NCBI GenBank assembly: GCA_023436425.1
Contig: JAEZJD010000032.1
Location: 1-39,666, forward strand
Length of the DNA stretch: 39,666 nucleotides
Reading direction: 5' to 3'
Source: Bacteroidota bacterium
GTDB taxonomy: Bacteria > Bacteroidota > Bacteroidia > Chitinophagales > Chitinophagaceae
Part shown: one piece after another, positions 1 through 39,666 of the stretch
How the letters are laid out: every line of letters begins with the position of its first letter
Position numbering within the stretch: position 1 is the stretch's first letter
Notes under the pieces: model-generated
Database searches by the model: none
Seen by the model: only the letters and a program-made list of their open reading frames with translations
Told to the model about the DNA's origin: nothing
Translations under genes and position numbers: made by a program

Positions 1-1869
1 GATCAGAAAGGCAACACCACGACTCTTGGGCGCGGCGGCTCTGATTATACCGCGGCGATTATTGGTGCGTGCACTGGAGCTTCTTCGGTGGAAATCTGGA
101 CGGATGTTTCCGGTATGATGACTGCCGATCCACGACTTGTTCCCAATGCAAAGCACATCGAATCTATCTCGTATCACGAGGCGATGGAACTGTCGCATTT
201 CGGTGCAAAAGTTATTTACCCGCCCACACTGCAGCCGCTGATGAATTCCAAAATAGCGGTACGTATCAAAAACACTTTTGCTCCAGACGATTATGGCACT
301 GTTATACAAGCAGAGCCTCATAAAAATGGAAGCAGTACACGAGGTATTTCGAGCGTGAATGCGATCGCTCTGCTCAGCCTGGAAGGCAGTGGCATGGTTG
401 GTATTCCGGGATTTTCTAAACGGTTATTTGAGTCTTTGTCGAACCATCAGATCAATGTAATTCTGATCACGCAAGCCTCATCGGAACATTCGATATGTGT
501 GGGCGTAGAACAAAGAGCGGCCGACAAGGCCAAGGAAGTTGTGGACGATGCTTTTAGCTATGAAATTGAACGCGGGCTAATTGAACCTCTGAAAGTGGAG
601 CAAGATCTTGCCATCGTTGCACTTGTCGGCGATAATATGAAAAGTCATCAGGCAATCAGTGGAAGAATGTTTGGTGTTTTGGGCCGAAATGGTGTTAACA
701 TCAGAGCCATCGCTCAGGGTTCATCCGAGAGAAATATTTCGGCAGTAGTGCTTCACCAAGATATTCGTAAAGCATTGAATGCATTGCACGAAGAGTTTTT
801 CGAAACAATATACAAACAGGTGAACCTTTTTATCGTCGGCACGGGCAATGTGGGCAGTAAACTTGTAGCACAGCTGAAACAGCAGCAACGGTTTTTGCAG
901 GAAAAACTGGCGTTACAAGTTCGTGTGATTGCGCTGGCAAATAGCCGCAAGATGTTGTTTACAGATGATGGTGTAAACCTTTCCGAGTGGAAATCTGAAC
1001 TGGAGCGGGGTAAAGCAATGCAGCTCCATGAATTTGTTTCTGAAATGAAGAACAAAAACCTTAGAAATTCAGTCTTCGTAGATATCACAGCCACTCCCGA
1101 AGTAGCCAATACTTACGAGGATGTTTTTCAGAAAAGTATTTCGATAGTGGCGTGTAACAAAGTTGCAGCTTCTTCACCTTACAACAACTATAAACGACTG
1201 AAAGACCTTTGTCATGAATTTGACGCATCTTTTCTTTTCGAAACTAATGTAGGGGCCAGTTTACCCGTCATCGGCACGCTGAATGATCTTGTTCGTAGCG
1301 GTGATACCGTACATCGCATTGAAGCTGTTCTCAGCGGCACACTCAATTATGTCTTCAATCATTATGATGGCGAAATACCTTTCAGTGAAATTGTTCGTCA
1401 AGCGCAGCAGGAAGGCTATACGGAACCAGATCCACGCCTTGATTTGAGCGGGACTGACGTAATGCGAAAGATTTTAATTCTCGCAAGAGAAGCCGGTGCA
1501 CACATGGAAATGGAAGACATCAGCAATACACCGTTTTTGCCGCCATCGTGCATGGAAGGCAGCGTGGAAGATTTTTACAAAGAGATGCAAAACCAGGAGG
1601 AACATTTTAAAAACATTTATCAAGCGGCTGCTGATGCGGGAAAAAAATTGAAGTTCGTAGCAAGGTATTCTGACGGGAAAGCTTCAGTGGGATTACAACA
1701 CATTGACCCTGCGCACGACTTTTATCATTTGTACGGAAAAGACAACATCGTTTTGTTTTACACCGACCGTTACGTGGATCAGCCAATGGTTATCAAGGGA
1801 GCAGGCGCGGGTGCAGAAGTTACTGCTTCAGGAGTGTTTGCCGACATTATAAGAGCAGCAAGAATCTAA
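1..1869 (+). CDS. thrA: Bifunctional aspartate kinase/homoserine dehydrogenase I (5'-truncated by the window)
   Basis: Frame is open from base 1 (DQKGNTTTLGRGGSDYTAA...EIWTDVSG, the aspartokinase motif). Two ACT repeats (ITQASSEHS, IAQGSSERN) and an HSDH domain (GTGNVG, ETNVGASLP, EPDPRLDLSG) follow. First gene of thrABC. Confidence 0.97.
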   Translation, partial: DQKGNTTTLGRGGSDYTAAIIGACTGASSVEIWTDVSGMMTADPRLVPNAKHIESISYHEAMELSHFGAKVIYPPTLQPLMNSKIAVRIKNTFAPDDYGTVIQAEPHKNGSSTRGISSVNAIALLSLEGSGMVGIPGFSKRLFESLSNHQINVILITQASSEHSICVGVEQRAADKAKEVVDDAFSYEIERGLIEPLKVEQDLAIVALVGDNMKSHQAISGRMFGVLGRNGVNIRAIAQGSSERNISAVVLHQDIRKALNALHEEFFETIYKQVNLFIVGTGNVGSKLVAQLKQQQRFLQEKLALQVRVIALANSRKMLFTDDGVNLSEWKSELERGKAMQLHEFVSEMKNKNLRNSVFVDITATPEVANTYEDVFQKSISIVACNKVAASSPYNNYKRLKDLCHEFDASFLFETNVGASLPVIGTLNDLVRSGDTVHRIEAVLSGTLNYVFNHYDGEIPFSEIVRQAQQEGYTEPDPRLDLSGTDVMRKILILAREAGAHMEMEDISNTPFLPPSCMEGSVEDFYKEMQNQEEHFKNIYQAAADAGKKLKFVARYSDGKASVGLQHIDPAHDFYHLYGKDNIVLFYTDRYVDQPMVIKGAGAGAEVTASGVFADIIRAARI

Positions 1870-1870
1870 A

Positions 1871-2797
1871 ATGAAGAGAATCAAAATAAAAGCCCCCGCT
1901 ACTATTGCCAATCTCGTTTGTGGGTTTGACATTTTAGGAGTTTGCCTGCAGGAGCCGTTTGATATCATGGAAGTATCGTTGCTCGAGAATAAAGAAATTC
2001 TCCTCGAGCACGAAGGAGATTTACTTCTGCCGCAAGAACCACATTTGAATACTGCAGGAGCACCTCTTCTGGCCATGCTGAATGAAATACCTGAAATTTT
2101 CGGCTTTAAAGTTCGGATTCAGAAAAACATAAAGCCTGGAAGTGGCCTCGGTTCCAGCGCTGCAAGTGCTGCCGGCGCAGTTGTCGCGGCTAACGCGCTG
2201 CTGAATAACAGGTTTTCAAAAACAGATCTTTTGCGTTTTGCAATGGAGGGAGAAAAAGTTGCTTCTGGAGTAAAACATGCCGACAACATCGCACCCGTGA
2301 TTTATGGAGGAACGACACTCATTCGGAGCATTTTTCCTCTTGACATTGTTTCTATTCCAACACCGGCACTATTTATTACTGTTGTTCATCCTCAAATAGA
2401 AGTTCGCACATCTGATGCACGACAGATCTTACGAAAAGAAGTGTTGTTGAAAGATGCGATCAAGCAGTGGGGCAATATCGCAGGGCTTGTTGCAGGATTT
2501 ATGAAAGATGACTATGAGCTGATTAGTCGCTCTCTTGAAGACAGAATTATAGAACCTGTACGCAGCATTTTAATTCCGGAATTTTCAAAATTAAAAACCA
2601 AATGCATACAAGCCGGTGCTTTAGGCGGTGGCATATCGGGTTCCGGACCATCTATTTTTATGCTAAGCAAAGACCAAGAAACGGCATTAGCTGTTGAAAA
2701 GGTTATGCAGGATATTTACACTGCTATGCCTTTGCACCACTACACCTATGTTACTTCGATTAATCATTTAGGTTGCGGCATCATTGAACACGATTAG
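1871..2797 (+). CDS. thrB: Homoserine kinase
   Basis: APATIANLVCGFD N-terminus, GHMP motif PGSGLGSSAAS, HADN and ISGSGPS; lies between thrA and thrC. Confidence 0.96.
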   Translation: MKRIKIKAPATIANLVCGFDILGVCLQEPFDIMEVSLLENKEILLEHEGDLLLPQEPHLNTAGAPLLAMLNEIPEIFGFKVRIQKNIKPGSGLGSSAASAAGAVVAANALLNNRFSKTDLLRFAMEGEKVASGVKHADNIAPVIYGGTTLIRSIFPLDIVSIPTPALFITVVHPQIEVRTSDARQILRKEVLLKDAIKQWGNIAGLVAGFMKDDYELISRSLEDRIIEPVRSILIPEFSKLKTKCIQAGALGGGISGSGPSIFMLSKDQETALAVEKVMQDIYTAMPLHHYTYVTSINHLGCGIIEHD

Positions 2798-2799
2798 TT

Positions 2800-4089
2800 A
2801 TGCAATATTTCAGCACAAGCAATAAAAACATCAGAGCAGATTTCCGAAAAGCAACTATCGAAGGGCAACCTGCGGACAAGGGCTTGTACTTTCCCGAACA
2901 TATACCTCAATTGGGAAATGAATTTATTACCAACATCAAAAATTTATCGAAAGAAGAAATTGCCATTGAAGTAATCCGTCCTTACATCGGCCAATCGATT
3001 GATAATACCACACTCGAAAAAATTATATCGGAGACAATCTTTTTTGATTTTCCACTTGTGCGGATAAATAATTCAATTTCGGCTCTTGAACTTTTTCACG
3101 GTCCAACGCTTGCGTTTAAAGACGTTGGTGCAAGGTTTATGAGCCGATGCTTGAGCCATTTTGCAAAAGATGAAAAACGCAAAGTGACCGTACTAGTTGC
3201 TACTTCCGGCGACACCGGCGGCGCAGTGGCAGATGCTTTTTTCGATGTTGATAATGTCGATGTTGTTATCCTTTATCCTTCCAAAAAGGTGAGTGATATT
3301 CAGGAACTGCAGTTGACGACGTTGGGTAGCAATATCTCCGCACTCGAAATCGAAGGAACGTTTGATGATTGTCAACGACTGGTAAAAAATGCATTCGCCG
3401 ATCAGGATCTGAATAAGAAGCTTTACCTCACTTCTGCCAATTCCATAAATGTTGCACGGTGGCTGCCACAGCAGTTTTACTATTTCTATGCACATCAGCA
3501 ATGGCAGCATGAGGAGCCCCCTGTAGTGTGTGTTCCCAGCGGCAACTTTGGAAATATTTGTGCAGGTTTATTAGCCCACAAGTCCGGTTTACCTGTGGCG
3601 CATTTTATTTCGGCGTGCAATGCAAATGATGTTGTACCGAGTTATTTGTCTTCAGGAAAATACGAGAGCAAACCCGCTGTTGCAACGTTGTCGAACGCAA
3701 TGGACGTTGGCAATCCCAGCAACTTTGTTAGAATCATTAAACTCTTTCAAGACAATTTTTTTGACTTGAAAAATGTGCTCACAGCATACAGTATCACTGA
3801 TTCGGAGACTGTCGACGCAATTAAGCATGTAAAGTCAACATTCAATTATCTGCTTGATCCGCACGGAGCAGTTGGATTTACTGCGCTGCACCGGTACCTT
3901 GCCGAACACAGTGATCAAAAAGGATATTTTTTGGAAACCGCACACCCGGTTAAATTCAACATTGAGGAAATCATAAACGAAAAAGTAGAACTGCCAGCAT
4001 CAGTTAAACACCTGCTGACAAAAGAAAAAAAGAGCGTGAAAATGAGAGCAGATGAACGGGAACTAAAGTCTTTTTTGTTGAGCAGATAG
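2800..4089 (+). CDS. thrC: Threonine synthase
   Basis: LELFHGPTLAFKD (PLP lysine), ATSGDTG, SANSIN, VPSGNFGN, ETAHPVKF. Confidence 0.97.
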   Translation: MQYFSTSNKNIRADFRKATIEGQPADKGLYFPEHIPQLGNEFITNIKNLSKEEIAIEVIRPYIGQSIDNTTLEKIISETIFFDFPLVRINNSISALELFHGPTLAFKDVGARFMSRCLSHFAKDEKRKVTVLVATSGDTGGAVADAFFDVDNVDVVILYPSKKVSDIQELQLTTLGSNISALEIEGTFDDCQRLVKNAFADQDLNKKLYLTSANSINVARWLPQQFYYFYAHQQWQHEEPPVVCVPSGNFGNICAGLLAHKSGLPVAHFISACNANDVVPSYLSSGKYESKPAVATLSNAMDVGNPSNFVRIIKLFQDNFFDLKNVLTAYSITDSETVDAIKHVKSTFNYLLDPHGAVGFTALHRYLAEHSDQKGYFLETAHPVKFNIEEIINEKVELPASVKHLLTKEKKSVKMRADERELKSFLLSR

Positions 4090-4090
4090 A

Positions 4091-5875
4091 CTATGCTTCT
4101 GCCGTTGCAGTCGTTCTGCTTTCAAATTGCATGTGGTACAGGTTCGAATAAAACCCACTACTCGCAAGGAGTTCAGCATGTGTGCCCATTTCTTTAATTT
4201 CCCCTTTATCCAAAACAATGATCTTGTCTGCCCGCTGCACCGTCGACAATCTATGCGCAATAACTATTGAAGTTCTATCTGCAATTAACGTTCTGATTGC
4301 CCGTTCGATCATTCGTTCGCTCTCAGTGTCAACTGAAGATGTGGCTTCGTCGAGAATGAGTATTGCAGGATTGTAAAGCAGTGCCCTGATGAACGACAGT
4401 AATTGTCGCTGACCAACGGACAGGGTAGCGCCCCTCTCCATTACATTGTAGTCATAGCCGCCGGGTAATTGCATGATGAAATCGTGCATGCCGATAATTT
4501 TCGCAGCGTGTTCCACTCTCTCCCGCGGAATTGATTCGTTCAGCAACGTTATGTTATCTAGTACCGATCCGGGAAAAAGAAATACATCTTGCAGTACGAC
4601 ACCAACGCTTCTTCTCAACGTGGCGAGATCGTAATTTTCAATCGGCACATCATCAATTTTGATGTAGCCTGCATCGATTTCATAAAGACGGTTCAGTAAG
4701 CTGATGATCGTCGTTTTACCACTTCCTGTATGTCCAACAATGGCAACCGTTTCGCCTGGCTGCACTGAAAAGTTTAGATCTTTCAGAACAAGCTGCTCTT
4801 TTGTGTATCCGAAAGACACATGTTCGAAATCTATTTTTCCCCGAACGTGTTCGGGAGCGAATGCATCCTTAGATGATGGGGGCAGCGAATCAGAATTATC
4901 CAGCACGCCAAATACACGCTCACTTGCAATCATTCCCATTTGCAGAACATTAAACTTGTCTGCAATCATTCGCAACGGACGGAAAATAAGGTTCAAATAA
5001 AGTATAAAGGCAGTTACTTTCCCGTATTGACTTACCTGTAGCGCAAGAGCCTCCTTTGCAGTCCACCAAACAATAAGGCCAATTGAAAGTGCAAGCACTA
5101 TTTCAACAATCGGAAAGAACACAGAATAGGCAAAAATTGCTTTAATGTTTGCGTTGCGATGCTCCTTGTTTATTTCTTTAAATTTATTGAACTCTCTTTG
5201 TTCCGCAGCAAACGCCTGGACGATGTACATGCCGGTAATATGCTCCTGCACAAATGCATTTAGACGTGCTACGGCATTTCGTACGCGGTGAAATGATTTA
5301 TTGACACTCTCTTTGAAATAGTAAGTCGCAATAACAATAATTGGAAACGGAACCAAACAAACGAGCGTCAGCCTCCAATCTGTCCAGAACATAATTCCGA
5401 GCACACATGCTATGGAAAGAAGATCAGCAATAATAGGAATCAGTCCATCCGAAAAAATGTCGTTTACTCTTTCAATGTCATCAACTGTTCTTGTGGTGAG
5501 TGTACCAATGGGAGTACGATCAAATTGTCGCAAGTTTAGGTGGAGTATTTTATGAAAAACCTTCACCCGCATATCCTTAACAACGGACTGCCCCAACCAC
5601 GACGTAGTGTAAGAAAAATAAAAACGAAGCGCCGTTTCGATGAAAATAAACCCAATTTGGATTAGGGTAATGTAAATGAGCCAATCGTAATTTTTTCCGG
5701 CAATGTATTTATCTACAGTAAGTTGAATGAGATAGGGCCGCACCGGCGTGAACGCAGCCAGCATTACGGCCATGACAATAGACCAGTAAAAGCTGCGCTT
5801 GTACGGCCTTGTGAATTGTAAAACTCTCTTGAGAAGTGAAAAGTCGAAAAAAGATTTTTTTGCCTGTGTCGTCAA
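4091..5875 (-). CDS. ABC exporter, fused permease/ATP-binding protein (MsbA/multidrug-like)
   Basis: N-terminal transmembrane domain, Walker A GHTGSGKT, signature LSVGQRQ, Walker B ILILDEATS, AHRLST. TTG start. Confidence 0.93.
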   Translation of the reverse strand: MTTQAKKSFFDFSLLKRVLQFTRPYKRSFYWSIVMAVMLAAFTPVRPYLIQLTVDKYIAGKNYDWLIYITLIQIGFIFIETALRFYFSYTTSWLGQSVVKDMRVKVFHKILHLNLRQFDRTPIGTLTTRTVDDIERVNDIFSDGLIPIIADLLSIACVLGIMFWTDWRLTLVCLVPFPIIVIATYYFKESVNKSFHRVRNAVARLNAFVQEHITGMYIVQAFAAEQREFNKFKEINKEHRNANIKAIFAYSVFFPIVEIVLALSIGLIVWWTAKEALALQVSQYGKVTAFILYLNLIFRPLRMIADKFNVLQMGMIASERVFGVLDNSDSLPPSSKDAFAPEHVRGKIDFEHVSFGYTKEQLVLKDLNFSVQPGETVAIVGHTGSGKTTIISLLNRLYEIDAGYIKIDDVPIENYDLATLRRSVGVVLQDVFLFPGSVLDNITLLNESIPRERVEHAAKIIGMHDFIMQLPGGYDYNVMERGATLSVGQRQLLSFIRALLYNPAILILDEATSSVDTESERMIERAIRTLIADRTSIVIAHRLSTVQRADKIIVLDKGEIKEMGTHAELLASSGFYSNLYHMQFESRTTATAEA

Positions 5876-5897
5876 TTGCCTGCTTTAGTAAACAAAT

Positions 5898-8147
5898 TTA
5901 AAGCCGTGTCATGTTTTGCTCATCCGAATTTTCACCCATTGCATTTTTATATGCCTTGATGAAAATAGCTCCGAGATTTTTTTGCGGTGGAATGTAATCG
6001 CCAAAGCCTTCCTGCTTACCACTTCGTTTTTCAAATTCTTTCCAGAAGTTGATCCACTCAATATTCTTTCCCGCGATCATTTTTTCATTGAGCAAATCAA
6101 AAAACGGCTGATTGATCACTTGCCTGCCCGTTTGCTTAGATGCAATGATGTGCGCATCAGAAGCATGCTCCAGCACATCATGAATTAAATGGTAGCCACC
6201 GCACGAACCAAGGAACACTATTTTAGCTGAAGCCGGAATTTGTTCAATTGTGTACGGAGCATAATAACTGTGTCCTCTATGCACAACAATGGTGGGATCC
6301 AAATTGTTCTCTTCAAGATAACTATCTAATGCTTCCTGGGCTTTGTCCACCTCTCCTGTTTCTTCAGGCAAAGGTTTGTTTGCAAAAATCCAAACCGGCT
6401 TTCCTTTCAATGATGAATATTTTATCCAATATTTCGTCTCTTCTCTTTTCCATGAGCTGGCGGGAAATTGAGTAACGAAGTTTGCATAATTACCACGTCC
6501 GTCTTTATCGCCGTAAAAGAAAACCTGCATCACCACCTTGCCTGTTGAATCACCACCCGTAACAAGATTGTTGTAGTTGATTGCATATACCGGCGGAATA
6601 TTAAACTCCTGCGAAAGATTAATTGTGCTGTCGGACGCAGACTGAAAAAGCTTGTACAGCAAATCATACATCACCATCCCGCGTTTGTTATTCAACTTTA
6701 CGTTCCGTTCGTAATTCAACTTCACGTTAGTTAACATATCATCGGCGACCGGCTTAATCTGCTCCATAATGCTCGCATACGAATCTGCAACATCAACACC
6801 GTCTTCCAAGCCCTGAGATTCTTCCAAACCATTGACGAAAGCCGTCATAAGCGTGGTGGAATAATCCTTTGGCATAGTGCCCAAGAAATTACTTAACGTG
6901 TTATAGCCTGCAGCCATTTTAATAAACTTCTTGAAATGACTAAAACCAACACTCAACAGGAGCGAATCACCCTTGTTGCCAATCTTCTGCATCATCGTCG
7001 GATATACGCCGCGGGTGTAACTGGAAGTATATAGATCTGTTTCACCAGCAATCACCAAATAGTAAAGTTCTTCTGCCGTCAATAGATTCAAAATTCTAAA
7101 CCGCACCGGGTCCGGCGACTCGTGCAAATCGTTTATCGGTTTGATGAAAAGTTCCACAGCTTTTTTCTCCAGCATGGCATTTAAAGCCTGCATTTCGGTA
7201 ATCTTTTCATCTTCTAATTGCCGGTTCACATAATCGAGTTTTGTGCGCACCAGCAACTTGTAATATTTTATCGGGTCCTTTATCGCTTCATCAATTTCTT
7301 TCAGGGAAATTTTATCCTTCAAAATGTTATCAAGAAAAGGAAAATACAACTGTCCACTTCCATTGCTGTTTGTTGCCATGTCGGAAACAGCTTTAATGAC
7401 GGGATCATCAATTTGCCTGATCGCTTTTCCTAAATCGTTATATGCAGCAGCATAGTCATACAACTGGCGCGGAAATTTATGTCCGGCGTAAATGATTAAA
7501 CTATCGCGAAAAGGCAGATTAGGGTTATCTTTTAAAGTAAGAAAAATCTTCTCTGGGTGCAGAAGCAGATATTTCTTGATGACAATGTTCTTCGCCACCT
7601 TGTACCCTGAATTTCTTTCGAAAGCTCTGGAATCTAAGACCAGCTTTCCGATGTCGTGCGGCCATTGTTCTACCAACGACTCGATAGACTCGCCTTTTTT
7701 ATCCTTCGCAACGGCGACTTCGTATGCATCTATTGCTGATGGCAGATGTGATGCATTGAATTGCCTGCTGCGGTATAATGCTGAAAAATTTCTGAGTAAA
7801 TATTGTAGTCCTTGCAGATAACCTACTTTTTTCTGTTCGCCGAGCGAATCCGTTTCAATTTTACATTGAATAGCATCTATGCGGTTTACAATGGCATTGG
7901 TAACAAAGTAGCTGACTTCATCATTTTCTGCCTTGAAGGAATTGGTGCCTCCGCTCACTTTTAAAGCATTTTTCTGCTCGCGGTCAATATAGTCGTGCCA
8001 CAACTCGCGGCTTTTCGGAGGTTTACAAGTTTCAGTGGAAGAGACCTGTTTTTCTTTATGGCTTACGTTTTTTTGCCCAAATGCGGGAAGGCAAAATGCA
8101 AGGGCAAGGCAAGCAAAGAATATTGGTGTTGATGGCATGCGCCTCAT
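5898..8147 (-). CDS. Secreted hypothetical protein with a putative C-terminal His/Cys (caspase/gingipain-like fold) domain
   Basis: 749-aa ORF with a signal peptide (IFFACLALAFCLPAFG-Q). C-terminal IVVHRGHS...IVFLGSC. The CDS is secure; the function is inferred. Confidence 0.85.
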   Translation of the reverse strand: MRRMPSTPIFFACLALAFCLPAFGQKNVSHKEKQVSSTETCKPPKSRELWHDYIDREQKNALKVSGGTNSFKAENDEVSYFVTNAIVNRIDAIQCKIETDSLGEQKKVGYLQGLQYLLRNFSALYRSRQFNASHLPSAIDAYEVAVAKDKKGESIESLVEQWPHDIGKLVLDSRAFERNSGYKVAKNIVIKKYLLLHPEKIFLTLKDNPNLPFRDSLIIYAGHKFPRQLYDYAAAYNDLGKAIRQIDDPVIKAVSDMATNSNGSGQLYFPFLDNILKDKISLKEIDEAIKDPIKYYKLLVRTKLDYVNRQLEDEKITEMQALNAMLEKKAVELFIKPINDLHESPDPVRFRILNLLTAEELYYLVIAGETDLYTSSYTRGVYPTMMQKIGNKGDSLLLSVGFSHFKKFIKMAAGYNTLSNFLGTMPKDYSTTLMTAFVNGLEESQGLEDGVDVADSYASIMEQIKPVADDMLTNVKLNYERNVKLNNKRGMVMYDLLYKLFQSASDSTINLSQEFNIPPVYAINYNNLVTGGDSTGKVVMQVFFYGDKDGRGNYANFVTQFPASSWKREETKYWIKYSSLKGKPVWIFANKPLPEETGEVDKAQEALDSYLEENNLDPTIVVHRGHSYYAPYTIEQIPASAKIVFLGSCGGYHLIHDVLEHASDAHIIASKQTGRQVINQPFFDLLNEKMIAGKNIEWINFWKEFEKRSGKQEGFGDYIPPQKNLGAIFIKAYKNAMGENSDEQNMTRL

Positions 8148-8152
8148 AGAAG

Positions 8153-8160
8153 CAAATTTA
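8153..8160 (-). promoter_or_regulatory. Bacteroidota sigma-A -7 element (TAAATTTG)
   Basis: Exact TAnnTTTG on the minus strand, 5 nt upstream of the ATG at 8147. Confidence 0.55.
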
Positions 8161-8303
8161 GTACCTGAAAAATAATAAAGGGTTAATGACTTCTTAACTC
8201 AGACAGAGCTTACCTCACGAAAGTTGCAGCTGCTTTGTACAAAACGCTGCACATTATGAAAAAAGAAAATCGTTTATTACCTTAACCGGCTTAAAACTGC
8301 ATT

Positions 8304-9212
8304 ATGAGATCCCTACCCGGTAAGTTAACAACTGCTATCATTTTGTCTGCTTTTCTGTTTTCCTGTAAGAAGAATGTTCAAGAAACGATGGAACACGAGC
8401 GGTTTGCCGCACAAACTATCTCTGCAACAGAAGCGGCTGTGGGAATCTGTGATTATGAAATAACGGAAGCATCGCTCATTTCCTCAGGATGGACTAAGCG
8501 TTTTGAAGATAATTTTTCGGGAACTCTTGATCAATGGAATATATGGACTGGAGGCGCTTATAATTATGAGCTCCAGTATTACAATCCCACGAACTTGAAA
8601 ATTGATGCCGCTTCGGGTATTCTCACGATTGAAGCCCGCCGGGAGACCGTTACAGGTGCCACATTACCAACAGATCAGACGCCGAAAAAATTTGATTTTA
8701 CCTCCGGCAGGATTGAAGCAAAAACACATTTTTCCTCATCGCCAACCACTCCTAAGGTGCGGATGGCAGCTCGCATTAAACTGCCGAAAGGCACAGGAAT
8801 GTGGCCTGCATTCTGGAGTTATGGAGACCCTTGGCCCACTCAGGGAGAAATCGACATTATGGAAGCGAAAGGGCAGCAAACATTTCAATATTCAACGGCA
8901 TATTGGTATGGGCGAAACGCAAACAAGGTACAAGGCTCAGATGCATTGATCACAACAAATGTGGATCTGTCTGAATGTTTCCATGTATACGAACTAATCT
9001 GGGAAAAAGACAAACTAACATATTCTCTCGATGGCAATATCGTAAATACGAAGAGCGGCGGATCCATTCCCAACATGTACAAAAAACAGCAAAGAGTTGT
9101 ACTGAACCTGGCTGTAGGAGGTCTGTTTTTTGGCAATCCACCACTCACAGCTTCCGACATTCAAACAGGGAGCATGCAGGTTGATTGGGTGAAGGTGTTT
9201 ACCGCCAAATAA
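8304..9212 (+). CDS. Glycoside hydrolase family 16 lipoprotein (laminarinase/beta-glucanase-like)
   Basis: Lipobox FLFS-C, WPAFW, catalytic EIDIME, FTSGRI, LNLAVGG, VDWVKV. Confidence 0.92.
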   Translation: MRSLPGKLTTAIILSAFLFSCKKNVQETMEHERFAAQTISATEAAVGICDYEITEASLISSGWTKRFEDNFSGTLDQWNIWTGGAYNYELQYYNPTNLKIDAASGILTIEARRETVTGATLPTDQTPKKFDFTSGRIEAKTHFSSSPTTPKVRMAARIKLPKGTGMWPAFWSYGDPWPTQGEIDIMEAKGQQTFQYSTAYWYGRNANKVQGSDALITTNVDLSECFHVYELIWEKDKLTYSLDGNIVNTKSGGSIPNMYKKQQRVVLNLAVGGLFFGNPPLTASDIQTGSMQVDWVKVFTAK

Positions 9213-10403
9213 TCATTTCAAAGCAGCAATGCCGGGAAGTTCCTTGCCTTCGAAAAATTCGAGCATGGCGCCGCCGCCGGTGGAAACATAGCTCACACGA
9301 TCTGCCAAGCCAAACTGTTTGATCGCTGAAACGCTGTCGCCGCCGCCAACAAGAGAATATGCGCCATTATCTGTTGCTTCGGCTACCGCTTCGGCTACCG
9401 ATTTTGTGCCGTGTTGAAACTTCTCCATTTCAAAAACACCCATCGGTCCGTTCCAAAGTATAGTTTTGGAAGAAAGGATTACTTTTTTGAAGGTCTCGCA
9501 AGCCAACGCTCCAATGTCCAACGCCATCCAGTCATCAGGAATATTCGTACTCAACGATGATGAGATGTTAGCGTCTTCGGCAAACTTGTCGGCAATTATT
9601 GAGTCGTTAGGCAAGTGAATGCAAACACCTTTTGCCTCAGCTTTGGTCAAAAGATCTTTTGCCGTTTGCAGACGGTCTTCTTCGACGAGAGATTTACCTA
9701 TCTGCCCACCCATTGCTTTAAAGAAAGTGTAGGCCATGCCACCACCGATAATAATGTCGGTAGCACGTTCTAAAAGGTTTTCGATGATGAGGATTTTGTC
9801 AGACACCTTTGCGCCGCCAATAATTGCTGTGAAAGGCTTTTCGCTGCTGTGCAAAATCTTTTCGCCGCTGCTTACTTCCCCTTCCATCAACAATCCGAAC
9901 ATTTTGTTTTCGGGAGAAAAGAATTTAGCAATAACGGCTGTAGAAGCATGCGCTCTGTGGGCTGTACCAAAGGCATCGTTCACATAAACGTCGCCAAGAG
10001 AAGCAAGTTTTTTTGCAAAATCTTCGTCGCCTTTTTCTTCCTGTTTGTAAAACCGCAAGTTTTCGAGCAAGAGCACTTCACCGGATTTCAAATTCTTTGC
10101 TTTTTCCGCTGCTTCTTCGCCGATGCAGTCTGCTGCAAATTGCACTTGTGTGTCCAGCAATTCACTTACGTGCTTCACCAGATGCTTTAGAGAATACTTC
10201 TCTGTAGGACCTTCTTTGGGTCGCCCAAGGTGCGACATGAGGATTACACTGCCGCCGTCCGCAAGAATCTTTTTTATGGTAGGTATTGCTGCCCTTATGC
10301 GTGAATCGTCGGTAATGTTATACTCTTTGTCTAGAGGAACATTGAAGTCCACACGAATCAATGCTTTCTTGTCCTTGAAATTATAATCAGAAAACTTGCT
10401 CAT
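9213..10403 (-). CDS. pgk: Phosphoglycerate kinase
   Basis: [47 protein letters not shown]. Confidence 0.98.
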
Positions 10404-10422
10404 GGTTAAAATTTTTGAAGAG

Positions 10423-10446
10423 AAAAAAAGCCGGTACTTACCGGCT
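10423..10446 (-). terminator. Intrinsic terminator-like hairpin between gap and pgk
   Basis: Minus strand AGCCGGT-AAGT-ACCGGCT followed by a T-run, 5 nt after the gap stop. Confidence 0.7.
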
Positions 10447-10451
10447 CCGTT

Positions 10452-11465
10452 TTATTTTTTTATTAGCTTGGCGAAGTAATGCACAGTGCGAACGAGTTGA
10501 GAAACATAGCTCATTTCATTGTCGTACCAACTTACTGTTTTCACCAACTGAGTGTCACCAAGGGTCAACACTTTCGTTTGAGTGGCGTCGAATAATGAAC
10601 CGAAATGCATTCCTATAACATCACTACTCACGATTTCATCTTCTGTGTAGCCATAGCTTTCGTTCGCAGCTGCTTTCATCGCACCGTTTATCTCTTCTAC
10701 GCTTGTTTTTTTACCAAGAACAACCGTTAATTCTGTGAGGGAACCGGTTAACGTAGGGACACGCTGAGCGGTGCCATCAAGCTTTCCTTTGAGCGATGGC
10801 AACACCAATCCGATTGCTTTTGCAGCACCCGTGCTGTTTGGAACAATATTCTGCGCTGCTGCTCTTGCTCTTCTTAAATCACCTTTGGGGTGCGGAGCGT
10901 CTTGCGTATTCTGATCGTTCGTGTAGGCGTGAACGGTAGTCATCAACCCGGCAACAATGCCGAAACTGTCATCCAAAACTTTAGCCATTGGTGCCAGACA
11001 GTTGGTGGTACATGATGCACAGCTGATTATAGTTTCGCTGCCATCCAGTATGTCGTGGTTTACATTAAAGACAATCGTCTTCAAGTCTCCAGTTGCAGGG
11101 GCTGAGATTACAACTTTTTTTGCACCCGCCTGAAGGTGAGCTTCAGCTTTTGTTTTATCGGTGAAAAAACCTGTACACTCCAGCACCACATCTACATCAT
11201 TATCCTTCCACGGAATATCTGCAGGGTTTTTCTGCGCATAGATCTTTATTTCTTCACCATTAACGATGATGGAATTATCTGTTGCCTTTACTTCTTGTTC
11301 AAATCTGCCTTGCGCACTATCGTATTTCAACAGGTGAGCTAAGACTTTTGGACTGGTAAGATCATTAACTGCTACAACATCTATCCCTTCCATGTTGTAA
11401 ATCTGGCGGTAAACCAGACGGCCTATTCTGCCAAAGCCATTGATGGCAACTTTTACTGTACTCAT
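10452..11465 (-). CDS. gap: Type I glyceraldehyde-3-phosphate dehydrogenase
   Basis: [19 protein letters not shown] catalytic motif, SWYDNE. Confidence 0.98.
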
Positions 11466-11622
11466 TTCTTTTATTTTTTTTGCGGGGCGAAGTTACGCCT
11501 TTGACGAACAAAAGACATGATCTTGATCTGCCTGAAAATCAGTGATTTTACATTCTTTTTGAGGAGAAGATGACAGCGAGGAAGTTTTCGACTCCCTCTG
11601 AAACAACAGTGAGGAGAAGCAG

Positions 11623-12096
11623 TTAGTTCACGGCTTTGTTAGCGCAACTGCTGCTGGCAAACGCTTCGGGTTTGGCTTTGAAGGCAAAGCCCATCCCCAG
11701 GATGTACCCCATTGCTTCTTTTAAAGCATCGTTGCTTTTGAAGTTGGGATTGGTGTTAATGTCGGCATGTACTTCCATATCTACTTCATAAAAAGTAAAA
11801 AGATCGCACAATTCGTAGGCGATCTCTATGCTTTTAGCAACTTCAACCAACATTCTTTCCTTAATGGAATACTGCTGGCGGGTTCGTTCGTTGTGTATGA
11901 ACATAAACCCGCCACGACCTTCCCGGAGAAAGACGATAACAGTTGCGAATTCTGTCTCAGAACCCTTAACCTGGGAATCCGTGCCGATGCAAACTTTTAA
12001 GTGAAATCCTGCTTCCGATTCACGCTTTATTGCATTTTCAACAGCGTCGTAAATCGGGAGCTCCAGCGATTCACCATTGAACTTTCGCCATCGCAT
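11623..12096 (-). CDS. RNase H-like YkuK/DUF458 family protein
   Basis: CIGTDSQ, EVAKSIE, EVHADIN and KPEAFASSSCA motifs. ATG at 12096 (MRWRKFNG) is preferred over the TTG at 12114. Confidence 0.82.
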   Translation of the reverse strand: MRWRKFNGESLELPIYDAVENAIKRESEAGFHLKVCIGTDSQVKGSETEFATVIVFLREGRGGFMFIHNERTRQQYSIKERMLVEVAKSIEIAYELCDLFTFYEVDMEVHADINTNPNFKSNDALKEAMGYILGMGFAFKAKPEAFASSSCANKAVN

Positions 12097-12130
12097 AAAA
12101 AAAGGTTTTCCCAATTTACGGAAAAACCTT
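12097..12130 (-). terminator. Intrinsic terminator downstream of the metalloprotease gene
   Basis: Minus strand AAGGTTTTTCC-GTAAATT-GGGAAAACCTT (11-bp stem with one G-U) then TTTTT. Confidence 0.6.
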
Positions 12131-12165
12131 AGCTCGAAAAGAGTACGGATTGTAAAACTTGTTAA

Positions 12166-13758
12166 CTATTGTTTATAAAACTTCTCAGCGAATTTCTGCG
12201 AACCGAGCACATATTGAATAATGTAAATCCCACTTCCTGTTGCGGGTGCATTGATAGTATTTATTCCGGGCGAAAGACTTCCTTTTGTAATAGTTCGTCC
12301 ATTGAAATCATACACCGCGTATGTGCATGCCGCCGGACTGGTGACAGACATTGAATTTCCAACCATGTTGCCGACCAGATGCGGCCGAACTGTTAGTAGT
12401 TCGTTTTTCAAAGCAATAATGTTGGAGAAGTATTGCTTGCCGTCATCGAACTTAACCTTAAGCCGGTAGTAAATGGTACCGTTAACTTGTGGCGAATAGT
12501 CGTAACGTCTTGTTGCGTTCCCAACGCCGGTTATTGACTCAAACATTTTTCCATCGGTCGAAAATTCCACCATTTGTTCAATTATATTTTCATCTGCTAC
12601 AATCTCCCAGTTTAGTTTATGAACACCATTTTGTGTAATGCCGCTAAGCTCCAGCTTATGTAGCGGCAGAATAGCCGCAGCCGCATAAGTCGCGTTTAAA
12701 GCATACGAACCAAGACTGGCGTAATTGGGAGCATAAACATTTCCCATGCCTCTAACGCGTAGGAAGTAGTCGCCTTCATTTAGCGTAGTATCTATTGTTG
12801 CACTTAGAACATTCATCGGATTGTATGTAGCAATAACTGCTCCTGCACTATTTAATATTTCCACCTGCAAATCCAGATCGGAACCACTATTTCCGGACGC
12901 AACGCTGAAAGGCAAAGCGTCTACGTGTAACCTGCCCTTCACAGGAAGGCTGACTTTTAAAATATCAACGTCATTGTTTCTTTCTATTATGCCTGCAAGG
13001 GAAAATTTATTGTTATTGAAAGTGGCAGCTGTTGCGTTCGCAATTTCGTTGGCGTAATCATCCTCTCGATAGCCAAACCCGTTCATTTCACTTGTGATGA
13101 TGCCGAGATCGTCTTGAATGCTGGAACATCCTGTCGGGTCGGCGCCGTTGTTCCATAGCGTGAGGTTTTGTGAGTACCCGGCTCCCATGATCGGTGCCCA
13201 GCCGATTTCGCCGGCACCTTTTCCATAATTGTAATCAGCAATTTTTGTACAGTTGTTATCGTATGCTGCCTGATGGCGAAGCCCTAGTGTGTGTCCTGCT
13301 TCATGGGCTGTAGCTTCTGCCACATTCTTAGCATTAAAGTTTAACAGCGATGTGAAAACGAATGCCGGAGTATTATCGCCCCAGCTGAAGGAGTTTACAA
13401 ACGAAACACCACCTGCAGTTCCATACCATTCGTAAGATGTAGTCAGTATAATTCGAATTCGGCGATCAGTCGGTGCCGCATTGTATTTTTCCAGTTCCGT
13501 AGTCACATTGAGGTTGAAGGGGCGGTAATCTTCTGCCACGCGATTGAAAACTTCTGCAATTTGTGTGGCATTCATGCCAGACGGAGCACAGGTGACAGGT
13601 CCACCACTGTTCCAACTTGTTCCGTTAACATTTTGGCCGTCAAAGTCCAGGTAAATAACAGCAGATGCTGACGGATAGCTGTTAAGCACCGGAACCTGGG
13701 CAGAAACAAAAGAAGTGCAAATGATTGCACCAAAAAATAGGGTGTAGAGGTTTTTCAT
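12166..13758 (-). CDS. Secreted zinc metalloprotease (metzincin, reprolysin-like) with a PPC-like domain and a probable T9SS C-terminal domain
   Basis: Signal peptide, IYLDFDG, HEAGHTLGLRH zinc motif, APIMG Met-turn, DVD...DLDL...GDYFLRV PPC-like region, C-terminal GIYIIQY...KFYKQ. Confidence 0.88.
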   Translation of the reverse strand: MKNLYTLFFGAIICTSFVSAQVPVLNSYPSASAVIYLDFDGQNVNGTSWNSGGPVTCAPSGMNATQIAEVFNRVAEDYRPFNLNVTTELEKYNAAPTDRRIRIILTTSYEWYGTAGGVSFVNSFSWGDNTPAFVFTSLLNFNAKNVAEATAHEAGHTLGLRHQAAYDNNCTKIADYNYGKGAGEIGWAPIMGAGYSQNLTLWNNGADPTGCSSIQDDLGIITSEMNGFGYREDDYANEIANATAATFNNNKFSLAGIIERNNDVDILKVSLPVKGRLHVDALPFSVASGNSGSDLDLQVEILNSAGAVIATYNPMNVLSATIDTTLNEGDYFLRVRGMGNVYAPNYASLGSYALNATYAAAAILPLHKLELSGITQNGVHKLNWEIVADENIIEQMVEFSTDGKMFESITGVGNATRRYDYSPQVNGTIYYRLKVKFDDGKQYFSNIIALKNELLTVRPHLVGNMVGNSMSVTSPAACTYAVYDFNGRTITKGSLSPGINTINAPATGSGIYIIQYVLGSQKFAEKFYKQ

Positions 13759-13803
13759 GTCTCTTACGGATTAATGTTTTCAAAGGATATTCAGACGTTG
13801 TAC

Positions 13804-14271
13804 TTACTCACTAATAAGGTCGTACAAACCTTTTTTTATCAGAACGTATTGCGTGTTCTCTTTCACGATTTCCAGAGCATCACCATTGTTTCTGTTGTAA
13901 ATTCTCCCAATGAACGAGAAGGAACCATCCCGTTTTGTTGTGCGTGTGAATGTGAGAATTGCATTGTCTCTGTTTGCCAATCGAACAACGACTGTTTTAA
14001 CAGAAGCGTCATTTGCATCTGACTTGGAAACAACTTTGCCGATGATGTGAAAGTTCTTTGCCGCAGTCGTGTTCACTGCAGTTCCAACCGGTAGATCAAG
14101 AAGACTTTCCAAACTTGCCGTTTTCAGAGGCATTTTGTCTGGTAAGTCGGTAAAGATTTTTCTTTTGTTGTAGTTAGGCTCGTTGAAAAGTTGGCGTTGA
14201 TCCTGTGCGGAAGATTGCAGAAACGAACATGCAATCACAAGCAACAGGGCTGAGGATTTCAGGCATTTCAT
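13804..14271 (-). CDS. Small secreted hypothetical protein upstream of the metalloprotease
   Basis: Signal peptide from MKCLKSSALLLVIACSFLQSSA-Q (alternative starts up to 14304). Beta-rich mature region. Ends 45 nt before the protease start, same strand. Confidence 0.8.
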   Translation of the reverse strand: MKCLKSSALLLVIACSFLQSSAQDQRQLFNEPNYNKRKIFTDLPDKMPLKTASLESLLDLPVGTAVNTTAAKNFHIIGKVVSKSDANDASVKTVVVRLANRDNAILTFTRTTKRDGSFSFIGRIYNRNNGDALEIVKENTQYVLIKKGLYDLISE

Positions 14272-14432
14272 AGAGGTTCGGTTTAGGTCTTTCATCAGAA
14301 GCATGGATTAAGTGCTTCTTTTTGGTACGCTACACAATGATTGCAATAAAATTTTTCATTTCATAGCAAATCGCAATCTTTCATGGAAAGTCTGGTAAAA
14401 GTTCTTCGTTCCTGTCGTGGATCTACGAAGTA

Positions 14433-14801
14433 TCAGTACTGATTTGTGGCGAGCATCACCAATGTGCATGCAATCACAGGCTCGATGTTCTTCTCTTTCG
14501 CTTTTTTGATTAGCTCAGCGTTTTCCGTTCCCGGATTGAAGATGATCCGTTTCGGCTGAAGATCTAAAATATAATCGTAGTATTCTGTCTGATTAGTTGG
14601 ATTTAAATACAAGGTAACAGTGTCGACGTCTTGTTCTTGAACACGATTCTTGCTGATTTCCACACCTGCAACATTGCCGATTCTTTTACCGACTGCAACC
14701 ACAGGATGTCCGTGCGCTCTAAGCTTATCAATTGCCAAATAGCTGTAGCGGGAAGGATTTGCAGATGCGCCAAGGACCAATGTTTTTTTTTGTTTAGCCA
14801 T
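14433..14801 (-). CDS. CoA-binding protein (YccU-like)
   Basis: TLVLGASANPSRYS, DTVTLYL, RIIFNPGTEN, ACTLVML. Likely start MAKQKK at 14801. Confidence 0.88.
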   Translation of the reverse strand: MAKQKKTLVLGASANPSRYSYLAIDKLRAHGHPVVAVGKRIGNVAGVEISKNRVQEQDVDTVTLYLNPTNQTEYYDYILDLQPKRIIFNPGTENAELIKKAKEKNIEPVIACTLVMLATNQY

Positions 14802-14831
14802 AACCTTTCTTTGGTAATCAAAGTACATGCC

Positions 14832-15974
14832 TCAAAACGGTTTGCCATGTGTCATTTTGATCAATGGTTTTGCCAAAAACGGAAGTAGCTTAAATGTGCT
14901 GACAAACAGGTTACTTAGCATGTTTCTTCCAAAAAATTTTTGCACCATTCTGCCGGTTTGCAACCGGCGGGCAAAGTTTTTTCTCCATTCTGCCGCGTAC
15001 CTATTTTCCAGTTGCTGAGGTGTTATTTCTCCGCCAAAAAGTTTAGAAACGAGCTCCGCACAAATCTTACCCGTATGAAGCGCAATGCTCATCCCGTTAC
15101 CGCAAAGCGGAGTTATCATTCCTGCAGCATCCCCCAGCATTAAAACGCCATTTTCAACCTGTGTTTTGCCGTTGAAGTTGATTTGTGAAATCGTCACTGG
15201 AAAATCTTTTAATATAGACATCGTAGAGAACAGCGTTGCCAGATGAACATTCCTGCAAAGAATCTCTTTTTCCAGCCGTTGAATGTCGTTGCCACATCTT
15301 TTCAGATTGTGTGCTGTCGTCATGTAACAAAGGCAAAATTTTTCATCTTCAATTTTCGAAATTCCACAGTAGCCATTTTCGAAATTATGCAAGCCAATGA
15401 TATTCGCATCCCATTCTGCTTGCACGTGATATTTAATGCCGACGTAATTATCCAGTTGCTGATCTGCATGAAAACTTCGTTTCCACTTCACATCTAAATT
15501 GCTTCGCTTTCCATACGCAGCACAACAAACTTTTGCCGCAACCGAACCGTTCCCTTTTTCTTTTGATGTAAATGCCACGACGAATGTATTCGCCTTCTTG
15601 ACGTCATCAACTTTGGTATTTTCTAAAATATGCACTCCACTACTAGTAGCGATTTGGCTTAGGTGATGATCTAAACTGTGCCGACTTATTCCAAACCCAC
15701 CCAACGGCAACTTTGTTGTGAAACTCTTGGCATTAGGTGCAGTAAGAACCAGATGTTCGATCCGCGGCAAGTCCATTTTTGTCAGGGGCACACCCAAGGC
15801 TTCTAAAAAGCTCCAGCTTTCCATGCTCACGTATTCACCACATACTTTGTGGAAAGGATACTTTTCTTTTTCCAAAACAACAACAGAATGGCCTGCTTTA
15901 GACAATAGAATTGCAGCAGAAAGACCTGAAAGTCCACCGCCGATAATGGCCACGTCGTAGTGTTTTTCAATCAT
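14832..15974 (-). CDS. FAD-dependent oxidoreductase (geranylgeranyl-reductase/aromatic hydroxylase superfamily)
   Basis: IIGGGLSG dinucleotide-binding motif, HKVCGEY, LGDAAGMITPLCGNGMS. Overlaps the methyltransferase stop. Confidence 0.88.
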   Translation of the reverse strand: MIEKHYDVAIIGGGLSGLSAAILLSKAGHSVVVLEKEKYPFHKVCGEYVSMESWSFLEALGVPLTKMDLPRIEHLVLTAPNAKSFTTKLPLGGFGISRHSLDHHLSQIATSSGVHILENTKVDDVKKANTFVVAFTSKEKGNGSVAAKVCCAAYGKRSNLDVKWKRSFHADQQLDNYVGIKYHVQAEWDANIIGLHNFENGYCGISKIEDEKFCLCYMTTAHNLKRCGNDIQRLEKEILCRNVHLATLFSTMSILKDFPVTISQINFNGKTQVENGVLMLGDAAGMITPLCGNGMSIALHTGKICAELVSKLFGGEITPQQLENRYAAEWRKNFARRLQTGRMVQKFFGRNMLSNLFVSTFKLLPFLAKPLIKMTHGKPF

Positions 15975-16677
15975 GTGAAGGACACGTTATCAGCCATCTA
16001 AAAGCCCAGCGCCAACTGCAGCTGTAATTTGTTATCTCAGCTTGATCTAGTAAGTTAATCCATTCTTTCCTCGTAAAACCTCTCAGCACCGAAATAGGCG
16101 CATCATTTTTTACGAGGTAACTTCTTGAAAAAATCGACGTCAAGAACTTAATGGAGTAAAATGCAATTGGGTGCCGATGCAAGTCATTAATGAAAAATCC
16201 AAGTGAAGAATTCGTCTTCATCCACTGCAGCATGTACACAAGCTCCTCATCCGTGAAATGGTGACAAAATAGTGAACAGAAAATTATATCCGGCTTGCTG
16301 CGGAACGTTACATTCTTAAAATCAGAATATATAAAATTAATCTCAGAATTTCTTTGTTGTTGCTGTGCAAATACGACACATTCAGGATTGATATCTATAC
16401 CTGTTAGCGATACAGGCAACTGGATGTGCTGCGCCCAATTTTTAATAGCGTGCAAATTGTCGCCGCCGCCGCAGCCGATTTCGACAATATCAAAAGTTTT
16501 GTTGAGAGAATTCGTCGTCTGAATTAATGCTACAATTCCATCCAGTGTGATGTCGTGTCCACCCAGGTGTTTGTTGATAAAACCTAACTCTTTCATATTC
16601 CTTTTAATGTCATTGAAAGGAATATCAGTTCTGTCGAGGAGTTCTTTTTGATATGAACGGTTCCTGAACGAAGGCAT
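15967..16677 (-). CDS. SAM-dependent methyltransferase
   Basis: VEIGCGGGD motif I, GIDIN, SLFCHHF, NDLHR. Start overlaps the PKS stop by 1 nt. Confidence 0.9.
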   Translation of the reverse strand: MPSFRNRSYQKELLDRTDIPFNDIKRNMKELGFINKHLGGHDITLDGIVALIQTTNSLNKTFDIVEIGCGGGDNLHAIKNWAQHIQLPVSLTGIDINPECVVFAQQQQRNSEINFIYSDFKNVTFRSKPDIIFCSLFCHHFTDEELVYMLQWMKTNSSLGFFINDLHRHPIAFYSIKFLTSIFSRSYLVKNDAPISVLRGFTRKEWINLLDQAEITNYSCSWRWAFRWLITCPSHD

Positions 16678-17759
16678 TAGTTATGTGCGGTGAAAGTTTC
16701 AATAGTAAGGCCCGGGCCGAAAGCAGCGGCAAACAACTTTTTTATTTTTTCGTTTTGATGCAAAATATTTTTCAGCACGAAAAAAATTGATGCCGATGAT
16801 GTGTTACCGACATTGCGTAGCACTTCGTACGATGGGCTCAATTGTCCATTTGTAAAGTTCAGCGACTTGTGCACTGCATCCAAAATTCGCTTGCCTCCCG
16901 GATGAATGCACCAGTGAGACACATCAGGCACGGAACACTTATCCTGCTGCAACGCTTTTGCGGCAACTTCAGCAAAATCTTCTTCAATCAATTCGGGAAC
17001 ATAGCTGCTCAACGTCATTAAAAATCCGTTCGATGAAAGCTCCCAGGCCATGTCGCGACGCCCCTTCGATACAACGTTGCTGAAAAAGCTGTCCAAACGC
17101 AAACCCTGACCGGTTTTCGAATCTCCCGTTATCAGAACGGCAGCAGAGCCATCACCAAATAACAGCGAAGACGTGATATTGTCAGCACTGGATTCTTTTT
17201 GAAAATGTATCGTGCAGAGTTCAGTACAAACAATCAGCACCTTTGCTTTCGAATCGGATTTGCAAAACGCATCGGCGATTTTTAATGCATGAATACCTGC
17301 ATAACAACCCATAAAATTGACCGAGGTGCGAAAAATATCTTTGTTCAAATCCAAAAGTTCCAAAAGCTGCAGATCTAAACCAGGGGCACTCATGCCGGTA
17401 CAGCTAACTGTGATCAGGTGTGTGATTTCATCAGTTCGATGCGTGTGACCGAGACAATCCCTTACTGCATCTACGGAAAGAAGCGGTGCTTGTTTCTGAT
17501 ACACCGAAATGCGCTGTTCCAATGTTGGGAACGGCTCCAAACCTTCGGATTGCGGGTAAAATTTCCATTCGTGCACCGGTTTGCTGTAATCACTAATTAC
17601 TGAATACCGGGCTTCAATTCCACTTTGATGATAAAGGAATTTAAGCTTTCTTTTTTCTACGTCATTCGACGAGTAAATACACTGCATGAACTGCAGAATA
17701 TCATCTTGCTTGTGACAGTAAGCCGGAACCGCGGTGCCTATCGAAACGATTTTGCTCAA
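16677..17759 (-). CDS. Type III polyketide synthase (chalcone-synthase-like)
   Basis: Catalytic triad contexts FMGCYAG (Cys), WCIHPGG (His), VGNTSS (Asn); also ELCTIHF, LFGDGSAA, AFGPGLT. Confidence 0.95.
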   Translation of the reverse strand: MSKIVSIGTAVPAYCHKQDDILQFMQCIYSSNDVEKRKLKFLYHQSGIEARYSVISDYSKPVHEWKFYPQSEGLEPFPTLEQRISVYQKQAPLLSVDAVRDCLGHTHRTDEITHLITVSCTGMSAPGLDLQLLELLDLNKDIFRTSVNFMGCYAGIHALKIADAFCKSDSKAKVLIVCTELCTIHFQKESSADNITSSLLFGDGSAAVLITGDSKTGQGLRLDSFFSNVVSKGRRDMAWELSSNGFLMTLSSYVPELIEEDFAEVAAKALQQDKCSVPDVSHWCIHPGGKRILDAVHKSLNFTNGQLSPSYEVLRNVGNTSSASIFFVLKNILHQNEKIKKLFAAAFGPGLTIETFTAHN

Positions 17760-18613
17760 TGGTACTTCATTACAAGAAATACGAAAAAAATGGTGGTACA
17801 GATGGTTGAAAGCAGATTCATTTTCAAACTATTTTCAAACGAAGCTGCACGTTCATCTCTCCAAACCCTGATCATCCAGTACAAAAAAAACAATACCACC
17901 GGACACATTATGCCGAGGAAAATGAAAAAGCTACTCAGCTGCCTTAGCTGCATGAATAAAATGTACATCAATACGTTTGCAGCCAAGAAAAGCATCATGC
18001 TAAAGATGAAGGTGTTACGTTTACCTAGCAGGTAACTGATTGTGTGAACACCGTCTTTTTTGTCTTCTTCATGCTGATAAATTTGCGTGAGCGGATACAA
18101 TGCACCCAGCAGCAAACTTGAAATAATACACGGAATAATCGGCACATTAAGCGTCTGCTCAGCATCAACAGCTTGGTAGGTAATGAAAAACACTACTGCC
18201 CCCTGGAAAATAAACACTGTTAGAAAACCAATGACAGGATACTTTTTCAGCCTAATGTTTCTGCCGCTATATGCCCTCGATGCAATGATGTAGAGCAATA
18301 TACCCAATGCAAAAACGAAGCTGACTACTACCGCTGCCCCAACGGCTACAACATCCATGATGATAGTTACATTGAAAAGTTGCTTTGTGGGTTGCATCGG
18401 GTGCTGCAAGCCACCGATAGGGGTTACATCTCTATCCATGTACGAATTGTAACCGTTACTCGATGGATATACCAGAAGATGAAGGATGCAGAACACGATT
18501 ACCGCGTTCGTCCAGTTAACCGCAGTCACCTGGCTGAGGGCAAACAAATACACCGGCAGCAAAAAAAATGAGAAATGAAACCGAAGCAGTTGTATGGTTG
18601 ATCGGCGAAGCAT
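17756..18613 (-). CDS. UbiA-family prenyltransferase
   Basis: Multi-pass membrane protein with NGYNSYMDRD, AYS...RLK and QIYQHEEDKKDG...TIS motifs. 4-nt overlap with the PKS start. Confidence 0.85.
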   Translation of the reverse strand: MLRRSTIQLLRFHFSFFLLPVYLFALSQVTAVNWTNAVIVFCILHLLVYPSSNGYNSYMDRDVTPIGGLQHPMQPTKQLFNVTIIMDVVAVGAAVVVSFVFALGILLYIIASRAYSGRNIRLKKYPVIGFLTVFIFQGAVVFFITYQAVDAEQTLNVPIIPCIISSLLLGALYPLTQIYQHEEDKKDGVHTISYLLGKRNTFIFSMMLFLAANVLMYILFMQLRQLSSFFIFLGIMCPVVLFFLYWMIRVWRDERAASFENSLKMNLLSTICTTIFFVFLVMKYH

Positions 18614-18620
18614 TGGTTTG

Positions 18621-18698
18621 AAAATGAGAAATTAAAAATTAAAAACCGTTTGGTAACAATTCAATTTGTTTTTCATTTGAATTATTAATTGTTAATTG
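18621..18698. repeat. Inverted array of degenerate 7-bp AT-rich repeats in a divergent intergenic region
   Basis: Left arm AAAATGA-GAAATTA-AAAATTA (18621-18641); right arm TTTCATT-TGAATTA-TTAATTG-TTAATTG (18671-18698). Confidence 0.55.
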
Positions 18699-18703
18699 CC
18701 TCT

Positions 18704-20548
18704 ATGAAACGCTGGCTGTTACCAATTGTGTTGTTGTTTTTTGTTTTTGCCCAAGCGCAAACAATAAAACCTTTCAGATTTGCATTCATAAGCGATACAC
18801 ACATTGGGTCGCCCAACGGTGGCGCGGAAGAAGACCTGCGAAGAACTGTCGCGGACATCAACTCGATGACCGACATTGATTTTGTAGTGGTAACAGGCGA
18901 CGTCACGGAACTGGGAAAGGACGATGAACTTAAGCTTGCAAAAAAACTTTTGGACAGTTTGCGTATTCGTTACTTTATAATTCCCGGAAATCACGACACC
19001 GGCTGGAGCGAAAGTGGTGGACTGAGCTTTAGCAGGACGTTCGGATCCGATAAATTTCATTTTGTTCATAACGGAATTCACTTGATTGGCTGTGCATCCG
19101 GACCGTATGTGCGCATGAGCGATGGACACGTGCCGCGAGACGCAGTGAACTGGTTGGAAAAAGAACTCTCAAAAATAAAATCCGGCGAACCAATCGTTTT
19201 TCTCAATCACTATCCGCTCGATAACGGCTTGGATAATTGGTACCAGGTGATTGAGCTGCTCAAAAAACAGAATACGCTAATCGCATTATGCGGACATGGA
19301 CATTCAAACAGAACGGTTCAGGCTGAGGGCATTCCCTCAGTTATGGGCAGATCCAATCTCCGTGCAAAACAGCTTGAAGGAGGCTATAATCTCGTCGACA
19401 TTAAAGAAGACTCAATTTATTTTACGGAAAGGAAGCCGCTTTCGAAAACTCAACACTTGTGGAAAGCTGTTGCTTTGGAAAATCATCACTACGAACAGAA
19501 CAAACAGTTTCCGCGTCCGGATTTTTCTGTTAATCAACAGTATCCACAAGTAAATCCAAAATGGATTTATCAGTCCGGTGCTAATGTTATTTCCACCCCT
19601 GTAGTGGTGCATAACCTCGTTGTGTTTGGCAATCAGAACGGAACAATAGAAGCGCTTGATCTGCAAAACGGAAAAAGGAAGTGGAAGATTGAAACGAGGG
19701 CCCCAATCTTTTCGTCACCCGCAGCAAAGGACGAAAAAATAATAGTGGCGAACGCGGATGGTATTATCTATTGCCTTTCCGCAAAAGGGAAAATTCTCTG
19801 GAAATTCAAATGCGATAAAGCTGTTCTCGGCTCGCCCGTTATTGAAAACAATGTTGTTTACATCGGCGGGAGCGATGGCAGGTTCAGCGCTTATGATTTA
19901 AACTCCGGCAGACCAATTTGGAGCAATTCCACAATTGCAGGACCGATAGTCAGCAAACCCGTTTTGACAACCGACAAAATTGTTTTTGGCGCATGGGATA
20001 CAAATCTTTATTGTCTGGATAAAGGCAACGGAAAGATTGTTTGGAAATGGAATAACGGCTCTCCTGTTATTAATTTTTCGCCGGCGGCTTGCATTCCTGT
20101 GATAAAAGATGATGTTGTGTACATCGTAGCACCTGACCGTTACCTATCAGCCATAAATTTAAATTCAGGCAAAACGCTGTGGCGCACAAATGAGGCGACA
20201 GTTCGTGAGAGTATCGGTATTTCGGGAGATGAGAAGCTTATTTATGGAAAAACAATGCAGGATACAATAGTCGCCTTTTTCACCAACAGCGAACGTCCGC
20301 AACTTGCATGGAAAATGAATGCAGGTTTCGGATATGAGCACGTGCCATCCATGCTGATTGAAAAAGAAGGAAAAGTTTTCTTCGGCACCCGAAACGGCGT
20401 AGTTTATTCCATCAATCCCACCAATCAACAAATAAACTGGGCTTATAAAATTGACAATTCAATGGTAAATACTGTGCAGGTGTTATCGGGAAAGGAGTTA
20501 ATCGCTTCCACTATGGACGGAAAAGTTGCGCTGCTGCAAGAGCATTAG
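18704..20548 (+). CDS. Secreted calcineurin-like metallophosphoesterase fused to PQQ/BamB-like beta-propeller repeats
   Basis: Signal peptide from MKRWLL (ATG 18704). Metallophosphoesterase motifs SDTH, GDVT, GNHD, NH, GHGH. Repeated S(T/S)P...A(L/Y)D..(N/S)G...W blades. Confidence 0.88.
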   Translation: MKRWLLPIVLLFFVFAQAQTIKPFRFAFISDTHIGSPNGGAEEDLRRTVADINSMTDIDFVVVTGDVTELGKDDELKLAKKLLDSLRIRYFIIPGNHDTGWSESGGLSFSRTFGSDKFHFVHNGIHLIGCASGPYVRMSDGHVPRDAVNWLEKELSKIKSGEPIVFLNHYPLDNGLDNWYQVIELLKKQNTLIALCGHGHSNRTVQAEGIPSVMGRSNLRAKQLEGGYNLVDIKEDSIYFTERKPLSKTQHLWKAVALENHHYEQNKQFPRPDFSVNQQYPQVNPKWIYQSGANVISTPVVVHNLVVFGNQNGTIEALDLQNGKRKWKIETRAPIFSSPAAKDEKIIVANADGIIYCLSAKGKILWKFKCDKAVLGSPVIENNVVYIGGSDGRFSAYDLNSGRPIWSNSTIAGPIVSKPVLTTDKIVFGAWDTNLYCLDKGNGKIVWKWNNGSPVINFSPAACIPVIKDDVVYIVAPDRYLSAINLNSGKTLWRTNEATVRESIGISGDEKLIYGKTMQDTIVAFFTNSERPQLAWKMNAGFGYEHVPSMLIEKEGKVFFGTRNGVVYSINPTNQQINWAYKIDNSMVNTVQVLSGKELIASTMDGKVALLQEH

Positions 20549-20716
20549 TTACCTGCGACCTTTACCTACGAGCCAGAGAATCAAAGCAATTATAGCTACA
20601 ACAATTATAATCCCGACCCACATGCCAGCTTTGAATATTCCGCCTACAACTTCGCAGGAGCTGAGAGTAACAGCAATGGCAATAGCACACAGAAATACCG
20701 AATTATACTTCTTCAT
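20549..20716 (-). CDS. 55-aa small membrane lipoprotein-like protein (absent from the ORF track)
   Basis: Hand translation MKKYNSVFLCAIAIAVTLSSCEVVGGIFKAGMWVGIIIVVAIIALILWLVGKGRR*: basic N-terminus, lipobox LSS-C, a second hydrophobic helix and a basic C-terminal tail. Confidence 0.8.
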   Translation of the reverse strand: MKKYNSVFLCAIAIAVTLSSCEVVGGIFKAGMWVGIIIVVAIIALILWLVGKGRR

Positions 20717-20757
20717 AAAAGTATTTTGGACACATTATGCAAAAGCTTTGCCGAGCT

Positions 20758-20835
20758 AAGGTTCCAAGGCGTCGAAAGGTTGAAACGTTTCCTGGATGAA
20801 CTCTGGAACTATTGAATCTCCGTAACTTTCGAACC
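20758..20835. repeat. Degenerate inverted array of 8-9-bp repeats
   Basis: Left AAGGTTCCA-AGGCGTCGA-AAGGTTGAA-ACGTTTCCT; right GAACTCTG-GAACTATTG-AATCTCCGT-AACTTTCG-AACC, which approximates the reverse complement of the left units. Confidence 0.45.
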
Positions 20836-20840
20836 CACCT

Positions 20841-21833
20841 CTAGCCCAAGTCAATATCCGTATTATCACCGATGTTCAGCGTTCTTGTTTCGCCGCGAAT
20901 GCTGGTATCGCTGCCAATTAATGAAAAGTCAAGAACAATATCGAAGAGGTTTGAATAAGAACCAATAATGGAATTACGCACAATAGAAAAATCGATCGTA
21001 GTGGCATCTCCGATCGTTACGTTAGGACCCACAATTGAATTCTTAATGTTGCAGCCTTTTCCGATGCTCACCGGCTGAATGATTACGGTATTTTCAAAAT
21101 CAGCACAAGGCTCGGTGTGAGCACCAAACTTCTTTAGCAATGTTGCATTCGATGCAAGCAGACTATCACGTTTGCCACAGTCAAACCAACTGTCCACCTT
21201 AAACGCTTTAAACTGCGCTCCTTTTTTTATCATGCAATCGAGGGCATCGGTAATGCTGTATTCACCATGGGTTTTTATTCCTTTTTCGATGTTTGCTTCG
21301 AGACATTCAAAAAGAAGATTTGTGTCTTTAATCTTGTACACACCCACAAGCGCCATATTCGACTTCGGAATCTGCGGCTTCTCCACCACGTGAGAAATCT
21401 CTGCTTGACCTGCAAGTTCGGCTACGCCAAAAGTTCTGGGGTCATCCACTTTCTTCACGCCCATCATCGACACATCACTGCTCAATACTTCCTTTACATC
21501 AAATTCACAAATCGTGTCGCCAAGGACGATCATTGCCTCATCTCCGCCTATTATATTTTTCGTCAGTTTTATTGCATGACCAATTCCCTGCCTGTCGTTT
21601 TGATAAACAAAATGCGCAGTCAGATCCGGATATTGCGCCTTCACATAATCCTGGATTTTTTCCCCTAAATAACCAACTATAAAAACAAATTCATTGATGT
21701 CGCCCTCTTTCAACTGGTCAACAATAATGCTCAAAACGGTTTTGCCTGCAAGTGGAATAAGAGCTTTGGGCTGCGTATATGTGTGTGGACGAAGTTTAGT
21801 TCCGGCACCTGCAACAGGAATAATTGCTTTCAT
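20841..21833 (-). CDS. Sugar-phosphate nucleotidyltransferase (glucose-1-phosphate thymidylyltransferase-like, long form)
   Basis: IIPVAGAGTKLRPHT..PK, LGD, EKP, WFDCG; C-terminal left-handed beta-helix hexapeptides. Confidence 0.9.
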   Translation of the reverse strand: MKAIIPVAGAGTKLRPHTYTQPKALIPLAGKTVLSIIVDQLKEGDINEFVFIVGYLGEKIQDYVKAQYPDLTAHFVYQNDRQGIGHAIKLTKNIIGGDEAMIVLGDTICEFDVKEVLSSDVSMMGVKKVDDPRTFGVAELAGQAEISHVVEKPQIPKSNMALVGVYKIKDTNLLFECLEANIEKGIKTHGEYSITDALDCMIKKGAQFKAFKVDSWFDCGKRDSLLASNATLLKKFGAHTEPCADFENTVIIQPVSIGKGCNIKNSIVGPNVTIGDATTIDFSIVRNSIIGSYSNLFDIVLDFSLIGSDTSIRGETRTLNIGDNTDIDLG

Positions 21834-21957
21834 GCATTTATTTTTTGATGGTCATGTTCACCTTTCCCTCTCACCCATCATGACAAACGAAAATAAGCGG
21901 TCGAAATTACCATTTTTTAATTCATAGGTCATCCATCTGTTTTCCGTATTCGCCTGC

Positions 21958-21965
21958 TATTTTTG
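21958..21965 (+). promoter_or_regulatory. Sigma-A -7 element (TATTTTTG) for glyA
   Basis: Exact TAnnTTTG about 90 nt upstream of the glyA ATG. Confidence 0.5.
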
Positions 21966-21974
21966 TGCGGATTT

Positions 21975-22027
21975 TTTTGGTGACCAGCTGCAGTGCTACT
22001 ATTTAGCTTCTGTTGTGTCACTCACTT
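21975..22027 (-). repeat. Dispersed ~53-bp element, copy 1
   Basis: Minus strand AAGTGAGTGACACAACA-GAAGCTAAATAGTAGCACTGCAGCTGGTCACCAAAA. The 17-bp core is identical to 33617-33633; 38/53 ungapped identity overall by hand alignment. Confidence 0.8.
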
Positions 22028-22056
22028 GTACACCTTCAATGCTATTCAGCAATTTC

Positions 22057-23334
22057 ATGAAAAAAGATCAACAGGTATTTGATATCATCAACAAAGAACT
22101 GCAGAGGCAGCGCAACGGAATTGAGCTCATCGCTTCAGAAAACTTCACCTCTCTGCAGGTGATGCAGGCAATGGGCAACGTGATGACAAACAAATACGCG
22201 GAAGGATATCCGGGGAGAAGATACTACGGCGGCTGCGAGTTTGTTGACGAATCGGAACAGTTAGCAATCGACCGCGTCAGGCAAATTTTCGGCTGCGACT
22301 ATGCGAACGTGCAACCCCACAGCGGTGCGCAAGCAAATGCTGCGTTAATGATGGCGATATTGAAGCCCGGAGATAAAATTCTCGGGCTGGATTTAAGCAT
22401 GGGTGGACATCTTACGCATGGCTCACCGGTAAACTTCAGCGGTAAACTATACCAGGCGTCTTTCTATGCGGTAAAAAAAGAAACCGGGTTGGTAGATTAT
22501 GAACAAATGGAGGAAGTTGCTGAAAGGGAAAAACCGCAACTGATTATTTGCGGCGCATCTGCATACAGCCGCGATTGGGACTACAAACGCATCCGCCAAA
22601 TTGCCGACTCTGTTGGTGCATTCGTCATGGCGGACATTGCACATCCTGCCGGGTTAATTGCAAAAGGTTTGCTTAACTCCCCTTTTGAACATTGTCATTT
22701 CGTTACATCGACAACGCACAAAACTTTACGCGGGCCAAGAGGCGGAATTATACTGATGGGAAAAGATTTCGAAAATCCATTTGGACTAAAAGATGTAAAA
22801 GGCAATATTCGGATGATGAGCAATTTGATTGACATGGCTGTTTTTCCGGGCACCCAGGGCGGACCTCTGGAGCACGTAATTGCAGCAAAGGCAATCGCAT
22901 TCGGTGAAATTTTATCTGATGAATTCACGCAGTACGCACGGCAGGTGCAGTTAAATGCTCAGGCAATGGCAAAGGCGTTTGTAGCAAAAAATTATCACAT
23001 CATAAGTGGTGGCACCGACAATCACCTGATGTTAATTGACCTGCGCAATAAAAAACTTACTGGGAAAAAAGCACAGGAAACTTTAGACAAAGCACACATT
23101 ACGCTTAATAAAAACGCCGTTCCTTTCGATGATAAAAGTCCGTTTGTAACATCGGGAATTCGCATTGGGGTGCCGGCGATCACAACACGCGGAATGAAAG
23201 AACAGCACATGCAAACTGTTGTAGATTTTGTCGACAAAGTGCTGATGAATATTGACGATGAAAAAACGGTAAGCAGTGTTTCCGAAGATGTGAAAAATTT
23301 TATGCAGCAGTTCCCACTTTATCCCGAACTCTGA
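22057..23334 (+). CDS. glyA: Serine hydroxymethyltransferase
   Basis: [44 protein letters not shown]. Start MKKDQQ at 22057. Confidence 0.98.
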
Positions 23335-23441
23335 AAAGTTCAAAGATTTCATAGATTCCAAACGTTCGGGAAGTTGCGTGACTAATCCAAGCTTCTGAAG
23401 TTCTTGGAACTTCTGGAACTTCTGAAACTTTTGAAACTATA
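23333..23441. repeat. Inverted array of 9-bp repeats between glyA and the next gene
   Basis: Left GAAAAGTTC-AAAGATTTC-ATAGATTCC-AAACGTTCG-GGAAGTTGC (23333-23377); right GGAACTTCT-GGAACTTCT-GAAACTTTT-GAAACTATA (23406-23441). Confidence 0.7.
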
Positions 23442-23449
23442 TTTACAAC

Positions 23450-23866
23450 ATGCTACAAAGAATACAATCGGTATGGCTTTTACTCGCCTCCCTTTTTGAT
23501 GCAATTACTTTCCGTTTTCCTTTCTTCAGAGGTGATTGGCTGAAGGACACAATTCCTTACGACATAGACCTGAATGCAAGAACCACAATCTGGCTGTCCA
23601 TCTTATCTGTGGTTGCGGGAGTGCTGGCATTCATCACTATTTTTCTTTTCAATAATCGCAGGCTGCAGCTGAAGCTTTGCTATGTCGGAATTTTTTTAAC
23701 AGCAGTGTTGCTGACGGTTTATTTTCTTGAGATGGCAAATTTCAGCAGTGGAACAGTTGCTCTTTGGTGCATTTTCTATTTTGCCATTCTTGCTTGCTAC
23801 ATCTTTGCAGCACGTGGCATTTGGAAGGATGAAAAATTGATAAAAAGTATGGACAGACTGCGGTAA
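23450..23866 (+). CDS. DUF4293 family membrane protein
   Basis: MLQRIQSVWL N-terminus, IFLFNNRRLQ and the C-terminal ARGIWKDEKLIKSMDRLR characteristic of the family; about four hydrophobic segments. Confidence 0.85.
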   Translation: MLQRIQSVWLLLASLFDAITFRFPFFRGDWLKDTIPYDIDLNARTTIWLSILSVVAGVLAFITIFLFNNRRLQLKLCYVGIFLTAVLLTVYFLEMANFSSGTVALWCIFYFAILACYIFAARGIWKDEKLIKSMDRLR

Positions 23867-23904
23867 GCCGCCAGCTACATTTCCCGAACCGAAATTTTGA
23901 ACAA

Positions 23905-26832
23905 CTACGTAATAAACTTTCCCGTCCAGCTGTTCTCAACTTGGGACAAACCGGACGGCACACCTGCATAAACAAGATAGCCACCTTCGTCGCCGGCCTC
24001 GGGCCCTAGATCAATCACCCAATCAGCACTTTTAATGACGTCTGTATTATGCTCGATTACAATAATCGAATGCCCTTGTTCAATCAAGGCATTGAATGAT
24101 GCCAGCAGTTTTTTTATGTCGTGAAAATGAAGTCCGGTCGTAGGTTCATCGAAGATGAACATAATTTTACCTGCAGCTTTTCCTTTACCAAGAAAAGACG
24201 CCAATTTAACACGCTGCGCTTCGCCACCGGAAAGCGTGTCGGATGATTGTCCGAGCTTCACATATCCCAAGCCAACGTCGCTCAACGCTTTGATCACATT
24301 TACGATTTGCTTTTCATTGCTGAAAAATTCAAGTGCTTCATCAACGCTCATTTCAAGCACCTCAAACACGTTTTTTCCTTTATACTGCACTTCCAGCACT
24401 TCTTCTTTGAATTTTTTGCCGTTGCACACTTCACACGTCAGGTGCACATCTGCCAGAAACTGCATTTCAACAATCTTTTCTCCTTCACCCTTGCAGGCGT
24501 CACATCTTCCGCCATCCACATTGAACGAAAAATGTTTCGGCAGGAAGCCGCGCATTTTACTCAGCGGCTGCGCCGCAAATAAGTCACGAACACAATCCCA
24601 TGCTTTCACATAAGTAACGGGATTACTGCGCGACGATTTGCCAATGGGATTTTGATCAACCATTTCTATCTGCGTAATCTGGTCGATATCGCCGGAAATC
24701 GCTTTGTGGAAACCGACTTTGTCTGCCGGTTCACCCTGCAATTTTTTTAATGCCGGGTAAAGAATATGCTTTACCAAACTCGTTTTGCCGCTTCCGCTTA
24801 CACCGCTTACTACGCACAAAAGATTTAATGGAAATTCTACTGTGATGTCCTTCAAATTGTGTTGTCTTGCGCCTTCGACAACAATTGAAGTTTTCTTTTT
24901 GCGAGTTTGCTTTGGAACTTCTATTTGCAAATCGCCCTTAAGGTATTTACCGGTCAAGCTTTCGGGATCAGCGATGATTTCATCGTAGTTGCCAGCGGCA
25001 ACCACTTCACCGCCCATGTGCGACGCCAGCGGACCCATATCAATAATGTGGTCGGCTTCCCGCATCATCATTTCGTCGTGCTCTACCACCACAACAGTGT
25101 TGCCCAAGTCGCGCAACTCCTTTAAAACTTTTATAAGATTGTAAGTGTCGCGGGGATGCAGCCCAATAGAAGGTTCATCCAAAATGTACAGCGAATTTGT
25201 GAGATTACTACCCAAACTTCTGGTGAGTTGAATACGCTGACTTTCACCTCCACTCAATGTATTTGCAAGCCGGTTCAATGTAAGATAACCTAGTCCTACA
25301 TGCATCATCGTGTCAATCCGGTGATTGATTTCGATGAGCACCCGCTTTGCCACTTCTTTGTCGTAATCGGACAAAGATTCGGCCGTTTCACTGAACCATT
25401 GTTTCAAGTCTCTTATAGGCAGCTCACTCAGTTCTCCGATGTGTCTTCCATTAACCTTCACGTATAAAGCTTCTTTTCGCAAGCGATATCCTTCGCAGTC
25501 GGGACAAGCAGTTTTGCCGCGATATCTGCTTAGCAAAACCCGATACTGAACTTTGTATAAATTTTGTTCTACTTCTTTAAAAAAGTCGTCGATGCCGTAC
25601 ACGTGCTCATTTCCCTTCCACAAAATCCGATATTGTTCTTTCGTCAAATCCGCGATAGCCTTGTGAACAGGAAAGTCAAACTTGCGTGCACCTTTGATGA
25701 AGTTTTCTTTCCACTTTCCCAACTTTTCTCCTTTCCAGGGAGCCACGGCGCCTTCGTAAATGCTTAGTCTTTTATCGGGAATTACAAGATCTTCATCAAT
25801 GCCCAGCACCAAAGAGAAACCTTCGCAGGTGGGGCATGCTCCAAACGGATTATTGAAAGAGAATAAATTGGGAGTAGGCTCCTCGAATGTTATTCCATCG
25901 AGCTCAAAGCGATTGTTGAAGTGAAGAAGTGAATGATGAGTTGATGGATGACCGTTTTCAGCTTCCGACTTTTTGTTTTCATATTTATTGGGTTCTTGTA
26001 TTTTTTCTTTTTGTACTTCTAAATAAACGTCACCTTCACCTTCGTAAAAAGCAGTTCCAGTAGAATCCGAAAGACGGTGCTTATCATCTTCATTAAATGG
26101 TTTTACTATGATGCGATCAATTAAAATGAAGATGTTTTCAGGATAACGGAAGGCAATTTCGAATTCGTCTTGATTGGACAGTAAATCTTCAATATGGTAA
26201 ATCTTTCCCTCGTCAACCGGATTTTCTTTTTTGGTATGAGAAAGAGGTGAAATATAGATGCGTGAAAAACCTTTTTGCATCAAGATGTTAAGTTCTTCAC
26301 GTTCGTCTCTATTCCGGTGCTGCTTGAAGGCTGCTAGAATGAAAACCTTGCTGCCTTCTGGCAGATTAGTGACTGCCTGAACAACATCAGGTACATCGTC
26401 TTTCTTGACAATTCTCCCAGATACAGGTGAAATTGTTTTGCCGATCCGCGCAAACATCAGCCGCAGGTAATCATAAATTTCAGTCAGACTTCCAACGGTG
26501 CTCCGCGGTGTCCGTGTAATAACTTTTTGTTCAATGGCAATGGCAGGTGCAAGACCTTTGATATAATCTACGTCCGGCTTGTCCATCCGGTTGAGAAACT
26601 GACGAACGTAAGCGCTCAGGCTTTCTGCATAACGCCGCTGCCCTTCTGCAAATAAGGTGTCGATCGTTAAGGAAGATTTTCCCGAGCCGGAAACTCCTGT
26701 AACGACAATTAATTTATTTCGGGGAAAAACAACATCAATATTCTTAAGGTTGTGAACCCGGGCACCTTTTATAAAAATATCCGTTGACTTATGAGATTGA
26801 GCCAATCGTTCCTTAACCGCTTTTTCTTTCAT
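23905..26832 (-). CDS. uvrA: Excinuclease ABC subunit A
   Basis: GARVHNLKN, two GVSGSGK(S/T) P-loops, two LSGGE signatures, CxxC zinc motifs, DEPSIGLH and DEPTTGLH. Confidence 0.96.
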
Positions 26833-26842
26833 CTTGAGCCGA

Positions 26843-26850
26843 CAAATGTA
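26843..26850 (-). promoter_or_regulatory. Sigma-A -7 element (TACATTTG) for uvrA
   Basis: Exact TAnnTTTG 10 nt upstream of the ATG. Confidence 0.55.
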
Positions 26851-27076
26851 GCATGGGACAAAAAGCTAACAGGAGAAGGTTAACAATTCTTTGCAGATTT
26901 TTTTCAGGCGCCGAACAATATTTATTGTGTTATTTGGAAAAGAAATCTATTTTTATAGCCAAATCAACCAAACCCCTAAACTTAAAAAGTTAACAAGCCT
27001 ATCGCATATACTTCTACTCCCAACTGAATTAATACGAAATCCAAGATCCTGAAACCCTAAAAAACTGTAGGAGTAT

Positions 27077-27658
27077 ATGAATGCATTATCTAAACTGTCC
27101 GATCACGAGCTAGTAAACTCGTTCAATGCTGGTAATGTAAACGCATTAGAAGCCTTGGTATTGCGCCACAAGGACAAACTTTACACTTCCATTTTCTTCC
27201 TTGTTAAGGACAAGTATCTTGCCGAAGATATTTTTCAGGATGTATTTATTCGCGTGATCGACACAATCCGCGGGGGACGATACACTGAAGAAGGGAAGTT
27301 TTTACCATGGGCAATGCGCATTGCACACAACCTTTGTGTAGATCATTTCAGAAAAGTTAAAAGAACGCCGACTATTAAAAACAGTGAAGATCAGGACATT
27401 TTTGAGGTGCTGAACTTTACCGAAGATTCCGCGGAAACGAAAATGATGAAGAAACAGAGCTATAATCGTGTAAAGGACATGCTCGACCAACTGCCGGAAG
27501 ACCAGCGTGAAGTTATAATTCTTCGTCACTACGCGGACATGAGCTTTAAAGAAATAGCCCATGTAACCAATTGCAGTATTAACACGGCTTTGGGAAGAAT
27601 GAGATACGGATTGATCAACTTGCGCAAGATGATGGTGCAAAAACAAATTGCTCTTTAA
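27077..27658 (+). CDS. Sigma-70 family RNA polymerase sigma factor (ECF-like)
   Basis: AEDIFQDVF, WAMRIAHNLCVDHFRK (region 2), LPEDQREVIILR..MSFKEIA..SINTALGRMRY (region 4). Confidence 0.93.
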   Translation: MNALSKLSDHELVNSFNAGNVNALEALVLRHKDKLYTSIFFLVKDKYLAEDIFQDVFIRVIDTIRGGRYTEEGKFLPWAMRIAHNLCVDHFRKVKRTPTIKNSEDQDIFEVLNFTEDSAETKMMKKQSYNRVKDMLDQLPEDQREVIILRHYADMSFKEIAHVTNCSINTALGRMRYGLINLRKMMVQKQIAL

Positions 27659-27752
27659 AGTTTAAATGAAACTTCGCTCTTAAATTCTTGTCATTTCTTT
27701 TCTCCCATCACACGCTTGCCGTGATAGGTTGATGAGAAATGACGCCCAACTG

Positions 27753-27778
27753 AAGCACTCGTTCGCGGGTGCTTTTTT
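27753..27778 (+). terminator. Intrinsic terminator after the sigma factor gene
   Basis: AAGCACTCG-TTCG-CGGGTGCTT stem with a TTCG loop, followed by a T-run. Confidence 0.8.
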
Positions 27779-27851
27779 AATGCTAATAATTCAAGGTGAT
27801 GATATCTTATCCGCAAATTCGATTGACCTTTTAGCCTTAAGGTTGTTTTCG

Positions 27852-27859
27852 TATTTTTG
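27852..27859 (+). promoter_or_regulatory. Sigma-A -7 element (TATTTTTG) for the PLP enzyme gene
   Basis: Exact TAnnTTTG downstream of the terminator and about 100 nt upstream of ATG 27961. Confidence 0.5.
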
Positions 27860-27960
27860 CAGAATACAAACTGCGACAACTTCGCTCAGAACCATAGCAG
27901 ATAACGAACAACAACTGTTCGATTTAACTTCAAACTTGAAACTAAAAACTATAAACTTTC

Positions 27961-29220
27961 ATGGCAGATCTATTTGAAAGACTTCTAAAGAATTACGGAC
28001 CTCTTGGACAACATCGTGAAAGAGCGTACGGCTATTACGCTTTTCCAAAGTTAGAGGGTGACATTGGCAGTAGAATGAAGTTTAGAGGCAAGGACGTTAT
28101 TGTGTGGAGCTTAAATAATTATTTAGGACTTGCAAACCACCCCGAAGTACGCCAGGCAGATGAACAAGGCACAAGAGAATTCGGGCTCGCGTACCCGATG
28201 GGTGCCAGAATGATGAGCGGAAACAGCATTCATCACGAACAGTTGGAAAGGGAATTAGCTGCCTTTGAAAACAAAGAAGACGCTTGCCTGCTGAACTATG
28301 GTTACCAGGGTATGGTGAGCATCATCGATGTGTTGTGCAGCCGGCATGACGTGATTGTTTACGATGCCGAAAGTCACGCTTGCATCATTGATGGCGTTCG
28401 CTTGCATCCCGGTCAGCGGTATGTTTTTAAACACAACGACATTGAAGATTTCGAAAAGCAATTACAACGAGCCGCTGCGTTGATTGATGATAAAGGCACA
28501 GGAGGAATTCTCGTTATTACAGAAGGCGTATTTGGAATGGCAGGTGATCAGGGGAAGCTAAAAGAAATTGCTGCACTAAAAGAAAAATACAACTTTCGTT
28601 TGCTTGTAGATGATGCACACGGTTTTGGAACTCTAGGCAAAACAGGAGCCGGCGCAGGCGAAGAACAGGGTGTACAAGACAAAATTGATCTTTACTTTTC
28701 CACTTTTGCAAAATCAATGGCGTCTATCGGGGCCTTCGTTGCAGGCGACCGAAACATCATTGACTATATTCGCTGGAACATTCGCAGCCAGATTTTTGCA
28801 AAGAGCCTGCCGATGCCCTTTGTACTCGGAAATTTAAAAAGGCTGGAACTGTTGCGCACCAGACCAGAATTGAAAAATAAATTGTGGGAGAATGCACGCA
28901 AGCTGCAAAACGGATTAAAAGAAAAGGGCTTTGATATTGGCAATACAGACACACCAGTAACACCTGTGTACATGAAAGGTGGTGTGGAAGAGGCAACCGC
29001 AATGGTGCTTGACCTTCGTGAAAACTATGGAGTCTTTGCCTCCGTTGTGGTATATCCGGTAATTCCAAAAGGTCACATTATTTACCGATTAATCCCAACT
29101 GCCGTACACACCGATGCTGATATAGAAGAAACGCTCGTCGCTTTTGAAGAGACGAAGAAAAAGCTGGATGAAGGAGCGTATAAAACAGAGGTTATTCCTG
29201 ATATGGCTGAAGCAAGATAA
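27961..29220 (+). CDS. PLP-dependent alpha-oxoamine synthase family enzyme; probable cysteate-C-fatty acyltransferase (sulfonolipid synthesis)
   Basis: NYLGL, HACIIDG, FKHND, EGVFGMAG, VDDAHG, STFAKS (PLP lysine). The DLFE...GPLG...FPKLEG N-terminus and SQIFAK resemble, from recollection, the Flavobacterium sulfonolipid enzyme rather than SPT, BioF or Kbl. Confidence 0.85.
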   Translation: MADLFERLLKNYGPLGQHRERAYGYYAFPKLEGDIGSRMKFRGKDVIVWSLNNYLGLANHPEVRQADEQGTREFGLAYPMGARMMSGNSIHHEQLERELAAFENKEDACLLNYGYQGMVSIIDVLCSRHDVIVYDAESHACIIDGVRLHPGQRYVFKHNDIEDFEKQLQRAAALIDDKGTGGILVITEGVFGMAGDQGKLKEIAALKEKYNFRLLVDDAHGFGTLGKTGAGAGEEQGVQDKIDLYFSTFAKSMASIGAFVAGDRNIIDYIRWNIRSQIFAKSLPMPFVLGNLKRLELLRTRPELKNKLWENARKLQNGLKEKGFDIGNTDTPVTPVYMKGGVEEATAMVLDLRENYGVFASVVVYPVIPKGHIIYRLIPTAVHTDADIEETLVAFEETKKKLDEGAYKTEVIPDMAEAR

Positions 29221-29240
29221 TAGTTCATATTCCTGGTAAG

Positions 29241-29268
29241 AAAGCACTGCAAACGCGGTGCTTTTTTT
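29241..29268 (+). terminator. Intrinsic terminator
   Basis: AAAGCACTGC-AAAC-GCGGTGCTTT with a T7 tail, 20 nt after the stop. Confidence 0.82.
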
Positions 29269-29330
29269 AACGATGCATATCTTGCGAAATAATTACTTTT
29301 ACGACTCATTTGAAATAGCTGATCGCTACA

Positions 29331-29444
29331 ATGAAAAAGAACACACACAACAAACAATTCGTTTTCCATGCGCAAGCTGCTACACGCATGTACGATGTGT
29401 GCTTCGACCTATTTCGCTATCTCTCAAGACGACGCAGCTTCTGA
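29331..29444 (+). CDS. Putative arginine-operon leader peptide (37 aa)
   Basis: Hand translation MKKNTHNKQFVFHAQAATRMYDVCFDLFRYLSRRRSF*. Tandem Arg codons AGA-CGA-CGC at 29427-29435. Lies between a terminator and the first arg gene. Confidence 0.6.
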   Translation: MKKNTHNKQFVFHAQAATRMYDVCFDLFRYLSRRRSF

Positions 29445-29543
29445 TAGGACGAGCTTCTTACCACAGCCCCTATCAGTGAACTCCTTCCGCATACGTTGGT
29501 ACAGGATTGGTAATCCAAATAAGTCTGTTCAATCTTTTACACA

Positions 29544-30257
29544 TTGGAGAATCAAAACATCATCATAAGGGTGGCGACACCGGATGACAAAAAATATTCA
29601 AAAACCATCACGGATGAAATGGAATCGTCCGCAAAAGCTCGCGGAACCGGCATTGCTAAACGAACCCCTGAATATCTGGACTTGAAGATTGATGAGGGCA
29701 AAGCAGTGATTGCCGTTACACCCGAAGGAGAATGGGTCGGCTTCTGCTACATCGAAACCTGGGAAGGTGAATACGTCGCCAATTCAGGACTTATTGTTGC
29801 TCCAATCTTTCGCAAAAGTGGTGTTGCTAAAGCTATCAAACAACGCATTTTTCAGCTGAGCAGAGAGAAATATCCTGATGCAAAAATCTTTGGGTTAACT
29901 ACCGGCTTAGCTGTAATGAAGATCAATAGTGAACTCGGATACGAGCCTGTAACTTATTCGGAACTCACGCAGGATGAGAAGTTTTGGGCGGGATGCAAAA
30001 GCTGTGTGAACTATGACATTTTGATGAGCAAAGAGCGAAAGAATTGTTTGTGCACTGCCATGCTTTTCGATCCCAAAGATCATTACGAGCCTAAAGAAAC
30101 ACAGGAGCATTTCGAAGAAAAAAGCAAAGTGTACGAAAGGCTGCTGAAGAGCAAGCAAAGCAAATTTTTAAAGCGGCTGATTGGAGCTGATAAAAATAAT
30201 GCGGACCGCAACAACAATCGAAAGCTAAAGATGTTTTTATTCAACTTACTTCATTAA
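29544..30257 (+). CDS. GNAT-family acyltransferase, probable N-acylglutamate synthase (ArgA role)
   Basis: NSGLIV..FRKSGVAK acyl-CoA-binding motif and a CKSC...CLC cysteine cluster. First gene of an arg operon that has no other argA or argJ. TTG start. Confidence 0.8.
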   Translation: MENQNIIIRVATPDDKKYSKTITDEMESSAKARGTGIAKRTPEYLDLKIDEGKAVIAVTPEGEWVGFCYIETWEGEYVANSGLIVAPIFRKSGVAKAIKQRIFQLSREKYPDAKIFGLTTGLAVMKINSELGYEPVTYSELTQDEKFWAGCKSCVNYDILMSKERKNCLCTAMLFDPKDHYEPKETQEHFEEKSKVYERLLKSKQSKFLKRLIGADKNNADRNNNRKLKMFLFNLLH

Positions 30258-30267
30258 TAATTGTTAG

Positions 30268-31470
30268 ATGAACAAATTGGTCCTTGGTTTCAGTGGTGGA
30301 CTTGATACTTCGTATTGTGCAAAATACCTGAGCGAAGAAAACGGCTATGAAGTTCACAGTATTGTTGTGAACACTGGTGGCTTTACTGGCGATGAATTGA
30401 AAAAAATTGAGCAACATGCATACAGCCTTGGAGTGAAATCGCATACCACGGTCGATGCAGTCAGCAGTTATTATGACCGGATCATTAAGTATCTGGTATT
30501 TGGGAACGTATTGAAGAACAACACTTATCCACTTAGCGTAAGTGCGGAGAGATTGATTCAGGCATTGCACATTGCAGAACACGCGAAAAAGTTGGGTGTG
30601 CAGGCGGTAGCACATGGAAGCACGGGTGCAGGCAACGATCAGGTACGCTTCGACATGATTTTCCATATCATGATTCCTAACGTTGAGATCATCACTCCTA
30701 TCCGCGACCTGAAGTTGAGTCGTCAACAGGAAATTGAATATCTCAAGAGCAAAGGAGTTGACATGAATTTCGAAAAAGCTCTGTACTCAATTAATAAAGG
30801 TTTATGGGGGACCAGCGTTGGAGGAAAAGAAACACTTTCGTCGAAAGGCTGGTTACCGGATGAAGCCTGGCCATCAGCCGTGACGAAAACCGGCAATGAA
30901 GAAGTGAAGCTTTTCTTTGAAAAAGGTGAGTTGAAAGCTGTTAATGATCAAATTTCTTCACATCCTTCCGAATCGATTCAACTCTTACATTCTATTGCTG
31001 CACCGTACGGCATCGGAAGAGATATTCACGTGGGCGATACCATCATCGGCATAAAAGGACGAGTCGGATTTGAAGCTGCAGCTCCCATGATCATCATCAA
31101 AGCACACCATGCACTGGAGAAACATGTGCTAACGAAATGGCAGCTTAACTGGAAAGATCAATTAGCTCAATTTTATGGCAACTGGTTACATGAAGGTCAG
31201 ATTTTGGATCCCGTAATGAGGGACATCGAAGCTTTTTTTGAAAGCTCACAGCATAATGTGACCGGCGATGTTTTTTTGCAGCTTCTTCCTTACCGTTTTC
31301 AGATCACGGGCATTGAATCTAAATTTGATTTAATGAGCAGCAAGTTCGGTAATTACGGTGAGATGAACACAGGCTGGAGTGGAGACGATGTCAGAGGTTT
31401 TAGTAAAATCTTCGGAAATCAAACTGCCATTTATCACCAGGTGAAAGAATCAGCAGATGGAAAAAATTAA
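30268..31470 (+). CDS. argG: Argininosuccinate synthase
   Basis: FSGGLDTS, AHGSTGAGNDQVRF, GIKGRVGFEA. Confidence 0.96.
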   Translation: MNKLVLGFSGGLDTSYCAKYLSEENGYEVHSIVVNTGGFTGDELKKIEQHAYSLGVKSHTTVDAVSSYYDRIIKYLVFGNVLKNNTYPLSVSAERLIQALHIAEHAKKLGVQAVAHGSTGAGNDQVRFDMIFHIMIPNVEIITPIRDLKLSRQQEIEYLKSKGVDMNFEKALYSINKGLWGTSVGGKETLSSKGWLPDEAWPSAVTKTGNEEVKLFFEKGELKAVNDQISSHPSESIQLLHSIAAPYGIGRDIHVGDTIIGIKGRVGFEAAAPMIIIKAHHALEKHVLTKWQLNWKDQLAQFYGNWLHEGQILDPVMRDIEAFFESSQHNVTGDVFLQLLPYRFQITGIESKFDLMSSKFGNYGEMNTGWSGDDVRGFSKIFGNQTAIYHQVKESADGKN

Positions 31471-32461
31471 AGTTGGAATAGTTGGCGGAGCGGGTTATAC
31501 GGGTGGCGAATTGATTCGTTTGCTCATTCACCATCCGGATGTATCTATTTCTTTTGTTCATAGCCGCAGCAATGGTGGCAAGTTTGTTCAGGATGTTCAT
31601 CAGGATCTAATTGGCGAAACCGATCTGAAATTTACGGATCGACTGTCCGATGAAATTGACGTTCTCTTTTTATGCGTTGGTCACGGCGAAGCGAAAAAAT
31701 TTTTGATCGGGAATGACATCTCTCCTAAAATAAAAATCATTGACCTTTCGCAAGACTTTCGATTAGCCGAAAGCGCTGAGCTAAACGGTCGCAGTTTTGT
31801 ATATGGCCTGCCCGAATTGAATAAAGAGCAGATTAGATCTGCCATTAGTATTGCAAATCCTGGTTGCTTTGCAACAGCTATTCAATTGGGACTATTGCCG
31901 CTGGCAAAGGCTAACCTGTTAGACGAAGTTTATACAACGGGTATTACGGGTTCAACAGGTGCAGGACAAAGCCTTACGTCAACATCTCACTTCAGTTGGC
32001 GTGCAAATAATATTCAGGCGTACAAAACATTGACGCATCAACATCTAAGAGAAATACATCAATCGCTGAACCAATTGCAGCCAACCTTTCCGCTCACAAC
32101 GAACGAATCGAATGATATGCGACTAACATTTGTTCCATGGCGCGGCGATTTTACAAGAGGCATTTTTATTAGTTCAACAATCACCTGCGACTGGAGCCTT
32201 AACGATCTGATTTCTCTTTATGAAAAGTTCTACGGCGATCATCCATATACAAGCTTGAGTCAACGCGAAATCTTTTTAAAACAAGTCGTGAACACTAATA
32301 AATGTGTGATTCAGCTCGAAAAAATTGGTACAAAGCTCGTTGTTCATTCGGCGATCGATAATCTATTGAAAGGCGCATCGGGGCAAGCCGTGCAGAACAT
32401 GAACATCATGTTTGGGTTGGATGAGTGTGCAGGATTAAACCTAAAAGCAACAGCATTCTAA
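31457..32461 (+). CDS. argC: N-acetyl-gamma-glutamyl-phosphate reductase
   Basis: GGAGYTGGEL, IDLSQDFR, YGLPE, IANPGCF, IDNLLKGASGQAVQN. Confidence 0.96.
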   Translation: MEKIKVGIVGGAGYTGGELIRLLIHHPDVSISFVHSRSNGGKFVQDVHQDLIGETDLKFTDRLSDEIDVLFLCVGHGEAKKFLIGNDISPKIKIIDLSQDFRLAESAELNGRSFVYGLPELNKEQIRSAISIANPGCFATAIQLGLLPLAKANLLDEVYTTGITGSTGAGQSLTSTSHFSWRANNIQAYKTLTHQHLREIHQSLNQLQPTFPLTTNESNDMRLTFVPWRGDFTRGIFISSTITCDWSLNDLISLYEKFYGDHPYTSLSQREIFLKQVVNTNKCVIQLEKIGTKLVVHSAIDNLLKGASGQAVQNMNIMFGLDECAGLNLKATAF

Positions 32462-32463
32462 AC

Positions 32464-33645
32464 ATGAAATTATTTGACGTTTACCCCATCAACGACATCA
32501 ACATAATAAGAGCTAAAGGGTCGTACGTATGGGATGAAAATAATGTACAGTATTTGGATATGTACGGCGGTCATGCAGTGATTAGCATTGGACACACTCA
32601 TCCTCAATGGGTGCAAAGAATAGAAGACCAGTTGCACAAAATCGCTTTCTATTCAAACTCTGTAAAAATTCCAATTCAAAAGCAATTAGCAGATAAATTA
32701 GAAAAGCTGAGTGGAAAAAAAGATTATCAACTTTTTCTTGTAAACAGCGGTGCCGAAGCCAATGAGAACGCTTTGAAGCTCGCTTCGTTTCACACCGGAA
32801 GAAAAAAGATTGTTGCTTTCAACAAAGCTTTTCACGGAAGAACCTCTCTCGCAGTTGCCGCAACTGATAATAAGAACATCGTTGCTCCCGTGAACGAAAC
32901 AGAAAACGTCGATTTTCTTCCGTTCAATGATGAAGATGCGTTGCGGAATTATTTTGACGAAAATGGAAATAACATTGCCGCCGTTATCATAGAAGTTATT
33001 CAGGGGGTTGGAGGCATTAATGTAGCAAGCAAAACTTTCATAAAGCTAATTCGCGAGCTATGCAACAAAAGTGGCGCATTGTTGATCGCTGATGAAGTGC
33101 AGTGCGGATATGGTCGCAGTGGAAAATTCTTTGCGATCGATTATGCGGGTGTGGATGCTGATATTTATTCTATGGCAAAAGGAATGGGAAATGGTTTTCC
33201 AATCGGTGGAATTTTGATTGCTCCACACATTCAATCGAAACACGGCATGCTTGGGACAACCTTCGGAGGCAATCACCTGGCGTGTGCGGCCGCATTGGCA
33301 GTGTTGGAAGTAATCGATGAAGAAAACCTGGTTGCTAAAGCAGACGAGAACGGACAATATTTAATGGAACAACTGCGTCAAATTCACCAAATTTCAAACG
33401 TGCGTGGAATGGGACTGATGATCGGATTTGATACCTCCTCTGCGCTGAAGAATTTGAAGAGTGTACTGTTGCAGGAATTTAAAGTTTTCACGGGAGAAGC
33501 AAAACCAAACGTTATTCGCTTATTGCCGGCATTAAATATCAGCAGAGAACAAATCGATCGGTTTTTAAACAGTCTGCGGAGTGCCATTGCAATGCTGAAT
33601 AAAGAACAGAACGCAGAAGTGAGTGACACAACAAAAGTGCGATAG
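32464..33645 (+). CDS. argD: Acetylornithine/succinylornithine aminotransferase
   Basis: Class-III aminotransferase: NSGAEANE, FHGRT, DEVQCG, AKGMGNG, GTTFGGN. Start MKLFDVYP at 32464. Confidence 0.93.
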   Translation: MKLFDVYPINDINIIRAKGSYVWDENNVQYLDMYGGHAVISIGHTHPQWVQRIEDQLHKIAFYSNSVKIPIQKQLADKLEKLSGKKDYQLFLVNSGAEANENALKLASFHTGRKKIVAFNKAFHGRTSLAVAATDNKNIVAPVNETENVDFLPFNDEDALRNYFDENGNNIAAVIIEVIQGVGGINVASKTFIKLIRELCNKSGALLIADEVQCGYGRSGKFFAIDYAGVDADIYSMAKGMGNGFPIGGILIAPHIQSKHGMLGTTFGGNHLACAAALAVLEVIDEENLVAKADENGQYLMEQLRQIHQISNVRGMGLMIGFDTSSALKNLKSVLLQEFKVFTGEAKPNVIRLLPALNISREQIDRFLNSLRSAIAMLNKEQNAEVSDTTKVR

Positions 33646-33669
33646 CAGTACTACAGTCGAAAACATAAA
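33617..33669 (+). repeat. Dispersed ~53-bp element, copy 2
   Basis: AAGTGAGTGACACAACA-AAAGTGCGATAGCAGTACTACAGTCGAAAACATAAA. Encodes the last residues and the stop codon of argD. Confidence 0.8.
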
Positions 33670-33682
33670 CATATTTCAATCA

Positions 33683-34648
33683 TTGAAGCAATTCATTTCT
33701 GTAAACGACGCTCGAGACATTAATGGCTTAGTTGCGAAAGCCCTGGCATATAAATCGGATCCGCTGAAGGACAAACACATTGGCAGCGGCAAACGAATCG
33801 GTTGCATCTTTTTAAATCCGAGCATGAGAACACGGCTAAGCACACAAGTTGCTGCGCAAAATCTCGGAATGGAAGCCGTCGTTTTCAACGCGGGAAGCGA
33901 AGGCTGGGCGCTGGAGTTTGAAGATGGCGCAGTGATGAATGGAACAACAGTAGAACATGTGAAAGATGCGGCACCGGTGATGGGTAAGTACTTCGATATC
34001 CTTGCGGTGCGGACATTTCCTTCTTTGAACAACCGGGATGACGATTACAGCGAATACGTGATGATCCAATTTATTAAGTATGCGGGTGTGCCGGTTGTGA
34101 GTTTGGAAAGTGCTACGCTGCATCCGTTACAAAGCCTTGCCGATGTTATCACAATTAGCGAGGTGAAACAACAACTGAAAATTGAAAATCGAAAACCAAA
34201 AATCGTTCTTACCTGGGCGCCGCACGTAAAGCCTTTGCCGCAATGTGTGGCCAACAGCTTTTCGCAGTGGATAAATGCATGGGGTGAATCGGAGTTTGTC
34301 ATTACACATCCTGCAGGCTATGAGTTGGATGAACAGTTTACGAACGGTGCAGCCATTACACACGATCAGCAAGCTGCTCTCAATAGTGCCGATTTTGTTT
34401 ATGTGAAGAATTGGAGTTCGTACAGAGACTATGGAAAAATTTTGTGCAGCGATTCAGATTGGATGCTTACAAATGAAAAATTGGAACCAACTAACAATGC
34501 TAAAGTGATGCACTGTTTACCGGTTAGAAGAAATGTCGAACTCAGTGACGAAGTGTTGGACAGCGATAGCAGCATCATAACGCAGCAGGCTGGTAATAGG
34601 GTCTGGTCCGCCCAGGTTGTTCTTTCGGAAATAATTAGTTCTTTATGA
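33683..34648 (+). CDS. argF': N-acylornithine carbamoyltransferase (ArgF', probably N-succinylornithine-specific)
   Basis: NPSMRTR, HPLQ, TWAPH, KNWS and MHCLP.RRN are typical of AOTCase/SOTCase. Likely start TTG 33683 (LKQFISV). Confidence 0.9.
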   Translation: MKQFISVNDARDINGLVAKALAYKSDPLKDKHIGSGKRIGCIFLNPSMRTRLSTQVAAQNLGMEAVVFNAGSEGWALEFEDGAVMNGTTVEHVKDAAPVMGKYFDILAVRTFPSLNNRDDDYSEYVMIQFIKYAGVPVVSLESATLHPLQSLADVITISEVKQQLKIENRKPKIVLTWAPHVKPLPQCVANSFSQWINAWGESEFVITHPAGYELDEQFTNGAAITHDQQAALNSADFVYVKNWSSYRDYGKILCSDSDWMLTNEKLEPTNNAKVMHCLPVRRNVELSDEVLDSDSSIITQQAGNRVWSAQVVLSEIISSL

Positions 34649-35430
34649 TGAGCGAGTTATTCGTTATAAAAATCGGCGGCAACATTATCGATGATGACCA
34701 AAAAATTTCGACATTTCTGAAAAATTTCTCTGGTTTCCGAAAGAACAAAATTCTTGTTCACGGTGGAGGCAAGCTCGCTAGCAAACTTGCCGAACAACTA
34801 AATGTTCCGCAAAAAATGGTGGATGGGCGGAGGATTACCGATGCTGAAACGCTCAAAATCGCAGTAATGGTGTACGCCGGGTACATCAACAAGAAAATTG
34901 TCGCCGAACTACAGGCAAATGGATGCAATGCCATCGGAATGACGGGTGCTGATGGCAATTCGCTAACTGCGCATAAACGAGTGCATCCAACAACGGACTT
35001 TGGTTTTGTCGGCGATGTGGATGGAGTTCAAACTCCTTTTTTTCAATCTTTATTAAAACAATCGGTCGTGCCCGTGGTAGCGCCTATTACGCACGACAGC
35101 AAAGGTCAGCTGCTTAATACCAATGCAGACACCATTGCGCAAGAGATCGCAAAAGCGATGAGCGGTAATTACGAAACAACACTCATTTATTTATTTGAAA
35201 AGTCTGGAGTGCTTGCAAATCTGGCTGACGAGAATTCCGTTATCTCTAAAATAACGCTCTCTTCCTTTTCGAAATTGAAAGAGCAGAAAACAATATCGGA
35301 TGGAATGATTCCGAAGCTGGAAAACGCATTTGCTGCCATCAACAGCGGAGTGAAATCAGTGATCATCGGAAAAGCAGAAGATTTGCAGGAACTATCAAAC
35401 GGCATAAAAGGAACAACAATTGTTAGCTGA
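34645..35430 (+). CDS. argB: Acetylglutamate kinase
   Basis: IKIGG, VHGGG, GRRITD, LNTNAD, GMIPKL. Confidence 0.95.
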   Translation: MMSELFVIKIGGNIIDDDQKISTFLKNFSGFRKNKILVHGGGKLASKLAEQLNVPQKMVDGRRITDAETLKIAVMVYAGYINKKIVAELQANGCNAIGMTGADGNSLTAHKRVHPTTDFGFVGDVDGVQTPFFQSLLKQSVVPVVAPITHDSKGQLLNTNADTIAQEIAKAMSGNYETTLIYLFEKSGVLANLADENSVISKITLSSFSKLKEQKTISDGMIPKLENAFAAINSGVKSVIIGKAEDLQELSNGIKGTTIVS

Positions 35431-36499
35431 AAATAACATAGACCGTTTGCACGCTGAAGCCATAGATGTACTAAAGCAGCTTATTGCATTTCCGTCCTTC
35501 AGCAAAGATGAATGGCAGACTGCAAGCTACCTTACAAAGTTCTTGTTCGATAAGGGATTGCAGGTGACGAGAGTTGGTAATAATGTGCTCGCACTGAATA
35601 GCTATTTTGATGAATCGAAGCCGACTATTCTTCTCAACTCACATCATGACACAGTGAAACCGAATTCCGGTTATTCCAAAAATCCTTTTGCTCCTTCGCT
35701 TGAGAACGGCAGATTGTACGGACTTGGAAGCAATGATGCCGGCGGCGCTTTAGTGTCGCTGATGATGACGTTTTTACACTTTTACCCGCGGCAAAATCTT
35801 CGGTACAATCTCGCCTTTGCTGCCACTGCGGAAGAAGAGATTTCAGGTTCAGGAGGAATAGAAAGTGCGCTCAACTACTTACCAAAAATCGAATTTGCGA
35901 TTGTTGGTGAACCTACGCAAATGCAACTCGCCATCGCAGAGAAAGGAATTGCAGTACTCGAGTGCACAACACAAGGTAAAGCAGGTCATGCCGCAAGAGA
36001 TGAAGGAGTAAACGCAATTTATCTCGCAATGGCGGACATTGAATGGATAAAATCCTACAAGTTTTCAAAGATTTCTCCGTTGTTGGGCGCTGTAAAGATG
36101 ACTGTTACTTCAATTGAAACTGAGAATAAAGCCCACAACGTTGTACCAGCACAATGCAAATTCCTGATTGATGTGAGGGTGAATGAACTGTATTCGCTGG
36201 AAGATGTAGTGAATACAATTCGGACAAATGTGCAAAGTCAAATAACTCACAAACCATTGCGGATTAAATCCACGTCAATACCGGTCGATCACCCAATAGT
36301 GCAGGCCGGACTAGCCTTAGGAAAAGATTATTATGGATCGCCTACCACATCCGACAAAGCTCTGATGCCATTTCCCGCATTAAAGATGGGACCTGGCGAC
36401 TCCGCAAGGAGCCACATTGCTGATGAATTTATTTTTACCGATGAAATAAAAGAAGGGATAGAAGTTTATATTCAACTACTCAACAAAGTTCTGCTATGA
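35420..36499 (+). CDS. argE: M20 family metallohydrolase, N-acylcitrulline/ornithine deacylase
   Basis: NSHHDTV, GLGSNDAG, AEEE, GEPT, GHAA, SHIADE; arg operon context. Confidence 0.85.
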   Translation: MLAENNIDRLHAEAIDVLKQLIAFPSFSKDEWQTASYLTKFLFDKGLQVTRVGNNVLALNSYFDESKPTILLNSHHDTVKPNSGYSKNPFAPSLENGRLYGLGSNDAGGALVSLMMTFLHFYPRQNLRYNLAFAATAEEEISGSGGIESALNYLPKIEFAIVGEPTQMQLAIAEKGIAVLECTTQGKAGHAARDEGVNAIYLAMADIEWIKSYKFSKISPLLGAVKMTVTSIETENKAHNVVPAQCKFLIDVRVNELYSLEDVVNTIRTNVQSQITHKPLRIKSTSIPVDHPIVQAGLALGKDYYGSPTTSDKALMPFPALKMGPGDSARSHIADEFIFTDEIKEGIEVYIQLLNKVLL

Positions 36500-37797
36500 A
36501 ATTGTGGCAAAAAGAAAACACATCTGTTTCGGAACTGATTGAACGATTTACAGTGGGCAAGGATAAAGAATTTGATCTGCTGCTTGCAAAGTATGATGTT
36601 CAGGGTTCCATTGCACATGTAACTATGTTGGGAGAAGTGGGCTTGATGACAAAAGAAGAAGCTGAGAAAGCAATTAATGCACTGAACGAAATCGAAGACG
36701 AAATTGACGCTTCTCAATTCGAAATTAACGAAAGTGTTGAAGATGTTCATTCGCAAGTGGAACTGCTACTGACTGAACGCATAGGCGAAATTGGGAAAAA
36801 GATACACAGCGGTAGAAGCCGCAACGACCAGATAGCAGTGGACATTAAACTTTTCTTACGCTCAGAAATTCTGCAGGTTGCAGATTTAGTTAAACATCTT
36901 TTCGACCTACTGATTCAGCAAAGCGAAAAATATAAGAACACACTGTTGCCCGGCTATACACACCTGCAGATTGCAATGCCTTCGTCATTTGGTTTGTGGC
37001 TTGGAGCTTACGCTGAAAGTATTGTCGACGATCTGGAAGTTTTATCCGCAGGATTTGCCGTGGCAAATAAAAATCCGTTAGGAAGCGGTGCCGGTTATGG
37101 TTCTTCGTTCCCCCTGAAAAGAAAAAAAACGACTGAGCTTCTTAAGTTTTCCACGCTTAACTACAATTCGGTTTATGCGCAAATGTCGCGCGGTAAAACA
37201 GAGAAAATTGTTGCGATGGGACTGAGCTCTGTGGCTGCAACTTTAGGCAAACTGGCAATGGATTGCACATTGTACATGAATCAAAACTTCGCATTTATAT
37301 CTTTTCCGGCGGAACTTACGACAGGCAGCAGCATCATGCCGCACAAAAAAAACCCCGATGTTTTTGAGTTGATCAGAGCCAAGTGCAATCGTATCCAATC
37401 TATTCCAAATGAATTGACTCTTCTGTTAACGAATCTTCCCTCTGGGTATCATCGAGATTTGCAGCTAACTAAAGAGGTTTTGTTTCCTGCTGTTGAAGAA
37501 CTGAAAGCATGCATCCAACTGACGCAGCTAATGATCTCGAAAATTCAGGTGAATGAAAATATTCTGCGGGACGGGAAATATAAATATCTTTTTACAGTAG
37601 AAGCAGTGAATGAATTAGTGAATCAGGGCATTCCTTTTCGCGAAGCATACAGGCAAATCGGCAACAAGGTTGATGCAGGGGATTTTTCTTGGGACACAAC
37701 TAAACCAATACAACACACGCATGAAGGATCAATTGGAAACTTGTGCAGCGATGAAATTGAAGCAGAAATGGAAAAGGTACTGCAAAAGTTCACGTGA
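36496..37797 (+). CDS. argH: Argininosuccinate lyase
   Basis: MKLWQK, HSGRSRNDQ, PGYTHLQ, GSSIMPHKKNPD, GYHRDLQ. Confidence 0.97.
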   Translation: MKLWQKENTSVSELIERFTVGKDKEFDLLLAKYDVQGSIAHVTMLGEVGLMTKEEAEKAINALNEIEDEIDASQFEINESVEDVHSQVELLLTERIGEIGKKIHSGRSRNDQIAVDIKLFLRSEILQVADLVKHLFDLLIQQSEKYKNTLLPGYTHLQIAMPSSFGLWLGAYAESIVDDLEVLSAGFAVANKNPLGSGAGYGSSFPLKRKKTTELLKFSTLNYNSVYAQMSRGKTEKIVAMGLSSVAATLGKLAMDCTLYMNQNFAFISFPAELTTGSSIMPHKKNPDVFELIRAKCNRIQSIPNELTLLLTNLPSGYHRDLQLTKEVLFPAVEELKACIQLTQLMISKIQVNENILRDGKYKYLFTVEAVNELVNQGIPFREAYRQIGNKVDAGDFSWDTTKPIQHTHEGSIGNLCSDEIEAEMEKVLQKFT

Positions 37798-38653
37798 GTT
37801 TCTGAATACAAGCGTCTAAACTTTGCCTCCAGTCTTTTGATTTAACTCCGTAAACCTGTTTAATTTTTGAATTGTCCAAAACAGAATACGCAGGCCGTTT
37901 TGCCGGTGTGGGAAATTGAGAAGTGCTGATTGAATTAATTGTACACTTGCTGCCGATCGATTTTTTTATCTCTTGTGCAAAGTCATACCAACTAATCGCC
38001 CCATCGTTGCTAAAATGATAAATGCCTCCGACCCATTTTTTTGAATCAATTATTTGCAAGATAGCTTGGGCAAGATCGGCGGCATATGTTGGCGATCCGA
38101 TTTGGTCATTCACAACGTTGATACTTTGCTTTTCCTCCATCAGCCGGAGCATTGTCTTCACAAAATTTTTTCCGTATTGAGAATATACCCATGACGTACG
38201 GATAATCAAACTGTCCCCATTGTTTTGCATGGCTAGCCGCTCACCTGCTAATTTCGTTTCTCCATAAAAACTTACGGGGTTAACATCATCAGTTTCCTTC
38301 CATGGCCGTGAATTTTTCCCATCAAAAACATAGTCGGTAGAAAGATGAAGGAAGCAGGTGTTATGCTGTTTGCAAATCGAAGCCAGGATTCCCACAGCAT
38401 CTGCATTTATTGATATTGCATTCTCCCTTTCTACTTCAGCTAAGTCAACTGCGGTGTAGGCGGCACAATTAATCAAAAACGAAGGGCGAACAGATTTGAA
38501 AGCATTTGTTACCGCCTCTTCATCGGTTATGGACAGTTCATTACGGCTGAAGAAATGAAATCGGTAATTTGAAAACTGAGCTTGAATGTCCTTCAGCTCA
38601 CTGCCCAACTGGCCTGTGCTGCCTGTTACCATTATTGCAGCAGTTTCTGTCAT
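37790..38653 (-). CDS. rfbD: dTDP-4-dehydrorhamnose reductase
   Basis: VTGSTGQLG, NCAAYTAVD, STDYVFDG, YGETK, DQIGSPT, RPAYS. Confidence 0.95.
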   Translation of the reverse strand: MTETAAIMVTGSTGQLGSELKDIQAQFSNYRFHFFSRNELSITDEEAVTNAFKSVRPSFLINCAAYTAVDLAEVERENAISINADAVGILASICKQHNTCFLHLSTDYVFDGKNSRPWKETDDVNPVSFYGETKLAGERLAMQNNGDSLIIRTSWVYSQYGKNFVKTMLRLMEEKQSINVVNDQIGSPTYAADLAQAILQIIDSKKWVGGIYHFSNDGAISWYDFAQEIKKSIGSKCTINSISTSQFPTPAKRPAYSVLDNSKIKQVYGVKSKDWRQSLDACIQKLT

Positions 38654-39213
38654 CCAAAATTAAAATTGAAATAGCTTGTGGACTCAGCAAGTGCTGGAAG
38701 GGCTGCATCTTTTTCGGATATGATTTGTGCTTGAAGAGGAATTTGCCAATCTATGCTCAACTCTTCATCATCAAAACGGATCCCCCGTTCACTTTCCCTG
38801 TTGTAAAAAGCATCACATTTATACAGAACGGTTGCAACGTCGCTCAACACAGAAAAGCCGTGTGCAAATCCGGCCGGAATAAAAAGTTGCTTCTTGTTTT
38901 CCGCTGATAATTCGATTGAAAAAACTTTTTCATAGGTTGGCGACCCTTTTCGGATATCGACAACGACGTCTAAAATTATTCCTTCCACTGCGCGTATCAA
39001 TTTCGACTGAGCAAACGGATGAACTTGAAAATGTAAGCCCCTAATCACACCGTAAGAAGAATTAGATTGATTGTCCTGAACGAATTTGCATCTTATACCT
39101 GCAGAATGAAATTCCTGTTGATTGTAAGCTTCAAAAAAATAACCTCGCTGATCCGGAAAAAATTTGGGTTCATAGATCAATAAACCTGGAAACTCTGTTG
39201 GATGAAAAGGCAT
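38650..39213 (-). CDS. rfbC: dTDP-4-dehydrorhamnose 3,5-epimerase
   Basis: DQRGYF, VQDNQS, RGLHFQ, VDIRKGSPT, GFAHGF. Confidence 0.96.
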   Translation of the reverse strand: MPFHPTEFPGLLIYEPKFFPDQRGYFFEAYNQQEFHSAGIRCKFVQDNQSNSSYGVIRGLHFQVHPFAQSKLIRAVEGIILDVVVDIRKGSPTYEKVFSIELSAENKKQLFIPAGFAHGFSVLSDVATVLYKCDAFYNRESERGIRFDDEELSIDWQIPLQAQIISEKDAALPALAESTSYFNFNFG

Positions 39214-39242
39214 ATTTGAATTAGTTCGGTTCGTGTGAGCAC

Positions 39243-39666
39243 CTAAAAGCTCCAGTATTGCCGGCTGTTTATTTTGCTTCTATATGCACCTTTAATATCA
39301 GCAATCAATGCATGCGGTTTCGTTATCGATGCAAAGTATTGATCATCAAGCGAAGCGTAAGGCTCATGACAAACGGTGACGATCACCGCATCGTAATCCT
39401 TTCCCACTTGATCTGTAAGCGCAAAGCCATACTCATGCTGCAGTTCCTCACTGCTTGCATGCGGATCGACAACATCAACATTCAAAAAGAATTCCTGAAG
39501 CTCGCGAACAACATCTGCGACTTTGGAATTACGGATGTCAGTTACATTCTCTTTAAACGTTGCCCCCATCACCAGCACTTTTGCATTTTTCACATCACTC
39601 ACATTGCTGATAATGTGGCGCACAACTCTTCGGGCAAGATACATTGCCATGTTGTCGTTGATATAC
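39243..39666 (-). CDS. Nucleotide-sugar dehydrogenase, C-terminal part (UDP-GlcNAc/GalNAc dehydrogenase-like; 5' end outside the window)
   Basis: Frame is open to the window edge (YINDNMAMY...). MGATFKENVTDIRNS and DP motifs of the UDP-binding domain. Confidence 0.88.
   Translation of the reverse strand, partial: YINDNMAMYLARRVVRHIISNVSDVKNAKVLVMGATFKENVTDIRNSKVADVVRELQEFFLNVDVVDPHASSEELQHEYGFALTDQVGKDYDAVIVTVCHEPYASLDDQYFASITKPHALIADIKGAYRSKINSRQYWSF

Follow-up and report, generated by a model that had tools for sequence, protein, structure and literature searches.

The leader of the arginine biosynthesis operon studied here is probably a ribosome-mediated arginine attenuator, in which a short upstream open reading frame (uORF) with a run of arginine codons ends inside an RNA hairpin. 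This reading rests mainly on sequence comparison. We compared 81 Chitinophagaceae leaders located upstream of a GNAT-argG operon, namely the leader in our window (the whole stretch of 39,666 nucleotides that was analysed) and those of 80 further loci. The original prediction had suggested looking for a conserved Arg-tailed uORF in relatives, and all of its computational checks came out in its favour. In 76 of the 81 leaders this hairpin was present and enclosed the uORF stop codon in its 5' arm; the remaining five have a uORF ending in RRPRI and other hairpins. In the literature searched, no prior description of an arginine leader attenuator of Bacteroidota was found.

The leader peptide and its arginine codons

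The preceding gene, encoding a BioF/Kbl-family aminotransferase (27961-29220), is followed by an intrinsic terminator with a T run after the stem (29241-29268; all features described here lie on the forward strand), which folds at -17.3 kcal/mol (z -5.2, with none of 200 shuffles as good) and isolates the leader as a separate transcription unit. A candidate promoter -7 box, CTCATTTG (29305-29312), is located 136 nt before the hairpin. It is an imperfect match to TAnnTTTG, which we take to be the Bacteroidota-type -7 consensus; the exact motif is absent from the window, and CTCATTTG has the same placement as the exact boxes in relatives. Of the 74 unique leaders, 67 have an exact box ahead of the uORF, at a distance of 104-176 nt from the hairpin, where 7.3 would be expected from shuffles. 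The presumed regulated operon (29544-37797) contains an acetyltransferase-like (GNAT) gene opening with TTG, followed by argG, argC, argD, an acyl-ornithine carbamoyltransferase gene, argB, a gene for an ArgE/DapE-family deacylase and argH. The position of argG next to the first gene is shared by 78 of the 80 related loci.

The uORF sits directly upstream of this operon in the same orientation. As predicted, it consists of 37 codons and a TGA (29331-29444, with the ATG at 29331 and the TGA at 29442-29444); it encodes MKKNTHNKQFVFHAQAATRMYDVCFDLFRYLSRRRSF, ends in SRRRSF before the stop codon and is conserved and translated-looking in relatives. The four Arg codons claimed for its last nine codons are all present (CGC at 29415-29417, AGA at 29427-29429, CGA at 29430-29432 and CGC at 29433-29435), and the last three form the run AGA-CGA-CGC (29427-29435), in which the CGA begins 11 nt before the hairpin. 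The 71 unique Chitinophagaceae tails contain one Arg codon in 3 cases, two in 21, three in 33 and four in 14, so that 68 have at least two. CGA occurs in 67 of them and makes up 41.5% of the tail Arg codons versus 12% of Arg codons genome-wide, the rarest Arg codon genome-wide being AGG (11%) and not CGA. Relative to the outer hairpin stem, P1, 45 tails have their last CGA starting at -11 and another 19 have it at -17.

The coding signature is strong and suggests that the uORF is translated. Synonymous and non-synonymous codon differences number 6807 and 7160 in frame versus 774 and 13231 or 417 and 13464 in the shifted frames, and the entropy at codon positions 1, 2 and 3 is 0.56, 0.44 and 1.39 bits (42 unique 24-codon blocks). 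Start codons (ATG, GTG or TTG) are found at a conserved position across relatives. A block of 24 residues, TH(T/N)K..F(H/Y)...VY.V(C/G)(F/Y)D.F, is present in 43 loci, and purifying selection on the peptide clearly extends well past the Arg run. The ends of the peptides show the conserved pattern (P/R)G(C/F), and the stop codon lies in the context TGAT in 47 and TGAC in 23 of the 71 tails. Such strong conservation of the peptide ahead of the Arg run is not something that a pure codon-counting model requires.

Outside the Chitinophagaceae, 60 genomes of other families were compared, and in 35 of them the first gene of the operon is likewise preceded by a uORF tail with at least three Arg codons, including 22 of 22 in family f25, which also lacks ArgR, and 5 of 5 in family f12; 3.9% of 992 control upstream regions carry such a tail. 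The looser criterion of at least two Arg codons is reached by 21.9% of the control regions, and no uORF of this kind was seen in 21 of the 60 leaders of the other families. Family f25 has a conserved peptide block of its own, MQ..(L/A)AHRID.

These peptide data bear on a different reading, in which free L-arginine would act with the conserved nascent peptide inside the exit tunnel and halt the ribosome on the stop codon or close to it, thereby keeping P1 melted and the operon off, comparable to the fungal arginine attenuator peptide, TnaC (tryptophan) and SpeFL (ornithine). Such an arrest peptide would fit the selection beyond the Arg run, the separate block of family f25, the fixed stop codon with its context and the conserved peptide ends. 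However, the N-terminal parts of the peptides are unrelated between lineages, and the Arg codon run is the only feature common to all leader types and families. To our knowledge, cognate codons are not required by the ligand-sensing arrest peptides described so far, which also counts against this reading, and we consider it quite unlikely.

The hairpin around the stop codon

The two complementary segments of the original prediction were found at the positions claimed: the 5' arm of P1, CTGATAGG (29441-29448), holds the uORF stop codon (29442-29444), and the 3' arm, CCTATCAG (29469-29476), keeps eight of eight pairs. Between them lies an inner helix, P1b, with its loop (29451-29468), formed by the pairs 29451:29468 and 29453-29455:29465-29467 and containing TTACCA (29458-29463) in the loop. 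Taken by itself, the hairpin of the window is not beyond chance (-11.0 kcal/mol, z -1.47), since 15 of 200 shuffles fold as well. We accept it as real because it is conserved and covaries across relatives and not from its stability in the window.

The covariation looked for in the stem is clear. Pair 29-60 is UA in 33 leaders, CG in 25 and UG in 15 and is never unpaired, and in P1b the pairs of alignment columns 37-55 and 39-53 covary as well. Overall, 92.7% of the P1/P1b cells are paired, versus 29-46% with the partner slid, and the covariation score was reached by none of 500 shuffles. The other families retain the Arg uORF but not the P1/P1b RNA.

From the hairpin to the start codon

P1 is followed by a conserved TGAA and a C-rich tract, CTCCTTCC (29477-29488), which might be a Rho loading region or the partner of GTTCA (29527-29531). 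A pyrimidine-rich tract had been predicted here and is present, but it is only moderately C-rich: the 60 nt after the 5' arm contain 29% C and 19% G. The C-over-G bias after P1 places the window at the 94th percentile of its genome, and 14% of the leaders exceed the 95th. Directly before the start codon, GTTCAA and TCTTTTAC (29527-29540) stand out by their conservation.

The small GGATT/AATCC hairpin also proposed for this region (29504-29516) did not hold up, being weak (-3.3 kcal/mol, z -1.0) and lacking covariation support: of 51 rows, 21 do not form pair 75-81 and 11 do not form pair 74-82. It was dropped, and the segment is predicted to pair with the P1 loop instead. It contains TGGTAA (29508-29513), which is complementary to the loop TTACCA and could thus form a pseudoknot or an alternative pairing. 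The alignment supports such a contact between TNACCA and TGGTNA in the family: pair 20-80 is AU in 16, CG in 10, GU in 7, UA in 5, GC in 2 and another combination in 11 of 51 rows.

Several further candidates were tried and rejected. A nested alternative helix, in which YAGG, located before TGGT, would pair with the first half of the 3' arm of P1, is poorly supported, as 23 of 51 rows do not form pair 32-71 and 18 do not form pair 33-70. For a start-codon sequestor formed by TCCNN after TGGTNA with NTGGA, inspection of the alignment by eye found only TCC:GGA constant and the rest inconsistent. Programmed frameshifting, with the hairpin or pseudoknot 8 nt after the CGA, was dismissed since a slippery heptamer is lacking and the alternative frame that stays open through P1 is too short to be meaningful. 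When the 5' arm was blocked in constrained folds of 74 leaders, computed without the pseudoknot, the accessibility of the start codon did not shift consistently (by +0.007 on average, rising in 21 leaders and falling in 16).

From these elements the following course of events can be proposed. A promoter upstream of 29331 would generate the leader RNA and the 37-codon uORF would be translated. If charged tRNA-Arg is scarce, the ribosome would wait at CGA or another CGN codon with its front edge just short of P1, and P1 could form. If arginine is plentiful, the ribosome would reach the stop codon and cover the 5' arm of P1, leaving the C-rich 3' arm and the loop free for other contacts, including that of TNACCA with the downstream TGGTNA. 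The position of the ribosome would thus determine the fold of the leader and thereby the expression of the GNAT-argG operon. We infer the stalling, the fold that means "on" and the output step. Since no canonical terminator is present, the leader lacks one of the parts that define the classical design, and we can only guess at the output step: Rho-dependent premature termination has, in our estimate, a little less than an even chance, control of initiation at the TTG or GTG start codon is a tentative option, and a cryptic terminator is unlikely. A gene for Rho is present in the source genome (Rho_RNA_bind, E 1.2e-36).

The predicted lack of a U-tailed terminator in the leader was borne out by the search of positions 29000-29800, in which none was found. 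A trp-type version of the Arg-codon sensor would nevertheless terminate intrinsically if TGAA(n) after P1 paired with (n)TTCA before the TCTTTT(T)AC tract at the start codon. TGAA after P1 as well as TTCAA and TYTTTTAC before the start codon are conserved, and the window and two relatives gave weak terminator-like matches ending at the T tract. In addition, flavobacterial his and ilv leaders, with leader peptides annotated for Flavobacterium psychrophilum, use clear terminators (PMC9723704). The best TGAA(n):(n)TTCA helix averages 5.28 bp, barely above the 5.04 +/- 0.09 bp obtained with shuffled partners, and was set aside as a long-range helix. This short, A+U-rich helix around some 45-60 nt does not resemble functional terminators, and matches of any kind, weak and heterogeneous, were obtained for just 14 of the 81 leaders, while the same organism has a strong canonical terminator 200 nt upstream. 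This full trp-type design is therefore very unlikely.

Beyond the paired positions of P1/P1b, the unpaired positions are near-invariant as well (GGMCGAGC, GCCCC and GTGAA). Such a pattern is seen more often in recognition surfaces than in simple switch helices, so that a protein or small ligand controlling the operon could in principle bind to P1/P1b, with the uORF being secondary. However, the motif is single-copy: it occurs once in the source genome, the 33 of 121 family genomes that carry it have one copy each, and the search of the genome for a second copy that would indicate a regulon found none. The invariance is partly explained by the overlapping coding frame and the stop codon. Rfam 15 gave only two chance-level matches (E > 7) for the window leader and, for 20 leaders, nothing except a tRNA and one sub-threshold match elsewhere; neither a T-box nor another Rfam family matched a leader. 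Together with the other families, which keep the Arg uORF without this RNA, these results make a binding site highly improbable.

A few gene callers predict the uORF, as a hypothetical protein. NCBIfam searches with five leader peptides gave no match, and a protein database search with a 40-residue relative returned 14 homologues, all unnamed or called "hypothetical protein". That the uORF is simply a small protein with its own function, co-transcribed with the arg genes and without any attenuation, would agree with these predictions and homologues and with the purifying selection on its amino-acid sequence, but has very little to recommend it, as it leaves unexplained the Arg-run tail common to otherwise unrelated peptides, the stop codon fixed in a covarying hairpin, the structured spacer of about 95 nt and the distribution of the leader-bearing operon design and ArgR over largely different families.

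Known systems and arginine control in Bacteroidota

The classical leader-peptide transcription attenuators of amino-acid operons are trpL, hisL, pheL, leuL, thrL and ilvL/ivbL. The arginine leader resembles them in that its uORF is short, apparently translated, rich in cognate codons towards its end and located directly before a biosynthetic operon, and, as proposed here, in an RNA helix placed so that the position of the ribosome decides on its formation. It differs in the amino acid, arginine, for which no element of this type was found in the literature searched, in the lack of a G+C-rich hairpin with a U tract, in the stop codon located inside a covarying hairpin, in the strongly conserved peptide and in the loop-to-downstream pairing with its possible pseudoknot. 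Rho-dependent control by leader peptides is known from mgtL/mgtA and mgtP/mgtCBR in Salmonella and from tnaC in E. coli. There, too, the ribosome on the uORF selects between folds or masks a Rho loading site, and an intrinsic terminator is not necessary; in contrast, the putative Rho site described here has a moderate C-over-G bias, the signal would be the supply of Arg-tRNA and the target would be the arginine operon.

Sensing of arginine by a uORF occurs elsewhere. The fungal arginine attenuator peptide (arg-2/CPA1 uORF) is eukaryotic and senses free arginine via the nascent peptide without an Arg codon run. It is similar in that a conserved uORF peptide precedes an arginine-pathway gene and, by analogy, regulation would involve a stalled ribosome; the leader described here, however, is bacterial and contains an Arg codon run. 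In Staphylococcus aureus, rbfL is an arginine-sensing uORF located across the ribosome binding site of a biofilm regulator, which it represses at low arginine (PMC13009471). Arg codons of this small uORF sense arginine limitation via ribosome pausing, as proposed here, and the output is translation initiation and not a terminator. The leader studied here differs from rbfL in that about 100 nt separate the end of the uORF from an arginine operon that needs induction at low arginine. In further contrast to rbfL, Bacteroidota do not use Shine-Dalgarno sites.

Textbook control of arginine biosynthesis is by the repressor ArgR, and arginine is absent from the classical lists of amino acids with leader-peptide attenuation. 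Arg-specific T-boxes are mentioned for arginine as well (PMC1262725). ArgR with its ARG boxes and the Arg T-boxes serve the same task, feedback control of the arginine biosynthesis genes. Unlike these systems, the leader has no T-box match and no ArgR was found in the family: the original prediction had noted that no argR is adjacent, and an ArgR domain was detected neither in the window nor in the source genome (93.45% complete) nor in 80 further family genomes (0 of 81 in all, each at least 90% complete), while control genomes did score. In a sample of the phylum, ArgR was found in 87 of 201 genomes, and ArgR and the leader-bearing operon design fall in largely different families.

Genomes and families without ArgR carry Arg-codon leader peptides before the arginine operon, and these follow several unrelated designs. 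A broader proposal would be that the ArgR-less Bacteroidota have replaced ArgR phylum-wide by arginine leader peptides, the Chitinophagaceae form being a dedicated stalling module in which a conserved nascent peptide acts together with an invariant CGA that is decoded slowly and sits 11 nt before a hairpin-pseudoknot bearing the stop codon, without an intrinsic terminator and with an output via Rho or via initiation control independent of Shine-Dalgarno sites. In this complete form the proposal is speculative and rather doubtful. The Chitinophagaceae design is unusual in having no terminator, a stop codon in a covarying hairpin and a conserved peptide, and these features make it a good system for the readout of ribosome-sensed control in bacteria without Shine-Dalgarno sites. 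If the attenuator reading is true, it would explain how arginine synthesis is regulated in a large part of the Bacteroidota, including soil, freshwater and marine families.

The arginine operon and its leader

A spacer of 275 nucleotides lies between the terminator of an upstream aminotransferase gene and an arginine operon of eight genes, in the order acetyltransferase-like gene, argG, argC, argD, acyl-ornithine carbamoyltransferase gene, argB, ArgE/DapE-type deacylase gene and argH. It contains a uORF of 37 codons (ATG at 29331, peptide MKKNTHNKQFVFHAQAATRMYDVCFDLFRYLSRRRSF), whose final codons are AGA CGA CGC AGC TTC TGA. The stop codon is enclosed in the 5´ arm (CTGATAGG, 29441-29448) of a hairpin, P1, and the 3´ arm (CCTATCAG, 29469-29476) is the complement of CTGATAGG. 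The original prediction, which had read this leader as a candidate arginine-sensing leader-peptide attenuator, was correct in all its coordinates when the window sequence was read again.

The first operon gene (29544-30257) has no Pfam match at an E-value of 0.001 and a weak match to an NCBIfam N-acetyltransferase model (E 2.5e-4, 21 bits versus a cut-off of 154). The carbamoyltransferase (33623-34648) scored 281.9, slightly below the N-acetylornithine carbamoyltransferase cut-off of 288. TTG or GTG, and in rare cases ATG, serves as the start codon of the first gene in most Chitinophagaceae (29544 in the window and the homologous starts of loci L001-L080), with a conserved TTCAAYTYTTTWMCAA-like tract upstream of it; two other families, f25 and f5, use ATG for this gene.

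Conservation of the uORF and the hairpin in Chitinophagaceae

A scan found relatives of the first operon gene at 80 Chitinophagaceae loci, giving 81 leaders with the window. In 78 of the 80, argG comes next in the same orientation, and the two remaining contigs end too early. The uORF TGA lies within CTGAYAGG, with CCTRTCAGTR 20–24 nucleotides further on, in 76 of the 81 leaders including the window, one exception among them being L012, which has a TAG stop in CTGGTAGG. The other five (L061, L062, L065, L069 and L077) have a uORF ending in RRPRI and different hairpins downstream of it. The predicted uORF with a C-terminal Arg run is conserved in the orthologous leaders, in either of these designs.

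Among 71 unique uORF tails, the last eight codons contain one Arg codon in 3, two in 21, three in 33 and four in 14. CGA is present in 67 of these tails and accounts for 41.5% of their Arg codons, versus 12% of the Arg codons in the window's own genome (1120 long ORFs); the last CGA begins 11 nucleotides before the hairpin in 45 tails and 17 nucleotides before it in 19. The covariance model R1, built on the P1 element, matched 33 of 121 Chitinophagaceae genomes with exactly one copy each, and the window's genome has one copy. Seven of eight further Chitinophagaceae genomes examined have an Arg-tailed uORF, either of this design or of a different one.

Upstream of the Arg run, 43 loci (42 unique) share a block of 24 codons, TH(T/N)K..F(H/Y)...VY.V(C/G)(F/Y)D.F, with entropies of 0.56, 0.44 and 1.39 bits at codon positions 1, 2 and 3. 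Synonymous and non-synonymous codon differences number 6807 and 7160 in frame, and 774/13231 and 417/13464 in the two shifted frames. The uORF starts (ATG, or GTG/TTG where ATG is missing) share one position in the peptide. Judged by these sequence patterns, the uORF looks translated. Of 74 unique leaders, 67 have an exact TAnnTTTG, which we take to be the Bacteroidota -7 promoter consensus, ahead of the uORF and 104–176 nucleotides before the hairpin (7.3 expected from shuffles); the sole candidate box in the window is an imperfect one, CTCATTTG (29305-29312), in the corresponding place, 136 nucleotides from the hairpin.

By itself, the window hairpin does not stand out (-11 kcal/mol, z -1.47, with 15 of 200 shuffles folding equally well). 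The alignment A1 comprises 73 distinct core sequences (the window and 72 loci, after exclusion of three exact duplicates and five motif-less loci), and each of these sequences retains all eight P1 pairs. The variable P1 pair is U-A in 33, C-G in 25 and U-G in 15 sequences and never unpaired, and two pairs of the inner helix P1b covary (37-55: GC 46, AU 15, GU 3, CG 2, other 7; 39-53: CG 50, AU 17, UA 2, UG 1, other 3). Overall, 92.7% of the cells are paired, compared to 29–46% with slid partners, and none of 500 shuffles reached the covariation score, so that a covarying stem is indeed present in the orthologous leaders. RNAalifold returned the same helix and no other common structure.

The second hairpin of the original prediction, GGATT/AATCC (29504-29516), is weaker than P1 (-3.3 kcal/mol in the window) and found no support in the aligned relatives. 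Its middle is the sequence TGGTNA, to which the hairpin loop TNACCA, about 45 nucleotides upstream, is complementary in the 53 of 73 sequences that we call type 1 (19 sequences without the TGGT element and L024, with a 30-nucleotide insertion, were excluded). In 51 distinct type 1 rows the loop pair 20-80 is AU 16, CG 10, GU 7, UA 5, GC 2 and other 11 times, which would be compatible with either a pseudoknot on top of P1 or a part of an alternative fold. A nested alternative helix was poorly supported in the alignment. The closest relatives, the Flavisolibacter group (L001-L009, L011, L043 and the window at 29496-29501), have a second TTGGTA copy about 8 nucleotides before GGATTGGT, and in constrained folds this copy pairs with the freed P1 3´ arm.

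ArgR and Arg-rich leaders across the phylum

The original prediction had noted no argR next to the operon, and ArgR (PF01316, PF02863) was found neither in the window's genome, which is 93.45% complete, nor in 80 other Chitinophagaceae genomes (0 of 81, all at least 90% complete). Of the 201 genomes in the phylum sample, 87 have ArgR. The distribution of the first operon gene is the reverse: 79 of the 201 have it, most of them from families that lack ArgR (f1 11/12, f5 13/13, f12 5/5, f25 29/33; f18 0/39, f21 0/11, f26 0/13). The only two sampled genomes with both the first gene and a strong ArgR match, G108 (C10:12450-13493) and G201 (C6:85149-86249), have argR directly upstream of the first gene, and the leader uORF is absent there.

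Upstream regions from other families were available for 60 genomes, out of 67 matches outside f1. A uORF with a start codon, an end 30–160 nucleotides before the gene and at least three Arg in the last eight codons was found in 35 of the 60, and with at least two Arg in 39; among 992 control upstream regions from the window's genome the corresponding figures are 3.9% and 21.9%. The 35 comprise f25 (22/22), f12 (5/5), f5 (4/13), f2 (2/3), f6 (1/2) and f28 (1/1), with none in the others. CGG codons are used for the f25 peptides (e.g. MQ..LAHRID.R..RRIPRRR), which share a conserved block of their own.

All 22 f25 genomes (L111-L132) have the leader MQ..(L/A)AHRI(D/N)...RR.PRRR about 70–105 nucleotides upstream of the first arg gene, and downstream of its CGG runs come a small hairpin and a CATCTTTT(T)ACC-like tract. 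Upstream of one f25 leader (L111:55-110) there is a whalefall-1 match below the Rfam threshold (28.5 bits, gathering score 37, E 9e-4). In f5, loci L091, L092, L094, L097 and L099 have Arg-tailed uORFs with the stop codon in a hairpin loop closed by a short G+C stem (e.g. GCCC-GTAA-GGGC), and a conserved GAACTTAGGTGAGTCCGGTTC comes after; no Arg-tailed uORF of that sort is present in eight further f5 genomes, most of which belong to one genus.

Possible mechanism, output and precedents

The Arg codon run is common to all lineages whereas peptides and RNA folds differ, which suggests that the translating ribosome senses charged tRNA-Arg. The nascent peptide may also contribute, or even act as an arrest peptide for free arginine, as the strong conservation of the peptide could suggest, but given the features common to the lineages this is less parsimonious. 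The same holds for a factor bound to P1, despite its nearly invariant unpaired bases. If charged tRNA-Arg is sensed, a ribosome with the CGA at -11 in its A site, covering about 15 nucleotides past the first P-site base, would extend to the first base of P1, which would allow the hairpin to stand. Once the stop codon had entered the A site, the ribosome would cover the entire P1 5´ arm and the ACGAG directly after it. In analogy to the trp attenuator, we infer that P1 would form under arginine starvation and that plentiful arginine would release its 3´ arm and loop for other contacts. The geometry of the window design is suggestive of such a ribosome-position model.

As predicted, the leader has no classical U-tailed terminator: a consensus scan of the window leader found no intrinsic terminator, and a scan for hairpins with T-rich tails gave just weak, heterogeneous matches in 14 of 81 leaders. 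This absence is meaningful because the same genome has a textbook terminator, the strong one of the aminotransferase gene 200 nucleotides upstream, and because flavobacterial his and ilv leaders have clear ones (PMC9723704). Downstream of P1 the sequence is moderately rich in C and poor in G (C 29%, G 19%; the window is at the 94th genome percentile), and Rho is encoded in the window's genome. mRNA structure tunes initiation in Bacteroidota, as stated in PMC6847099; start-site accessibility showed no consistent change in the constrained, pseudoknot-free folding of 74 leaders. Among the candidate outputs, we consider Rho-dependent termination slightly more likely than initiation control, and a cryptic terminator the least likely.

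No Rfam family matches the leaders, no NCBIfam model matches the leader peptides, and 14 database homologues are named 'hypothetical protein' at most. In agreement with the original claim of novelty, no leader peptide for arginine biosynthesis, from Bacteroidota or elsewhere, was found in the open-access literature, a search in which an older subscription paper could be missed. The element is real, conserved and very probably regulatory, and it would be leader-peptide attenuation in a new form. Among the nearest precedents is S. aureus rbfL, described in PMC13009471 as an arginine-sensing uORF; for F. psychrophilum, PMC9723704 makes a general remark on leader peptides before amino-acid operons and concerns his and ilv, not arg. 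The present case adds the Bacteroidota families, the opposite family distributions of ArgR and the operon design, and a design without a terminator.
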